From NCBI GenBank assembly GCA_963716145.1, contig OY970292.1, positions 597,171-661,170 on the forward strand: a stretch of 64,000 nt of DNA. Direction: 5' to 3'. The DNA is from Candidatus Levyibacteriota bacterium. Its GTDB lineage: Bacteria > Patescibacteriota > Microgenomatia > Levybacterales > UBA12049. Of this stretch, positions 1-64,000 are shown piece by piece (the stretch's first letter is position 1; each line of letters opens with the position of its first letter). The notes under the pieces were generated by a model. The model had not been told where the DNA came from, did not search any database, and was given only the letters and a program-made list of their open reading frames with translations. A program made the position numbers and the translations under genes.

Positions 1-1179
1 GCCGGCGCAAACCCCATGATCTTTGCAACCAATAATACCGAGCGGATGAGAATTGACTCCGCTGGCAATGTAGGAATCGGGACGACAGCACCAACTCATC
101 CATTACATGTCGTAGGTACCGCGATAAAAACAGAGCGTTTTGGAGGTACTCCCCAATTTATAGCAAGCAGATCAAATGGCACTTCCGCATCTCCTACTAT
201 AGTTTCAAACGCTAGTACTCTCTTTGCCTTAACGGGTCAGGGATATGATGGAGCAAACTACCAAAATGCTGCACAAATTTTATTTGAAGTGGATAACACC
301 CCTGGGATAGGTGACATGCCGGGTCGTATAAGCTTCTTCACCACCCCGGATGGCAGTTCTACTCCTCTAGCAAGAATGAGAATAGACTCTAACGGCAATG
401 TGGGAATCGGCACCACAACCCCAACCAGTTTCAAACTTGAAATAGCCGGTAACATCGGCCCTGAGGCAGATAACACACGGGACTTGGGATCAGCAAGCAG
501 AAGATGGGCAAATATTTACGCAACAAATATCACAGGGGCTGTGACACCAACAGGATTTACTCAAGGATCAGTAGCCTTTGCAGGAAGCGGTGGCACCCTG
601 AGCCAGGACAATGCCAACTTCTTCTGGGATGATACGAATAATCATCTAAATATTGGTACTACCAATACTACTGCGGGGGGCAGCTTAATCTTTGGCGCAT
701 CTGTTGCAAATATTTCGATGGATACGGTGAACGGGGCGGATAACAAACGTCTTCAACTTAGTAGTGGTGGCAATGATGGTTCAGTTACTCGCGGAGCTTA
801 TATAAATCTTTTTGGCAATGAAACGGCTTCTCAGCCAGGCTATTTAAGCCTTTTAGCCGGTGAGGGTGGAGATATCACCTTCTATGCTCAGCCGGTTGGA
901 TCGTTACTAGAACGAGTAAGAATTACAAGCGCGGGCAATGTGGGGATTGGGACCACCTCCCCTGCTGCTGTCTTGCATACTGCCTCAGATACCAATGGCA
1001 GCGTCCTTTTTTCACAAGCAAGCAACGATGCCAGCACTGCAAATGTAATCATCCGGAAATCAAGAGGAACTCATGCCGTGCCGCTTGATGTACAAAGCTC
1101 AGACGCTTTGGCAATTTTTGGCGGGCCGGTTACACTGGCGGCTCTTCCTGCAAGCTGCTCAATTGAAGGTGGAGGTTGA
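1..1179 (+). CDS. Giant repeat surface/tail-fibre-like protein, segment 1 (5'-partial; ORF 16..1179)
   Basis: Repeated module '...ERMRIDS(A/N)GNVGIGTT(A/S)P...' and 'FKLEIAGNIGPEADNTRDLGSASRRWANIY'. Open at the window start. The frame changes near 1120-1180 into the next ORF. Confidence 0.7.
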   Translation, partial: AGANPMIFATNNTERMRIDSAGNVGIGTTAPTHPLHVVGTAIKTERFGGTPQFIASRSNGTSASPTIVSNASTLFALTGQGYDGANYQNAAQILFEVDNTPGIGDMPGRISFFTTPDGSSTPLARMRIDSNGNVGIGTTTPTSFKLEIAGNIGPEADNTRDLGSASRRWANIYATNITGAVTPTGFTQGSVAFAGSGGTLSQDNANFFWDDTNNHLNIGTTNTTAGGSLIFGASVANISMDTVNGADNKRLQLSSGGNDGSVTRGAYINLFGNETASQPGYLSLLAGEGGDITFYAQPVGSLLERVRITSAGNVGIGTTSPAAVLHTASDTNGSVLFSQASNDASTANVIIRKSRGTHAVPLDVQSSDALAIFGGPVTLAALPASCSIEGGG

Positions 1180-4100
1180 CGGCGCATTTACTTCCGGAGT
1201 AAGACCACCGGGAAGAATCACATTCACTACCAGTAACAGCGCAGGCACATTAGCCGAGAAAATGAGAATCGACTCTACCGGCAATGTGGGCATTGGGACC
1301 ACTGCGCCAACGGCCCTGCTTCATCTGTTGACAACCGGTCCCACAGAAGCACGGCAAACAATTGAAAGTACGGGAGTCACAGGTCTGTCCACCTTGCACT
1401 TGCGTGCTGGTACAGATGACGTACAAGTCAGCTTAGATAGAGCAGGAAATTTATTCAGCATCACTAATTTAGCTACCGATCCTATTAATTATTTGTTTAA
1501 TGCAACAACAACCGGAACTGCAGGTAATCAGCTATATCTATCAACATCCGGTAATGTGGGAATCGGGACGACTACCCCAACCTCTTTCAAACTTGAAGTC
1601 GCAGGCAATATCGGACCTGAGGCTGATAATACAAGAGACTTAGGATCAGCTTCCCGCAGATGGGCGAATATTTATGGTACCAACTTTGTCGGAGCCATCA
1701 CCCCTACAGGCTTCACCCAAGGTTCAGTAGCCTTTGCAGGAAGCGGTGGCACCCTGACCCAAGACAATCCCAACTTTTTCTGGGATAATACTAATGATAG
1801 ATTGGGCATCGGTACGACCACTCCCGGTTCTCCGTTGAGCATCGCCAAGACCGGTATTTCCAGTTTGACTGCGCTCAACCTTGCTAATAATCAGGGAGGT
1901 TCAGGTGATACTATATCTATAGCAATGTCCAATGGCGGCGGTACCGGCGGACTTATCGGATACGAGCGCCAGGCAGCGGCATCGGGTGACTTTACTTTCT
2001 ATACCTCAGCAACCTTTGGGGGTGCCCTGGCCGAACGTATGCGCATCACCGCTGCAGGCAACGTGGGGATCGGGACGACGAGCCCAGCCACGGCATTACA
2101 TGTTGTAAATAATGTTAGAATTGAACGCTTTGGCAGTACACCAACACTGCAATTTAAACGGGCGAACGGAATAATTTCCTCGCCAACTGCACTAATTCTT
2201 GGAAATACAATTGCATCCTTTACGGCTCAGGGCTATGGTGATACAGGATATGGCGCGAACGTTACCGGTTCATTGATTTTTAAGGCAGCTGAAAACTTCA
2301 CTGATTCAGCACAGGGCACCTACTTTTATCTGGAAACAACCCCAAGTGGCAGCACTACTCCACTCGAAAGATTTCGCATTACCGACTCTGGCAACGTGGG
2401 TATTGGTACCACCACTCCAACCTCTTTCAAACTCGAAATAGCAGGCAATGTAGGGCCTGAGGCAGATAACACCAGAGATCTAGGAAGTGCTTCAAGACGA
2501 TGGGCTAATATATATGGCACCAACTTTGTCGGAGCTATCACTCCCTCAGGTTTTACCCAGGGTAGTGTTGCTTTTGCAGGAAGCGGAGGAACATTGACCC
2601 AAGACAATGCCAACTTCTTCTTCGATGATACGAATAACAGACTGGGGATTGGGACGACAGGGCCTACACGTGATCTCACTTTTGGAGCAACCAATTCGGG
2701 TATTTCGCTTGATACGGTTGACGGAACAGATAATAAGCGGTTGCAGATTATGGGAGGAGGAGATTCTACCTATCTCCGTGGTGCCTATATTAACTTATTT
2801 GGTAATGAATACGCAGGTAGTGGCGGCAACATGAACCTTGTAACTGGTCAGACTGGTTTCTTTTCAGTCTTAACCGGTACAGGACCTCTAGAGCGGATGC
2901 GTATTCAAACAGATGGCAATGTAGGGATTGGGACGACTGCTCCGAATAGTCTCTTATCTGTAGGAGCAACCAATAATTTTCAGGTCGACTCATCCGGACG
3001 GGTAGGTGTCTTTGGCGCACCAACAACTAGTGCGGGGATTACAATTGCCGGAACCCATCCAGGAAACGCAACCACCCTACAAGGGGCATCCTTTGATCCA
3101 ACCTTCCCGGCAACCACCACAAGCTCTGCAAATATTTTGGACATCCGGGGTGTTACAGCAGCTGCTTCTTTTACCGTAGGTAACTGGAGGGGTATTAATA
3201 TCACTTCACCAGTTATAGGAGCTGGCTCAGCAATCACCACCGCAACCGGCATCTCGGTTGGGGCGATTACAACAGGAACCAACAATGCTGGTGTTGTGAT
3301 TGGTGAAGCAACCGGTACGAATCAAAGCAATTTGGTTATTGGGCAAACTACTATCCCCACAGGAACTTACTCTATTTACAACGCTTCAACAGACCAAAAC
3401 TACTTCGCGGGCAACGTGGGGATCGGCACCACTGCTCCAGATGATCTTTTACACTTGAGTAAAAGTGCTGTAAGCGGTGTATCTACACTACAGTTTTCAG
3501 CAGGTAACACTACTACGGTAGGAAATTTCTCATCCGGAAGAATTGCTTCAGGACACACAACTACAAATTATCTTGGAGCATACCTTGACCTGCAATACCC
3601 AACAGCTGAAGACACGTTCACCACGGGCCTGAGACTTATAAACGGTAATGTAGGCATTGGGACGACGGCGCCAAGTGTGAAATTGCAAGTGGTAGATGCC
3701 GCCGCATTCCCACAAATAATGGTTTCCGATTCAATTGCAGACTCTGTAAATAAAAATGGCTGGATCGGCGTCCCTCATTATCTTAACAGTGAAGAAGCTT
3801 TTGGATTCATTTCAGGACGAGTTACCAGCACGACAAATGTAGTGCGCATTGGCGGCTCTTCCTCTGCATTAAACGCCGCTACTGATATACAATTCTATAC
3901 TGCCGCAAATAATACCACTACTACGGGAAACTTGGTAATGCTTATTAACTCTGCAGGCAACGTGGGGATTGGGACGACTACCCCCGGAGACATTCTCCAT
4001 ATCAAAAAGGATCAGGGAGTATCCACAGCGGCAACAATTGAAAATGCCAACGCAGGTGCCGGAGTAGTCGCGGAATTTATCGCGCGCAATGGTACCGGGA

Positions 4101-6139
4101 TTTCCGATGGTTTGAGAATGGGAGCTACCGGTACAGGCTACACTACCTCGGGTGTATTTCTCCAGGACGGCGCATATATCGACGCGGAGACTGCGCTTTC
4201 AGGAGGGCTTGGGATAGCCACCCGCGCCAATGCTCCGATCATGTTCGCGACAAATGGTCAAACCAATGAACGGATGCGTATAGCCGCAGACGGTAACGTA
4301 GGTATCGGCACGACTTCCCCACTCGCTCTTTTTTCTGTCGGTTCAACGTCTCAATTCCAGGTCTCCTCAGCAGGTCTTGTCACTTATGTTGATGGTACTA
4401 CCAATACAGCAACACATGTTTGTAAGAATTCATCAGGACAACTGGCACCGTGTAATACAACCGGTACAGGTGCAGCATTTGTACAGGGTGGTAATTCATT
4501 TGGCGCTCTTGCAACACTAGGAACTAATGATGCATTTGGGCTTGCTTTTGAGACAAGCGGCACAGAAAAGGTACGGATTGACACAAATGGCAACGTTGGC
4601 ATTGGGACGGCGGGACCATTGGCTAAACTTGATGTTCAGGGAGCACCTTATGGAGGCGGTATATGGTCTAGCACATTAAGATTATTTGACACGACTTCGG
4701 CTACGACTGGTACTGGGGCAGGTATTGACTTGGCCGGTTATACAAATGGAACATCGTCAACAGTAGATTTTGGAGCTGGCATAAAAGCAGCAAAGAGCAA
4801 TAGCACGGCAGATAACTACTCATTTGACCTGGCATTTTGGACGAGAACAAATGGGAGTGTTCCCGCCGAAGCAATGAGAATACTTCATAACGGCAACGTG
4901 GGAATCGGGACGACTGCGCCAGGATACAAGCTGGAAGTCAATGGCACAGGTTTTTATAATGGCAAACTCGCAATAAATAACGCAAGCTTGGGCAGCAATT
5001 CATTGGATGTTTTCACGGCGGCCGCTGGAACAATAGCTGCATTCCAAAGCAATGGGACCTTGTCTAATGGGACGCAACTTATGAGTGTTACTCATAGCAA
5101 CGCGGCTACTGGTACGGTAGAGGGTTTTCGAGCTAGTCTAAATTCTACTGTTAATGGTAACATCAGCGTATATCAGTCTGGCGCTGGAACAGCGAACTTC
5201 AATGCATTAGCTTTGAGCACAGGCGACGCACAGTCAACATATGGTCTGAATGGAGGACAATCATGGGCCGTGGGTCTGGATAATTCGGATAGCGACAGCT
5301 TCAAGATAGCGGGATCCACGGCGCTTGGAACAAGCGACTATTTGACCATTCTAACGGGCGGCAATGTGGGGATTGGGACGACCAGTCCTCTTGCCGGATC
5401 CAAACTCGATGTGAATGGAGATGTGAACTTGAGTGGTTCTAACAGGAGTCTATTCTTCCGCCGGGCAGATGGTACAACCCTCTCTGGGACTATTACTACC
5501 GATGGCGCCTCACAATTTGGGATTAATGCTAACAACAGCAGCTTAAATCTTTTATCACGCGATGGGGTGGCTATTACTCAAACAGCAGCAGTTACCGGTA
5601 GTCCACGGGCTCTTATCCTCACAGGTGCATCCCACACAAGCCTTACTGCTTCTGTTGAAGCGCCGGATGTGTTGCTTAACCTTGCGCGGGTGGTACAATT
5701 TTCAACCGGTGCCTTGGCTACTCAAAGAGCAGTCAGAGTCGATGCCCCAGCCTATGCATTTGTCGGTGCCTCCACCATAACTGACGCCACAACCCTTGCA
5801 ATCTCGGGTGCGCCTATATCCAGCACCAATGCAACAATTAGCAATTCTTCTGCTCTGAGAATATCAGCAGGCGCAGTAGGCTCAGGTACAACAAATGCCT
5901 ATGGTCTGTATGTCGATGCACCAACTGGAGCCACCAATAATTATGCAGCAACATTTGCTACCGGCAACGTGGGCATCGGAACCACAGCGCCAGCTGCTAA
6001 ATTGGGTTTTGCGGCTAGTACCGCATCAACAGACGGGATAGATTTTGGAAATGATATCAAGCTTTATAGAGGGCCGGCGGAGCGCTTTATTTCACAGCAG
6101 GAGGTGCGTCTAATACTTTTAGAAGCGCTTCGTCCGTAG
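1073..6139 (+). CDS. Giant repeat protein, segment 2 (1688 aa; frame-shifted continuation of segment 1)
   Basis: More than 20 copies of the GNVGIGTTxP module. The first ~40 aa and last ~25 aa of the ORF look out of frame, so the true junctions are internal (around 1175 and 6065). Confidence 0.7.
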   Translation: MPCRLMYKAQTLWQFLAGRLHWRLFLQAAQLKVEVDGAFTSGVRPPGRITFTTSNSAGTLAEKMRIDSTGNVGIGTTAPTALLHLLTTGPTEARQTIESTGVTGLSTLHLRAGTDDVQVSLDRAGNLFSITNLATDPINYLFNATTTGTAGNQLYLSTSGNVGIGTTTPTSFKLEVAGNIGPEADNTRDLGSASRRWANIYGTNFVGAITPTGFTQGSVAFAGSGGTLTQDNPNFFWDNTNDRLGIGTTTPGSPLSIAKTGISSLTALNLANNQGGSGDTISIAMSNGGGTGGLIGYERQAAASGDFTFYTSATFGGALAERMRITAAGNVGIGTTSPATALHVVNNVRIERFGSTPTLQFKRANGIISSPTALILGNTIASFTAQGYGDTGYGANVTGSLIFKAAENFTDSAQGTYFYLETTPSGSTTPLERFRITDSGNVGIGTTTPTSFKLEIAGNVGPEADNTRDLGSASRRWANIYGTNFVGAITPSGFTQGSVAFAGSGGTLTQDNANFFFDDTNNRLGIGTTGPTRDLTFGATNSGISLDTVDGTDNKRLQIMGGGDSTYLRGAYINLFGNEYAGSGGNMNLVTGQTGFFSVLTGTGPLERMRIQTDGNVGIGTTAPNSLLSVGATNNFQVDSSGRVGVFGAPTTSAGITIAGTHPGNATTLQGASFDPTFPATTTSSANILDIRGVTAAASFTVGNWRGINITSPVIGAGSAITTATGISVGAITTGTNNAGVVIGEATGTNQSNLVIGQTTIPTGTYSIYNASTDQNYFAGNVGIGTTAPDDLLHLSKSAVSGVSTLQFSAGNTTTVGNFSSGRIASGHTTTNYLGAYLDLQYPTAEDTFTTGLRLINGNVGIGTTAPSVKLQVVDAAAFPQIMVSDSIADSVNKNGWIGVPHYLNSEEAFGFISGRVTSTTNVVRIGGSSSALNAATDIQFYTAANNTTTTGNLVMLINSAGNVGIGTTTPGDILHIKKDQGVSTAATIENANAGAGVVAEFIARNGTGISDGLRMGATGTGYTTSGVFLQDGAYIDAETALSGGLGIATRANAPIMFATNGQTNERMRIAADGNVGIGTTSPLALFSVGSTSQFQVSSAGLVTYVDGTTNTATHVCKNSSGQLAPCNTTGTGAAFVQGGNSFGALATLGTNDAFGLAFETSGTEKVRIDTNGNVGIGTAGPLAKLDVQGAPYGGGIWSSTLRLFDTTSATTGTGAGIDLAGYTNGTSSTVDFGAGIKAAKSNSTADNYSFDLAFWTRTNGSVPAEAMRILHNGNVGIGTTAPGYKLEVNGTGFYNGKLAINNASLGSNSLDVFTAAAGTIAAFQSNGTLSNGTQLMSVTHSNAATGTVEGFRASLNSTVNGNISVYQSGAGTANFNALALSTGDAQSTYGLNGGQSWAVGLDNSDSDSFKIAGSTALGTSDYLTILTGGNVGIGTTSPLAGSKLDVNGDVNLSGSNRSLFFRRADGTTLSGTITTDGASQFGINANNSSLNLLSRDGVAITQTAAVTGSPRALILTGASHTSLTASVEAPDVLLNLARVVQFSTGALATQRAVRVDAPAYAFVGASTITDATTLAISGAPISSTNATISNSSALRISAGAVGSGTTNAYGLYVDAPTGATNNYAATFATGNVGIGTTAPAAKLGFAASTASTDGIDFGNDIKLYRGPAERFISQQEVRLILLEALRP

Positions 6140-7101
6140 GTTGGTTCTTTGATGAAAGCAATAGACGGGGTGGAGTGGGGCTAACAGGTGCCTTGGCCGG
6201 TACAGGTGCCAGTAACGCAACCTTCTCAGTCAGTGGAATTTCAAACCGCAATCTAATTGCCATTCAGGGAGTAGCCGGTCAAACTGCAGACCTTTTTGTG
6301 GTACAAAACAACACTCCAACAACACTATTTGATATCACAGCAGCCGGCAACGTGGGGATTGGCACCACAGGACCAGCTGCACTTCTACATGCGCTCATAA
6401 GTAACAGCGCAAATCCAGTGGCTCTTTTTGAAAGAACTACATCAAGCACCGGGTCATTGGGAATTAATTTCGGTTCCGGTATCTCAAGTTTTGCCAGCGT
6501 TAACGCAATCCGTTTCTCTACTGGCTCAACTGCCGGGACAGGCGGCACAGAACAACTGAGAATTGATACAACCGGCAACGTCGGTATCGGGACGACTGCA
6601 CCGCAGGCCAAACTTCATATTGATCAAGGTAATGTGATAATAGGCGCAGCCTCAGGTGGGACTCAAGATCTTATATTTCGTGAAGACACAACCAATTTAA
6701 TGGGATTTCGCTACCAAGGAGGTCAGTCAGGGAATCCATTAGATATCTATAACTTTCAGACTGCTGCAACACTTGTCAGGATCAAGGAGGATGGCAACGT
6801 TGGCATCGGGACGACTGCTCCCACCTACCGCTTGTCAACTCTCAATAGTGTCTCTACTGCAGGTTCAGCAGTCTCTGCTATCACCAACACCAATACCACA
6901 GACAGTGCCAATACAGTCACTTTGAGGTTAAATACCGGTGTCACATCAACTACTACAAACGCCCGATTCGTAACTTTCTATGCAGGATGCACCACAGAAA
7001 ACTGCGCCGGTACAGCTGTGGGGAACATCTCCATAAACAACGGCAATGTTGCCTACAACACAGGAGAGGGCCGACTTTGCCGAAAGAATGTCGGTTGGTG
7101 A
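6070..7101 (+). CDS. Giant repeat protein, segment 3 (ORF 6175..7101; frame open from 6070)
   Basis: Same GNVGIGTT repeats. Frame 1 is open from 6070 and reads as plausible protein ('GGASNTFRSASSVGWFFDESN'). Confidence 0.6.
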   Translation, partial: RAGGALYFTAGGASNTFRSASSVGWFFDESNRRGGVGLTGALAGTGASNATFSVSGISNRNLIAIQGVAGQTADLFVVQNNTPTTLFDITAAGNVGIGTTGPAALLHALISNSANPVALFERTTSSTGSLGINFGSGISSFASVNAIRFSTGSTAGTGGTEQLRIDTTGNVGIGTTAPQAKLHIDQGNVIIGAASGGTQDLIFREDTTNLMGFRYQGGQSGNPLDIYNFQTAATLVRIKEDGNVGIGTTAPTYRLSTLNSVSTAGSAVSAITNTNTTDSANTVTLRLNTGVTSTTTNARFVTFYAGCTTENCAGTAVGNISINNGNVAYNTGEGRLCRKNVGW

Positions 7102-8389
7102 GTCAACGGAAGCAGGAGATGTGATTGGGGCTGGCTCCTCAGGCAATAGAAAATCACAATCCGGTGACCGGATAATTGGAGTAATTTCAGATAGCGCGGG
7201 CTTTATCGGAAACGATAAGGAAGGACTTGATAAAGCAACTCATCCTGTTGTCGGACTCCTGGGACAGATCCGGACCAAAGTCGCCACAGAATCAGGCACT
7301 ATCAAAAAGGGCGACTTCTTAAGCCTCTCAGCAACTGCCGGTGTTGCTAGGAAGGCAACTTCAGGGGGAGAAGTATTGGGAACAGCTCTAGAAGACTTTC
7401 CTTCGGCAGGCTCAGGACAAGTTGGGGGGGTGGGCAAAATAATGGTGTTGGTCCGCCCGGGCTGGTATATGCCTGATGTTGCTATGACGGATCAGGGACA
7501 GGTGAGCTCAACAAATGAATCTCAAATTGCTGATCTGGGCCTGCCTCTTATTGCTTCTCCCGCAAATAATAATCCTGCCTCCCCTGCCCCAAGCGGGTCG
7601 CTTTCCGATCTGGCAAACCGTGTAACAAAACTTGAAGAACGTGTCACTGCGAGCGGTAGCGCGGCAGTCTCTCCAGACCTGCCTGCCGGCGAGGCAGGGA
7701 TTGCTTCGTCGTCTGCAACTTCTCGCAATGACAATGAGATAGCTGACCTTAATTCTAAATTCTTAACTCTTAATTCTAAGATTGCCTCTCTTGAAGCTGA
7801 TCTAGCTCTATTTGCAAGCGGCTCAGCAGTTCTAAGCCAATCCCCCGCTGCTTCATCAGCTGCAGAACTTGGGCTTGATAAGCTTGATGCAAAAGATGTT
7901 GCTATTACCCGCACTCTCTCAGTTGGCGGAAGAACAACCTTGGGAGATGTTGGAATAACAGGAAAGATGAACATAGGTCTACTCTCAATTGAGGGACTGT
8001 CAGAAAATGGGTTTGCCACAATTAACACAACCTCAGGTCCTCTAAAACTTCAATCAGATTCCGTAAATGGAGTTGATATATTGAATGGAAAAGTAGTGAT
8101 ATCAACCAATGGAGATATTAAGACTCAGGGAGAAATTACTGTTAAGAAAGTAAATGTTGATACAGAAGATGTAGCGGGAGCGTCACTGGGAACAGCCACA
8201 ATAGTGGATGGCGAAACGATAGTTTCAGTTCAGACATCTGCCCTGACCGATAAATCTAAGGTCTTTGTGCAGGCAGTTGATAGTCCGGTAGCAACCGCTG
8301 TTAAGAAAACAGGCGCTGACACATTTGATATCAAAATACCGGCAGCAGTAAATAATGATCTAAGACTCAATTGGTGGATAGTTAATTAA
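7046..8389 (+). CDS. Giant repeat protein, C-terminal segment (coiled-coil plus C-terminal beta-rich domain)
   Basis: Heptad-like 'LSDLANRVTKLEERV...IADLNSKFLTLNSKIASLEADLALF' followed by a C-terminal globular domain. Overlaps segment 3 in another frame. Confidence 0.6.
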   Translation: MLPTTQERADFAERMSVGESTEAGDVIGAGSSGNRKSQSGDRIIGVISDSAGFIGNDKEGLDKATHPVVGLLGQIRTKVATESGTIKKGDFLSLSATAGVARKATSGGEVLGTALEDFPSAGSGQVGGVGKIMVLVRPGWYMPDVAMTDQGQVSSTNESQIADLGLPLIASPANNNPASPAPSGSLSDLANRVTKLEERVTASGSAAVSPDLPAGEAGIASSSATSRNDNEIADLNSKFLTLNSKIASLEADLALFASGSAVLSQSPAASSAAELGLDKLDAKDVAITRTLSVGGRTTLGDVGITGKMNIGLLSIEGLSENGFATINTTSGPLKLQSDSVNGVDILNGKVVISTNGDIKTQGEITVKKVNVDTEDVAGASLGTATIVDGETIVSVQTSALTDKSKVFVQAVDSPVATAVKKTGADTFDIKIPAAVNNDLRLNWWIVN

Positions 8390-8428
8390 TTTGCAATTTA
8401 CAATTTATAATTTTCAATAAATAAATCA

Positions 8429-8806
8429 ATGAAACAAAAAACAAACATATATAATCTTGAGGATAGAACAGCCAAACTTGGAGAAGCAACAATCTTATTC
8501 TGTAAGAGCTTAAAATTGGATACGATTCTTGCTCCTCTAGTAAATCAATTAGTGAGATCAGCAACATCGGTTGGAGCGAATTATATGGAAGCTAACGGCG
8601 CAAGTTCTAGAAAGGATTTTCAAAACAAAATATTTATTTGCAAAAAGGAGTCTCAAGAAACCAAACATTGGTTGAGAATGATAGCCGTACATAGTCCTGA
8701 TAGGAAAGAAGAAATTAGAGTCTTGTGGAGCGAGACGCAGGAGCTAACTCTCATATTTCAAAAAATAAACACTTCTTTAAGAGAAAAATCTTTAAAAATT
8801 GAATAA
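8429..8806 (+). CDS. Four-helix-bundle protein (23S rRNA intervening-sequence protein family)
   Basis: 125 aa. 'SATSVGANYMEANGASSRKDFQNKIFICKKESQETKHWLRM' matches the conserved core of that family. Confidence 0.7.
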   Translation: MKQKTNIYNLEDRTAKLGEATILFCKSLKLDTILAPLVNQLVRSATSVGANYMEANGASSRKDFQNKIFICKKESQETKHWLRMIAVHSPDRKEEIRVLWSETQELTLIFQKINTSLREKSLKIE

Positions 8807-8851
8807 TTGTAAATTCAATGAAAACTGAAAATTAAAAATTGGAAATTAAAT
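8807..8851 (+). promoter_or_regulatory. ATP-operon leader module, short copy ('aattcaatgaaaactgaaaattaaaaatt')
   Basis: Shares its 3' ~30 nt with the copies at 10411, 13445 and 14925. Confidence 0.5.
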
Positions 8852-9643
8852 ATGTTTAGTTTTATGAAAAAGCTTTTTAAAATATTTATTTATACAATAA
8901 TAATTGGGGCAATTTTGCCATTTTTTCTACCGCAAAAAGCGTCGGCTCAAATCTCCTCAATTGGAATTGCAACCTATCTCCCAATAAGTGATAAAAGTGT
9001 CGAAGACGGAGACATAATAGTAACAACAGAAAAAGGATACATTCTCAGCACCATTCCTTATGACTCAAGGATGACTGGGGTAGTCACTACCAATCCTGCT
9101 ATCTCCTTAAAAAATGACCAGAAAAAAGGTTTCCCAGTTATAGGATCAGGTACGGCATATGTAAAGGTTACGGGAACAAACGGCTCTCTTGCAAAAGGAG
9201 ACTTTATCACTTCCTCTCAAGTTCGAGGGACCGGAATGAAAGCCGAGGGAAGCGGATTTGTCTTGGGAAGTGCTCTTGAAAATGCCTCTTTTGCAAAAGA
9301 AGATGATATAAAAATCGTTCAGATTTTTATCAACCCGCACTTTGTACAATCCGGGCTTTCATTTAACAATTCTGTTCTTGATATTTTTAAAATAGGCAAG
9401 CTTGCTGCTTCCGAAAAACCAAGTAAGGCATTGCAGTACATAATTGCTGGCTTAATTACTCTTGTTACTTTCGGTGCAGGCTTAACCATCTTTGCAAAAA
9501 CCGTAAGTACAGGAATTGAGGCGATTGGCCGCAATCCTCTTGCCGGGCGAATGATCCAGCTTTCTATAGTGTTTAATATTTTTCTTATTATTGTGATAGT
9601 TACGGCAGGTACTGCACTTGCTTATCTTGTGATACGATTATAG
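8852..9643 (+). CDS. Secreted/membrane protein with a C-terminal ATP synthase c-subunit-like two-helix hairpin
   Basis: N-terminal signal peptide, ~190-aa soluble domain, then 'GLITLVTFGAGLTIFAKTVSTGIEAIGRNPLAGRMIQLSIVFNIFLIIVIVTAGTALAYLVI'. This follows the c-subunit pattern: Gly-rich helix 1, an 'IEGIARQP'-type loop, helix 2. Helix 2 has no Asp/Glu. The gene sits in the atpE position. Confidence 0.45.
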   Translation: MFSFMKKLFKIFIYTIIIGAILPFFLPQKASAQISSIGIATYLPISDKSVEDGDIIVTTEKGYILSTIPYDSRMTGVVTTNPAISLKNDQKKGFPVIGSGTAYVKVTGTNGSLAKGDFITSSQVRGTGMKAEGSGFVLGSALENASFAKEDDIKIVQIFINPHFVQSGLSFNNSVLDIFKIGKLAASEKPSKALQYIIAGLITLVTFGAGLTIFAKTVSTGIEAIGRNPLAGRMIQLSIVFNIFLIIVIVTAGTALAYLVIRL

Positions 9644-9693
9644 TAGGACAATTTTCAATCAAATTACAATTACAAATTTTTTAAATAAAAATT

Positions 9694-10410
9694 ATGATAA
9701 TAGAATCTGGCTTAATACAAAATTTTCTACTTGCAGCTTCCTTCGCTGCTTTATTTGCAGCAATTACATTTATGTTTATGCGCGTATTTAAAAAAGAGGA
9801 TAAGCCCGACAAAACTGATATAAAACCCACTGAAAAACAAAGCCTTTCAACATATAAAAAAGTGCTTAGCACTGCGCATAAACATGCGAAAACTTTGCTT
9901 TTTGATACAACTGTTGAAGCTGTAAATATAATCGCGGGAACTAAACAAACCAACGAACATATGGAGGAACAGCTGGATAAAGTTCTCCAATCAGTGGCTG
10001 TCAAAGAAATTCACACTCTCAAAACCTCAACAGACTCATATGAAAATGATTACCAAAAGCAGCTACAAACTATCCAGGAACAGATGCATCAACAAACTCA
10101 GGAGGCTATAGAAAACACCAAAAAAAGCTATGAGGAAAAACTCGATAAGTTTACCAATGAACTTCTCAGAAACGGACTATCAACTCAGGAGCTGGTAGAC
10201 AAAAAGACATCAGAGTTACTCTCTGTTGCTGAAAAGGAAGTTGCCGAATATAAAAAAAACCAGCTTGCTAAAATAGATGATGAGGTCAAAAAAATGCTCG
10301 AAAAGGTTTATAGGGATGTTTTGAGAATTAGTATTCCTGAGAATATTCATCAGGATCTTATCATTAAAAGCCTTGAGGAAGCCAAACGGGATGGACTGTT
10401 TAAACTTTAA
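9694..10410 (+). CDS. atpF: ATP synthase F0 subunit b-like protein
   Basis: N-terminal transmembrane helix followed by a long charged coiled-coil region. Position is between the c-like gene and delta. Confidence 0.5.
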   Translation: MIIESGLIQNFLLAASFAALFAAITFMFMRVFKKEDKPDKTDIKPTEKQSLSTYKKVLSTAHKHAKTLLFDTTVEAVNIIAGTKQTNEHMEEQLDKVLQSVAVKEIHTLKTSTDSYENDYQKQLQTIQEQMHQQTQEAIENTKKSYEEKLDKFTNELLRNGLSTQELVDKKTSELLSVAEKEVAEYKKNQLAKIDDEVKKMLEKVYRDVLRISIPENIHQDLIIKSLEEAKRDGLFKL

Positions 10411-10521
10411 CAATTTTCAATTTGAAATTTACAATTTTCAATCAAATTACAATGACACAATTTTAAAATTTAAACATTAAAAATTCAATGAAAATTAAAA
10501 ACTGAAAATTAAAAATTATCT
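10411..10521 (+). repeat. ~105-bp intergenic leader module (full copy A)
   Basis: 'caattttcaatttgaaatttacaattttcaatcaaattacaatgacacaatttt...attcaatgaaaattaaaaactgaaaattaaaaatt' immediately upstream of atpH. About 95% identical to 13445..13550. Confidence 0.8.
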
Positions 10522-10980
10522 ATGAACATATCTGCCCTGCATTCATATTTAAGAACCAAAAACGAAGCAACTAAATTAATTCTCTTGCTTGAGAAGCTAA
10601 TTGATGAGCTTTTTAAAGAAATCTTTAGTCTTGATAAGATACTTGCAAGCGAGCTTACTCTGGAACTTAAAATTATTATTGAAAAACTCATAAAAGAATC
10701 AGGGATAAAGACTGAGAACAAAAAAGAAGTACAAGCTTTTTTAGCCAAATTACAAGAAGAGCTGTCCAGACTTCCGGTTGTTCACATAATTTTGTCTATC
10801 TCTCCAAAAGAACAACAGGTTGAGATAATTCACAATTGGTTTTACCAAAATTTCCAAAAAACCGTGCTGCTTGATATTTCAATAGATCCAACAATTATAG
10901 GAGGAGGCGTTATAAGCTTCAACGGACGCGCCAATGATTACTCGCTGAGAAACAAAATAGGCCAGATGCAAGATATCTAA
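10522..10980 (+). CDS. atpH: ATP synthase F1 subunit delta (OSCP)
   Basis: C-terminus 'IIGGGVISFNGRANDYSLRNKIGQM' matches the delta/OSCP signature. Operon position. Confidence 0.65.
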   Translation: MNISALHSYLRTKNEATKLILLLEKLIDELFKEIFSLDKILASELTLELKIIIEKLIKESGIKTENKKEVQAFLAKLQEELSRLPVVHIILSISPKEQQVEIIHNWFYQNFQKTVLLDISIDPTIIGGGVISFNGRANDYSLRNKIGQMQDI

Positions 10981-11128
10981 CTATTGAGTATAAAGAATCA
11001 AGTATAAAGTATTAAGGGCTTCCTTTATACCTAATACTTTCCCCTTTATACCAACCTTATGAGCGATTATAATTACTATCTTAAAAAGTACAACGAATAC
11101 GCAGAAGTAACGGAAATAAAATATCCTA

Positions 11129-12541
11129 TTGTTAAAGCGGTGGGACTACCCGGAAGCCAAAATAAAGGAAATTGTTGTGTTTGAGACCGGAGAAATTGGC
11201 CAAATTCACGACTTAAATTCAGATTTTATCCGCATAATACTTTTTTCACCTTTGGCCGTTAAGGTAGGCGCCAAAATAAGTAGAACCAATAGTCAATTAA
11301 AAATTCCGGTAAAAGATGACTTTTTCGGTCAGATCCTCAATCCGTTCTGTACTTCAGGTACCAATACTCTTAGCAGCGATGACAATTCTTTCCTTCCGAT
11401 TGACATATCTCCTCTAAGTATTAATGAGCGCATAAAGATTACCAAACCCTTAATAACCGGCACTGCTATTGTAGATATAATGCTCCCTCTTGGACTAGGG
11501 CAAAGAGAGCTTATTTTAGGAGACAGAAAAACCGGAAAGAGTACATTTGTTCTCTCGACTATCAAAAATCAAATCGATAACGGCGCCGTAGCAATTTATG
11601 CTGCCATTGGAAATAAAAATTCTGATATAAAAGAGCTCGGAGAATTTATGAACGCGGACCCCCAAAGGAAAAAAAATATGATAGTGGTCGCGACTTCAGC
11701 TTTTGAATCCCCCGGGCTTATTTTTTTAACTCCTTTTACGGCTATGACACTTGCTGAGTATTTCAGGGATCAGGGACGCAATGTTCTTGTAATTATGGAT
11801 GATTTACTTACTCACGCCAAATTTTACCGTGAGTTTTCTCTTCTCGCTGAGAGCTTTCCCGGGAGAGACTCTTATCCGGGAGACATATTTCACATCCATG
11901 CCAAACTGCTCGAGCGAGCCGGGAATTTCAAATATATAGGCAAGGGCCTGCCTGCAGGGAATCAAGGAGAAGTATCAATTAGCTGTTTACCAACTGCTGA
12001 AACACAGGATGCGGATTTAACAGGTTATATTATTTCAAATCTTATGAGTATTACGGACGGGCATCTCTTCTTTGATAATAACGTTTACGCAAAAGGCGTA
12101 CGCCCGGCGATAAACACTCCCTTGTCAGTTACTCGTGTTGGTAAACAAACTCAGGACAAGGTGATGAAAGACGTCAACCGTGAATTGAGTGCTTTATTTT
12201 CTGTTTATGAAAAAATTGAAAATCTTTCTCATTTTGGCTCCGAGCTGTCAGAAAGCGTTAAAAATACACTGGCGCTTGGAGAAAAAATTCAATCCTTTTT
12301 TAATCAGCCTGAAGGAATAACTTTTCCAAAAGAAGTATATCTCGTTCTCTTCTGCTACGTATGGCTGGGTTTTGTTAATACCGAATCAGAAATAGAGCAA
12401 GCACGTATGAAGTTAACAGCAATGATGCAAAATAAAGAAGAAAAACAATTCTTAACTGATCTTATCAGAGCAGACTCTTTCAATGATTTATTAAAACAAG
12501 TTGGTGAAAAAAAAGATATTCTATTGAAACCGATAAACTAA
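11129..12541 (+). CDS. atpA: ATP synthase F1 subunit alpha
   Basis: Walker A 'GDRKTGKST'; conserved alpha-subunit motifs. The first ~30 residues may be encoded in another frame from ATG 11041 (see findings). Confidence 0.9.
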   Translation: MLKRWDYPEAKIKEIVVFETGEIGQIHDLNSDFIRIILFSPLAVKVGAKISRTNSQLKIPVKDDFFGQILNPFCTSGTNTLSSDDNSFLPIDISPLSINERIKITKPLITGTAIVDIMLPLGLGQRELILGDRKTGKSTFVLSTIKNQIDNGAVAIYAAIGNKNSDIKELGEFMNADPQRKKNMIVVATSAFESPGLIFLTPFTAMTLAEYFRDQGRNVLVIMDDLLTHAKFYREFSLLAESFPGRDSYPGDIFHIHAKLLERAGNFKYIGKGLPAGNQGEVSISCLPTAETQDADLTGYIISNLMSITDGHLFFDNNVYAKGVRPAINTPLSVTRVGKQTQDKVMKDVNRELSALFSVYEKIENLSHFGSELSESVKNTLALGEKIQSFFNQPEGITFPKEVYLVLFCYVWLGFVNTESEIEQARMKLTAMMQNKEEKQFLTDLIRADSFNDLLKQVGEKKDILLKPIN

Positions 12542-12550
12542 ACTTAAAAT

Positions 12551-13444
12551 ATGGCACAGCAAAAACAATTACAGGAAGATATAGCAATCAATAAAGATTT
12601 CAAGCTATTAACCCGCTCTTACCAAGAACACGCAATTGAGCAGATTAATTTTGCAAGATACTCTGTCCTGGGATCAAGAGAATTTTCCGGTGATCTTTCA
12701 GATATTTTCGCCAATGTAAAATCTTCATACAAAAACCTGCTTCAAAGAAGAAATATTAAAAGTATTGTCAAAAAAAATGGCCGGGATGCTTGGGTCTTAA
12801 TCACGGCAAATAATAAGCTTTATGGAGATCTTATCCTGAAAATTTGCCAATTGTTTGCGGAAAATGTAAAAAAAAGCAATCCAAACAAGGTCGATTTAAT
12901 AATAATAGGCCGCCAAGGGAGAAACTTTTTTGAGGAACTTAAAACACAGAGACCTTATACATACTTTGAGGTACCGGACTTTAATGTAAGCGCGGATTAT
13001 ATGAAAGAAATTTGCCAAAACTTTATCTTGTATGAAAATATCATCGTGTACTATGGAAGGTTTAATAATATTGTTTCCCAAGCCCCTATCATCGTTTCCC
13101 TCTCGGGAGAGATTACAGAAGGAAAAGACCAGGAAAATGCAAACGTATCAAAAATAATCCCTGACGCAGGACAAAAAAAGGAGAATTTTATTTTCGAACC
13201 GTCGCTTGAAGAAATACTCATCTTTTTTGAAAAACAAGTTTTATCTCTCCTTTTAAATCAGGCTATTCAGGAAGCGCAATTGGCCCGCTATGCGTCCCGT
13301 ATAAACGCTATGGAGATAGCCCAAACTAACATCAAAAAACAACTTTACCGTTTAAAGCGGGAGGAAAAGATGTTCAAAAATATGTCTATGAACAAAAAAC
13401 AGCAGGAGCTATTGGCTGGAAGAGCACTCTGGGCAAAGAAATAA
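12551..13444 (+). CDS. atpG: ATP synthase F1 subunit gamma
   Basis: 297 aa. Lies between alpha and beta with the typical coiled N- and C-terminal helices. Confidence 0.7.
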   Translation: MAQQKQLQEDIAINKDFKLLTRSYQEHAIEQINFARYSVLGSREFSGDLSDIFANVKSSYKNLLQRRNIKSIVKKNGRDAWVLITANNKLYGDLILKICQLFAENVKKSNPNKVDLIIIGRQGRNFFEELKTQRPYTYFEVPDFNVSADYMKEICQNFILYENIIVYYGRFNNIVSQAPIIVSLSGEITEGKDQENANVSKIIPDAGQKKENFIFEPSLEEILIFFEKQVLSLLLNQAIQEAQLARYASRINAMEIAQTNIKKQLYRLKREEKMFKNMSMNKKQQELLAGRALWAKK

Positions 13445-14924
<1,480 letters not shown>

Positions 14925-15066
14925 TTTTCAATTTAAAATTTGAAATAAAATACAAATGTTTAAAACTTTAAATTTAAAATATTGAAAATTCAATGAAAAT
15001 TGTCCATTCGGCAAGCTCAGGATCCTGAGTTAATCGAAGGAAAAACTGAAAATTAAAAATTGCCTT
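14925..15066 (+). repeat. Leader module copy C with an embedded palindromic 'ggcaagctcaggatcctgag' insert
   Basis: Same 5' and 3' ends as copies A and B. The middle is replaced by the palindromic motif. Upstream of atpC. Confidence 0.7.
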
Positions 15067-15318
15067 ATGGATCCAAAACTTCTTACAGTATCAGTTAAGG
15101 GAGCAAATCGTCAGGAATTTCAAGGTCTTGCAACGTCTGTAACCTCACTGAACAATAAAGGTAAATTTGACGTGCTCCCCTATCATGCAAATTTTATAAC
15201 CCTTATTAAGGACTATGTAATTATCCAACAGCAGGATAAAAAACAAATCACTTTTCCTCTCTCAACAGGAATAATAAAAGTCCAAGGAGATAAAGTTCAT
15301 GTGATAATCGGGGTTTAG
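15067..15318 (+). CDS. atpC: ATP synthase F1 subunit epsilon (N-terminal beta-sandwich domain only)
   Basis: 'FDVLPYHANFITLIKDYVII' matches the epsilon 'GILPGHAPL..' region. Last gene of the operon. Confidence 0.6.
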   Translation: MDPKLLTVSVKGANRQEFQGLATSVTSLNNKGKFDVLPYHANFITLIKDYVIIQQQDKKQITFPLSTGIIKVQGDKVHVIIGV

Positions 15319-15656
15319 TTACTTCTTCTCTTACGCAAAACTTACGCCTCTATAAAACTCCTGTGACAAAAAATATGCATGATAATACTTCATGAAAGGA
15401 GGAAATACAAATGGGGAAAGAGATAGGTTACGGTGATTCACTTACCTTTCAAAGCAGCTCTAAAGAACCTCAAAAAGTTTCCCGCAATGGAGATGAATCT
15501 CCGTCTACCGGTCAGTGGGGTGTAACCAGAATGTCTCGCGCACAGGCGGACCAGGATCGAGTCAGTCTGCCATCTACTGCGCCACCGTTGAATTTGAAAG
15601 GATTACCATTACCTGAAAATAAAGAACCTGATCGTCCTCCCGCTGGTTAATACCAA

Positions 15657-16379
15657 CTACTTCGGTTTGGCTATAACAATCAACCTCTTCCAAGTTGTGC
15701 CTGGAGGCCAGCAAGTTTGAAGCACAAGCTGTTGTTCTCCTGTCTGAGGGCGTGCAATGTGGGTTGTATCTTTTGCGTCTGCGATCATTGTTTTGGACAC
15801 TACGTAATCATAGCGCCTATTCTCAAAAAAGACAATTATTTGATCGCCTGCTGACAAGTTCTTAAGCAAATAAAACACAGCATTATAACGTCCGACATTC
15901 CACCAGTTGTCTGTTGAATGAGCGAAAAGATATACATTGCCGGCAAATCCGGGGAAAACGCTCCCCTTGGCGTGAGCAATTCCTTTTTGCAGAACCTGCA
16001 AAAATTCAGATGAGTTTTCCGGATCAACATTGGGATAGACTTTGGCGCTTGCCCCGATTTTGGGTATCGTAATACTAAAAGTCGTATCAGAGGGGATCAA
16101 AATTTGTTCTTTGGATCCAGCCAAAATTTCAGCAAAACCAGGACTTTTGGGAGTAGCTCCTTTTGCATTTTTAAGAACATCGCCAAAGCCCTGCTGCCGC
16201 ACCGCTTCCTCAGCTGATGCAACTTTAAAATGCACACCCCTGAATTGGATTATCTGGAATTGGGCTTCATAATAAAGAGCCGGCCCAAATGTAGCAGCAA
16301 CACCATAAAGACTAAAAAGAACCAAGAAATTTCCCAAGGATCTGGTGAGTACAAATTTGATAGCATCATTCCGCTTCAT
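15657..16379 (-). CDS. Sortase-family transpeptidase
   Basis: N-terminal transmembrane anchor; 'NVYLFAHS' (catalytic His) and 'LVLQTCWPPG..KR' (TLxTC Cys plus Arg). Confidence 0.6.
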   Translation of the reverse strand: MKRNDAIKFVLTRSLGNFLVLFSLYGVAATFGPALYYEAQFQIIQFRGVHFKVASAEEAVRQQGFGDVLKNAKGATPKSPGFAEILAGSKEQILIPSDTTFSITIPKIGASAKVYPNVDPENSSEFLQVLQKGIAHAKGSVFPGFAGNVYLFAHSTDNWWNVGRYNAVFYLLKNLSAGDQIIVFFENRRYDYVVSKTMIADAKDTTHIARPQTGEQQLVLQTCWPPGTTWKRLIVIAKPK

Positions 16380-16429
16380 ACAATTAGTATAAAGTATTTT
16401 TAGAAAGTATCAAAATGGGTTTCAACTTG

Positions 16430-16501
16430 TATCCCTGAAGGGAATCGAACCCCCATCTCGCCCTTAGGACGGGCTTGCTCTATCCATTGAGCTACAGGGA
16501 C
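16430..16501 (-). tRNA. tRNA-Arg (anticodon CCT)
   Basis: Reverse complement 'GTCCCTGTAGCTCAATGGATAGAGCAAGCCCGTCCTAAGGGCGAGATGGGGGTTCGATTCCCTTCAGGGATA'. D-arm GCTC/GAGC; anticodon loop GTCCTAA; T-loop TTCGATT; 7-bp acceptor stem with G·U at 1:72. CCA is not encoded. Confidence 0.7.
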
Positions 16502-16585
16502 ATATATTGTATTCTAGCATAGAAGAAAGTAGAATAAATGTTTTACAATTTCTCCAGCTTCAGCTATACTAACCTTCTGTAATTT

Positions 16586-17314
16586 ATGGAATTGCCAAAA
16601 TTTATCCCCCGATATATTGGAGAATATAAGCCTGTTGATCATGGTGTAAAAGCCGACTGCGTAAGAGTTGGAGAAAGCGGATTGGTATATAAAGCGAGAA
16701 AAAAAGCAGTTAAGACTGCAGAAGAGGCTGAAAGGCTTGCGGGTGAGATGCAAAGAGATTACAGATTATTATCAAAATATTTGGGTCCATACGTTTCTTC
16801 AACCCAGTTTGTGATAGGAGATGGAAGTGACGGACCAACGGTTTTTGCATTTCAAGAAGAAATAAAAGATGGCATGAGTATTAAGCAAGCCCTAAAACTT
16901 GCACGGAAAGAAAATTTGAGCATTGAACATATAGTAGATTTATATAGCAGAGCAGGGGAAATGTACAAAGCAACCGGAAATCCACCTGATTTCAATGGCA
17001 CCGGACGCTTTCTCGGTTGGCCTAGACCAAACTCCACCCGGAATGTACTAGTAACTGTAAAGGAAGTTGATGGACAAAAAATGCTTTGGCCAAACGTAGT
17101 TGATGTCGGGCTTATCCGAGAGGGATATCTAACCCAACGCACTCATAAGGGTGTTCTTGCAAGGAGTATTTTCGACCAACATCTTGAACTAAGCGCTGTC
17201 GGGAGAGGCACATTGCGGGTAACGGATAATTCTGTCGATATAATTCCTATCGACCGAGCGATGCAAAGAGAAATAAAGGAATCCAAGAGACGCCATCCCA
17301 CCGCGCGATTTTGA
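16586..17314 (+). CDS. Hypothetical protein (242 aa; GC-richer than neighbours)
   Basis: Long ORF with no recognisable motif. Lies between the tRNA and the sigma-factor cassette. Confidence 0.4.
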   Translation: MELPKFIPRYIGEYKPVDHGVKADCVRVGESGLVYKARKKAVKTAEEAERLAGEMQRDYRLLSKYLGPYVSSTQFVIGDGSDGPTVFAFQEEIKDGMSIKQALKLARKENLSIEHIVDLYSRAGEMYKATGNPPDFNGTGRFLGWPRPNSTRNVLVTVKEVDGQKMLWPNVVDVGLIREGYLTQRTHKGVLARSIFDQHLELSAVGRGTLRVTDNSVDIIPIDRAMQREIKESKRRHPTARF

Positions 17315-17320
17315 GGTTAA

Positions 17321-17352
17321 TTACTTCAACTCTTCTTCGAGATAAACGTGGA
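17321..17352. repeat. 32-bp direct repeat, left copy (a duplicated copy of the ndk 3' end)
   Basis: 'ttacttcaactcttcttcgagataaacgtgga' versus 18081..18112 'ttacttcaactcttcttcgaggtaaacgtgga' (31/32 identical). The reverse complement encodes '...HVYLEEELK*', which is the Ndk C-terminus. Confidence 0.85.
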
Positions 17353-17417
17353 TGTCATCTTTTATATACTTACTGTTTCCGGCCTACTCAAGAATATGTT
17401 ATAATCCAAAATAAATT

Positions 17418-18065
17418 ATGGGAATTGAGAGGATTGAGGACCTACAAGGAGAAAATTTGGAAGAACTTTTAGCTCGTTGGCATGAAGGCGACCCAGTAGA
17501 TAGAATAAGAAGGGCCAAAACAGGAGACGAAGCTGCGATAGTAGAAGTAGTTACCTTAATGCATCCATACGCGTTGGCAGTTGCGGGAAGTTTAATGCCG
17601 GGATCTGCTGAAGCTGAAGACTTGGCACAACAAACGATGTTAAAAGCTTTAATATACTTAAACAGGTTCAGAAACCAGAATGCTGAGGCATTTCCAAATT
17701 GGATAAGTCGGGTTGTAAAAAATGATGTAGTTCGTGCAAAAAGAAAGATGGAAAGATCTATCCCTACTGACCCTCATATTTTGGATGAAATGAAATCCTC
17801 CGATGAGCCTTTTGAAGATGAGTCTATTAGAGTAATAGATCATCCTAGGCTAGAGCATGCAATGCGTACTTCCATAGGAGCACTGAGCGGAAGTCAAAGA
17901 ACCGTAATGTTGGGACTTACAGGAAAAGGTATATTTCCCGGTGATGATCATCTTTTATATAAACAATTAGCAAGAAGAGATGGTATACCAGTAGGCAGCA
18001 TTGGTCCGACCCGACGAAGAGCTTTTACACATTTAAGACCAGCGCTGAGAGAATTTAGGGGTTAA
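17418..18065 (+). CDS. ECF-type sigma-70 family protein (regions 2 and 4)
   Basis: Region 2-like 'DLAQQTMLKALIYLNRFRNQNAEAFPNWISRVVKNDVVRAKRK' and a C-terminal HTH-like region. Flanked by the 32-bp direct repeats. Confidence 0.5.
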   Translation: MGIERIEDLQGENLEELLARWHEGDPVDRIRRAKTGDEAAIVEVVTLMHPYALAVAGSLMPGSAEAEDLAQQTMLKALIYLNRFRNQNAEAFPNWISRVVKNDVVRAKRKMERSIPTDPHILDEMKSSDEPFEDESIRVIDHPRLEHAMRTSIGALSGSQRTVMLGLTGKGIFPGDDHLLYKQLARRDGIPVGSIGPTRRRAFTHLRPALREFRG

Positions 18066-18080
18066 TATCTAAAACGGAGT

Positions 18081-18112
18081 TTACTTCAACTCTTCTTCGA
18101 GGTAAACGTGGA
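18081..18112. repeat. 32-bp direct repeat, right copy (the native ndk 3' end)
   Basis: See 17321..17352. Confidence 0.85.
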
Positions 18113-18545
18113 CTTCTTCTGATTTATTCCATTCAAATATCTCATCTGCGTCAAACATTATTTTTATCTCTCTTTTTGCGATTTCTGCATCTTCTGATGC
18201 GTGTACCAGATTATATTGCTGGCTCATGGCAAAGTCACCTCTTATTGTCCCCGATTCCGCGTCCCTAGCTTTTGTAATACCAATCATCTTGCGCACAGTT
18301 GCAACACATCCTGCTCCCTCCCAGACCATAGCGACTATCGGATAAGACTTCATATATGACTTCAGTGCCGGGAAAAAAGGCTTATCTTTGTGATGAGCGT
18401 ACCATTCTTCAAGAAGAGTATCTTCAAGCGAGACCATCTTAATTGAGGCCAATTTGAGACCTTTTCTTTCAAAACGGTGAATTATCTCACCAATCAGGCC
18501 TCTTTGTACTCCGTCAGGTTTTACCAAAACTACTGTTTGTTCCAT
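18081..18545 (-). CDS. ndk: Nucleoside diphosphate kinase
   Basis: 'VVLVKPDGVQRGLIGEIIHRFERKGLKL...NLVHASED', with the active-site His in NxxHxS. Confidence 0.9.
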   Translation of the reverse strand: MEQTVVLVKPDGVQRGLIGEIIHRFERKGLKLASIKMVSLEDTLLEEWYAHHKDKPFFPALKSYMKSYPIVAMVWEGAGCVATVRKMIGITKARDAESGTIRGDFAMSQQYNLVHASEDAEIAKREIKIMFDADEIFEWNKSEEVHVYLEEELK

Positions 18546-18622
18546 AATAATTAGCTAATGGCCAATAGCGTATGGCTTATGGTTTCTATTTGCCATATGC
18601 CATTTGCTATACGCAAGGGATA

Positions 18623-19897
18623 TTATAATTTTAACAGCGCTTCTAGTTTTTGTCTATCTTCAAAATTACCAATCAAAGCAAGATTAAGGGTGTTTTCGAT
18701 GAAAAACTCTTTTCCTGCCTGTTCTACCTCTTCTTTTGTGACGTTATCCAAGTGGGCCAAAATCTGGTCAGGATTTTCAATTTCGTTTTCCAAAAGCTCC
18801 TGATGTCCATAAAATCCTGCAACTGAATTGCTGTCTTCAAGCCCAAGAACAAGATGCCCCTTCAGAAATTCTTTTGCCTTTGCAAGCTCTTTATCTGATA
18901 ATTCCATCTTTCCACTCGCCACCTTACTATACTCTGAAAGAATTACTTCTATTGCTTCTACAACTCTTTTTGGGTCAATTCCGGCGTTTGAAACCAAAGT
19001 ACCGGCATCCGTGTACTCATCGGAATTGGATCTGATGTAGTAAGCAAGTCCTCTCTTCTCACGAACTTCGTGAAATAATCTGCTGGACATTCCCCCACCA
19101 AGTATTGCGGCTAAAACAGACAATGGATATTTTTTGGATGATTTAAGTGAAACAGTCCTTACTCCCAAGGCAATATGAATCTGTTCTGTTTTTTTGGTTT
19201 TTATAAAAACTGCAGGTTTTGTCTGGTTTTCGGAAAGCGCCAATGGCTTGCCGGTTGCAAACTGTTTCATTGAAGAGAAATATTTCCCAACCAATCCTTC
19301 GGCAAGCTCAGGATCGATGCCTCCGGCAACGACTACAGTCATGTTGTCAGCGCTATAAAGTCCTCCCATGTAGTCACGGAAATCCTGCTGTGTGATTGTC
19401 TTGATATTTTCCTTAGGTCCCGCGATATCCCATCCCATCGGGGTATCGCCATATAGCAATTCTTCGTACAAGTCCCCAAGTTTTCGCATCGGATTATCCT
19501 CAATCATGTTAATCTCCTCCATTATCACTCCCCGCTCCTTGTCGATTTCTACAGGATCGAGTTTGGAATTCTGGAGCATGTCTGAAAGAAGATCAAGAAG
19601 GGTCTCAAGCTTTGCTTTTGCCGCCTTAATGTAATAACCTGTTATTTCTTTGCCGGTAAAAGCATTGAATTCCCCTCCAATTCCATCGATTAATGAAGAA
19701 ATCTCCATTGCGCTTGGCCTTTTCTCAGTTCCCTTAAATGCCATGTGCTCAAAAAAGTGGGAAATCCCATTATTCTTCTTATTCTCATAGCGGCTACCTG
19801 CCCCAACCATGACTATGACTGTAACGCTTTCAAGGGAGGGCATGGGAACTGTTATTACGCGGAGACCATTGGGAAGGAGTGTGCGCTTAAATTGCAT
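18623..19897 (-). CDS. M16-family (insulinase/pitrilysin) zinc peptidase
   Basis: Inverted zinc motif 'HFFEHMAFKGT' (HxxEH). 424 aa. Confidence 0.8.
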   Translation of the reverse strand: MQFKRTLLPNGLRVITVPMPSLESVTVIVMVGAGSRYENKKNNGISHFFEHMAFKGTEKRPSAMEISSLIDGIGGEFNAFTGKEITGYYIKAAKAKLETLLDLLSDMLQNSKLDPVEIDKERGVIMEEINMIEDNPMRKLGDLYEELLYGDTPMGWDIAGPKENIKTITQQDFRDYMGGLYSADNMTVVVAGGIDPELAEGLVGKYFSSMKQFATGKPLALSENQTKPAVFIKTKKTEQIHIALGVRTVSLKSSKKYPLSVLAAILGGGMSSRLFHEVREKRGLAYYIRSNSDEYTDAGTLVSNAGIDPKRVVEAIEVILSEYSKVASGKMELSDKELAKAKEFLKGHLVLGLEDSNSVAGFYGHQELLENEIENPDQILAHLDNVTKEEVEQAGKEFFIENTLNLALIGNFEDRQKLEALLKL

Positions 19898-19960
19898 TCG
19901 AGCCTTATTATAGCAAATTCGTGTGTTATTTAAAAGGTTTATTATGTAGGGACTCAGCTA

Positions 19961-21145
19961 CTATGCTGCTTTCAAAGCTTCTGTTACTCTTTTACTTGGT
20001 AAGGTACACTTAATTGAAATGGCATCCGATATCCTGTCTGACACGCTGTGTAATATATCAGTCTTTTTGGGTTCACGTACTTTCATTATTGCCATCTCCG
20101 AAACCACCTGCTTAAGCCTTTCACGAGCTTTTAGGATATCAAGCGAAGGATCAATTTCCTTTTTATACCGGTCAATTACAGCGAACAAACTCGACACATA
20201 TTGTCTTATTGCCTCAGCACACGCTTCCTCGCTTTCCAATAAATTATTGATCCCGTATTTGTGCATTTCGCCTGCAACGATAAGAGCGGGAACGCCCAAC
20301 TCCGGTAGATCTCCATCTTCTACCAATATATCCATTGCGTCTTTTGTTTTTAATACATAAAGGCCATTGCGGGCATTGATCCATTCTAGACCGGAAATAT
20401 TATTTGTAGCTATATCCATTAGTTTTTTATTGCGTTCATCAATGGCACTGGTATATGCCGGTACTTGTTTCTTTGGATATTCTGAACTAAATAAGTGGAA
20501 CTGCTTTGATGCTGCAGAAAGCCCAAATAACCCAACTGCTGCAAGCCTTAACGCATCTCTCCTACTAAAACTAGGCTCATCAACTTCTGCTAGTGCCAAG
20601 CTTAGCGCTGTAACTGCCGCAGTTAAAGCAATATCTTCTATTCTTGCTGATTGGCTAACAGGAGGATTAATAGCAGGCACCATTCTTTCGGCCGTATCCT
20701 TTCCCTTGCTTAATCCTTTTAGCTGATTGGAAACAATTCTATCTTTTAATCTTTGGTCTAAAGAATCTTCTGGGGAAAAAGCGAAATTATTTGCAGTTAT
20801 AGTATCTGCTGCAACAAGCCAAATCCCATCACGTCCGATATCACTTGGTCTGGCAGGCAAATGCAACCAGGTATTCATTTTCATACCATGAGTGTCGCGA
20901 TGAGTAGAAACGTTAACGCTGCTTAAACTATCAATAGTCAAAATCTGCGGACGGCATCTTTTTACACTATCCCTAACTTCTTTAAACCATACAGATGCAT
21001 TTAAATCACCGTTTTCAAGCTGTGTATACAGCCCCTTTACTCCGCTAGGTTCTACATGTAGTCCCAATCTGGCAGAAATATTATAATATGGATTTACTAA
21101 TTGCTCCCTTCTGGGTAAATGTCGAACCTCTGCCAAGCTTGTCAT
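19961..21145 (-). CDS. Hypothetical protein (394 aa)
   Basis: Long ORF with no recognisable catalytic motif. Contains an internal 'SRRDALRLAAVGLFG' twin-arginine-like stretch. GC-richer than its surroundings. Confidence 0.4.
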   Translation of the reverse strand: MTSLAEVRHLPRREQLVNPYYNISARLGLHVEPSGVKGLYTQLENGDLNASVWFKEVRDSVKRCRPQILTIDSLSSVNVSTHRDTHGMKMNTWLHLPARPSDIGRDGIWLVAADTITANNFAFSPEDSLDQRLKDRIVSNQLKGLSKGKDTAERMVPAINPPVSQSARIEDIALTAAVTALSLALAEVDEPSFSRRDALRLAAVGLFGLSAASKQFHLFSSEYPKKQVPAYTSAIDERNKKLMDIATNNISGLEWINARNGLYVLKTKDAMDILVEDGDLPELGVPALIVAGEMHKYGINNLLESEEACAEAIRQYVSSLFAVIDRYKKEIDPSLDILKARERLKQVVSEMAIMKVREPKKTDILHSVSDRISDAISIKCTLPSKRVTEALKAA

Positions 21146-21167
21146 TTGGCGAGATTATATCATAGCC

Positions 21168-22640
21168 TTACACTCCTTGTCTGTTTGTCAGCTCTCTGAG
21201 GAAAAGATTGTAATCAAACTGGTTTACTGCTCCGTCATCATCCAAATCGGATAGCAAATTATTTGCTGCGGTGCAAGAGACGGCAGGTAGGAAATCAGAA
21301 TAGCATCCCATCAAAATATTGTAATCAAGGATATTAATTACATTGTCTCCATTAATCTCACCATTTATTAACACTGTTTGAGGCATTTGATTAGTTGTTC
21401 CTGCGGTTATTGTCTGAATGCCCGGAACTAAGGATTTTAAGAACTGGTTTGTCTTTACTTTTACCGTATATGCACCGGTTACAAAAGCGCTACCCATATC
21501 AATATTCCCCGTGAATTTGCCGGAAGTTGAATTATAGTTAACAGCTCCGTCTTTTGTTGCTACCAATTGGTTCTGAGCATTGAGCACTTCAACTCGTACA
21601 TTTCTTTGTGGGTGCAATGGGTCGGGATTTCCCCCTGATGCCGGATTCGCGCTATCCCCACCCTGACCTATTCCATGAAGAAGAAGAGTTAGGGACAAAG
21701 TTGTATTACCTGGAGCCGGAGTTGATGTTGGAGTGATTGTAGGACTTGGAGTAGTTCCTCCTTCAGCTCTAGTGTGATCGTAAGAGTTTGGGTTGCTGGC
21801 ACTTCCATCTGTGTGGCATATAGGATCTCCACCGTCAATTAAACCATTGTTGTTATTGTCTCTTGAGTCAGCGCAGGTTGCTCCGTTTCCGCCCTGTTCC
21901 CCAGGTCTTGTAGGGTCGTAACTGTTGGGATTATTTGGATTATTGTCTGTGTGACAGGTTGAATCCAAATTGTCTTTGAAACCATTGTTATCGTTATCAA
22001 TGTTGTCTGAGCATCTTGAAGGAGGAGTGGTTACCGTGGGATTGACAGTCCCTTCATTTCGCGTAGGGTCATATGGATTATTTAGATTTCCACCTGTGTG
22101 ACAAGCAGGATCCCCCGCATCAATCAACTCATTCTGGTTATTGTCAATTCCATCAGCACAAGTTGCAGGAGGTGAAGTGGGTGAAGGGGTGGGGCTCGGA
22201 ACTGTAGTAGGACTTGGTGTTGGAGTTGGACTTGGGATTGGAGTTGGGGTGATCCGCATACTTCCACACGCTGCTGATGAGCTGAGATTATTACCTGTGC
22301 CGTTATTGTTGCCGGTAAGCCCCTGATGAATTGTATTGTTGTTACCGGTAAGATTACCTATCATGCCAGCACACACTTCATTACCATGCCCTGTTAAGTT
22401 CCCTATATATCTTCCTGTAATCAGATTCCCGTTCCCATACATATTCCCTTGGAAATCCCCATTTACTGTACAATTGTTAACATGCAGATCGCTTGCTCTG
22501 TTGGGACAGGTAGTTTCCGCAGCATTTGATCTTGTTTCCTGTCTTTGCTGACTGACCAAAACACCGCCGAAAAGCCCAAAAACAAGCACTATCCCTACCA
22601 ATACGGGTAATTGTTTTCTGGAGAATAATTTTTTTAGCAT
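21168..22640 (-). CDS. Secreted Cys/Asp/Asn-rich repeat protein with C-terminal dockerin-like domain (paralog 1)
   Basis: N-terminal signal anchor. Three 'C(A/S)D.IDN..N..ID.GDP.CHTD.N.NNP.SYDPTR' repeats. Pro/Thr linkers. C-terminus 'INGDNVINILDYNILM...DLDDDGAVNQFDYNLF' looks like duplicated dockerin type-I Ca-binding segments. Confidence 0.6.
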   Translation of the reverse strand: MLKKLFSRKQLPVLVGIVLVFGLFGGVLVSQQRQETRSNAAETTCPNRASDLHVNNCTVNGDFQGNMYGNGNLITGRYIGNLTGHGNEVCAGMIGNLTGNNNTIHQGLTGNNNGTGNNLSSSAACGSMRITPTPIPSPTPTPSPTTVPSPTPSPTSPPATCADGIDNNQNELIDAGDPACHTGGNLNNPYDPTRNEGTVNPTVTTPPSRCSDNIDNDNNGFKDNLDSTCHTDNNPNNPNSYDPTRPGEQGGNGATCADSRDNNNNGLIDGGDPICHTDGSASNPNSYDHTRAEGGTTPSPTITPTSTPAPGNTTLSLTLLLHGIGQGGDSANPASGGNPDPLHPQRNVRVEVLNAQNQLVATKDGAVNYNSTSGKFTGNIDMGSAFVTGAYTVKVKTNQFLKSLVPGIQTITAGTTNQMPQTVLINGEINGDNVINILDYNILMGCYSDFLPAVSCTAANNLLSDLDDDGAVNQFDYNLFLRELTNRQGV

Positions 22641-22685
22641 GGATAATTTATGTATAATTGCTACCTAATTATAAGTAGAACAGAA

Positions 22686-23586
22686 CGGGTAAGCTTTGTC
22701 AAGAATAATGCTTATACTCCCTGCCTATTTGTCAGCTCTCTGAGGAAAAGATTGTAATCAAACTGGTTTACATGACCATCGTCATCCAAATCGGCTAACA
22801 AATTATTTGCTGCAGTACAGGAAACGGCAGGCGTAAGATCGGAATAGCATCCTATCAAAATATTGTAATCAAGGATGTTAATGGTGTTGTCTCCGTTAAT
22901 CTCACCATTTATCAATGTTGTTTGAGGCATTTGATTAACTCCTCCCGCAATTATATTTTGAATACCGGGAGTTAATGCTTTTAAGAACTGATTTGTCTTT
23001 ACTTTTATGGTATAAACTCCGCTTACGAGAGTAGTCCCCGCATCAACAGTTCCTGTGAAATTACCGCCAGTTGTACTGAAATTAACTACTCCGTCTTTTG
23101 TTAAGATCAGCTGGTTCTGAGCATTGAGCACTTCAACTCGTACATTTCTTTGTGGGTGCAGTGGATGTTGATTTCCCCCTGATCCAGGATTGGCGCTATC
23201 CCCCGCACTACCAATACCGTGAAGTAGAAGATTGAAAACCAGACTCGTGTTTCCGGGAACAGGTGTTGAGGTAGGAGTTCTAGTTGGTGTAGGCGTGAGA
23301 GTTGGCGGTGTGGTTGGTGAAGTCTCATTTCTACTAGGATCGTAAGAGTTTGGATTATTTGGATTTCCGTCTGTGTGGCAGATTGGATCTCCACCGTCAA
23401 TCACACCGTTATTGTTGTTATCTCTTGAATCAGCACAGGTATTCCCTCCCCCTTGCTCTCCCGGTCTTGTAGGATCGTAGCTATTGGGATTATTTGGATT
23501 ATTGTCTGTGTGACATGTTGAATCAAAACTGTCTTTGAAACCATTGTTATCGTTATCAATGTTGTCTGAGCATCTGGAGACGGGAG
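22686..23586. repeat. ~900-bp identical direct repeat (3' halves of paralogs 2 and 3, copy 1)
   Basis: DNA identical to 24298..25198. The two copies diverge at ~23587 and ~25199. Confidence 0.85.
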
Positions 23587-24253
23587 TGGTCACTGGAGGA
23601 GTTACTGTAATAGTAAGTCTAGGAGTTACTGTAGGAATAGAGCCTTCATTTCTGGTAGGGTCATAGGTATTTGGATTGTTCTGATTGCCATCTGTGTGAC
23701 AAGCCGGATCTCCACCATCAATCAACTCATTCTGGTTATTGTCAATTCCATCAGCGCAAGTTGCTGGAGGTAGGGTGGGACTGATAGTTGCGGATGGACG
23801 TACTCCGCATGGCGTGGAAGCATTTGTGATATTTCCTGTTCCGTTTATCGGGCCGCCAACTCCTCCATGAATTATGTTGTTGTTGCCGTTTATACCACCA
23901 TTTAGTCCGCCGCAGATGTCATTGCCATTGCCGCGAATAGTCCCGTTCATTCCTCCCATTATTATATTGTTGTCACCGGTAATGTTCGCCGGGAAGCCTC
24001 CCAATCCTCCACGAATTGTATTTCTACTTCCAAAAATACTGCCATTAAAGCCGCCATCAATAGTGCAGTCATCAGCGGTCAGATCCTGACCCGGTCCAAC
24101 AGTAGTGCAGTTTCCGGTTCCTCCGCGGCCTGCAGCGCTACTTCTTTGGTCCTGCTGCTGCTGACTAACCATCACCGCGCCGAACAGGCCAAAAACCATA
24201 ACAACACCTACTAGTATCGGAAGACTAGATTTTGAAAAAAGTTTTTTTAGCAT
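22712..24253 (-). CDS. Dockerin-domain Cys/Asp-rich repeat protein (paralog 2)
   Basis: Same architecture as paralog 1. The C-terminal ~295 aa are identical to paralog 3. Confidence 0.6.
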   Translation of the reverse strand: MLKKLFSKSSLPILVGVVMVFGLFGAVMVSQQQQDQRSSAAGRGGTGNCTTVGPGQDLTADDCTIDGGFNGSIFGSRNTIRGGLGGFPANITGDNNIIMGGMNGTIRGNGNDICGGLNGGINGNNNIIHGGVGGPINGTGNITNASTPCGVRPSATISPTLPPATCADGIDNNQNELIDGGDPACHTDGNQNNPNTYDPTRNEGSIPTVTPRLTITVTPPVTTPVSRCSDNIDNDNNGFKDSFDSTCHTDNNPNNPNSYDPTRPGEQGGGNTCADSRDNNNNGVIDGGDPICHTDGNPNNPNSYDPSRNETSPTTPPTLTPTPTRTPTSTPVPGNTSLVFNLLLHGIGSAGDSANPGSGGNQHPLHPQRNVRVEVLNAQNQLILTKDGVVNFSTTGGNFTGTVDAGTTLVSGVYTIKVKTNQFLKALTPGIQNIIAGGVNQMPQTTLINGEINGDNTINILDYNILIGCYSDLTPAVSCTAANNLLADLDDDGHVNQFDYNLFLRELTNRQGV

Positions 24254-24297
24254 AAATTAACTATATTAAAATTGGCCTAACTATAGTAGAACAGATA

Positions 24298-25198
24298 AAA
24301 TTATACTTTGTCAAGAATAATGCTTATACTCCCTGCCTATTTGTCAGCTCTCTGAGGAAAAGATTGTAATCAAACTGGTTTACATGACCATCGTCATCCA
24401 AATCGGCTAACAAATTATTTGCTGCAGTACAGGAAACGGCAGGCGTAAGATCGGAATAGCATCCTATCAAAATATTGTAATCAAGGATGTTAATGGTGTT
24501 GTCTCCGTTAATCTCACCATTTATCAATGTTGTTTGAGGCATTTGATTAACTCCTCCCGCAATTATATTTTGAATACCGGGAGTTAATGCTTTTAAGAAC
24601 TGATTTGTCTTTACTTTTATGGTATAAACTCCGCTTACGAGAGTAGTCCCCGCATCAACAGTTCCTGTGAAATTACCGCCAGTTGTACTGAAATTAACTA
24701 CTCCGTCTTTTGTTAAGATCAGCTGGTTCTGAGCATTGAGCACTTCAACTCGTACATTTCTTTGTGGGTGCAGTGGATGTTGATTTCCCCCTGATCCAGG
24801 ATTGGCGCTATCCCCCGCACTACCAATACCGTGAAGTAGAAGATTGAAAACCAGACTCGTGTTTCCGGGAACAGGTGTTGAGGTAGGAGTTCTAGTTGGT
24901 GTAGGCGTGAGAGTTGGCGGTGTGGTTGGTGAAGTCTCATTTCTACTAGGATCGTAAGAGTTTGGATTATTTGGATTTCCGTCTGTGTGGCAGATTGGAT
25001 CTCCACCGTCAATCACACCGTTATTGTTGTTATCTCTTGAATCAGCACAGGTATTCCCTCCCCCTTGCTCTCCCGGTCTTGTAGGATCGTAGCTATTGGG
25101 ATTATTTGGATTATTGTCTGTGTGACATGTTGAATCAAAACTGTCTTTGAAACCATTGTTATCGTTATCAATGTTGTCTGAGCATCTGGAGACGGGAG
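24298..25198. repeat. ~900-bp identical direct repeat (copy 2)
   Basis: See 22686..23586. Confidence 0.85.
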
Positions 25199-25865
25199 TT
25201 GGTGTTGGTGTTATAGTTGGCCTCAATGTTGGAGTAGGTGTGCTGGTTGGAATCCTAGTTGGGGTTGGAGTAGGTACGCGGCTAGGAGTTGGTGTTGGAA
25301 GATTAACCTCAGATCTGTGAGAGTCATATGAGTTGGGATTGTCCTGGTTACCGTCAGTATGGCAGGCAGGATCACCTCTATCAATCAGTTCATTTTGGTT
25401 ATTGTCAATTCCATCAGCGCAAGTTGTGGGTGGTGGCGTTGGCGAAGAGGTTGGAGTTATATATGGATTGGGCGAGCATCCGCCAATGTTGGCCACTTGC
25501 CTTGCAGTATTACCGCTTCCACGCATACTTCCTAAAACATTATTTCCAACATGATTGTTATCCCCTGTCACACAACCCGCGACATTATTCCCAATTCTAT
25601 TACCATTACCGAATACATTTCCTACATTATTTGTTATATTGTTATTATTTCCAATCAAATACCCAGAAACATTAACTGCAGTACAGTTATCGGCGATTAG
25701 ATCCCCATTCGTATTTGCGCTGCAATTGCCGGCAGCATTTGATCTTGTTTCCTGTCTTTGCTGACTGACCAAAACACCGCCAAAAAGCCCAAAAACCAAA
25801 AGAACGCCGGCAACAATTGAAAATTTTGTTCCAAATGAAAGATTTTTGAGGCTGTAAAAACTCAT
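24324..25865 (-). CDS. Dockerin-domain Cys/Asp-rich repeat protein (paralog 3)
   Basis: Same architecture. Divergent N-terminal ~215 aa. Confidence 0.6.
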   Translation of the reverse strand: MSFYSLKNLSFGTKFSIVAGVLLVFGLFGGVLVSQQRQETRSNAAGNCSANTNGDLIADNCTAVNVSGYLIGNNNNITNNVGNVFGNGNRIGNNVAGCVTGDNNHVGNNVLGSMRGSGNTARQVANIGGCSPNPYITPTSSPTPPPTTCADGIDNNQNELIDRGDPACHTDGNQDNPNSYDSHRSEVNLPTPTPSRVPTPTPTRIPTSTPTPTLRPTITPTPTPVSRCSDNIDNDNNGFKDSFDSTCHTDNNPNNPNSYDPTRPGEQGGGNTCADSRDNNNNGVIDGGDPICHTDGNPNNPNSYDPSRNETSPTTPPTLTPTPTRTPTSTPVPGNTSLVFNLLLHGIGSAGDSANPGSGGNQHPLHPQRNVRVEVLNAQNQLILTKDGVVNFSTTGGNFTGTVDAGTTLVSGVYTIKVKTNQFLKALTPGIQNIIAGGVNQMPQTTLINGEINGDNTINILDYNILIGCYSDLTPAVSCTAANNLLADLDDDGHVNQFDYNLFLRELTNRQGV

Positions 25866-25927
25866 ATATTATTTTAGCTATTTATAGTAGAGCAGATATA
25901 TGAACGGCTTGTCAAGAATAACTTTTA

Positions 25928-27658
25928 TTACATTTTTGAAGGAGCTTCTATTCCTAGAAGATTCAGGCCTTTTTTAATCACTTCTCCTGTTTTGGATGTT
26001 AGAGCCAAACGAAAATCTTTACTCCCCTCCTCGGCCTTTAAAATTTGATGTTTTTGATAAAAAAGATTAAAACCTTGAGCAAGCTCAAAAAGATATGTCG
26101 CTACAGCACTCGGGCTCAACCTCTCCGCAGCCTCAATGATTACATCGTCAAATTTTGCCAGCAAACGAAGTAGCTCTCTCTCCTCAGGTTCAAATTCTCC
26201 TTTGAAATTGGAAATTGGAAATTGGAAATTGGAAATTCCTGCTTTTAGCAGCACACTCTGTGTGCGAGCATAAACATACTGTATATATGGTCCTGAATTT
26301 CCATCAAAGCTAATTGACTCTTCCAAATCAAATGCAATCTCCTGCTGTGTCGAAACTTTAAGAAATGAATATTTTACTGCAGCGACTGCAACCTTCTCGG
26401 CAATAATTTTTTGTTCCTCTTTTGTATAGTCTGATGCATTTTTATCTAGAATATCAATTATTTCTTTTTTTGCTTCATCAATGAGCCAATCTCCCAATAT
26501 CACGTTTCCGGATCTTGAGTTCATTTTACCGTGTTTTAGCTTGACCCACCCATAAGCCAAATGTTTCTCCTTACCACGCGTCTCCGGAAAAAGCTGAGCG
26601 AGCGCTTCAAAAACAACCTGAAAGTATCCCGACTGTTCAGGACCCACAACGTGGATAATCAAATCAGGATTATTTTCTTCAAATTGCAATGGCCCGAGCC
26701 CCATATCCTTGCCTTCGTAGGTTGGATTTCCCTCACTCGTAATAAATACTCTGTCATGAAGACCAAATTTTTTGCCGGGGAAAATAATCGCCCCATCGCT
26801 TTTTTCAAAAACTCCTTTTGTAAGCCCCTTCAAAACATTTTCTTTACCGGTCTCATATACCTCACTCTCAAAATAATAGCGGTCAAAATGAGCGTAAACT
26901 CTTTTGTAAATTTGTTCAAAGTAATCAAGGCTCCACTGCCTAGTGGTTTGGTAAAGCTCCCAAATAGACTTGTCTTTTGCATAGATTTTTTTGTTGATTT
27001 CACCAATTTCTTTTTTCGCATCCGGATTTTCTTCATAAGCTTTACTGCCTGCTGCATACGCTTTACCCAATAAATTAATTTTCTGTTCTAAGTTTAATTC
27101 TGAATTCTGAATTCTGAATTCTGAATTCTGCAAAATGCCGTACAGGCATTTTGCAATATGCATTCCAACATCTCCCTGATAATTTCCGCGGACTACTTTT
27201 GCACCCACAGCCTCAAGTAAACGCACAATTGACTCGCCGGTCGCAATATTGCGCAGATGACCGATGTGAAACGCTTTGTGGGTATTTGGGTGAGCAAATT
27301 CAACCAATATTTTCTTACCGGTAAGAGAAGTTTTATTTTTTTTACTATCTAAGTCTGTCAAACTATCAATTAGTGTATCATTTGAGATCCAAAAATTGAT
27401 AAACCCCGGCTTTACGACTTCCATTTTTTCAAAAATCCTTAATTCTTTATTCTTACTTCTTAATTCTTCTGAGATTTCCTCCCCCAACTCCATAGGATTT
27501 TTACCAAGTTTTTTACCTGCAACCAATGCTATGTTACTGGAATAATCCCCATGTTTTGGATCAGCCGGATAGTCGACTTTGACCTCAATATCACCCAATC
27601 CTATTTTTTCCAGAATTTCACCTAATTCTTCTTTTATTGTTTGTTTAATCATAATCAC
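25928..27658 (-). CDS. argS: Arginine--tRNA ligase
   Basis: 576 aa. 'HIGHLRN' class-I motif. The C-terminal anticodon-binding domain ends in '...APSKM'. Contains two in-frame heptamer microsatellites. Confidence 0.85.
   Translation of the reverse strand: MIMIKQTIKEELGEILEKIGLGDIEVKVDYPADPKHGDYSSNIALVAGKKLGKNPMELGEEISEELRSKNKELRIFEKMEVVKPGFINFWISNDTLIDSLTDLDSKKNKTSLTGKKILVEFAHPNTHKAFHIGHLRNIATGESIVRLLEAVGAKVVRGNYQGDVGMHIAKCLYGILQNSEFRIQNSELNLEQKINLLGKAYAAGSKAYEENPDAKKEIGEINKKIYAKDKSIWELYQTTRQWSLDYFEQIYKRVYAHFDRYYFESEVYETGKENVLKGLTKGVFEKSDGAIIFPGKKFGLHDRVFITSEGNPTYEGKDMGLGPLQFEENNPDLIIHVVGPEQSGYFQVVFEALAQLFPETRGKEKHLAYGWVKLKHGKMNSRSGNVILGDWLIDEAKKEIIDILDKNASDYTKEEQKIIAEKVAVAAVKYSFLKVSTQQEIAFDLEESISFDGNSGPYIQYVYARTQSVLLKAGISNFQFPISNFKGEFEPEERELLRLLAKFDDVIIEAAERLSPSAVATYLFELAQGFNLFYQKHQILKAEEGSKDFRLALTSKTGEVIKKGLNLLGIEAPSKM
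26204..26238. repeat. Tandem heptamer (gaaattg)x5 inside argS, encoding 'GISNFQFPISNF'
   Basis: Perfect 7-bp tandem repeat that keeps the reading frame. Confidence 0.9.
27096..27130. repeat. Tandem heptamer (aattctg)x5 inside argS, encoding 'QNSEFRIQNSEL'
   Basis: Perfect 7-bp tandem repeat that keeps the reading frame. Confidence 0.9.
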
Positions 27659-27708
27659 AGTATATCATGACCTGAGTCTTGCGTTGACTCCAGGAAATTA
27701 AATATCTG

Positions 27709-28272
27709 TTGCAAATGCCGAAATTTTTTGCTACTCTCCAAATATATATGACTTACAATTCAGAAACAACACCTGCCGAAGGTAAGCGCGCAAGATTTTT
27801 ACTTGTTGTTATAATTCTTCTTTTTGTGATCAGAATGCCATTTTTCCCACTTGGACAAAATAATCACTCATTCATGATTCTGGCCGAGTTGATTTCTGTT
27901 GCGGGATATCTCTTGTTCTTTCCAGTCATGGCTTCTCTACCTGGACCATCATGGACCAAGGCCGCGGGATATATGTGGATAATACTTGACTCAACGGCGA
28001 GTACACTTCCTCTCTACGGCGTGTCTGCGGAAATCTCAACAGCTTTACGCTTCGGCGGAGCGCATCTTGCATTGGCAGTCTGGATGGTATCAACTTCTTA
28101 TTATAGCCGGAGAAAAGCTTTGATGTTCACAAGTTTTCCCGTGGCTTTTTTTCTGATTGTTTACTCTTTTATAAATACTTGGGTGCCTCAGACAGCATTC
28201 ATTGCCTTCTATCCTATTTTATTAATTTGGTTTTTCCTGTTGCGAGGCTTACTGACAGGAAAAAATAAATAA
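27709..28272 (+). CDS. Hypothetical integral membrane protein (187 aa, ~5 transmembrane helices)
   Basis: Hydrophobic helices throughout. Confidence 0.45.
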   Translation: MQMPKFFATLQIYMTYNSETTPAEGKRARFLLVVIILLFVIRMPFFPLGQNNHSFMILAELISVAGYLLFFPVMASLPGPSWTKAAGYMWIILDSTASTLPLYGVSAEISTALRFGGAHLALAVWMVSTSYYSRRKALMFTSFPVAFFLIVYSFINTWVPQTAFIAFYPILLIWFFLLRGLLTGKNK

Positions 28273-28287
28273 ATATCCTGTACAAAT

Positions 28288-28959
28288 TCAGCGAGTTAAG
28301 AAACTTCTTACCTCCCCCTTTTCAAACTTCTTCCAATCATATGATCCGAATGGTTCGGAGCAGACGATAGTTAGTTCAGGGCTCTCAAAATAATACACAG
28401 AGTAATATTTTTCATCTGTCGCGTATTGATTGAGCACGTATACATCTTTTCCTACAACCAAACCGATATTCATCCCCTCTATCTTTTGAGAATTTCTGAT
28501 AATAAGTTTATCAACTATTTCCAAAGCGTTTTTGGGATCCTTGTCTTTCATTTGAAGCTTAAGTAGGGAAAATATTTTTTGAGAACCAATTTTCCCCTCA
28601 AGCGGAGTCGTTAATTTGACTTTATAAATAGTACCGTTAAAAACATAACACAAATCCCCATCAATAAACGGCTGGTTAAACTCAATTTCCCCTGTGTCTT
28701 TCATAAACCCAGACCCCCGGGCATGAGCAACAAGCATATCTGTTGCGGGAATTTGACTAAACATAGATTTCTCTTCCCACATTGGTGACAGGGATTTTTT
28801 GACCTCCCACTTACCGTTTTCCCGGAAAGCAATCCCATATCCATCCCATTGCCTATCACCATTTGGAGCAACGCTTTTCTCACTCAAGTCAGACAATGGT
28901 GTTAAAAAATCATCAGGATTTATTTTTTCTTTTGATTTGACGATTAGAAATCTGCACAT
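28288..28959 (-). CDS. Class-II glutamine amidotransferase-like Ntn hydrolase (N-terminal Cys2)
   Basis: Starts 'MCRFLIV...'. 223 aa, single GATase-2/EgtC-like domain with no synthase domain. It is the last gene of the LysW arginine operon. Confidence 0.5.
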   Translation of the reverse strand: MCRFLIVKSKEKINPDDFLTPLSDLSEKSVAPNGDRQWDGYGIAFRENGKWEVKKSLSPMWEEKSMFSQIPATDMLVAHARGSGFMKDTGEIEFNQPFIDGDLCYVFNGTIYKVKLTTPLEGKIGSQKIFSLLKLQMKDKDPKNALEIVDKLIIRNSQKIEGMNIGLVVGKDVYVLNQYATDEKYYSVYYFESPELTIVCSEPFGSYDWKKFEKGEVRSFLTR

Positions 28960-28962
28960 ATT

Positions 28963-30153
28963 TTACTGAGCAAATACTTCTTGAATAATTACCAGTGCTT
29001 CATCGATTTCCTTTTTAGAGACGTTGATTGGAGGCAAAAATCTAATTGTATCCGTACTTGATAAGGCGGCAATGAGTCCTACGTCCTGCATTTTTTTAAC
29101 GTAAGGTGTAGTTTTTTCCGAAAGCTCGATGCCAAGCATCAGTCCTTTGCCTTTTATTTTTACAATTACTGGGTTTTCCAATTTTTTAAGTTCCTCAAGG
29201 AAATATTTACCCATTTCTTTCGCGTTCTCAAGTAACTTTTCTTTCTTAATCTGCCTTATTACCTCAGTTGCCGCAGCACAAGCTAATGGAGATCCGCTAA
29301 ATGTACCTCCATGACCGCCTTTTGTCATCAAATCACCTACTTCTCTGGTGCTCATAACAAATCCAAAAGGTATTCCGTATGAAAAACTTTTTGAGAAGCA
29401 GGCAATATCCGGCACAACTCCGTACTGATCGGACGCGAGCCAACTTCCGGTCCTGATCGCGCTTTGTACCTCATCAAAAATAAGAAGAATACTCTTTGAT
29501 AGACAGAATTCTTTTAGTTCGCTTAAATAATTTTCATTGGGCAAAATCACTCCTGCCTCTCCCTGAATCGGCTCAACAATAACCGCCGCCGTGTTGCCAT
29601 TTATATTTTGTTTTACTGCTTCAATATCATTGAATCGAACATGAACAACATCTTTATTTATAAATGCCATGTAGTTTTTTTTGTACAATTCCGAGGCTGT
29701 AACAGACAGGCTGCCTAGTGATTTTCCATGATACGCGTTAGTTACTGCGACAAATCCGCTCTTGCCCGTTGCTGTCATTGCGAGTTTTAACGCGGCATCA
29801 ATTGATTCGGCTCCGGAGTTGGTAAAAATTATCTGCGTAAGATTTGCTGGAAGGATAGCGCTTAGTTCATTAATAAACTCCGCCCGCTTATCAGAATAAA
29901 ATGTCTGATGAGTTGAGGGAAGTGTCGTAAGTTGTTGACTAATCGCTGATGTAACTGAAGGATTTGTATATCCGAGAATATTGACCCCGATATTGGTCAT
30001 AAAATCCAGATACTTTTTACCGTCCGTATCATAAACATATGTTCCTTGTCCACGCTCCAAAGCGATCCCCCGCTTTGGGTAAAGCTTTACTTCGGATGTA
30101 TTTTCCAGATCGCTGATTTGTTTAAGATTCATAAATATGAGTTCCTCCCCCAT
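28963..30153 (-). CDS. argD: Acetylornithine/[LysW]-ornithine aminotransferase (class III PLP)
   Basis: 'LIFDEVQSAIRTGSW' and the 'CFSKS' lysine region. 396 aa. Confidence 0.8.
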   Translation of the reverse strand: MGEELIFMNLKQISDLENTSEVKLYPKRGIALERGQGTYVYDTDGKKYLDFMTNIGVNILGYTNPSVTSAISQQLTTLPSTHQTFYSDKRAEFINELSAILPANLTQIIFTNSGAESIDAALKLAMTATGKSGFVAVTNAYHGKSLGSLSVTASELYKKNYMAFINKDVVHVRFNDIEAVKQNINGNTAAVIVEPIQGEAGVILPNENYLSELKEFCLSKSILLIFDEVQSAIRTGSWLASDQYGVVPDIACFSKSFSYGIPFGFVMSTREVGDLMTKGGHGGTFSGSPLACAAATEVIRQIKKEKLLENAKEMGKYFLEELKKLENPVIVKIKGKGLMLGIELSEKTTPYVKKMQDVGLIAALSSTDTIRFLPPINVSKKEIDEALVIIQEVFAQ

Positions 30154-30940
30154 TTAATGCTGCGCTAATAGGGTTTTCAACCCTGCCATCCGTAATTATT
30201 ATTTTCCCAATCCCTAGATCTAAAAGCTTACTACATTCCAAAAGTTTTCTCTTCATCCGCCCGCTAACAATGTTGACTAACTCATCTAAATTTCCTTTAT
30301 TAACCTCTTTAATCAGAGAACTCTCGTCATTGAGATCTTTCAAAATACCCGGTGCTTCTATCAGGAACAGGAGAACTTCGGATTTAAAATCAGTAGCAAT
30401 TTTTGAAGCAATCTTATCCCCGTCCACATTTATAACCTCTCCCTCCTGAGTAATCACAGGCGGAGTAATTACAGGAATTATTCCTTTGTCCAAAAATAAA
30501 TTGAGCAGGTCCAAATTAATACTTTCAACATTTCCCGTCAGATCATCTTTCACAACTTTTTTCTTATCTCCCTCAACAGTAATTAAAGCCTCATGTTTTT
30601 TGCCAACTATTAATCGCCCGTCAACTCCAGATAAGCCAATCGCGTTAACACCGGATTTTAATAACGACTCAACTATTTTTTTATTCGCAAGCCCCGCGTA
30701 AGTCATGTACATCAACTCAATCGTTTCGCGTGTTGTATAGCGGCTGGTCATTCCTGAGGGTAAAGTGAGCATCTTTTTTTCAATACCAAGCTTCTGGCTA
30801 TAGAAATCCAAATAATAATTTCCGCCGTGAATAATAATAAATTTTTTATCCTGAGCTTGCCGAATGGACTGAATAGCAATATCGGAACTTATTGACTGGA
30901 GGTTAAGTGATTTGCCACCGCCGATTTTAATAACTATCAT
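30122..30940 (-). CDS. argB: Acetylglutamate/[LysW]-glutamate kinase (amino-acid kinase family)
   Basis: 'VIKIGG', 'IIHGG', 'NVDGD' motifs. Confidence 0.75.
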   Translation of the reverse strand: MIVIKIGGGKSLNLQSISSDIAIQSIRQAQDKKFIIIHGGNYYLDFYSQKLGIEKKMLTLPSGMTSRYTTRETIELMYMTYAGLANKKIVESLLKSGVNAIGLSGVDGRLIVGKKHEALITVEGDKKKVVKDDLTGNVESINLDLLNLFLDKGIIPVITPPVITQEGEVINVDGDKIASKIATDFKSEVLLFLIEAPGILKDLNDESSLIKEVNKGNLDELVNIVSGRMKRKLLECSKLLDLGIGKIIITDGRVENPISAALNGGGTHIYES

Positions 30941-30952
30941 AATTTTTAAGTT

Positions 30953-31999
30953 CTAAACCGGGTAAAGTCCGATCGTCTCAAGACCCAGATTTTCATCAAA
31001 CCCTTGAGCGATATTGAAACATTGCACAGCCTGTCCGGCGGCACCTTTTATCAGATTATCAATTGCCGACATCACAACCAGGCGGTTTGAATGCGGATCT
31101 TTTTCAAATCCAATCTCGCAAACATTTGTCCCGATCAGCAACTTTGGCTCAGGATATTTGAAGTTCCCTTTCTTCTCCTTAACTATACGGATGAAAGGCT
31201 TATCTTTGGCAAACTCGCGGTAAATGCCCCAGATATCAATTTCCGAGACATTCTCTTTGAGAAAAACATGAGATGTCGCAAGTATTCCTCTTACCGCCTC
31301 AACCGCGGTTGCTGAGAAATTAATTTGCGGCTTTTTCCCATCAATTGTCAGCTCCTGAATTATTTCAGCCGAATGTCTGTGCCCAGTCGGAGCAAATGAG
31401 CGCATTACGCCTGATCGCTCAGCATGCATTGAAGCCTTGGATAACTTATTCCCTGACGCGGAAGAGCCTGTTTTGGCCTCGATTATGATCGGCGCGTCAT
31501 CTACAACTCCCGCTTTGAGGAGTGGGTACAAACTTAAAATCGAAGCCGTAGACATACATCCGGGACAGGCGATAAGATGAGCGCTTTTAATTTGCTCTTT
31601 ATAAAGTTCAGGCAAGCCTAGCACTTTGCTCTTGAGCAAATCAGGATTTGGATGATCCAATTTATACCAGGTTGGATAATCTCCCGGATTATCCAGTCTG
31701 AAGTCCCCACTCAAATCAATAACTGTTTTGGCAATTGGCAGAAGATCATTTATCTGGTTCATGCCGATGCCATGCGGCAGGCAAAGAAACAACACATCGC
31801 ATTTTTCCAGATCTTTTATCGAAACAAATTTATTGCTGAACTGCCTTAAGTTTGGGTGGATTGTTTTTATGAACTGACCTTGATTTGTCTCAGACGTTGC
31901 TTGATGCAGATTCACATTCGGATGCTTGAGTAAGAGTCTCAAGAGCTCCCCTCCTACATAACCCGATGCGCCGATTACTGATACATTAATTTTTTCCAT
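30953..31999 (-). CDS. argC: N-acetyl-gamma-glutamyl-phosphate / [LysW]-glutamyl-phosphate reductase
   Basis: 'VSVIGASGYVGGELLRLL' NAD(P)-binding fold. Catalytic Cys region 'ACPGC'. Confidence 0.8.
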   Translation of the reverse strand: MEKINVSVIGASGYVGGELLRLLLKHPNVNLHQATSETNQGQFIKTIHPNLRQFSNKFVSIKDLEKCDVLFLCLPHGIGMNQINDLLPIAKTVIDLSGDFRLDNPGDYPTWYKLDHPNPDLLKSKVLGLPELYKEQIKSAHLIACPGCMSTASILSLYPLLKAGVVDDAPIIIEAKTGSSASGNKLSKASMHAERSGVMRSFAPTGHRHSAEIIQELTIDGKKPQINFSATAVEAVRGILATSHVFLKENVSEIDIWGIYREFAKDKPFIRIVKEKKGNFKYPEPKLLIGTNVCEIGFEKDPHSNRLVVMSAIDNLIKGAAGQAVQCFNIAQGFDENLGLETIGLYPV

Positions 32000-32852
32000 A
32001 TTTTAAAACATACTCAACCATCAACTTAGCGATATTTACATCTGATACATCATTTAACCCATGGAATTCAGGCGTAGTATTTACCTCAAAAACAAGATAT
32101 TTATTATCATGCTCCACCAGATCGACTCCGGCAATTTCAACTCCCAAAACATCAACTATATTCTTGCACAGATCTATTATGTCTTTATTCAAATCCAGTT
32201 TCTGAGGAATCCCGCCTTTTGCGGTGTTGGTCAGCCAATGGGTAGATGCTCTATACATCGCGGCGACCGGTTCGCCTCCGATCACAAATACCCGTAGGTC
32301 ACGATCCGGCTTTTTGATATACTGCTGGATATAAAATATCGAATGCTGCGGTCCGCCGAGTCCTTCCTTATGATCCATAATAGCCTCCAAATCCGACTCT
32401 GAACTAATTTTTGAGACAAGTCTTCCCCATGAGCCCCAGACCGGTTTTATAACAATCGGATAGCCGATTTCTGAGGCGGCTTGAAGAGCCATTGATTGTG
32501 AAAACGCGATTTTGGTAATGGGAACCGGTATACCTTTTTGTTCAAGGAGTTGTGTTGAAAGAATCTTGTTATTGCAAAGTGTTGTGGCAGCGCCTGAATT
32601 AATCGTCCTGACACCCATCGCTTCCAGATAATCAACAATCAGCTCGGCCCTTGTCTGCCCTATTTCGCGGTTGAGAACCAGATCAACTCCTTCAAAATCC
32701 AAAGTAGCAGAACTTAAGATAATTTTCCGAGGATCAATCTGCACTACCTCAATATTCTTTTTGGCGAATTCCTGAAACAACAATTTCTCCTCAATTCTGA
32801 TTTTCGAACACAAAATACCTACCTTCATGACACTTCGCTTTTCATCTTTCAT
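31986..32852 (-). CDS. lysX: RimK/LysX-family ATP-grasp ligase (glutamate--LysW ligase ArgX/LysX)
   Basis: ATP-grasp fold, ~288 aa, immediately downstream of lysW. Confidence 0.7.
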   Translation of the reverse strand: MKDEKRSVMKVGILCSKIRIEEKLLFQEFAKKNIEVVQIDPRKIILSSATLDFEGVDLVLNREIGQTRAELIVDYLEAMGVRTINSGAATTLCNNKILSTQLLEQKGIPVPITKIAFSQSMALQAASEIGYPIVIKPVWGSWGRLVSKISSESDLEAIMDHKEGLGGPQHSIFYIQQYIKKPDRDLRVFVIGGEPVAAMYRASTHWLTNTAKGGIPQKLDLNKDIIDLCKNIVDVLGVEIAGVDLVEHDNKYLVFEVNTTPEFHGLNDVSDVNIAKLMVEYVLKYGKN

Positions 32853-32930
32853 GTTAATTTTAAACCTTTCCTAATTCTCATAACGCAATTAAGCTTCACG
32901 TCATGATCCTGAGCTTGCCGAATGGACATA

Positions 32931-33122
32931 TTATTGTCCCCAATCTTCCTGCGCGACAGGCGCCAGGGTGAGCTTAATTGGATTCACTTCAACAACCTCC
33001 AAATCAGTACTGCACTCAGGACAAGTTATAACTTCTCCTACCTGAGTATCTTTCTCAACAGTAATTTCTCCATGACAATCCAGGCATTTTGTTTTTGTGT
33101 TATCTAAAATTTGATCATTCAT
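32931..33122 (-). CDS. lysW: LysW/ArgW amino-group carrier protein
   Basis: 63 aa. Two CxxC pairs ('CLDCHG', 'CPEC') and a C-terminal 'EDWGQ' (LysW 'EDWGE' tail). Confidence 0.8.
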   Translation of the reverse strand: MNDQILDNTKTKCLDCHGEITVEKDTQVGEVITCPECSTDLEVVEVNPIKLTLAPVAQEDWGQ

Positions 33123-34111
33123 AATAGCTCACCCCCCTTAAGTAACCATACAATTAATGCTTTTTGAACGTGCATTCTATTCTCGGCCTGCTGAAAAACA
33201 ACTGATTGCTCTCCGTCAATTACCTCTTCAGCCACTTCGTTTCCCCGGTATGCAGGCAAATCGTGCATAAATATCGCGTCTTTCAACGCATGCTCCATCA
33301 TATCATTATTTACTTGATAAGACTTAAATATACTCAATCTTGTATCCTTATCTTCTTCAGACCCCATACTTACCCAGGTATCCGTGTAGACAACATCCGC
33401 GTCTTTAATAGCTTCTTTGGGGTCATCTGTTTCCAAAACGTTTCCGAATTTTTTGGCCGCCGAAACAATTCCGGGGTCCATAAAATATCCTTTTGGAGCG
33501 GCGCATTTGAAATTTGCGCCAAGCATTGTTGTTGCCAAACATAATGAATGCGCAACATTATTATTCCCGTCCCCAATGTAGGAGATATCTAAACCTTTAA
33601 TCTCGCCCTTTAATTCCCAGATTGTAAAAAGATCTACTAGGGCTTGGCAGGGATGCTCCAGATCTGAAAGCGCGTTGATTACAGGAACTGTCGAATACTT
33701 TGCCATCTCTTCCAAGCTTTTATGCGAGTTAACCCTCGCGACAATCAAGTCGCTCATGCTGGATGTAACTTTGGCAATATCCGAGACCGACTCCCTCTTC
33801 CCTAGTCCGATTTCGGCAGGACCAAAATACAATGCATGTCCGCCAAGCTGATCAAAACCCATATCAAAACTAAGTTTGGTCCGTAAAGACGGCTTTTCAA
33901 ATAGCATTGCCATCTGTTTGCCTTCCAGAACATGCTGGTTCTTCCCCGTCTTTTTAAACTCAGTTTTCAGTTTTTTGGCAAGTTTGAGAACTTCCCAAAT
34001 CTGCTGTGCGGATAAATCAGTCACCGATAAAAAGTCTATTTTTTGCTTAATATTGTTCATTTTATTAGTTTTTGTGTAATTTTGACAAAATATTACTATT
34101 TTTTGCCGCAA
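33119..34111 (-). CDS. argF: Ornithine carbamoyltransferase
   Basis: 'KPSLRTKLSF' (STRTR motif), 'HPCQALVDL', 'DTWVSMG', 'HDLPAYRGNEV'. Confidence 0.85.
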   Translation of the reverse strand: MRQKIVIFCQNYTKTNKMNNIKQKIDFLSVTDLSAQQIWEVLKLAKKLKTEFKKTGKNQHVLEGKQMAMLFEKPSLRTKLSFDMGFDQLGGHALYFGPAEIGLGKRESVSDIAKVTSSMSDLIVARVNSHKSLEEMAKYSTVPVINALSDLEHPCQALVDLFTIWELKGEIKGLDISYIGDGNNNVAHSLCLATTMLGANFKCAAPKGYFMDPGIVSAAKKFGNVLETDDPKEAIKDADVVYTDTWVSMGSEEDKDTRLSIFKSYQVNNDMMEHALKDAIFMHDLPAYRGNEVAEEVIDGEQSVVFQQAENRMHVQKALIVWLLKGGELL

Positions 34112-34140
34112 AATAGCTCATTTTTCTCTAATTACTGTCT

Positions 34141-34169
34141 ATTCTATAAAAAATCGAAGCTTTTGTCAA
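34141..34169 (-). promoter_or_regulatory. Sigma-70-type promoter for the argF-lysW operon
   Basis: On the minus strand: TTGACA, 17-nt spacer, TAGAAT. About 25 nt upstream of the argF ATG. Confidence 0.45.
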
Positions 34170-34253
34170 GGATTCTAGTAAATTTTAATTTCATACATTA
34201 ATTTATATATTTATTGCAAATGTCGGTAAATGAGTTTATAATATAGGCCTTAT

Positions 34254-35276
34254 ATGCCAAGTATAATAGATAGATATAGAGACATTCATGCAGGTAGCAA
34301 ACCAAGAGTTCTTGAGTCTATCGGTACGAAAGGTGATCGTATTACGATAAAACCGCGTCTCGGTGGAGACTTTAAAGTTAAAAGAATAGGCACAGGAGGA
34401 TCTAGCGAACTCCCTTTTAAGGATTTTGAGGAAGGAATCGTCTTACTCCCTGCATTTCGCGAGGCATTGCCAGCACTCGCCGAACTTTATCCTGCGTCAC
34501 CTAAATGGTCTAGGGTAGTAGAAACAGATCTTATTCTCCCCGGTAAAAAAAGGACAGATGATTTCAGGAGAAAATGGCTCCAGCCAATTGGGGCAAACAC
34601 TGCACCCGTTTCCTATCTTAAAAGTGATGAATTTAAGAGAAAACAGATAGCTGAACAAACTGCCGCAGGAAATTTGCTAATAGCACAGGGAGATCAGTCT
34701 GCGGAGTATCCGGTTCACGACCGGATGTTTCACTTATTTGGCTTATTAGCGGAACCCCAGGTTACATTGCAAGCATTACAATATGTTGCCCAGAATATAC
34801 CTGACTTAGCAAAAAGACACCCGGAAGCTGCAGATGTAGTCAGAAAATCAATTGCCGAATCCTTTGAGCTATCAAGTAATAGCTCAGAAATTAATAATAG
34901 AGATTTATATATCCCATCTCTGGATATTTTAAACGCGCTAGTTATATGGACTGATGTTAATTCAATGGATCAAGCCGGGAAAACCGCTAATAACTTTGTG
35001 AAGAGCTTACTTGATGAACGCGGTTTTGAAGTTGTCAGAAGCACAAATCTATTATCTACCACAAGGGAAACTCTCCCCAGCGGCAGGTTTATGCATTTTG
35101 TTAGCCACATTTTACAAGGAGAGGTGTCAGGCTTGGTCGTACCCAGAGAGCAGGAACTATTAGTTGATTATATTCCAAAACTTGTACGACATCTTCAGCT
35201 TGTACCCGATCCTGCTTCAGAACCTGAAATATCGCGACATGAATACTCTCGCCTCTCTAGAAGAAGAGCCGCTTAA
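34254..35276 (+). CDS. Hypothetical protein (340 aa)
   Basis: Long ORF with no recognisable motifs. Preceded by TTGCAA-17-TATAAT about 11 nt before the ATG. Confidence 0.4.
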   Translation: MPSIIDRYRDIHAGSKPRVLESIGTKGDRITIKPRLGGDFKVKRIGTGGSSELPFKDFEEGIVLLPAFREALPALAELYPASPKWSRVVETDLILPGKKRTDDFRRKWLQPIGANTAPVSYLKSDEFKRKQIAEQTAAGNLLIAQGDQSAEYPVHDRMFHLFGLLAEPQVTLQALQYVAQNIPDLAKRHPEAADVVRKSIAESFELSSNSSEINNRDLYIPSLDILNALVIWTDVNSMDQAGKTANNFVKSLLDERGFEVVRSTNLLSTTRETLPSGRFMHFVSHILQGEVSGLVVPREQELLVDYIPKLVRHLQLVPDPASEPEISRHEYSRLSRRRAA

Positions 35277-35280
35277 ATTG

Positions 35281-38200
35281 TTACTTTAGATACTCACTCC
35301 ACGCTTTTATTTTCAGATCGGTGAATTTATTATTCGTAAGCGCGTCTATAAAAAGACTTGTGGTTTTGATCTTGGTGAACAACGCTATATTGTTTTCAAT
35401 AGCTGCTCTCCCAATCTGATAGTCATCCTGAACTTCTTTTCTTATATTTTTATCCACTATATTTATAACTAAATCTATTTTTTTATTTCTGAAATAATCA
35501 AGAATATTCGGGGATTTATTTTCGTGAATCTTATAAAGTGTTTTTGCTTTTATGCCACTGAGCTTAAGGAAAGCGGCGGTTTTTTCGGTGGCGTACAATG
35601 GAAAACCCAATCCAGTAATTTTTTTAGCAACAGCTAGAAAATCCACTTTCTTCTGCTCCCCCCCAACGCTTATAAAAATTCCTTTCTCCGGCAGTTTATC
35701 CCCGGTCGCGATAATTCCTTTGAGATACGCTTCCTCCAAATTTTCCCCAAAACAGGCGACCTCACCGGTTGAGGCCATTTCGACTCCAAGACTTGGTGAG
35801 GCACCCACCAATCTTGCAAATGAAAATTGCGCTACTTTAAGAGCAGTAAAATTTTGCTGAGGCACGGAAACATCAGCAATATTTTTCTTGAACAACGAGT
35901 CGATAAATAAAGAGATCAAGTTAATTCCCGTCACTTTCGCGATAAACGGAAATGTTCTTGAAGCTCTTAAATTGACTTCTATGATGTAAACTTCTTGATC
36001 CAGAACAAGAAACTGAATATTGTAAGGACCAGTAATCTGTAACTCTTCAGCAATTTTTTTGCCGGTTTCTTTTATTTTGTTTTGAATTTCCGGAGATATT
36101 GTTTGGGCGGGAAGAGCAATTGTCGCGTCCCCCGAGTGAACACCTGCGTACTCGATGTGTTCTGAGACAACTGCCGCTTTTGTGACTCCATTTTGGGCTA
36201 CTGAATCAAGCTCTACCTCTTTGGACTTTTGAAAAAACTTGGAAACTGTCACAGGATATTCTTTTGAGACCAAAGCTGCCTCTTCAAGATATTTTTCAAG
36301 ATCTGACGCGTCATTGCAGATGTTCATCGCAGCTCCTGATAAAACATACGATGGCCGGATAAGAACCGGATAGCCAACTTTATCGGCAAATTTTTCAGCT
36401 TGTTCAAGCGTTGAAAAAGCATTCCAGGCAGGCTGCTTGATCTCCAATTTATCAAGGAGTGCGGAAAACTTGCTTCGGTCTTCAGCCCTATCAATGTTTT
36501 CAGGACTTGTTCCAAGAATATTGACACCGTATTTATAGAGCGCTTTGGCTCGGTTATTTGGAGTTTGCCCGCCTACTGAAACTATCAAACCCTGCGGATT
36601 TTCAAATTCATAGATATCGGCAATCCGTTCAAAAGTCAGCTCTTCAAAATACAATTTGTCTGAAATATCATAATCGGTTGAAACTGTTTCCGGATTGCAA
36701 TTTATGATTATTGATTGCCTGTCATACTTTTTAAGATTTATTACAGTGTTGACCGAACACCAATCAAACTCAACTGACGAGCCGATGTGGTAAGGACCGG
36801 AGCCAAGAACTATAACTGCATCTTTACCTGCTGCTTTGACATCATCGTGACTTGCGTTATAAGTCATATATAGATAATTTGTTTTCGCGGGAAACTCTGC
36901 GGCAAGAGTATCAATCTGTAGCACACTAGGTAATATTTTTAATTTTTTGCGGATTTCGCGGATTTCAAGTCCTGTTTTTCCAATCAGCTCCCCTATTCTT
37001 TTATCTGAAAAGCCGAGTTGCTTTAGTTCCAATAAATAAGATTGGTTATTTGAAATTTGAAATTTGAAATTTGAAATTTTTTTTAGCTCTTCCTCGTGGT
37101 CTGTTATATTTTTAATTCTTGAGAGAAACCAAGGATCAATTCCCGACAATTTATAAATTTGATCAATCTCCATTTTGTTTTTGAGAGCGCGACTGACAGC
37201 AAACATCCGCTTGGGGGTTGGGTTTTTAAGAGTATCAATAACTAAATCTTTTGCTTTAAACTCGTTATCATTGACCGCCCCCTCATACTCCATATCCAGC
37301 ATCCTGATTGCCTTTTGATACCCCTCTTCAAATGTTCTGCCGATTCCCATAACCTCACCAACGGACTTCATACTGCTTCCCAATTTATCACTCGCTCCTT
37401 TGAATTTATCCATATCAAATCTGGGGATTTTTACCACTATATAATCAAGCGCAGGCTCAAAACAGGCCTGAGTTACTCCGGTTACTTTATTTTCGAGACT
37501 AGTCAGACCGTATCCAAGACCTAATTTAGCGGCGATATAAGCTAGAGGGTAGCCGGTTGCTTTACTCGCAAGAGCGGAACTTCTTGAAAGCCTCGCGTTT
37601 ACTTCAATTACATAATAGTCGGGTACGGTACCGCTCGAGCGTGGATTTAAGGCAAACTGCACATTGCACTCTCCTATTATTCCAAGACTCCTGACAATCT
37701 CAATTGATGCTCTTCTTAATTCATGATATTCTTCGTTATTAAGAGTTTGGCTTGGGGCCACAACTATTGAATCACCCGTGTGGATTCCCAGAGGATCCAT
37801 ATTTTCCATGTTGCAGACAGTCACACAATTATCAAATTTGTCCCTTACGACTTCATACTCAATTTCTTTATAATGATGAAGGTACTGCTCAATCAGCACT
37901 TGGGGCGCAAAAGCCAGTGCGTGTTCAACAATTTTTTTAAGCTCTGTCATGTTTTGAGCGACTCCTGATCCCTGACCGCCGAGTGCAAAACCAGCTCTTA
38001 TCATTGCCGGAAATCCGATCTCTTTTGCTATTTTTACAGCTTCCTCAATAGTTGTTGCTGCGCGCGATTTGGGAGTTGGGATATTTAATTTATTCAAATG
38101 CTGCGAAAATTTCTTGCGATCCTCAGTTAAAATAATTGCCGAGATTGGAGTACCCAAAATTTCGACATTGTGCTTTTTCAACACTCCGTTTTTGTGAAGC

Positions 38201-38505
38201 GCAATCCCGCAATTGAGGGCTGTCTGGCCTCCAAATGAAAGCAGAATACCATCAGGTTTTTCCTTTTCAATTACTTTCTCAACAAATTCGGGTGTTACGG
38301 GCAGGAAATAAACTTCATCAGCCAATTCTCTTGAGGTCTGAATTGTCGCGATATTTGGATTGACTAGAACTGTTTTTATTCCCTCCTCTTTAAGAGCTTT
38401 TATGGCTTGGGAGCCTGAATAGTCAAACTCCCCCGCCTCACCGATTTTCAGAGCACCCGACCCGAGGATCAGGACCTTTTTGATTTTTTTATTTAAAATA
38501 TCCAT
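35281..38505 (-). CDS. carB: Carbamoyl-phosphate synthase large subunit
   Basis: 1074 aa. Two ATP-grasp halves plus an MGS-like C-terminus. Contains an in-frame (tgaaatt)x4 repeat at 37051..37078. Confidence 0.9.
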   Translation of the reverse strand: MDILNKKIKKVLILGSGALKIGEAGEFDYSGSQAIKALKEEGIKTVLVNPNIATIQTSRELADEVYFLPVTPEFVEKVIEKEKPDGILLSFGGQTALNCGIALHKNGVLKKHNVEILGTPISAIILTEDRKKFSQHLNKLNIPTPKSRAATTIEEAVKIAKEIGFPAMIRAGFALGGQGSGVAQNMTELKKIVEHALAFAPQVLIEQYLHHYKEIEYEVVRDKFDNCVTVCNMENMDPLGIHTGDSIVVAPSQTLNNEEYHELRRASIEIVRSLGIIGECNVQFALNPRSSGTVPDYYVIEVNARLSRSSALASKATGYPLAYIAAKLGLGYGLTSLENKVTGVTQACFEPALDYIVVKIPRFDMDKFKGASDKLGSSMKSVGEVMGIGRTFEEGYQKAIRMLDMEYEGAVNDNEFKAKDLVIDTLKNPTPKRMFAVSRALKNKMEIDQIYKLSGIDPWFLSRIKNITDHEEELKKISNFKFQISNNQSYLLELKQLGFSDKRIGELIGKTGLEIREIRKKLKILPSVLQIDTLAAEFPAKTNYLYMTYNASHDDVKAAGKDAVIVLGSGPYHIGSSVEFDWCSVNTVINLKKYDRQSIIINCNPETVSTDYDISDKLYFEELTFERIADIYEFENPQGLIVSVGGQTPNNRAKALYKYGVNILGTSPENIDRAEDRSKFSALLDKLEIKQPAWNAFSTLEQAEKFADKVGYPVLIRPSYVLSGAAMNICNDASDLEKYLEEAALVSKEYPVTVSKFFQKSKEVELDSVAQNGVTKAAVVSEHIEYAGVHSGDATIALPAQTISPEIQNKIKETGKKIAEELQITGPYNIQFLVLDQEVYIIEVNLRASRTFPFIAKVTGINLISLFIDSLFKKNIADVSVPQQNFTALKVAQFSFARLVGASPSLGVEMASTGEVACFGENLEEAYLKGIIATGDKLPEKGIFISVGGEQKKVDFLAVAKKITGLGFPLYATEKTAAFLKLSGIKAKTLYKIHENKSPNILDYFRNKKIDLVINIVDKNIRKEVQDDYQIGRAAIENNIALFTKIKTTSLFIDALTNNKFTDLKIKAWSEYLK
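37051..37078. repeat. Tandem heptamer (tgaaatt)x4 inside carB, encoding 'ISNFKFQISN'
   Basis: Perfect 7-bp tandem repeat. Confidence 0.9.
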
Positions 38506-38510
38506 AATTC

Positions 38511-39593
38511 TTAATTCTTAATTCTCTCCATAAAAAAGTCGAATATCCACTCTGTGTCTTTTGGTCCCGGTGTTGCTTCAGGATGAAATTGAACTGACAT
38601 GAAAGGAAGCTTACTATGAATTATGCCTTCGATGCTTTTGTCATTGGCGTTGGTGAACCAGGGATTAAATCCTGTCGGAACATCCGAAATCGCGAAGCCA
38701 TGATTTTGGGTCGTGATATAGCATCTGTTACTTTTTTTCAACAAACATGGTTGATTTTGGCTTCTGTGACCGTACTTCAATTTATAAGTATCCCCTCCAG
38801 CGGCAAGTGCGAGTAGCTGATTACCAAGACAAATTCCAAGAGTGGGAATTTTATTTTCAAGCGATTTTTTAATAGTCGCTATAGCTTTGTCAGCTTTTTT
38901 TGGGTCTCCTGGGCCATTGGAAATAAATAAAGCGTCAAATTTGAAATCAACATTTTTTGCAAAAGGATCAAAATCCCATGGAACTGTAATTACTTCAATT
39001 TCTCTTCTGAGAAAGCAGCGCGTGATATTCCTCTTCGCCCCACAGTCGATAATTACAACTGTTTTACCCTGCTTGCCCCGCGAAGCTTTAGCGAAGTGAG
39101 GAGCCAAGTCGAAGGGCTTCTCCTTTATTATTCTTTTTGTAGAAACCTGTCCGACTATATTTACCTCATTCGGGTCAAAAAATGCTGTGTCAGACTTGTT
39201 AATTATTTTTCCAAGCATTGTTCCGTTTTCCCGCAAATGCTGGGTTATAAATCTCGTATCTTTTATCTCAAGCGCGGGAACTTTTTCCTTTTTCAGCCAC
39301 TGAGAAAGTGTCATTTTGCTTTGGAAATGAGACGGGGTGTCAATGTAGTCGGAAACAATCAGGCCCGAGATTTGTAGTTTTCCTGACTCCCAAAACATCT
39401 TGTCTGGCACTCCATAATTGCCAATCAATGGGTAAGTCAGGACCAGTATTTGCCCGGCAAATGAGGGATCAGTCAACGCCTCAGGATATCCGGTCATTCC
39501 TGTAGCGAAAACAACTTCACCGGCGACAGAACCATCATATCCAAACGATTTTCCCTCAAACTCTTTGCCGTTTTTAAGTACTAACTTCGCCAT
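38511..39593 (-). CDS. carA: Carbamoyl-phosphate synthase small (glutaminase) subunit
   Basis: 'GICLGNQLLALA' and a C-terminal 'FHPE' triad region. Confidence 0.85.
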   Translation of the reverse strand: MAKLVLKNGKEFEGKSFGYDGSVAGEVVFATGMTGYPEALTDPSFAGQILVLTYPLIGNYGVPDKMFWESGKLQISGLIVSDYIDTPSHFQSKMTLSQWLKKEKVPALEIKDTRFITQHLRENGTMLGKIINKSDTAFFDPNEVNIVGQVSTKRIIKEKPFDLAPHFAKASRGKQGKTVVIIDCGAKRNITRCFLRREIEVITVPWDFDPFAKNVDFKFDALFISNGPGDPKKADKAIATIKKSLENKIPTLGICLGNQLLALAAGGDTYKLKYGHRSQNQPCLLKKSNRCYITTQNHGFAISDVPTGFNPWFTNANDKSIEGIIHSKLPFMSVQFHPEATPGPKDTEWIFDFFMERIKN

Positions 39594-39757
39594 TCTTTGG
39601 TTATTTTTGTTGATTTAATAAAAATTTTATGAAAACTTGAACAAAATTGATTAATTTTATCTCATTTTCAGCAAATTCTCCCCAAAATCTTCAAAAATGA
39701 TATATTATTGGGACAAAAAAGTCAAGATTTACAACGGGAACTAGGAGGCAAGAATTT

Positions 39758-40279
39758 TTAATTGCAATTGTAGTAGCAAAATTCAATTTTCCCTATTATA
39801 CTTTCTTTTTTAATAAATCCAAATTCTCTTGAATCAGCACTGAATGGCCTATTGTCTCCCAAAATAAAGTACTGATTTTCAGGAACAGTAACACTTTGCT
39901 CTTCTTTGAGAAAGGTTCCACCATATGTTTTTTCGCCACTTTTGAGATATGAGTTTTCATCAAGCTTATTATTGTTCAGATAAACATCGCCGCTCTTTAT
40001 ACTAAGAGTGTCACCGGGAAGCCCGATGACTCTCTTTATAATATCTTTGTTAGGATCCAATGGGGCATGGAGAACTATAGCATCTCCTCTTTGCGGTGCA
40101 TTGTAGGCTATTTTTCGGGCTAGAATGTATTGGCCCTTCGTATATTTTGGAGCCATTGAATCTCCAGCGACTTGAAAAGGACGAAAGAAGAAAAAATATG
40201 TAATTAAGAAAAATGCCGAAAGCGCGCTAATTAAAATCACAAAAAGAGTGAAGCCAAATAAAATAGACCGTATCTTCAT
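39758..40279 (-). CDS. lepB: Signal peptidase I
   Basis: 'GDSMAPK' Ser box and 'GDNRPFSADSREFG' box E. Confidence 0.85.
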   Translation of the reverse strand: MKIRSILFGFTLFVILISALSAFFLITYFFFFRPFQVAGDSMAPKYTKGQYILARKIAYNAPQRGDAIVLHAPLDPNKDIIKRVIGLPGDTLSIKSGDVYLNNNKLDENSYLKSGEKTYGGTFLKEEQSVTVPENQYFILGDNRPFSADSREFGFIKKESIIGKIEFCYYNCN

Positions 40280-40364
40280 TATTCTTTTTTTAGTAAATCA
40301 ATTGCGCTTTCGTATTTGGTTTTCTTCTCACCCCACCATTTTTTCTCTTCATTAATCGCAGTTA

Positions 40365-41627
40365 CTATTTTTTCCAGACCCAGATTTCCGGGCCGCCTTG
40401 GTGATTTGAGGACTTCAAAACTTCCACCACATCAAACTGTGGTATTTTGTCCAGCGACATCCCAATCTCTTTATATGCATCGCGGAATGGCATTCCTTTT
40501 TTCACCAAAAGATACGCAGCGTGCGCCGCGAACATATCCGGCGTGCAGGATTTTAACAATACGTCTTCGTTGGGGGTAAGATTTTCAAGAACCAATTTCA
40601 CGATCCCGATTGAGTCGCGTGTGATATCAACGCAATCAATAAAAAGCTCTTTTGTCTCGCCAAAATCTACGTTATAGCCCGATGGCAAACCGGCAACAAT
40701 TGAAGCAGCCGTCTGCTCATGTCCCACAACCATGTGGGATCTGGCCCGCAAAACTTCCATAATATCCAAATTTTTCTTCTGAGGCATGATGCTTGAGCCT
40801 GAAAGAAGTGAATCATCAACCGTAAAGAAATTGTATTCACTGGTCGTAAAAAGCAGCAAATCCTGAGCAAATCTGGATAATGTCAGCATTGTCTGGGTAA
40901 GAACGTGCATAACCGCGAGCTGAAATTTGACTCTGCCCGCTTGAGTATAAAGAGTATTGTTCTGGACTTTGGCAAAGCCAAGCATATCCGACACAAGAGT
41001 TCTGTTGATAGGAAGTGAAACTCCGTACGCAGCCCCAGCGCCAAGCGGTGACTGATCGGTGATGATAAAAGCACTCTTCAGAAGTATCAGATCATCAATT
41101 ATTGATTCGGCAAAGCTCCCCATCCACATTCCCACACTTGAGGGCATTGCCTTTTGCATGTGAGTGTAGCCGGGCATTGGGACAAATTCATAGCGCACAG
41201 CCATTTTCTGAAATGCCAGAACCAGATCCGAGGCCGCTTCAAAAATCCCGAAAAGTTCTTCTTTGGCAAAAAGCCGCAAATCTAAAATAACTTGGTCATT
41301 TCTTGACCTTGCAGTGTGGATCTTTTTGGCAGGCTCGCCCACTTTTTCAGTCAGAAAATTTTCGATTTTGGTGTGAACATCCTCGTCATGTGAGTCTATT
41401 GTGAACTCACCTTTCTCATCTAACCGTATGATTTCAAGCAGCTCTTTTTTTAATGACTCAAACTCTTCAGGAGTCAAAATACCGATAGTTGAGAGCATTT
41501 TGGCATGAGCAATCGAGCCCAAGGCATCGGCTTTTACAAGCCGAGTGTCCAGCACGGCGCTGCGCGCAAAGCAATACATCTCAGCCAATTCATTTTGAGT
41601 ATAATTTTTATGCCAAAGTTTTTTCAT
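40365..41627 (-). CDS. argH: Argininosuccinate lyase
   Basis: 'GSSIMPQKKNLD' fumarate-lyase signature. N-terminal 'DALGSIAHAKML'. Confidence 0.8.
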   Translation of the reverse strand: MKKLWHKNYTQNELAEMYCFARSAVLDTRLVKADALGSIAHAKMLSTIGILTPEEFESLKKELLEIIRLDEKGEFTIDSHDEDVHTKIENFLTEKVGEPAKKIHTARSRNDQVILDLRLFAKEELFGIFEAASDLVLAFQKMAVRYEFVPMPGYTHMQKAMPSSVGMWMGSFAESIIDDLILLKSAFIITDQSPLGAGAAYGVSLPINRTLVSDMLGFAKVQNNTLYTQAGRVKFQLAVMHVLTQTMLTLSRFAQDLLLFTTSEYNFFTVDDSLLSGSSIMPQKKNLDIMEVLRARSHMVVGHEQTAASIVAGLPSGYNVDFGETKELFIDCVDITRDSIGIVKLVLENLTPNEDVLLKSCTPDMFAAHAAYLLVKKGMPFRDAYKEIGMSLDKIPQFDVVEVLKSSNHQGGPEIWVWKK

Positions 41628-41640
41628 ATTTACTTATCTT

Positions 41641-41690
41641 ATCACAATAAAAAAACCGTCTCTGTAAATATCTGATATTTAGATACTTAC
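41641..41690 (-). terminator. Rho-independent terminator / T-box terminator hairpin
   Basis: Minus strand: 'gaccgtccttgtaag...cagagacggttttttt'. The stem is ccgtc/gacgg plus an inner palindrome, followed by a T7 run. It sits just 5' of argH. Confidence 0.55.
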
Positions 41691-41905
41691 AAGGACGGTC
41701 ATTCTTTTACCGTGGTACCACCTTGTTTCTCCGCCAGCTGGCGGACTCATTTATCTTTTACAGTTTTGTCTCTGTAGAGCATTTTTTGCTCTCTGCGTTC
41801 TCCTTCTGAAACCTTGGTGAAAGAGGATCCCGGATCGCGACTTCGGTTTTCATCCCTCATAGCTTTAGCGACGTGGGACAAACGCATTTAATCTTTAATT
41901 GTTAA
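41691..41905 (-). promoter_or_regulatory. T-box-like leader upstream of argH
   Basis: Minus strand contains 'AACAAGGUGGUACCACGGUAAAAG' (T-box core AGGGUGGNACCGCG) immediately 5' of the terminator. There is an 'AGAGAG' element upstream. A possible specifier region 'GAAGGAGAA' contains the Arg codon AGG. Confidence 0.5.
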
Positions 41906-41906
41906 A

Positions 41907-41935
41907 ATTATACCAGTCTGACCACAAAATGTCAA
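41907..41935 (-). promoter_or_regulatory. Consensus sigma-70 promoter driving the argH leader
   Basis: Minus strand TTGACA (41930-41935), 17-nt spacer, TATAAT (41907-41912). Confidence 0.6.
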
Positions 41936-41944
41936 TAAAATTTC

Positions 41945-44900
41945 TTACTCTCCCTTTTTCCGGAGCATGAGGTAGTACATTATCGGAACGAAGAAAAGTT
42001 TTATCGCCCCTGAGAAAATAAGACCAGCAATGATCGCACCTCCCAATCCCCTCCAAAGCGGATCGGTCAATGTAATAGGAATCAAACCAACTATAGTCGC
42101 GAGCGAAGTCAATAATACAGGCTCCAGACGATTGGCAGCCGCGTCAACAATCGCCGCTTTAAGAGGAATTCCGTGACTCCTATTCTCATTAATCTTCTCA
42201 ATCACAACAATCGCGTGAGTCACAACTATTCCAAATAAAGCCAAGAGTCCGATAAGCGCAGGGAACGATAACGGTGTTCCTGTCAATCCGAAAACGTAAA
42301 ACACTCCCGCAATTGAGAGAGGGATAATCATCATCGCGATAAGCGCCTGGCGGAAAGATCCAAACTCCAGAACCATTGTAATAAGAATCAACAGAAAAGA
42401 AATTATCATCGCCTGAAGAATTGACTGCACGGATTTGTTGTTTTCTTCATTAACTCCCCCTGTCTGCCATGAATAACCGCTTGGAAGACTCAAAGTATCC
42501 GCGAACTTCTCAAGCTTGCTATTGGTATCTGAGATTGAATATCCTTTAGCAACTGCCGCTGAAACCGAGATAGTTCTCTTACCTTTTTCCCGGGTAATTA
42601 CAGTCGGATTAGTCTCCAACTTCAAACTGCCGAGTGACAACAGCGGAACTGATGTTTTATTCTTTCCGGGGATTGAGATTGTTCCCAAGTTGCCCGGCGC
42701 CTGCTGAGAATAAGAATTTTGGCGAAGAATTATATCCTGATCATCAGTCTCATTGCCGAGCTTAATAGTATCCAGTGTAAAACCTTGTGTGTATGAACGT
42801 AGCTGCAGGCCGATTGTATCAACCGAGATTTCCTCCTCGCTCAACTTCACCTTATCAGGCTGAAAAACTAGCTTACTAATTCCGGGCTTTATTGATTTCT
42901 GGACGTTGCTGACGCCGGTTTGTTTGCTCAAAAATGCGACAATAGAATCCGCCTCTTTATCCAAAATAGATAGATCTTCTCCGAGCAATTTTATCTGAAC
43001 ATCAGCACCGGCGGGCGGACCGCCTGAAAGCTCCTGGACAAAGAAAGTACCTTTTGTATAATCCTTGTAGGTTTTACGCAATCTCTCGGCTATCTCACTT
43101 GATGAAGTTGAACGCGTCTTATGAGGCGGCAGATGAAGTGTCAGCAATATAGAGCTTTGGTCATTGCTCCGGTCCCCGCTATCTGCCTGAAAAGTTGCCC
43201 CGATTTCGGCAACAACATAATCAACTATCTCAGTCTTGCGGACTTTGTCCATCAGATTTAGGGCTTCCGCGTTTGTCGTCTCAAGATTGGTTCCGGCCGG
43301 CAATTTGACATTGACATAAACTACATCGGCGTCCCCCTTAGGAAAAAATTCATTGCCTATAAAACCAAACCCAAGCAGCATATACGCAACAACCGCGAAA
43401 ACAATAATTGCCAAAAGAGTTTTACGCCTTGCGGATTTAGAATGAATTATATTATCAATTGCACCTCTGTATACATTGCTTAATCTTTCAATATCAATAA
43501 GCCCATGTTCACTAACACGTCCAGCGTGTTTGTGCATATATTTGAAAAATCTTGATTTGGCAGTGCGTCTATCGTATTCTTTTCTAAGTGATGCACGCAC
43601 TCTATAACCTACCAAAAGCAAGACAACAAACAAAACAATCAGAAGCGGTGTAATTTGGCTCTTGGGAACAATTGCGATAAAGAGCCCAAAGATAGCGACT
43701 ATTCCAAGTACCCGGAACATGATTACAACTCTTCTTGGAAAGTTTGGCTTCAGAAACACGATCATCAATGGAATTGTGATAAATACCGCTATTGAAGTAG
43801 ACGAAAGAAGTGTCGCTGTCACAACGATCGGAATTGATTTTATGAATTCCCCTATGATTCCTGTTGACAAAAGAAGCGGCAGAAAAGCCCAGATAGTCGC
43901 GATTGTTGTTGACCAGAGCGGAACTATAAAATCCCTCCAAACCATAAGTCCTGTTTCCATAGGCGTAAAGTGTCCGGTTTTGTAATAACGGGTCATTGCG
44001 GCAACTGTCACGATCGTGTCATCAATCAAAAGTCCAAGCGAAATCAGGAAGGCAAAAGTCGTTAGAAAGTTAAGCGTCAGCCCCATCGCGTTGATAATCG
44101 CAAGCGCAGAAAGCATTGTTAGAGGCACAGTAACAGCAGCAATTACTGCTTGTCTCAGACCCAAAAAGATAAAAAGCAGGACAAAAACAAGAACAACTGT
44201 TGAGACAAACTCCCAAAATAGATCACTGAATTGAGTACTTATTTCATCCGCCGTATTTGTAACAGTCTGAACCTTAAATTGTCCGCTGTACTTTCTAAGA
44301 GTTGAGTCAACCACTGTTCTGGCGTCTTTTTCCGCCGCGTCTATATTTGCATTACTGGTTTTATAGACAAAAAACTGAACTCCCTGTCTTGAGGGTGTTG
44401 TCGTAGATGCAATATATGTATGGGCTTGATTTGCATTGGGGCGAAGCGCTACAGTTGCTATATCGCCCAAGCGCACACTCTGCTCCTCAACAGCAATTCT
44501 TAAGTTTCTTATGTCCTCGATGGATGTAATATCTTTATTAATAGTCAGAACAAATGAAGACCTGCTGGTATTCACACTGCCTGCAGGATATGAACCGGCC
44601 GCTTTTTGCACACTTGAGGCAAGAGAAAAGGGATCAAGCTTATACTCCTGCATCTTTTCCGGATTTATAATTACTTCAATATCCTCTGCATCCTGGCCTG
44701 ATGTTGTCACACGGTCAACCTTTGTAACTCCTTCAATATCTTTTTTTAGCACCTTTGCAAAACGCATTAGGGAAGCATTGTCCGATTTTGAAGTTATGAT
44801 AAAGGTCCAGACCGGCTGATCTTCAAAATCAAGCTTTAACACATTTGGATCTTGGGCATTGTCAGGAAGCTTATTTACCGAATCAACCAGCGATTGAGTG

Positions 44901-45277
44901 TCGGACCGCGCTTTTTCACCATCAACGGTTGAAAGAAATTGCAAAGTAATAGTTGATGAAGATTCATTTGAAACAGAATTTAGGGTATCGAGTCCCTTGA
45001 CACTTTTTAGCTTGTCTTCAAGCGGAATGGTGATCAGTGACTCAACATCCTCCGGAGAGGCACCCGGCAGAATCGTGTTGACTATAACTATCGGTATTTT
45101 AATTTCAGGATTTACTCTTTTGGGAATTGTTAAAAAAGCCGATGCTCCCATAAAAATGATTGATAAAACCAGCAAAATAACCAAGCGGATATTTGAAAGA
45201 TATTTCGCCTGAAGTGAATTTTTAAGTTTGGGATCAAACTTGAGCTTGCTGATGAAGGATACTCTTTTGCTTTCCAT
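41945..45277 (-). CDS. RND-family efflux transporter permease (AcrB-like)
   Basis: 1110 aa, 12 transmembrane helices. N-terminal 'LP..NPEIKIPIVIVNTILPGASPEDVESLITIPLEDKLKSVKGLD' matches the RND signature. Confidence 0.8.
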   Translation of the reverse strand: MESKRVSFISKLKFDPKLKNSLQAKYLSNIRLVILLVLSIIFMGASAFLTIPKRVNPEIKIPIVIVNTILPGASPEDVESLITIPLEDKLKSVKGLDTLNSVSNESSSTITLQFLSTVDGEKARSDTQSLVDSVNKLPDNAQDPNVLKLDFEDQPVWTFIITSKSDNASLMRFAKVLKKDIEGVTKVDRVTTSGQDAEDIEVIINPEKMQEYKLDPFSLASSVQKAAGSYPAGSVNTSRSSFVLTINKDITSIEDIRNLRIAVEEQSVRLGDIATVALRPNANQAHTYIASTTTPSRQGVQFFVYKTSNANIDAAEKDARTVVDSTLRKYSGQFKVQTVTNTADEISTQFSDLFWEFVSTVVLVFVLLFIFLGLRQAVIAAVTVPLTMLSALAIINAMGLTLNFLTTFAFLISLGLLIDDTIVTVAAMTRYYKTGHFTPMETGLMVWRDFIVPLWSTTIATIWAFLPLLLSTGIIGEFIKSIPIVVTATLLSSTSIAVFITIPLMIVFLKPNFPRRVVIMFRVLGIVAIFGLFIAIVPKSQITPLLIVLFVVLLLVGYRVRASLRKEYDRRTAKSRFFKYMHKHAGRVSEHGLIDIERLSNVYRGAIDNIIHSKSARRKTLLAIIVFAVVAYMLLGFGFIGNEFFPKGDADVVYVNVKLPAGTNLETTNAEALNLMDKVRKTEIVDYVVAEIGATFQADSGDRSNDQSSILLTLHLPPHKTRSTSSSEIAERLRKTYKDYTKGTFFVQELSGGPPAGADVQIKLLGEDLSILDKEADSIVAFLSKQTGVSNVQKSIKPGISKLVFQPDKVKLSEEEISVDTIGLQLRSYTQGFTLDTIKLGNETDDQDIILRQNSYSQQAPGNLGTISIPGKNKTSVPLLSLGSLKLETNPTVITREKGKRTISVSAAVAKGYSISDTNSKLEKFADTLSLPSGYSWQTGGVNEENNKSVQSILQAMIISFLLILITMVLEFGSFRQALIAMMIIPLSIAGVFYVFGLTGTPLSFPALIGLLALFGIVVTHAIVVIEKINENRSHGIPLKAAIVDAAANRLEPVLLTSLATIVGLIPITLTDPLWRGLGGAIIAGLIFSGAIKLFFVPIMYYLMLRKKGE

Positions 45278-46725
45278 TAATTTGTTTCAACCTTGTCTCC
45301 TGAAATAACAGTCCTGCTCTCAATTACCTGATCACCGCGTGCTAGACCTGATTTTACCTCAACAAATGAACCATAAACTTGACCCAAGGTAACTTTCCTG
45401 CCCACGGCTTTTCCATTCTTGACAACAAAAACATAGTCCTGCTCGCGGGTTTGATAAACAACGTCAATCGGCAGGAATGGCGCAGCAGAAGCTGTGTCAT
45501 AGTATCCAATCGGCAAATCTATTTGGATATATCCTTTTTCCGAAACTTTGCTATTAAGCTCATCCGGAAGAAGAAAATAAACTCCATAAAGAGTCCCCTG
45601 AATCGCTTCTTGACTGACAAATGTCGGAAAAGCCGAATAAGTTTCTGATCCAATGTGAAGAGTACTTTGCTCAAGCTGGGAAATTTTCTGAGCGATTTCG
45701 CGGGAGACATACGCAACTGCAGTAACAGGATCAGCCGAGGAGTCCCCTGCTATGACCATAAGCGGTGTGCCGGGACTTACTGATTGGCCTTCTTTTACAA
45801 AAACCCGCTGGACAACGCCTGCGAAAGGAGCATCCGGGAACATAAGCGCTTCATTGACTTGTGCAATTTGAAGCTGGATTCTGGAAGCTTCTTTACTAAG
45901 TGCAAGTGTTTTTTCTTGGAGATCCAACTGGCGCAGCATCACATCTTTTTGAATATCTGACAATTGAGCTGGTGGCTTGTCTCCTGATGCCTGGAATTCC
46001 GCATTTCTAAGAGCAGCTTTTGCTCCATTGTTGGCTGAGATAAATTGGGATCTTAATTGTTTTGCGGAAAGAATCATCGCGTCATTTGACGGAGTGGGTG
46101 GATTAGCTTCAAGACTTGCAATATTGGAATCAAGAGTTGAAAGGATATTGTCATTTGCAGAAATAGCATTTTTTGTTTCATCAATTGATTTTGCAGTTAT
46201 ATCGCGTAGCTGATCGGCATTTTCATCCCCCTTATTTGCCAGATCACGCTGCTTCTGAATAAGATCCTTCTGCGCTTGAAAAGTATCAGACGCATTTTGG
46301 TACTCGAACCCTGCCAGCTGACGCTGAAGACTAAAACTATTTCCGCCCTGATAGTTGCTTGACAGACCGATTAATGTTTCGCCTCTTCCGGCTTCTTCTC
46401 CCTCATGCTTATAGATAGTCTGAACAACTCCGCCTGTTAAAGCTGTGATCTGAATAACTTGCGATTTTTCAACTTGTGCCGATACCGCGACCTTAGGCGC
46501 TGTACCGATCTGATAGACTTCAACCTTTTTTGGAGGCAATGTTGCTTTTTTGACTTCAGGCGGTCTTCTGAGGAAGCTACTAATTATTATTAGCAAAACC
46601 AAAATCCCAAGTATTACAAAAAATGCCCGCAGAGGATTTTTATCAACCCAGATAAGTGTTTTCTTTTTTGTGTTACCAAATCTTTTTTTAAGATTTTTAA
46701 AAACCTTATGGGCCCTATCTTTCAT
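45277..46725 (-). CDS. Efflux periplasmic adaptor (membrane-fusion protein, HlyD family)
   Basis: N-terminal transmembrane anchor, long coiled-coil, C-terminal beta-barrel. Start overlaps the stop of the RND gene. Confidence 0.65.
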   Translation of the reverse strand: MKDRAHKVFKNLKKRFGNTKKKTLIWVDKNPLRAFFVILGILVLLIIISSFLRRPPEVKKATLPPKKVEVYQIGTAPKVAVSAQVEKSQVIQITALTGGVVQTIYKHEGEEAGRGETLIGLSSNYQGGNSFSLQRQLAGFEYQNASDTFQAQKDLIQKQRDLANKGDENADQLRDITAKSIDETKNAISANDNILSTLDSNIASLEANPPTPSNDAMILSAKQLRSQFISANNGAKAALRNAEFQASGDKPPAQLSDIQKDVMLRQLDLQEKTLALSKEASRIQLQIAQVNEALMFPDAPFAGVVQRVFVKEGQSVSPGTPLMVIAGDSSADPVTAVAYVSREIAQKISQLEQSTLHIGSETYSAFPTFVSQEAIQGTLYGVYFLLPDELNSKVSEKGYIQIDLPIGYYDTASAAPFLPIDVVYQTREQDYVFVVKNGKAVGRKVTLGQVYGSFVEVKSGLARGDQVIESRTVISGDKVETN

Positions 46726-46869
46726 TGGCAGAGTATATCATATCAACCTAATATAGACAATAATTAAAATTAGAGGCTTAAATAAATATACACAAACCTA
46801 TATATAATATATTTTCCTTGAATAAGCCTATTGCAATTAAATATAAATGCTGTTAGTTTTAATTAAGAT

Positions 46870-47241
46870 ATGAAAATACTTATAATTGATGACGATGAGA
46901 TGCTGATCAACATTTGGTCACTTGTTATTACCAAAGAGGGATATTCAGTAATTACAGCAAGAAGTGGGCGAGACGGAATAGATATGGCGAAAAAAAACCA
47001 GCCTGACTTTATTTTACTGGATCAGATTATGTCCGATATGAAAGGCAATGATGTGCTCGACGCCCTTAAGCAGGACCCCGCAACAAGCAAAATTCCCGTT
47101 GCTATTGCTTCAAATTACAGTGAAAATGAGCTTATTCAGACAGCTATACAAAAAGGCGCTGTTGACTATATCTTAAAATACCAAATTGATCCGCAAGATC
47201 TTATAAGTAAGATAAAAAACCTAATTCAGGAAGTAAAATGA
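46870..47241 (+). CDS. Stand-alone response-regulator receiver domain (CheY-like)
   Basis: 'ILIIDDDE...LLDQIM..MKGNDV...' with the phospho-acceptor Asp. 123 aa, no output domain. Confidence 0.75.
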   Translation: MKILIIDDDEMLINIWSLVITKEGYSVITARSGRDGIDMAKKNQPDFILLDQIMSDMKGNDVLDALKQDPATSKIPVAIASNYSENELIQTAIQKGAVDYILKYQIDPQDLISKIKNLIQEVK

Positions 47242-48971
47242 CTCTTCTCGCTCTTATAACTTCCGGCTTTGTACTGTCAATTGGAATTTTGGCGTTCATC
47301 CTTTCCGAGCAAATAAAAAAAACTTTCAAGTATAAATCCCAAAGCCTAGCAAAAGAAAAAAACAATCTGTATCTCGTAAACACGCTTAAAGAAATCCAAA
47401 GCAATACTGAATACGAAAAAGATTTGGAAAACGTAATAAATGCAATCAGCAAAAATATTGAGAGTAATTATCCTTACTCAGCACTCTCTTCAATTTTTAT
47501 AAATGACAACAAGTTAATTTTTAAATCTAAAGTCCAGGAAGCCTTAAGCCGCGGCTTTATTGATCACGTGAGAGACACCATGATCCAATCCCTCAATATT
47601 GGTGGTGAAAACAAACCCCACACAACAACCGAAGAAAGTATAACCGGTGTGCCACTTGATGATCAAATTAATTCCAACCTGATGTCTACTTTTAATATTC
47701 CAATTAACATTGGAAGCGAAACGCGAGCTATAATTAACCTCTCTTCCACTATAAATGGTATTTATAAAAATGAGGAAGATATGAAAGCTCTGTCAACTGC
47801 AGCTGATCTCGCCTCTGGCTTCTTAACGCGCATTCACATACGCGTATCTCATGAAAAAGGCAAATCACTTTCCATGATTAATAGTTTTTCTGAGGGTATA
47901 TTTGTGATTGATAGACAAAATGAACTAACTGCTATTAACAGCAGTGCGCAAAATTTCCTGAATATTCATAAAGAAAAACCGACAATTAGTGACATACTGG
48001 TTTCCCTCCCCAATACCTATAATTTCAAAGATAAAATTGACCAGGCAATTGCGCAAAATAAGCAAATAATTGAGACTGATCTCCCTCTTGGGGCAAAAAG
48101 TTTTAAAATCATCATTACTCCTGTTCTGGAAATGGGCAGTCTGGAAAAAGCAAAAAGCCTGCCTCGCCAAAGCGAAGCCTCGGCGGGTGTAATTGGTGTC
48201 TCGGTTCTTCTTCATGAAACTACAATTGAAAAGTCCCTCTCTCAAGTGAAAGAAGACTTTACCAACATTATGGTTCATGAACTACGCTCTCCCTTAACAG
48301 CTATCAAAGCAAGCAGTGAATTTCTGCTGTCTCAAGCCGAACTAACAGATATAGAAAAAAAAGAATTGACCCATATGATAAGCGAATCATCCAAAAAAAT
48401 GCTTGATGAAATTTCACTCATTCTGGATTCCGCCAAGATGGATGCGGGCCTCTTTAGCATCAGAAAAACTAAATCTGATCTGAAAAAATTGATTGCGGAC
48501 AGAATTGCTGTGTTTGAGCCTCTTGCTGCGGAAAAAACAATTAAATTATCTGTTGATATTGATCCGGCTCTTAGTACCTTCTCATTTGATCCTATCCGGA
48601 TTGATGAGGTCGTCAATAATCTTCTATCCAACAGCTTGAAATTCACACCAACAAACGGAACAATAAGTGTTAAGGCTCATACCGACGCGGGTAAAGTAAG
48701 CGTCAGCATTTCTGATACAGGAGAAGGCGTTGCCAAAGATAAGCAGCATCTGCTTTTTGCCAAATTCCAGCAAGCTCCAACAGATGGTGAGCATGTCGGA
48801 ACAGGTCTGGGGCTTTATGTTGTAAAAGGAGTTATTGAAGCCCACAGCGGTACGGTTGATCTTAAATCTGAGCCTGGTCATGGAACGACAATCACGTTCA
48901 CCCTACCGCTTTCGGATACTCAGCATGGATATACCCCGCTTATCAAACCCGCTAATCCCATGGCAAACTAA
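47238..48971 (+). CDS. Sensor histidine kinase
   Basis: N-terminal transmembrane helix, H-box 'HELRSPLTAI', G-boxes 'ISDTGEGV' and 'GTGLGLYVVKGVIEAHSGT'. Confidence 0.8.
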   Translation: MTLLALITSGFVLSIGILAFILSEQIKKTFKYKSQSLAKEKNNLYLVNTLKEIQSNTEYEKDLENVINAISKNIESNYPYSALSSIFINDNKLIFKSKVQEALSRGFIDHVRDTMIQSLNIGGENKPHTTTEESITGVPLDDQINSNLMSTFNIPINIGSETRAIINLSSTINGIYKNEEDMKALSTAADLASGFLTRIHIRVSHEKGKSLSMINSFSEGIFVIDRQNELTAINSSAQNFLNIHKEKPTISDILVSLPNTYNFKDKIDQAIAQNKQIIETDLPLGAKSFKIIITPVLEMGSLEKAKSLPRQSEASAGVIGVSVLLHETTIEKSLSQVKEDFTNIMVHELRSPLTAIKASSEFLLSQAELTDIEKKELTHMISESSKKMLDEISLILDSAKMDAGLFSIRKTKSDLKKLIADRIAVFEPLAAEKTIKLSVDIDPALSTFSFDPIRIDEVVNNLLSNSLKFTPTNGTISVKAHTDAGKVSVSISDTGEGVAKDKQHLLFAKFQQAPTDGEHVGTGLGLYVVKGVIEAHSGTVDLKSEPGHGTTITFTLPLSDTQHGYTPLIKPANPMAN

Positions 48972-48988
48972 CTGTCCCTCCAGAGACT

Positions 48989-49016
48989 TGACAAACCCCC
49001 TATAGTGTGATATAGT
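48989..49016 (+). promoter_or_regulatory. Consensus promoter (TTGACA-17-TATAGT) abutting an ATG, possibly leaderless
   Basis: 'TTGACAaaccccctatagtgtgaTATAGTatg'. The same 'TGaTATAGTATG' arrangement recurs at 58392..58411. Confidence 0.4.
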
Positions 49017-49262
49017 ATGCGTCTTATGCTAGACAGACTAATAGCACGCAGGAATCCTGAAGCACTGCATTTCAAAAGACTTGATCAGGCTCGTTTAATG
49101 GAACAGCTTTCTGAAACACCGCCTAGGGAAAGACTTGCTGTAGCTGCAAGGAGACAATTAAAGGCAACGTGGAATAATATAGTTGCTGGAGCGAAGTATC
49201 ATTTACCAAGTTCTGCGCCCGAATATAAACTAAATCAAGAAGATGCGCGACGCCGTGCTTGA
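49017..49262 (+). CDS. Small hypothetical protein (81 aa; GC-rich)
   Basis: ORF only. A leaderless start at 49026 is possible. Confidence 0.25.
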   Translation: MRLMLDRLIARRNPEALHFKRLDQARLMEQLSETPPRERLAVAARRQLKATWNNIVAGAKYHLPSSAPEYKLNQEDARRRA

Positions 49263-49556
49263 ATTATTTTTAAAACTTCAACCCCCTTTTCTACGACCTT
49301 AAAGCTTCTTTATTGCATTACTTAAAAACATCTCACTAACTTCTGACAAAAGTTTATAAGACGCACCAACTACTCCACTCCTTAACTTATTAATGTAAAT
49401 CCTATGTCGTCATCGAGTCCGCTTCGACCGCGAAGCGAGGCGAGCCTGATAAAAAGGGCAAAAGAATCATAATCCGCAAACGGCAAGAAAATGATTGGTA
49501 AAACTCCCTACTCTCCGCTAAAACGACATAAATAGTATTTCTGATATACTCCTATT

Positions 49557-50139
49557 ATGCTGGATTTTAAACCCATTTTAGCTATTTTCACAGTAATATT
49601 AACTTTTGTTGGCTATGTTCCTTACATCCGGGATATACTTAAAGGCAAAACCAAACCTCATGTATACAGTTGGTTCGTTTGGACCTTGACCTCAGCCATT
49701 ACTTACGGTTTGCAGATTGAGGGGGGGGCAGGAGTAGGCTGCCTGGGTTACATTGGCAATTGTAATTGGTTTATCTTTTATATTTTTGCTGAGTTTGCGA
49801 AGCGGCAAAAAAGATATAACACTGCCGGACACGATATTTTTAATCCTTGCATTTGCTGCTATCTACTTATGGCTGGTAGCCAAGCAGCCTGTCTTGTCAA
49901 TAATTCTTGTTACGACAATTGACATGCTGGCTTTTGCTCCGACCATCAGAAAGTCCTGGAATAAACCCCACTCCGAAACACTCTTTCTATATAAATTAAG
50001 CACTTTCCGCCATGCGTTAAGCATCTTTGCCCTACAGCAATATAGCATCGTTACATGGCTTTACCCCGCCAGCTGGGCTGTAGCAAACCTAATATTTAGT
50101 ATTTTGCTGATAATAAGACGGAGGAATATACTAAAATAA
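49557..50139 (+). pseudogene. Membrane protein in two overlapping frames (ORFs 49557..49922 and 49753..50139) with a G8 tract at 49721..49728
   Basis: The first ORF has two transmembrane helices, then turns Cys-rich and low-complexity after the G8 run. The second frame from TTG 49753 encodes ~3 further transmembrane helices. This suggests an indel or a pair of indels. Confidence 0.4.
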
Positions 50140-50177
50140 TATTGAATTGGCGATCAAAGCCTCAATGTATATTGAAT

Positions 50178-50582
50178 CTAAATTTGGTTATCGTCCATTT
50201 CCGTTCGGGGGAGCTTTGGGGGGAACTCATATGCTACAAACTCTGTTTGATCTGGATCTCCTTGACTTCCAGCGTGAGGACTCCTGGTAAATTTTCCTAC
50301 ATACCCTCTCGTAGTACGTCCTTCCTCCAAGGACTCATAAACATACTTTTGCGCTGTTCCCCGAACAAAAACTGTAGTCGCCACTACTCCATTAGGTCTT
50401 ATTTCGCGTACTGCACCACTCATACTAAGACCTTGGCGCCTCACTGCATCAAACAGTCCTCCTGTTTGCTGACTTGGGTTAAGAGTCTCGACCGGTGGAG
50501 TATCAATCTTACTATCGCCGATTACGGCTTTAGGACTTTCCCATCCATCCGTATGTCTTTCATAATCGATTAATAGTGACAT
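50178..50582 (-). CDS. Hypothetical protein (134 aa; GC-richer)
   Basis: ORF only. Confidence 0.3.
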   Translation of the reverse strand: MSLLIDYERHTDGWESPKAVIGDSKIDTPPVETLNPSQQTGGLFDAVRRQGLSMSGAVREIRPNGVVATTVFVRGTAQKYVYESLEEGRTTRGYVGKFTRSPHAGSQGDPDQTEFVAYEFPPKLPRTEMDDNQI

Positions 50583-50630
50583 ATTAATTTCTGACTGTAA
50601 TTAAGATATACACCTGTTTGTGAAAAGTTG

Positions 50631-51884
50631 TCAAGAGGGATTTTTGCTTTTTGCTTCGGTTTTTGATTTTTTAGCACGTATGAAAACTATTAACCCTGCC
50701 AAAAGCAAATAGTACCCTATCCAAACAGCAGCTGATACAGCAGGAATTGTCAGAGTCCAGCCAAAATTGGCAAAATACGCGACTATTTTTTCGAAAAAGA
50801 AAAGGATGGGCTCACAGAGAAATAAGAAAACTTTTCCGAGTGGTTCAAAAACTATTCCCAAAATAACTCCAAGTGAGCCCAAAATCATAAGCACAGGCAC
50901 GGTCCAGAGAATAAGCGCGTTAACCAAAATTGACAGCAATCCATATTGCCCAAAAATTGAAAGAAGAATGGGAAGTGTGGCTATTTGCGCTGCTACAGTA
51001 GTCCAAACATCATCCAACAGGGAAAAGTTTTTGGGCGTTGGAAAGAGAGGCTTAATCACAAGAATTCCTAAAGTAGCGAGAAAAGACAGTTGAAACCCAA
51101 TATCTGTGACTAGAAATGGCGACAGCAGAAGCATGATATAACCGGTAAGAAAGACAGAAGCGAGGGCAAAGTTTTGCCTTCCCAGTAGGCTTGCTGAGAA
51201 AGCAAGGATACTCATGATTGCAGCTCTGACTATAGAAGGCTCAAAACCGGCCAGGAAAGCATAAAAAACAATTCCAAAAATCGCTATAGTAAGTGCTATT
51301 TGCCTTTTGAAAATTACCCCAAGAATAGCTATCAATGCGCTCGCTACAAACGTCACATTCATGCCGGATGCCGCAATTACGTGAATTACCCCAACACTTC
51401 GCAGTTGGAGCAAAAAGTTTTGCGGCATGTTTTGATTACCTCCGAATATAATTCCGTTCAATAGACCTGCTGAGGCTGTAGGAAGATTATCTTGGAATAA
51501 TTTTGTAGCTTTTCTTCTTACGTAGGTTGCTGCGGATGTAATAAAATTTTGCTCAGTATGATCTATTTGGAGAGCTGGAGACTTAATTTTGTTAAAAATG
51601 TGACCTTTGTAATTATTTTGTGAAATAACTCCCTCAATTTTAATTCTGTCTCCGTATTGATAAATCGGAGATAGTCCTGTAATTATTGTGATTCTTTCTC
51701 CATTACCATTTTTTACCCGGAATTGCTGATGACCGTAGATGATTTGGGGCTCCTCTGTCAAGCGGGTATTAAATTTTATTTTCTGCCCCTCCGCATAGGA
51801 TTCTTGATTGATATTAAAAAGTATCAATCTTAAAATCAGAAAAATCAATAGAATTAATAGGACTATTATATAATTTCTTCTCAT
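50631..51884 (-). CDS. comEC: ComEC/Rec2-family DNA-uptake channel (competence domain; no beta-lactamase domain)
   Basis: 'GVIHVIAASGMNVTFVASAL' and 'EPSIVRAAIMS' competence-domain motifs. 417 aa. Confidence 0.75.
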   Translation of the reverse strand: MRRNYIIVLLILLIFLILRLILFNINQESYAEGQKIKFNTRLTEEPQIIYGHQQFRVKNGNGERITIITGLSPIYQYGDRIKIEGVISQNNYKGHIFNKIKSPALQIDHTEQNFITSAATYVRRKATKLFQDNLPTASAGLLNGIIFGGNQNMPQNFLLQLRSVGVIHVIAASGMNVTFVASALIAILGVIFKRQIALTIAIFGIVFYAFLAGFEPSIVRAAIMSILAFSASLLGRQNFALASVFLTGYIMLLLSPFLVTDIGFQLSFLATLGILVIKPLFPTPKNFSLLDDVWTTVAAQIATLPILLSIFGQYGLLSILVNALILWTVPVLMILGSLGVILGIVFEPLGKVFLFLCEPILFFFEKIVAYFANFGWTLTIPAVSAAVWIGYYLLLAGLIVFIRAKKSKTEAKSKNPS

Positions 51885-51948
51885 GCTAAAATGATGATAT
51901 CATTTATTTATCTTTTTGCGATAGGCTTTTTGCAGAAAGGACAAGCTG

Positions 51949-52695
51949 ATGACGAAAAAGAAAAAAGGCGGCTTTATCAATCTATTAAGTCAGATTTTTA
52001 CAAAACCATCTGAGTCATCTAATGCGCATGGAGCTATAGTCAGATCTGTCTGGCTTCTGCGAATTTTTACCTTCCTATTTGGTATTTATCAGATTTTTTT
52101 TGGGGAAATGCTTATTGGGATAATGATTGTCCTGTGCGTGATCTTTCTGGTCGCTCCCTCTATTTTCACTAGAGGCCGCATAACCGATATTCCTTTGGAG
52201 ATTGAGTTTTTTCTCTTTATTATGGTTGTTTTTCAATACGTGATTGGGGAGACGCAGGGTTTTTATAGGAATATAGTTCATTATGATGATGTTATCCATT
52301 TTTTCTTTCCTTTTCTGATCAGCGTGATTGGTTTTACGATTGCTTATACGCTCTATTTCTCACGCAAGTTAAAGCTTTCCATTGGTACAATGATATTTCT
52401 TGTTATAGTTGTTACGCTTGGAATTGGGGCGTTTTGGGAGATAATTGAGTATGGCAATGATATACTCCTCGTCCCCCACCTTAAAAATTGGCACAGATTT
52501 CAGGGATCCAGCGCCGCGGTAGCCAATTCTGACACGATGAGTGATCTGGTTGCGGATCTACTAGGCGGGATTTGCGGTGCGGTCATCGCTTCAAGATACA
52601 TAATTGAGGCAAAATATAACAAGCGCTTAAATGAGCTTTTCAGAGAGATCATGCGGGACTTCTTTAAAAAAAGAAGAAGAGTCAAAAAACACTAA
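51949..52695 (+). CDS. Hypothetical integral membrane protein (248 aa)
   Basis: Multiple transmembrane helices. C-terminal basic tail. Confidence 0.45.
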   Translation: MTKKKKGGFINLLSQIFTKPSESSNAHGAIVRSVWLLRIFTFLFGIYQIFFGEMLIGIMIVLCVIFLVAPSIFTRGRITDIPLEIEFFLFIMVVFQYVIGETQGFYRNIVHYDDVIHFFFPFLISVIGFTIAYTLYFSRKLKLSIGTMIFLVIVVTLGIGAFWEIIEYGNDILLVPHLKNWHRFQGSSAAVANSDTMSDLVADLLGGICGAVIASRYIIEAKYNKRLNELFREIMRDFFKKRRRVKKH

Positions 52696-52699
52696 CTAT

Positions 52700-53148
52700 A
52701 TTTCTACACTTTTGTGAAAATGGGACCCAAATCATACTCTTATCTGTTCTTTTGTGCCGACAAAAGAACCAAAAGCTCGTGAGCAGCAAAGTCGCCCTAT
52801 TTTTCTTCAGTAGCTCACGGGGGATTGTCCTCCCCCTTCGGCCACTCAGCTTTCAGCTTCGAGCCGGATTCCCCCTGTTTCGCTACTTTGAAAAACTTAA
52901 CGCGCTTGTTTGAATGCTCACACACGAAAAAATAATTAATGACTAAAGATTTTGCCGTTCGCTGCGTAATGCATGAAAAAGTTTGCGAATGCATCAGGGG
53001 GATTCCTCAGTCATGCGAAGCATGGATTGAGGAGGGGGTGAAATCACCCGATAAGTGAGCAAATCTTTTGAGAGCATGTAGCGAGACTAGGCAATAGTTT
53101 TGCGCACTTTTGCTACCAAAAGTGCAAGAATAAAGCTAAAATTGAAAA
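52700..53148. ncRNA. Unassigned GC-rich structured non-coding region; possibly RNase P RNA-like, unverified
   Basis: About 450 bp with no ORF in an AT-rich genome. Many strong hairpins: cttttgtgccgacaaaaga; cgtgagc..gctcacg; gggggattgtcctccccc; gcacttttgctaccaaaagtgc. 'GGGGGUGAAAUCACCCGAUAAGUGAGC' resembles the RNase P CR-II 'AGGGUGAAA..GGUAAGAGCGC'. 'GCAAAGUCGCCC' is weakly CR-I-like. Confidence 0.3.
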
Positions 53149-53820
53149 TTAGTAAACCGATATCTTGTCTTTTATCTTCTCAAATACACTCTGTCCGACC
53201 GCTTTTTTACTGACTAAGTCCTCAATTTTTTCATACGGCCTGTTGTTTATTATCTTCCCTGAGGTTACCGGGCCAACTCCCGGCAAACTGTCAAGCTGGA
53301 CAGCGCTTGCAGAATTGATGTTGATGGTCCCGCTGTTTGAATCCCCCACCGCGCTTGAGTCGCCGGTTAATCCCTGCGCGATATTTGTTGATCCGCCAAG
53401 AGGAGAAGCCGTATCGCCAATAAATGGAATATAAATTTTTCCTCCATCCACCACTTTTGAAGCTAAATTTAACCCTTTGGAAACTTTTTCCCGATCTGCT
53501 TTATCCGATAACCCACCTGCCGCGATCAAAGCATCCTGAATCCTGGCATCTTTCTGCAGTTTATAAACTCCGGGACTTATCACAGCTCCCTCAACATCAA
53601 GTGTGATTTCAGAAGCTTTAGTTTTTGCTGCCGCGACATCAGCAACTTCCGCAGTGTCTGCTGCTCCTTCTGCCAAAATATCCTGATTTTGCTTATTGTG
53701 ATTTACGGATGTTATCAGACCATATAGCAAGAATGCCAATCCGAATACTCCTAGTAGAATGGGAATCCAATATTTTCTAAGAATTGGGGCATATTTTTCC
53801 TGAAGTTCTGAGAAATCCAT
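53149..53820 (-). CDS. comEA: ComEA-like DNA receptor (transmembrane anchor, SLBB domain, C-terminal helix-hairpin-helix)
   Basis: C-terminus 'INSASAVQLDSLPGVGPVTSGKIINNRPYEKIEDLVSKKAVGQSVFEKIKDKI' contains HhH motifs. Confidence 0.75.
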   Translation of the reverse strand: MDFSELQEKYAPILRKYWIPILLGVFGLAFLLYGLITSVNHNKQNQDILAEGAADTAEVADVAAAKTKASEITLDVEGAVISPGVYKLQKDARIQDALIAAGGLSDKADREKVSKGLNLASKVVDGGKIYIPFIGDTASPLGGSTNIAQGLTGDSSAVGDSNSGTININSASAVQLDSLPGVGPVTSGKIINNRPYEKIEDLVSKKAVGQSVFEKIKDKISVY

Positions 53821-53861
53821 TAGTTACAGAATAAATGTTTGGAAAGAGGATGTAAAGAGGG

Positions 53862-54383
53862 TTATTGTCTTACTACTCTGACTGCTTCCGCCCGGCCTTT
53901 AAGTGTTAATAGTTTTTTTCCAACTTCTATTTTTGCCTTACCCGTCCAATAGTCACCACCATCGCTAGCTATTAAGGGGTTTGTAGCCTTTTCTCCGGGA
54001 ACTAAGTTTTGTCCTAACAAATTAAATTCATTTTCTACTGAACGGTAGTTTTTAGATGATCGTCTCTTTGCTACCACTCCTGTGAGTTCATGCTCTCTCC
54101 GGATAGAATTGAGATGCGGAATTACTTTGGGTAATGACAAAGCAGAATGATCAGTAGCTTCTATAATCCCCCTATCTTCCAATAATTGCGCTTGGTGACC
54201 TATAACTTCCAGTTTTAAATCTCTGGAAGCCGGATCTGCTTCAACCCAATCCCAAATTGCTCTCCACCTTCCAGTTTGAGCCGCTTGTCTTTCCTCTTTA
54301 CTTAAGCCCCCCCCCAGGGCTGGTCTGGTATCTGCTGACATAGCTGGAATTATAAACTTATGGTCTTTACATGTCAATAACAA
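53862..54383 (-). CDS. Hypothetical protein (173 aa; GC-richer; start probably the internal Met at ~54338)
   Basis: ORF only. Overlaps the leuS stop by 17 nt. Confidence 0.35.
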   Translation of the reverse strand: MLLTCKDHKFIIPAMSADTRPALGGGLSKEERQAAQTGRWRAIWDWVEADPASRDLKLEVIGHQAQLLEDRGIIEATDHSALSLPKVIPHLNSIRREHELTGVVAKRRSSKNYRSVENEFNLLGQNLVPGEKATNPLIASDGGDYWTGKAKIEVGKKLLTLKGRAEAVRVVRQ

Positions 54384-57228
54384 AATTTAGAACTTTTCCC
54401 TCAATATAAATTGCTTGTTTAATATTTTTTCCTTCTAGGAATATAGCCACCTTCTGATCTTTTCTGGCCATTTCTTCTATTTTGGCTTTATCTTTACTTT
54501 CTGAAGACGGAACCTCAAGCATTCCTCTTAATTTTCCATTGACCTGAACCGGAATCTTGACTGTATCCGCAACCAGATACTTTTTATCATGCTTTGGCCA
54601 GGGACTTGTATGGATAGACTCAAATCTTTGATCTTTGATCTTTGATCTTTGATCTTTGAAGATTTGTTGAAACAAATCTTCTGCCATGTGCGGTGCGAAA
54701 GGCGCGAGAAGCTTGAGGTAAACTTCCGCTTCCTCCTGACTAACAGAATTCTGCTTACTCAGAAAGTTGTAATAAGTCATAAGATGGGCAATCGCGGTAT
54801 TAAACCGCAGGTTTTCCATCTCCTCAGTCACCAATTTTATGGTCTGATGCATCATCCGCAAACCATTATTGGAAATTGGAAATTGGAAATTGGAAATTGG
54901 AGCTTCCGAAAAAAGCTTCCAGATCTTTTTGAGGAAGCGATGCATACCCTGAACGCCTTCATCGCGAAAATCCCCTTCTTGGCTAAATCGTGCCATAAAA
55001 TGGAGATACATCCTGAGAGAATCTGCACCGAACTTCTTGATATAAAGATCAGGACCTACCACATTACCTTTGCTTTTACTCATCTTTGCTCCGTCCTTAA
55101 TTATTAAACCGTGGGCAAAAAATCGGGCAAATGGTTCTTCAAAGCCTATCTTACCCAAATCTTTTAGGAACATGGTGATAAACCGCGCATACAAGAGATG
55201 AAGAACCGAATGCTCGGCCCCTCCTATATACATATGTACCGGCAACCAAGCCAGCCGCTGGCTGGAATTGCCAATTCCTGCCTTGCCGGCAGGCAGGTCT
55301 AATTTCAAATTTCCAATTTGTTTTGAATTTTTGTCATTTGTATTTTGTATTTGTTTCGGATTTAGTGCTTCGGATTTCGGATTCAGCATTGGAAACGGTA
55401 TATCATCTTGATCCGTTGCCAAATATCTCAAGAAGTACCAAGCAGAATCAAGAAATGTATCTGATACATCAGTCTCTCTTCTGGCTGGATGACCACAGTG
55501 AGGACATTTGACCTCAAAAAACTCAGGATGATTGGCAAGGGGAGAATTGACTGCCTCACCTTTGGAATTCTGCTTTGCAGAACCAAGTGGTTTGAAATCT
55601 TCAATATACGGAAGCTTAACGGGAAGATTCTCCTCTGGAAACCAGCCACTCATTTCGGAAAACTCGGAAGACTCAGATGATCGGTTTGTCTGATTTTCAG
55701 ACTTATCAGATTGTCTGACTTTCTGGCCTGCTGAGTTTTCTGAGTGTTCTGAAGTAAACCAGGATAAACCTTTAGTTGCGCACTTCTCACAATAAATCAT
55801 CGGGATCGGCGGTCCCCAGTATCTTTGCCTCGAAATCAGCCAATCACGAAGATGATAAGTGGTTGTTTTGTCCCCAAATTCTTTCTCCTTGATAAACTCA
55901 AGCATTTTTGCCTTGGCCGCAGCATTTGTTAATCCATTAAATTCGCCAGAATCAAATAATTCGCTCTTGTCGGCAAATTTTGTTTTAATTTCCGGGTAAT
56001 CCCAGAAGCCGTCTTTCTCGACTTTTGCTCCCTGAACACCTTCTTTTGGCTTAACAACCGGTTTTATCGGCAAACCAAACTTCTTAGCAAATTCATGATC
56101 ACGAGCATCATGGCCTGGAACACCCATAACAGCACCTGTTCCATAACCCATCAAAACATAATCCGCTACCCATAGAGGAACTTTTTCACCATTAAAAGGA
56201 TTAATCATATAGGCTCCGCTGAATACTCCTGTCTTTTCTTTACCTTCACCGGCTCTTTCTATATCTGACTTATTTTTAGCTTGACTTATATAGTCATTGA
56301 CAGACTTGATGACCTTTTCATCCTGAACTTGTTTCAGGATCTGCTGTACCAATGGGTTTTCCGGAGAAATAACCATAAATGTTACACCGTAAATCGTATC
56401 AATTGCCGTAGTAAAAACTTCAACTTTGAACTTTGAACTTTGAACTTTGAACTCGATCCGAGCCCCTTCGGATCGTCCTATCCAGTTTCTTTGGGCAATT
56501 TTGACCTTTTCAGTCCAGTTTAGACTATCTATATTACCTAATAAACGATCCGCGTATTTGGTGATCCGGAAAAACCACTGCTCTAAATTCTTCTTTTCAA
56601 CAACAGAACTACATCTTTCACACTTCCCGTCAATTACCTGTTCATCTGCCAGAACCGTTTTGCAGGAAGGGCAGAAATTTACCGGAGATTTTTTTCTGTA
56701 TGCCAGGCCTTCTTTAAAGAGTTGAACAAAAAGCCACTGAGTCCATTTATAATAGTCGGGTTTGTAAGTCTCTACCGTTCTTCCCCAATCAACCCCTATG
56801 CCGGCTTCTTTGATCTGTCGGTAAAAATTTTTCTCAGTAACCTGAGCAAGTGTCATTGGGTTCTTACCAATTTTAAGGGCATAGTTTTCGGCATGAATTC
56901 CAAAGCCATCCAGACCAAATGGTTGGAAGACGTTGTTCCCCTGCATTCTCTTAAACCGTCCATAGATATCAACTCCGGCGAATGTTCTCACTCCTCCGAT
57001 ATGCAATCCTTCGGCTGATGGGTAGGGAAACATCATTAGATTGTAAAAAGGCCTGAGTGGTGAGCCAGTCGAACCATCTTGTCCTGAGCTTGTCGAAGGA
57101 TTAGCAGACTCGAGGTCCGGGTGATAAATTTCTTCTTTTTGCCAAATAGATTGCCATTTCAGCTCAATCGTTGCAGGATCGTACTTGTTTATGGCTAAAT
57201 TTTGCTGTTTTTTGTCTGTTTTTTTCAT
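54367..57228 (-). CDS. leuS: Leucine--tRNA ligase
   Basis: 953 aa. 'FPYPSAEGLHIGG' (HIGH region) and 'KMSKSKGN'. Carries four in-frame simple-sequence insertions. Confidence 0.9.
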   Translation of the reverse strand: MKKTDKKQQNLAINKYDPATIELKWQSIWQKEEIYHPDLESANPSTSSGQDGSTGSPLRPFYNLMMFPYPSAEGLHIGGVRTFAGVDIYGRFKRMQGNNVFQPFGLDGFGIHAENYALKIGKNPMTLAQVTEKNFYRQIKEAGIGVDWGRTVETYKPDYYKWTQWLFVQLFKEGLAYRKKSPVNFCPSCKTVLADEQVIDGKCERCSSVVEKKNLEQWFFRITKYADRLLGNIDSLNWTEKVKIAQRNWIGRSEGARIEFKVQSSKFKVEVFTTAIDTIYGVTFMVISPENPLVQQILKQVQDEKVIKSVNDYISQAKNKSDIERAGEGKEKTGVFSGAYMINPFNGEKVPLWVADYVLMGYGTGAVMGVPGHDARDHEFAKKFGLPIKPVVKPKEGVQGAKVEKDGFWDYPEIKTKFADKSELFDSGEFNGLTNAAAKAKMLEFIKEKEFGDKTTTYHLRDWLISRQRYWGPPIPMIYCEKCATKGLSWFTSEHSENSAGQKVRQSDKSENQTNRSSESSEFSEMSGWFPEENLPVKLPYIEDFKPLGSAKQNSKGEAVNSPLANHPEFFEVKCPHCGHPARRETDVSDTFLDSAWYFLRYLATDQDDIPFPMLNPKSEALNPKQIQNTNDKNSKQIGNLKLDLPAGKAGIGNSSQRLAWLPVHMYIGGAEHSVLHLLYARFITMFLKDLGKIGFEEPFARFFAHGLIIKDGAKMSKSKGNVVGPDLYIKKFGADSLRMYLHFMARFSQEGDFRDEGVQGMHRFLKKIWKLFSEAPISNFQFPISNNGLRMMHQTIKLVTEEMENLRFNTAIAHLMTYYNFLSKQNSVSQEEAEVYLKLLAPFAPHMAEDLFQQIFKDQRSKIKDQRFESIHTSPWPKHDKKYLVADTVKIPVQVNGKLRGMLEVPSSESKDKAKIEEMARKDQKVAIFLEGKNIKQAIYIEGKVLNFVIDM
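54624..54658. repeat. Tandem heptamer (atctttg)x5 inside leuS, encoding 'FKDQRSKIKDQR'
   Basis: Perfect tandem repeat. Confidence 0.9.
54871..54900. repeat. Tandem heptamer (ggaaatt)x4 inside leuS, encoding 'PISNFQFPISN'
   Basis: Same unit and same peptide as the argS repeat at 26204. Confidence 0.9.
56422..56453. repeat. Tandem heptamer (aactttg)x4 inside leuS, encoding 'FKVQSSKFKVEV'
   Basis: Perfect tandem repeat. Confidence 0.9.
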
Positions 57229-57619
57229 TTTTTGCTTATTTAATCATTTTTTGCCGAAATTCTTTGTATTATCTAAAGTATACCACACAAAAAAAATATA
57301 AAAAAGTAGCTTAAATTTCCCGAATTAAGCAAGTTTTGCTAGCCCTGTAGTTAAATTAGCGAATTAGCTTCATATCTTATGTTGTATCATTTGATCTCTT
57401 TAGAGTAGGTTATTTTGAACCTAAAAAAAATAATTGGTAAATTAATAAGTAATTATTTGATAAATAACGGTAAAATATAGTCCTGTAGGTTTTTTAGCTC
57501 TCTTTAACTATTTGCTAATTGTTATTTGCAAATTGTCGTAGACGGTTTGTCTTTTCGGACTAAATAAACTAACATTAAAATGCCGATTGCCAATTTTAAT
57601 TTGAAATTTAAAATTCGAA

Positions 57620-58375
57620 ATGAAGCATAAATTTAAAATGTTTAAAAATTTAGTAATTGAAAATTCACTGAAAATTGAAAATTGTAAATTGAAAATTCTT
57701 ATTATTTGCTTATTTGCTTATTTGCTTATTTGCTTATTCTCACCAAAAGCCTTTGCGTCGACTTCCTCAAACAACAATTACAATATCGATTTGCAAGACA
57801 TAGATATTAATCCGGAAAGGTCTGGAGTGGCCCCCCAACCCTACCAGATGGTTGCTACTGAGCCGCTAGATAAGACACCCGACATTACCTTCGGTAACTC
57901 GGCAATAACTTTTTCAACAGACAATAATCTTATTGATTTTGGGATACTGTCTCCGGCTAATCCTGTTGCCAGAACCGTCAATTTATCTATAATAAATGCT
58001 CAAACGCAGTATCAGCTTTTGGCATTTGAGGATCACCCGCTGTCAACAGGAAGCACCATAATTCCCGATACGACTTGCGAGGATGGGCAGTGCTCGGAGA
58101 TAAAAGAAAGCCAATGGATCAACAATTTAACTTACGGATTCGGATTCCGCTGTGACGATATCACAGACTCAGCGTGTATTGGATTTTCAACTGATAATAA
58201 CTACAAGCAATTTGCAGACAGTGCCAAGCAGGAAAAACAGCAGGCAATAATCACAAGCTTGCTAAATTATGGAGATAATAAGGCTAAGCTTACCTTTAAA
58301 TTAAATGCTGCAGGAACCCAAAAACCCGGGGTTTACACTAATACAATCACCTTTATAGCCGTACCGAATTATTAA
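57620..58375 (+). CDS. Secreted hypothetical surface protein (251 aa)
   Basis: Signal peptide encoded partly by a (gcttattt)x4 repeat at 57702..57738. Cys-containing mature domain. The true start is probably downstream of 57620. Confidence 0.45.
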   Translation: MKHKFKMFKNLVIENSLKIENCKLKILIICLFAYLLICLFSPKAFASTSSNNNYNIDLQDIDINPERSGVAPQPYQMVATEPLDKTPDITFGNSAITFSTDNNLIDFGILSPANPVARTVNLSIINAQTQYQLLAFEDHPLSTGSTIIPDTTCEDGQCSEIKESQWINNLTYGFGFRCDDITDSACIGFSTDNNYKQFADSAKQEKQQAIITSLLNYGDNKAKLTFKLNAAGTQKPGVYTNTITFIAVPNY

Positions 58376-58408
58376 TGTGTATATAGTATTTATTGTCGTT
58401 GATATAGT

Positions 58409-59419
58409 ATGAAAAGCGCAAACTTCAAGCTTCAAATTTGGGTTATTTGTTTATTGGGTTATTTGTTTATTGGGTTATTCTCGCAAGCTAAGGCTCAAGC
58501 GGTTAGCTTGCGGGTTTACCCTTCTCTAATAAAAATCAATGCCGAGTCTCCAAGCGATCTTAACACAAATATAAATATAGAAAACTTGTCAGACAAAGCG
58601 GTCGAGATTGAGACCCAAATTAAATTATTTAAAACACAAGAAAAAGAAAACGGTCAGGTTGAATATTTAAAAAGTAGTGAAAATCCAAATGAAATTTTAA
58701 ATAGAATACAAATTCTTAGTAAGGATAATGTGATTACAGGACTGAGTCTTGGCCCAAAACAAAAGACGTCTTTAAAACTCAAAATTTCACTAAATGAAAA
58801 TGATCTTGGTAATGACTATTACTTCTCAGTCATATTTATAACCAAATCAAAAGCTTCTCAAGTACAAAATGGTTCCGCCGCATCAATTCAAAGTAGTTTC
58901 TCCAAAATCAATATGGGCGTTGCGGCAAACGTGTTATTGTCAGCAGGGTCTGCCCATTCGACAAGCTCAGGACAGACTTCAGCCGCAATTGAAGAGTTTT
59001 CCTCTCCCCAATATGTTGAAAAAGGACCGCTGCCTTTTACTATCAAGATTCACAATAACGGATCAACCTATATTAGCCCCAAAGGGAGGATAGAAATTAC
59101 CAACATGTTCGGGCAAAGGATTGGCAAGGTTGATCTGCCCGCTCAAAATATTCTGGCTAATAGCAGCAGGTATCTTGCTACGCAAGATCAACTTATAACT
59201 TATAACTCATCACTTATAACTCCGAAGGCTGTTTGGCCTGAAAAATTTTTACTTGGATTTTATAAATCTACCTTAGTAGTTGAATTATCTGATAAAGGAC
59301 CAACGCTTGACAAAACAATTCAATTCTTTGCCTTTCCATCTAAATTCATATTGGTACTAATTATTGCTATAGTAATATTTTTGCTAATCAGAAGAAGAGT
59401 AAAGCAAAAAATGCTATAA
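58409..59419 (+). CDS. Cell-surface protein with signal peptide and C-terminal transmembrane anchor (336 aa)
   Basis: Signal peptide encoded by a (gggttatttgtttatt)x2 repeat at 58440..58480. C-terminus 'FILVLIIAIVIFLLIRRRVKQK'. Confidence 0.5.
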   Translation: MKSANFKLQIWVICLLGYLFIGLFSQAKAQAVSLRVYPSLIKINAESPSDLNTNINIENLSDKAVEIETQIKLFKTQEKENGQVEYLKSSENPNEILNRIQILSKDNVITGLSLGPKQKTSLKLKISLNENDLGNDYYFSVIFITKSKASQVQNGSAASIQSSFSKINMGVAANVLLSAGSAHSTSSGQTSAAIEEFSSPQYVEKGPLPFTIKIHNNGSTYISPKGRIEITNMFGQRIGKVDLPAQNILANSSRYLATQDQLITYNSSLITPKAVWPEKFLLGFYKSTLVVELSDKGPTLDKTIQFFAFPSKFILVLIIAIVIFLLIRRRVKQKML

Positions 59420-59690
59420 GGTTAATTTGCTATCTGACAAGCCTTACTCTTCAACCATTGTATTTTCTTCTTACAGTTAGAATTTTCATAAGTAAATTTT
59501 GCATTTTTTCCAGGCGTGAATAAATTATTGTTAAGTTTAGTTTTGAGTATTCCCCCGTGAAAATAAATGAAAACCAAATGTGTACATACTTTTGATTTTG
59601 TGCATTGACAAGTTTATTAATATATGTCGTAATGGAGCTAGACAAACTATGACAGGTTATGTCATTTAGGCTCTGAGACCTATTCTGCCC

Positions 59691-60269
59691 ATGACAAACA
59701 ATTTATTAACGATTCAAAAAGCCGCGGAATTATTGGGTATTTCTACCAGAACTCTAAAGCGCTATGAGGAGAGAGGTCTCATAACACCCCAGCGCACTCC
59801 CGGAGACCAGCGTAGATATACACTAGAGGACATTGAAATATTGTCCAAGCGCACAAATGGAAATATAGCTCCTTCTTCAGTAATCGCTCCAGTGGCACAA
59901 TCAGTAGAATCACCACATTTAGCTTCCCAAACCAGGTCAGCAAAGCGTGTCTTCTGGTATCTGCTCATTCTCTTGCTGCTGATAGGAGGAAGCTATTGGA
60001 TTTTAAAAACTAACACAGATGCTCTGCGTGAGCAGCAGGCACAAAACCAGTTGGAGCAGCAGGCACTTGAGGATAAGGTGGATAAGTTAAGAGGTAATTC
60101 CTATACTTCCAACCTAACAGCCAAAGATCTCAGAGTAGCCCAGAATATAAGTACGCAGGATCTGCTTGTTGAGAACAACCTGACTGTTGGGGGAAGCTCC
60201 AACTTACAATATCTGAATGTGTCTGGAGGCACTACCCTGGCAAATCTGACTGTTACAAATGGCCCCTAA
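59691..60269 (+). CDS. MerR-type HTH, transmembrane helix and coiled-coil segment; probable N-terminus of the downstream giant protein
   Basis: 'LLTIQKAAELLGISTRTLKRYEERGLITPQR...RRYTLEDIEIL' (MerR/HTH_17-like), then 'VFWYLLILLLLIGGSYWIL', then 'NLTVGGSSNLQYLNVSGGTTLANLTVTNGP*'. The frame two positions over continues without a stop into ORF 60359. Confidence 0.5.
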   Translation: MTNNLLTIQKAAELLGISTRTLKRYEERGLITPQRTPGDQRRYTLEDIEILSKRTNGNIAPSSVIAPVAQSVESPHLASQTRSAKRVFWYLLILLLLIGGSYWILKTNTDALREQQAQNQLEQQALEDKVDKLRGNSYTSNLTAKDLRVAQNISTQDLLVENNLTVGGSSNLQYLNVSGGTTLANLTVTNGP

Positions 60270-61645
60270 ACCTTCCCAACGGCTCAATTGATAACTCGGA
60301 ATTAGTCAATTCAACCCTAACCTACAATGCGGGAAGCGGTTTAACAGGTGGAGGAATCTTGGCACTTGGCGGAACAGCGACTTTTGACATTGGAGCGGGA
60401 AATGGCATACAGGTTGAGGATGACAAAATAAGCGTTATATACGGCGAAAGCGCCAATACTTCGGTTGTGGGTAATCAAACCATTGAGATTGCAGCCGGAA
60501 GCAATCTAGCTGGTGGCGGAGTACTCACTCTTGGTGCGGGAGGAACACTGACTCTTGAGACTATATCAAACCCTATATTTTCCACATCAGTTACCTCTCC
60601 CCTTCTATATCTGACTAACTCGGGCTTTACTACAGTTCTTCAAACTACGACTTTGACTGCTGATCAAACCATTACACTTCCTGATGATACCGGAGAGGTC
60701 TGTATCTCAACCGGTAATTGCGCGGGACTTGGCGGTACTATAGCAGGTGCAGGTACGCCAAATCGAGTTGCAAAATTCAATACTTCGAGTACTATAAGCG
60801 ATTCCAGCATCAATGATCTATATTCTGCAGTTGCTATGACAATTGATGCATCCGGGAACGTGGGAATCGGCAATACAGCTCCTTCTTATCAACTTGAGGT
60901 AGGAAGCGGAGCTTTCGGAGCTGGCAGGCTTAACCTGAATGGGTCTCAGCCATTCCTGAGAATCCAGGATACCGACGCCGGCTTTGCCACAAACTGGCTT
61001 TTTCAGGCTTTCAATAACCGCCTGCGGCTTCTCAATAATGACGGTGCTACAGAGCCTCTCTCAATATTGACCAATGGCAACGTGGGCATCGGAACGACAG
61101 CACCCTTGAGTAATTTTCATGTATCAAGCGCTACTGGCACAACAGGAAATATCCTTCTGGATACTTATGGAGGAAACGGACAGGTAAGCATTAGGAGGGC
61201 TAACGGCACACCATCAAGTCCTACCGCAGTTCTAAGCGGTGAAGGCATTGGGGCTTTCGGGGCACGAGGTTATGGTGCTACAGGATTTAGCGGTGGCAAT
61301 AGAGCGCGTATTCTTTTCTCAGCTGCTGAGAACTGGACTGACACAGCTCAGGGAACATTCTTGGATCTACAGACCACACCTACCGGGAGCACTACTATTA
61401 CCAGCCGATTGCGGATTACTGCAGATGGCAACGTGGGTATTGGCACTAATACCCCATCCTCCTTCAAACTCGAAATAGCAGGCAACATCGGGCCTGAGGC
61501 GGATAATACTCGCAACCTGGGATCGGCTATCAGACGCTGGGCGAATATTTATGCGACCAACATAACTGGCGCAGTTACTCCCACAGGATTTACTCCAGGA
61601 AGTGTCGTCTTCGCGGGTACGGGTGGTCCACTTAACACAAAATAA
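60262..61645 (+). CDS. Giant repeat protein (second locus), segment 1 (frame open from ~60262; ORF 60359..61645)
   Basis: GNVGIGTT modules and 'FKLEIAGNIGPEADNTRNLGSAIRRWANIYATNITGAVTPTGF', paralogous to 421..600. Confidence 0.65.
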
Positions 61646-62999
61646 CGCGAATTTCTTCTGGGATGATTCAAATGCCAGATTGGGGATAGGGACAACTGCG
61701 CCTAGTACGCAGTTAAATATTGTAGCTAATGGATCATCTGCTCAAGCTCATATTGATACTTATGGAAATAGTAATGCTACTGTACTTTCTTTAAGGCGTG
61801 CCAAAGGGTCTTTCACTACGCCTACTGCTGTTATTTCCGCAGATTTGCTTGGAAGATTAAGTTTCCGCGGTTATGATGGCAGCGCATTCTCCAATAACAG
61901 AGTAAGCATAGATGGTTCAGCTGCCGAAGCATGGACAACGGGCGCCAATGGTACTTACTTGAGCTTTCTTACTACCTCACTGGGAACAACCACAACTTCT
62001 GAAAGAATGCGCATCGATGCCACCGGCAATGTGGGGATCGGGACGACAGCGCCTGGATACAGCCTGGAAGTATTACGGGATGGGAGCACTGCGAATTTAG
62101 GTTTGACCAATTATGGTTCGGTGACTCCCGCCATAAACGGGCGCCGCGCAAGAGGAAGTGTCGCTTCTCCTTTGGCTCTGGCAGTAGATAATGGCATACT
62201 CAGCCTGAATGGTGGCGGATATGATGGAACAAGCTTCACTGATATTGGTGCTCGCATTTTATTTTCTGCTGCAGAAGCATGGACCGTAAGTACCCATGGA
62301 ACATATATGCGGTTTGATACAACACCAATTGGGAGCACAACCGTAGCTGAGCGTATGCGGATAGACGCAGCCGGCAACGTGGGAATCGGCACCGTGACCC
62401 CAACGTCCTTCAAACTTGAAGTTGCTGGCAATGTAGGACCTGAGGCGGATAATACCCGGGACTTGGGAAGCGCATCGCGACGATGGGCCAACATATATGC
62501 TACCAATTTTGTCGGAGCCATTACCCCAACAGGATTTACCCCAGGTTCAGTAGTCTTTGCCGGCCCGGGAAGAAGCCTTTCTCAGGATAATCCCAACTTC
62601 TTCTGGGATGATACAAATAACAGGTTGGGTATAGGGACCACTGCGCCTGCGGGAATTTTGGATCTCACGGGTTCAGCGGGAGTGACCCAAAATCTGACCA
62701 GAAGCTCCGCAGATACTAGTGCGGCAAATATCCGATTCAGAAAAGACCGTGTCGCCGCCATTGTGCAAAACGGTGATGAATTGGGATACCTCGATTTTAG
62801 TGGATATGACGGCGGGACATATAGGAGAGGTGCTTATATTGCGTCATTTGTAGATGGTGTTCCCGGCGCATCTGATATGCCGGGGAACTTGGCTTTTGCC
62901 ACCACTCCAGATGGTGCTGTAGCTTCGATAGAGCGTATGAGAATAACCAATGCCGGCAACGTAGGGATCGGGCACCACCGCGCCTGCGGCACTTCTTGA
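61602..62999 (+). CDS. Giant repeat protein (second locus), segment 2
   Basis: The junction with segment 1 needs a 1-nt correction near 61628 ('cttaAcac'). Same repeat family. Confidence 0.65.
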   Translation: MSSSRVRVVHLTQNNANFFWDDSNARLGIGTTAPSTQLNIVANGSSAQAHIDTYGNSNATVLSLRRAKGSFTTPTAVISADLLGRLSFRGYDGSAFSNNRVSIDGSAAEAWTTGANGTYLSFLTTSLGTTTTSERMRIDATGNVGIGTTAPGYSLEVLRDGSTANLGLTNYGSVTPAINGRRARGSVASPLALAVDNGILSLNGGGYDGTSFTDIGARILFSAAEAWTVSTHGTYMRFDTTPIGSTTVAERMRIDAAGNVGIGTVTPTSFKLEVAGNVGPEADNTRDLGSASRRWANIYATNFVGAITPTGFTPGSVVFAGPGRSLSQDNPNFFWDDTNNRLGIGTTAPAGILDLTGSAGVTQNLTRSSADTSAANIRFRKDRVAAIVQNGDELGYLDFSGYDGGTYRRGAYIASFVDGVPGASDMPGNLAFATTPDGAVASIERMRITNAGNVGIGHHRACGTS

Positions 63000-64000
63000 A
63001 GTTGCTTCAAGTACAAATCCCAGCCTTACCGGTACAGCCTGGACACAGCTCCTCAATGATACGCGCAGCGCTACTATCGGGGTAGGTGGAAGTTTGCTCT
63101 TCAAGGGGTATAAAACAGCACAGACAAATTCGGCTGTATTTGCCGGTATATGGGGACAAAAAGAAAATTCTACATCAGGTAACGAAGCTGGAACACTCCT
63201 CTTTTACACCAATCCTAATACAGGCGTTTTGACTGAAAGAATGAGAATTGATTCAAACGGTAACGTGGGCATCGGTACCGCCACCCCATCCTCCTTCAAA
63301 CTCGAAATAGCAGGCAACATCGGGCCTGATGGAGATTTGACTCGTGATCTTGGATCAGCTTCAAAGAGATGGAACAATTTGTATGTTGGCACAGTTGTCG
63401 GAGGAGCAACATCATCTGGAAATATCAATCCGTCAGCTGATAACACATATGACCTGGGTACTACATCTCTCCGCTGGAGAAAAGTTGAGGTAGGACCTGG
63501 CTCACTTGAACTTACTTCCACAACCGGAACCAGTGGTGCAGGAGCAAATTACACTCTGGGTAAGCTTGAGTTTGCCACCAACAACCTCAAGCTTTCAACC
63601 AGTGCGGTCGGATCTGGTAACACCGGTACACTCCAGCTGACAACAGGCGCAAATGTAGGGCTGAACATTGATACATCAGGCAACGTGGGCATTGGGACGA
63701 CTTCTCCCAATCTTGGAGGAATTGCGGGCACGGCATTGACCATCTTGGGAAGCAGTACAAATCGTGGAACGTTAGAGTTAGGCAGCACCACTGCTACAAC
63801 AGGGCCTGTAGGTGATATTACCGGATTTAGTGGTTCTACGGCTACACAAAAAATTCAATTCGCAGGAGATGGAGTAAATACCGATGCCGGGTATATTAAG
63901 TTTTTCACCAAAGCAACAAGTACGGCCATAGCTGAAAGAATGAGAATAGACACAAATGGCAACGTGGGTATTGGGACTACAAATCCTACTTATCAACTTC
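62983..64000 (+). CDS. Giant repeat protein (second locus), segment 3 (3'-partial; reading frame 1, no Met start, so not in the ORF track)
   Basis: Frame 1 reads 'GTTAPAALLEVASS...ERMRIDSNGNVGIGTATPSSFKLEIAGNIGPD...ERMRIDTNGNVGIGTTNPTYQL' without stops to the window end. An extra 'c' at ~62979 separates it from segment 2. Confidence 0.6.

Follow-up and report, generated by a model that had tools for sequence, protein, structure and literature searches.

The window analysed here is a stretch of 64,000 nt of a Candidatus Levyibacteriota contig (OY970292.1), and its last part holds a promoter-like region, a 192-aa open reading frame (ORF) and a series of ORFs for tail-fibre-like repeats that runs past the window end (Table 1). 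The 192-aa ORF was originally predicted to encode a MerR/HTH_17-like helix-turn-helix (HTH), one transmembrane (TM) helix and a short coiled coil, and Pfam, hydropathy and AlphaFold2 agree on all three. Residues 5-51 match Pfam MerR (PF00376, 51.5 bits, cut-off 28.2), MerR_1 (PF13411, 44.7 bits, cut-off 21.6) and HTH_17 (32.4 bits, cut-off 27); the OmpR/PhoB-type winged HTH (wHTH) Trans_reg_C was searched for in the head with Pfam and gave no match, which leaves a head of MerR type. The AlphaFold2 model has the beta-alpha-alpha-wing-alpha order of a wHTH over aa 1-56, with block-mean pLDDT of 86-97 for residues 1-50 and 79 at 51-60, and its best Foldseek matches are all MerR-family DNA complexes. 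Confidence falls to about 55 over residues 57-82, a stretch that we read, from the low pLDDT, as a disordered linker. Beyond it the model has a single unbroken helix (83-135) that makes up both the TM helix and the coiled coil, with block pLDDT of 91-96 at 91-130.

The sole hydrophobic segment of this ORF is VFWYLLILLLLIGGSYWIL (aa 87-105, mean Kyte-Doolittle 2.16). It carries three K/R on its N-flank and has no signal peptide upstream, and an N-in/C-out (type II) topology follows from these two features; the topology check proposed with the original prediction thus returns a single TM helix with the HTH inside. Fibre sequence already makes up the last 50 aa of this ORF and carries on without a break in the next frame, as expected from the earlier description of this end as giant-protein-style.

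Table 1. Features at the head of the giant gene, in window coordinates (junctions are numbered 5' to 3').
Feature	Position	Strand	Description
Upstream tandem element GTGAAAATAAATGAAAACC	59557..59575	+	two TGAAAA(T/C) copies; comparison of 71 upstream regions
Promoter-like element	59605..59633	+	TTGACA, 17-nt spacer, CGTAAT; TGT (extended -10 type) before -10 box
Operator-like array	59638..59665	+	CTAGACA 59638-44, TATGACA 59648-54, inverted TGTCAT 59660-65
CTGCCC directly before ATG	59685..59690	+	no Shine-Dalgarno sequence
First fragment of giant gene	59691..60269	+	192 aa, ATG start, TAA 60267-60269; head, linker, TM helix, coiled coil, first beta repeats
MerR/BldC-type winged HTH	59703..59858	+	aa 5-56, predicted cytoplasmic; Pfam, PDB profile search, Foldseek
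Single TM helix, signal-anchor, N-in/C-out	59949..60005	+	aa 87-105; hydropathy and AlphaFold2
Extracytoplasmic coiled-coil helix, continuous with TM helix	60006..60095	+	aa 106-135; AlphaFold2; kept in P0041
Junction 1	60263..60266	+	C4 run in GGCCCC; adding one C restores frame (0 to 2)
Second fragment, tail-fibre-like repeats	60266..61645	+	frame 2; PHROG tail fibre phrog_9942, E 6.8e-18
Junction 2	61625..61631	+	GGTCCAC, near 61628; one base fewer gives ...FAGTGGHLTQNNANFFWDD... (frame 2 to 0)
Third fragment, tail-fibre-like repeats	61627..62999	+	frame 0; phrog_9942, E 1.6e-53, 183 bits
Junction 3	62970..62972	+	GGG in ATCGGGCAC; one G fewer gives recurrent GNVGIGTTAP motif (frame 0 to 1)
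Fourth fragment	62971..64000	+	frame 1; continues past window end

One gene in several reading frames

Sequence comparison supports the view that the HTH-TM ORF and the repeat ORFs downstream of it are pieces of one gene. Homology places the first frame switch at GGCCCC|TAA, where one added C gives ...TVTNGPLNLPNGSIDNSELV..., and the positional ortholog P0041, a single 2723-aa protein, is in frame through this point with TVTNGPVVLPSGSIDNSELV across it. Frame 2 is stop-free from 60173 to 61645, so that an open frame does run straight into ORF 60359, as had been claimed. The single-base shift proposed near 60265 joins the HTH-TM ORF to this frame; it does not by itself restore the gene, because two further shifts lie downstream, at about 61628 and 62970. 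The second of the three junctions has counterparts in a paralogous module, FAGPGRSLSQDNPNFFWDD, and in P0041, FAGVGGTLTQDNPNFFWDD. With three 1-base repairs one stop-free ORF extends from 59691 to 64000, the window end, and codes for at least 1436 aa.

Could the 192-aa ORF instead be a small membrane-bound MerR-like regulator in its own right, followed by separate genes? Gene callers split the ORFs in this way, the stop at 60267 is reproducible, and HTH-TM proteins of 150-350 aa do exist in the family. This reading is nonetheless very improbable: the ORF ends in 50 aa of fibre sequence that run on in the next frame, the positional ortholog is one protein, and the downstream ORFs have neither an ATG start nor a signal peptide. 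ORF 60359, for which a start and signal peptide of its own would have spoken against the fusion, opens with TTG, and its best 15-residue mean hydropathy is 0.75; its N-terminus is not hydrophobic and it therefore has no export signal of its own. Exact-match look-ups of ORFs 60359..61645 and 61602..62999 matched no record. Programmed ribosomal frameshifting could in principle link the fragments, as junction 1 reads C_CCC_TAA and a P-site tRNA-Pro could slip there and pair again in frame -1 beside the stop. We give it almost no credence and reject it because it would take three shifts of mixed direction (-1, +1, +1) and because the orthologs are in frame: P0041 is so at the equivalent of junction 1, internal paralogous repeats together with P0041 back the in-frame readings at junctions 2 and 3, which have no slippery sequence, and additional, unrelated shifts occur in the second giant gene of the window.

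A family of HTH-headed giant proteins

P0041 is encoded beside the same LeuRS and the same two upstream genes as the window locus, and is 66% identical to the window protein over residues 1-404. A plain search with the 192-aa ORF matched itself alone (a word index, with its E-value scale), and the relatives described here come from an exhaustive profile search. With the head as profile this search retrieved 551 proteins at E<=1e-10; among the best 150 of these, a lone TM helix at aa 60-300 is found in 105, and 29 reach 1000 aa or more, up to 5727 aa. In metagenome loci the TM helix is present in 72 of 80, and ORFs of at least 3000 aa occur in nine of the 80, lengths here being bounded by the 10-kb flank; locus L005 encodes a family member of 7506 aa. 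HTH, TM helix and ectodomain stand intact in one polypeptide in P0041, P0044 and P0068, and in the window, as its sequence stands, there is only the 192-aa stub. Intact proteins with such a head span 1000-7500 aa and come from Patescibacteria where they are named, the taxonomy being that of two named matches. The family also includes short HTH-TM proteins of 150-350 aa, and soluble relatives carry two to eight tandem HTH copies. A scan of a contig collection with a two-sequence head alignment gave a Streptomyces MerR gene as its sole match, in a collection that does not hold the source genome.

By these comparisons the fusion of HTH, TM helix and giant ectodomain is real and conserved. Orthologous giant genes had been named as the place to look for the same N-terminus, and P0041 and many intact proteins have it; since the architecture recurs in this way, the fusion is not a one-off product of domain shuffling, the other origin that the original prediction had entertained. 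A literature search for MerR- or HTH-headed giant proteins in CPR and for BldC-like membrane proteins found no description of either, and a preprint on giant genes (10.1101/2023.11.21.568195) does not mention HTH heads.

The ectodomain looks like a phage tail fibre and not like a sensor domain. Its repeats match phrog_9942 (E 1.6e-53) and phrog_18345 (E 2.1e-32), and several homologs carry Peptidase_S74/G2 (PF13884 or PF11962), as do phage tail fibres and tailspikes that end in an autoproteolytic intramolecular chaperone at the C-terminus. Weak matches to models of the phi29-type pre-neck appendage and Peptidase_G2 are found at the C-termini of P0041 and of the other giant gene of the window (Peptidase_G2, 23.1 bits against a cut-off of 25); the C-terminus of the 59691 gene lies beyond the window. 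Unlike phage tail fibres, the window gene is chromosomal and cellular, beside LeuRS, and its product would be anchored by an N-terminal TM helix, not in a virion, and begin with a head of DNA-binding type.

Conserved repeats in the leader

The promoter-like element is unique in the 64-kb window, and its spacer AGTTTATTAATATATGT is conserved across loci. TTGACA is present in 65 of 71 unique upstream regions of the family, and the fuller form TTGACA-N16-18-nnTAAT in 37. At the position of GTGAAAATAAATGAAAACC, other loci have two copies of GATAWGATTA just 5' of the -35 box, and CTGCCY ends 0-2 nt 5' of the ATG in 45 of the 71 regions. Family leaders, at the start of the transcribed region just 3' of the promoter, carry one to five helically phased copies of AAACTTRGACA, the first 4-36 nt after the -10 box and with site spacings of 10, 12, 22, 32 and 54 nt. 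Over the 150 nt that precede each of 67 unique family genes, TTRGACA reaches 8.46 copies per kb on the forward strand. The remainder of the same loci has 0.134 per kb and the upstream regions of 322 other genes have 0.37 per kb, which makes the enrichment 23- to 63-fold. Phased direct-repeat arrays are present in the leaders of 54 of the 67 genes, and the canonical site is absent from the remaining 13.

The window array is a diverged form of the family repeat CAAA(C/G)TT(G/A)GACA(A/T)A. It begins 5 nt past the -10 box, its second copy follows 10 nt after the first and its third is inverted (++-), and against a position weight matrix (PWM) derived from the majority motif it scores below 9. In the ortholog locus L005 two copies of CCTAGACAT occupy the equivalent place. 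The residue at the position of BldC Lys26 can be set against the motif: canonical sites are absent from all three loci with R at this position, and related loci with K share their variant sites. An RNA hairpin is excluded as the common denominator of the leaders because the repeats are conserved as sequence, arrays of direct copies alone included, and an Rfam search of the leader matched no family.

A membrane-tethered regulator?

In a PDB profile search BldC (6AMK/6AMA) ranked first for the head (E about 1e-12), and Foldseek matched the two at an rmsd of 1.5-1.7 A; RacA was also among the structural matches. The BldC DNA-contact residues K26, T27, R30, W31, G44, R47 and R48 align to conserved family residues (R20, T21, R24, Y25, G38, R41 and R42 in the window protein), and these positions are the most conserved ones of the head family. 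The NCBIfam BldC model NF033787 gives 29.1 bits, below its cut-off of 77. The Streptomyces protein BldC, founder of the BldC family of MerR-like regulators, binds cooperatively and head-to-tail on direct repeats with CAATTCGGACAATTCGGACA as optimal site (PMC5859096). Like the head studied here it is a wHTH without the MerR coiled coil or effector domain; its repeat number is variable, and CAATTCGGACAATTCGGACA is similar to the AAACTTGGACAAACTTAGACA arrays that the giant-gene leaders carry. The differences are that BldC is a free cytoplasmic protein of 68 residues, whereas this wHTH forms the N-terminal end of a membrane protein that can reach about 7500 aa, that the repeat period is 10-12 bp here and 9 bp for BldC, and that the His46 position is usually Gln in the head family.

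Classical MerR proteins are further removed. The long cytoplasmic dimerisation helix and the C-terminal effector domain are replaced by a linker and a TM helix, with the coiled coil outside the membrane, and in place of a palindrome within a 19-20 bp spacer there is a 17-nt spacer with mostly direct repeats 3' of the -10 box. RodZ, in which a TM helix lies between a cytoplasmic HTH and a domain outside the membrane, is an established case of an HTH-TM-ectodomain protein with a non-regulatory head; it differs in that its HTH is of Xre type and binds MreB. RacA shares a MerR-like wHTH, through which DNA is tethered at the membrane or pole, but is soluble and dimeric and uses GC-rich palindromes. 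ToxR, CadC and TcpP likewise combine a cytoplasmic domain of DNA-binding type, a single TM helix and an extracytoplasmic part in one chain, with OmpR-type wHTHs and small sensory periplasmic domains in place of the MerR/BldC-type head and giant structural ectodomain found here. A survey of transmembrane transcription regulators finds single-pass proteins to be the commonest topology (PMC10269533), and its main text mentions neither MerR-type heads nor Patescibacteria.

The gene at 59691..64000 and beyond probably encodes a giant surface fibre of Patescibacteria type that has a membrane-tethered, BldC-like autoregulator as its head, with putative binding of the head to the leader repeats, which we infer from sequence. 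Such a protein would consist of a cytoplasmic BldC-like wHTH of about 55 aa, a disordered linker, a TM helix, an outer coiled coil and kilobases of tail-fibre-like repeats. The tethered head would occupy the leader repeats head-to-tail in BldC fashion and, as negative feedback, down-regulate its own gene, paralogous genes and a secreted-protein gene that is transcribed divergently, and the proposal is that fibre output would thereby be matched to the fibre already anchored in the membrane. The BldC-like head, and the conserved arrays that the family's genes carry in their own leaders, add weight to the earlier idea of a one-component transmembrane regulator, which is plausible; the likeness of the ectodomain to a phage tail fibre rather than a sensor domain speaks against a sensing role for it.

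The head could also be non-regulatory, a protein-interaction or retention module comparable to RodZ-MreB or a chromosome-membrane tether comparable to RacA, with the repeats bound by another factor. RodZ gives a precedent for the architecture and RacA is a structural match, and a different regulator, for instance one of the soluble tandem-HTH paralogs, could bind the repeats. The conservation of the DNA-contact positions above all others in the family, and the co-occurrence of BldC-like repeats with head-bearing genes, make this unlikely. A quite improbable variant of the favoured autoregulation has the head act in cis and co-translationally on the array of its own gene. The first ~55 residues, once off the ribosome, would bind the array about 30-50 bp 5' of their own start codon with the polymerase still transcribing the 8-22-kb gene, and the TM helix would insert afterwards; gene, mRNA and nascent giant chain would be kept at the translocon (enforced transertion), and re-initiation would be blocked until the fibre was finished or released. 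There is also the possibility that tension or host contact on the fibre alters operator occupancy, which, if true, would be a direct mechanical line from cell surface to chromosome in host-attached bacteria.

Patescibacteria (CPR) are ultra-small bacteria that account for a large part of bacterial diversity, and to our knowledge little is understood of how they control the very large proteins on their surface. Every cultivated member lives attached to other microbes (PMC11623550). A giant-fibre family with heads of DNA-binding type and operator-like arrays amounts to a testable circuit of domain, DNA motif and predicted surface-protein regulon, and the BldC mode of DNA binding would extend to membrane-tethered proteins.

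Frameshifts as errors or as mutations

Eight disruptions are inferred in the window, all of them 1-base indels, and about 4200 repaired codons contain no in-frame stop. Five of the eight sites lie in GGNCC, which with 2 nt on either side makes up 2.3% of the giant genes (P about 1e-7). Both observations suit the reading that the frameshifts are consensus errors of the assembly, for example from basecalling at methylated GGNCC in long reads, and that the full-length fibre would be made, a reading that we put at about even. The Logan contigs of run ERR11593400 hold no intact housekeeping gene such as LeuRS, and those recovered are about 3 kb long against a genome contig of 1.14 Mb, which fits a long-read run. 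Against such errors, Logan contig L001, an independent k-mer assembly from this run (technology unstated), is 100% identical over 3180 nt, junction 1 included. Seven of the eight indels fall in the two giant genes (P 6e-4 even with errors scaling by the number of G/C runs), and ordinary genes have no shift at 47 A/T runs of at least 7 nt or at 21 GGGCC sites. Paralogous modules are 71-78% identical in nucleotides, which also speaks against error. A general homopolymer error is rejected because none of the 47 long A/T runs is shifted, and repeat collapse or mis-polishing is unlikely because the paralogous modules are just 71-78% identical.

That the frameshifts are real, the giant fibre genes having been recently inactivated or switched off with the 192-aa stub alone expressed, is a serious contender a little short of an even chance. 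The independent assembly of raw reads reproduces the stop, and the indels are concentrated in two dispensable-looking giant genes. Elsewhere in the family, L002 and L003, from separate assemblies, have an in-frame TAG in place of a Trp codon, an 8-bp indel sets L016, where the ORF stops at 1075 aa, apart from L017, where it runs to at least 2370 aa, and a 76-bp deletion distinguishes L075 from L068. Neutral decay, however, would not usually give indels alone, tied to a single 5-base motif, and eight indels with no nonsense mutation represent an extreme indel-to-substitution ratio. If the copy is a recent loss-of-function allele, the cell would go on making the HTH-TM stub, which could keep its place on the operator.

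Because public records mislabel giant surface proteins and split broken copies, the family carries a warning for annotation: surface proteins of 4700 aa are recorded as 'MerR family transcriptional regulators', and broken copies as a small 'regulator' and hypothetical proteins. In such genomes the GGNCC-linked indels may be a systematic error signature or a hotspot of mutation. Consensus errors of this kind could be made worse by strain mixture in hypervariable surface genes.

A putative DNA-binding head on a membrane anchor

The ORF that opens the giant gene encodes, as originally predicted, a helix-turn-helix (HTH), a transmembrane (TM) helix and a coiled coil, on the evidence of ORF calling, Pfam, hydropathy and AlphaFold2. 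Pfam places a MerR-type HTH on residues 5-51 (PF00376, 51.5 bits against a cut-off of 28.2; PF13411, 44.7 bits; HTH_17, 32.4 bits). The single strongly hydrophobic 19-mer, VFWYLLILLLLIGGSYWIL (residues 87-105), has a basic flank on its N-terminal side. No signal peptide precedes the HTH, so that, to judge from sequence, the head should lie in the cytoplasm and the C-terminal portion outside. The AlphaFold2 model, built on an alignment of 26 sequences, shows a confident winged HTH over residues 1-56 (block-mean pLDDT 86-97 for residues 1-50 and 79 for 51-60), a disordered linker (57-82), an unbroken helix (83-135) comprising the TM helix and an outside coiled coil, and a beta-rich tail of low confidence. 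The repeats of the ectodomain match phage tail fibre families (phrog_9942, E 1.6e-53; phrog_18345, E 2.1e-32), and relatives carry Peptidase_S74/G2 chaperone, lectin-like or hydrolase domains.

Features of the window
Feature	Position	Strand	Remarks
Promoter	59605-59633	+	module found once in window
Repeat CTAGACA	59638
Repeat TATGACA	59648
Inverted repeat TGTCAT	59660
CTGCCC	59685..59690		directly before ATG
First fragment of giant gene	59691..60269	+	192 aa
Junction 1	60261-60269		GGCCCC then TAA, placed by homology; C run 60263-60266
Junction 2	near 61628		in GGTCCAC; frame 2 to 0; repaired reading FAGTGGHLTQNNANFFWDD
Junction 3	near 62970		in ATCGGGCAC; frame 0 to 1; repair gives back recurrent GNVGIGTTAP motif
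Second giant gene	1..8389	+	C-terminal part only; 1-base shifts: two near 1123-1150, ~6071, ~7068
Indel sites in GGGCC/GGCCC	1123, 6071, 7068, 60261
Indel site in GGTCC	61625
Small gene after second giant gene	8429..8806
Small multi-pass membrane protein	49557..50139	+	apparent 1-base shift near 49745 (GTAGGCTGCC)
STSSGQ in LeuRS	~57096	-
Upstream gene	57620..58375	+
Upstream gene	58409..59419	+
STSSGQ in 336-aa gene	~58958	+

A single gene and its family

The frame two positions over does continue past the stop, being open from 60173 to 61645, and one C added to the run at junction 1 joins the two frames (...LANLTVTNGPLNLPNGSIDNSELVNSTLTYNAGSG...). The predicted single-base shift near 60265 thus accounts for the first break, but two more, absent from that prediction, lie downstream. 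At junction 2, a paralogous module reads FAGPGRSLSQDNPNFFWDD. Three one-base repairs yield 1436 stop-free codons from 59691 to the window end. The ORF at 60359 has a TTG start and no hydrophobic N-terminus, so independent export of its product looks unlikely.

A word-indexed search with the 192-aa ORF found nothing except itself. The repaired N-terminal 480 aa matched P0036 (590 aa), in which the same head, TM helix and beta repeats share one frame. A further comparison comes from P0041 (2723 aa), on contig L005: its contig encodes a LeuRS 78% identical to that of the window and, in matching order, orthologs of two upstream window genes (44% and 50% identity), which makes P0041 the positional ortholog. 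It shares 66% identity with the repaired protein over residues 1-404 and reads TVTNGPVVLPSGSIDNSELVNSSLTYTAGSG unbroken across junction 1. A second head-bearing gene on this contig encodes 7506 aa.

An exhaustive search of 1.84 billion representatives with a profile of two heads returned 6750 matches at E<=1e-3 and 551 at E<=1e-10. Of the 150 top-scoring proteins, 105 carry exactly one predicted TM helix between residues 60 and 300, and 29 reach 1000 aa or more, 26 of these with a TM helix within the first 300 residues. Other long members are P0044 (3145 aa), P0068 (4725; GenBank MEK7573542.1), P0070 (5468) and P0186 (5727). A metagenome scan added 80 loci, 72 with a TM helix; ORFs reach at least 1000 aa in 26 and at least 3000 aa in nine, these lengths being lower bounds because 69 loci extend beyond the fetched DNA. 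The HTH-TM arrangement expected of orthologous giant genes is therefore present in P0041 and many intact relatives. That the window pieces are a single gene is strongly supported, and a single gene is the ancestral and functional form whether the frameshifts are real or artefactual. The family is widespread in metagenomes, and both taxon-named matches are Patescibacteria.

A BldC-type head and a conserved leader

The best solved-structure match of the family profile is BldC (6AMK, 6AMA; E about 1e-12), followed by classical MerR regulators, GlnR/TnrA and RacA; Foldseek with the model agrees (BldC, rmsd 1.5-1.7 A over about 50 residues). BldC, a MerR-like protein of 68 residues that has neither dimerisation nor effector domain, forms head-to-tail multimers on variable numbers of direct repeats (optimal site CAATTCGGACAATTCGGACA), contacting DNA through K26, T27, R30, W31, H46, R47 and R48, with G44 at the protomer interface (PMC5859096). 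These positions align with the most conserved family residues (K/R20, T21, R24, W/Y25, G38, Q/H40, R41, R42), and the window protein has kept them all. Soluble relatives (P0045, P0052, P0053, P0066, P0067, P0039, P0050), with two to about eight HTH copies in tandem, are candidate partners or competitors for direct-repeat arrays.

Comparison of upstream regions revealed a module of four elements in fixed order preceding most family genes, from many unrelated metagenomes: two tandem elements of ~11 nt (GATAWGATTA); a promoter, TTGACA-N17-nGTAAT, with conserved spacer and TG(n) extension; one to five copies of CAAA(C/G)TT(G/A)GACA(A/T)A, often with an inverted copy after them; and CTGCCC abutting the ATG. 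The sense-strand density of TTRGACA is 8.46 per kb in the 150-nt upstream regions of 67 unique family genes, against 0.134 per kb in the other 598 kb of the same loci and 0.37 per kb upstream of 322 other genes; 54 of the 67 regions have at least one site and 40 at least two. Sites are spaced 10, 12, 22, 32 or 54 nt apart, near whole helical turns, and the first begins 4-36 nt (mostly 11-26) past the -10 box, within the initially transcribed region. Further motif clusters lie in intergenic regions shared with divergent genes for a conserved ~250-aa secreted protein. The window's repeats are diverged, as are the ortholog's (CCTAGACAT twice), and its leader matches no Rfam family.

The divergent gene lies upstream on the opposite strand at L034, L037, L042, L044, L048, L051, L052, L061, L066, L069, L076 and L002, and to the eye its product is similar to the giant proteins in their C-terminal region. 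At another set of loci this position is taken by a ~310-aa cytoplasmic protein. Across the whole window TTRGACA is under-represented (8 matches, 18.7 +/- 4.1 expected; at least 8 in 100 of 100 shuffles). CTGCCC or CTGCCT ends 0-2 nt before the start codon in 45 of 71 family upstream regions, and a Shine-Dalgarno-like sequence occurs in two. Most window genes also miss a Shine-Dalgarno; in several, a TATAAT-like box precedes the ATG by about 7-12 nt, so these may be leaderless. At L022 (1400..1500), promoter, repeat array and the first ~11 HTH codons recur as a duplicate in front of a 727-aa gene whose product starts with a hydrophobic, signal-like segment; this suggests that other genes can acquire copies of the regulatory module.

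What could such a head do? The original prediction of a one-component transmembrane regulator becomes plausible with a BldC-like head and phased leader repeats, while regulation itself is something we infer: the membrane-tethered head would bind the leader repeats head-to-tail and repress its own gene and related ones, so that fibre production would be subject to feedback. Alternatively, another factor, such as the soluble tandem-HTH proteins, might bind the repeats; the head might be a DNA-membrane tether or act in cis during co-translational insertion; or the fibre might relay an outside signal. Membrane-bound one-component regulators are a known general class (PMC10269533). The BldC-family head and the membrane-bound regulator are both of known kinds; a literature search found no description of giant fibres with BldC-type heads. 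The regulatory reading is now testable.

Are the frameshifts real?

Real mutation and assembly artefact are about equally probable. Over window positions 58318-61497, a Logan contig from run ERR11593400 matches the window at 100% identity and so has the same sequence at junction 1, where an indel had been suspected; yet the fragmentary Logan assembly is consistent with noisy long reads, in which case this agreement is not independent evidence. Real lesions would fit the bias towards the giant genes: these two hold seven of the eight inferred window indels (P 8e-5 on a uniform model; 6e-4 when indels are taken to scale with G/C runs), while in ordinary genes none of 47 A/T runs of at least 7 nt and none of 21 GGGCC sites is shifted. 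Truncating variants also recur at other family loci. Artefact would fit the kind of lesion: all eight are 1-base indels, the roughly 4200 repaired codons contain no nonsense codon, and five of the eight fall within GGNCC, a motif that with 2 nt either side makes up 2.3% of the giant genes (P about 1e-7). This clustering would reflect either a mutational hotspot or a systematic error of the consensus, perhaps at a methylation motif. With paralogous modules only 71-78% identical, repeat collapse is unlikely; programmed frameshifting is rejected by the junction sequences and by P0041 being in frame at junction 1.

Elsewhere in the family, L002 (at 2479) and L003, from separate assemblies, are truncated after the head by an in-frame TAG in place of a Trp codon within a repeated discoidin-like module; L016 and L017 differ by an 8-bp indel, and L075 and L068 by a 76-bp deletion between repeats. 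From these comparisons, loss of the ectodomain with the HTH-TM part kept seems recurrent.

Other genes in the window

In the second, tail-fibre-like giant gene, at least four 1-base shifts spread the coding sequence over four frames. Its C-terminus shares 58-59% identity with the C-terminus of P0041 and gives weak matches to Peptidase_G2 (23.1 bits) and to models of the phi29 pre-neck appendage. A small gene follows it, as in L005, where the counterpart has a 23S_rRNA_IVP match. The small multi-pass membrane protein is apparently split just downstream of an intact G8 run, outside the run.

The products of the two genes before the giant gene both begin with a hydrophobic, signal-like stretch; the second also has a C-terminal TM anchor and a weak WxL-interacting-protein PGBD match (22 bits, below cut-off). 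Both genes are syntenic with L005 and so might form part of the same surface-protein locus. An identical 17-nt core (TCGACAAGCTCAGGACA) encodes the peptide STSSGQ in both LeuRS and the 336-aa gene. In LeuRS the peptide falls within an in-frame insertion of ~13 aa that the L005 ortholog lacks; this may reflect in-frame insertion of a short repeated element.
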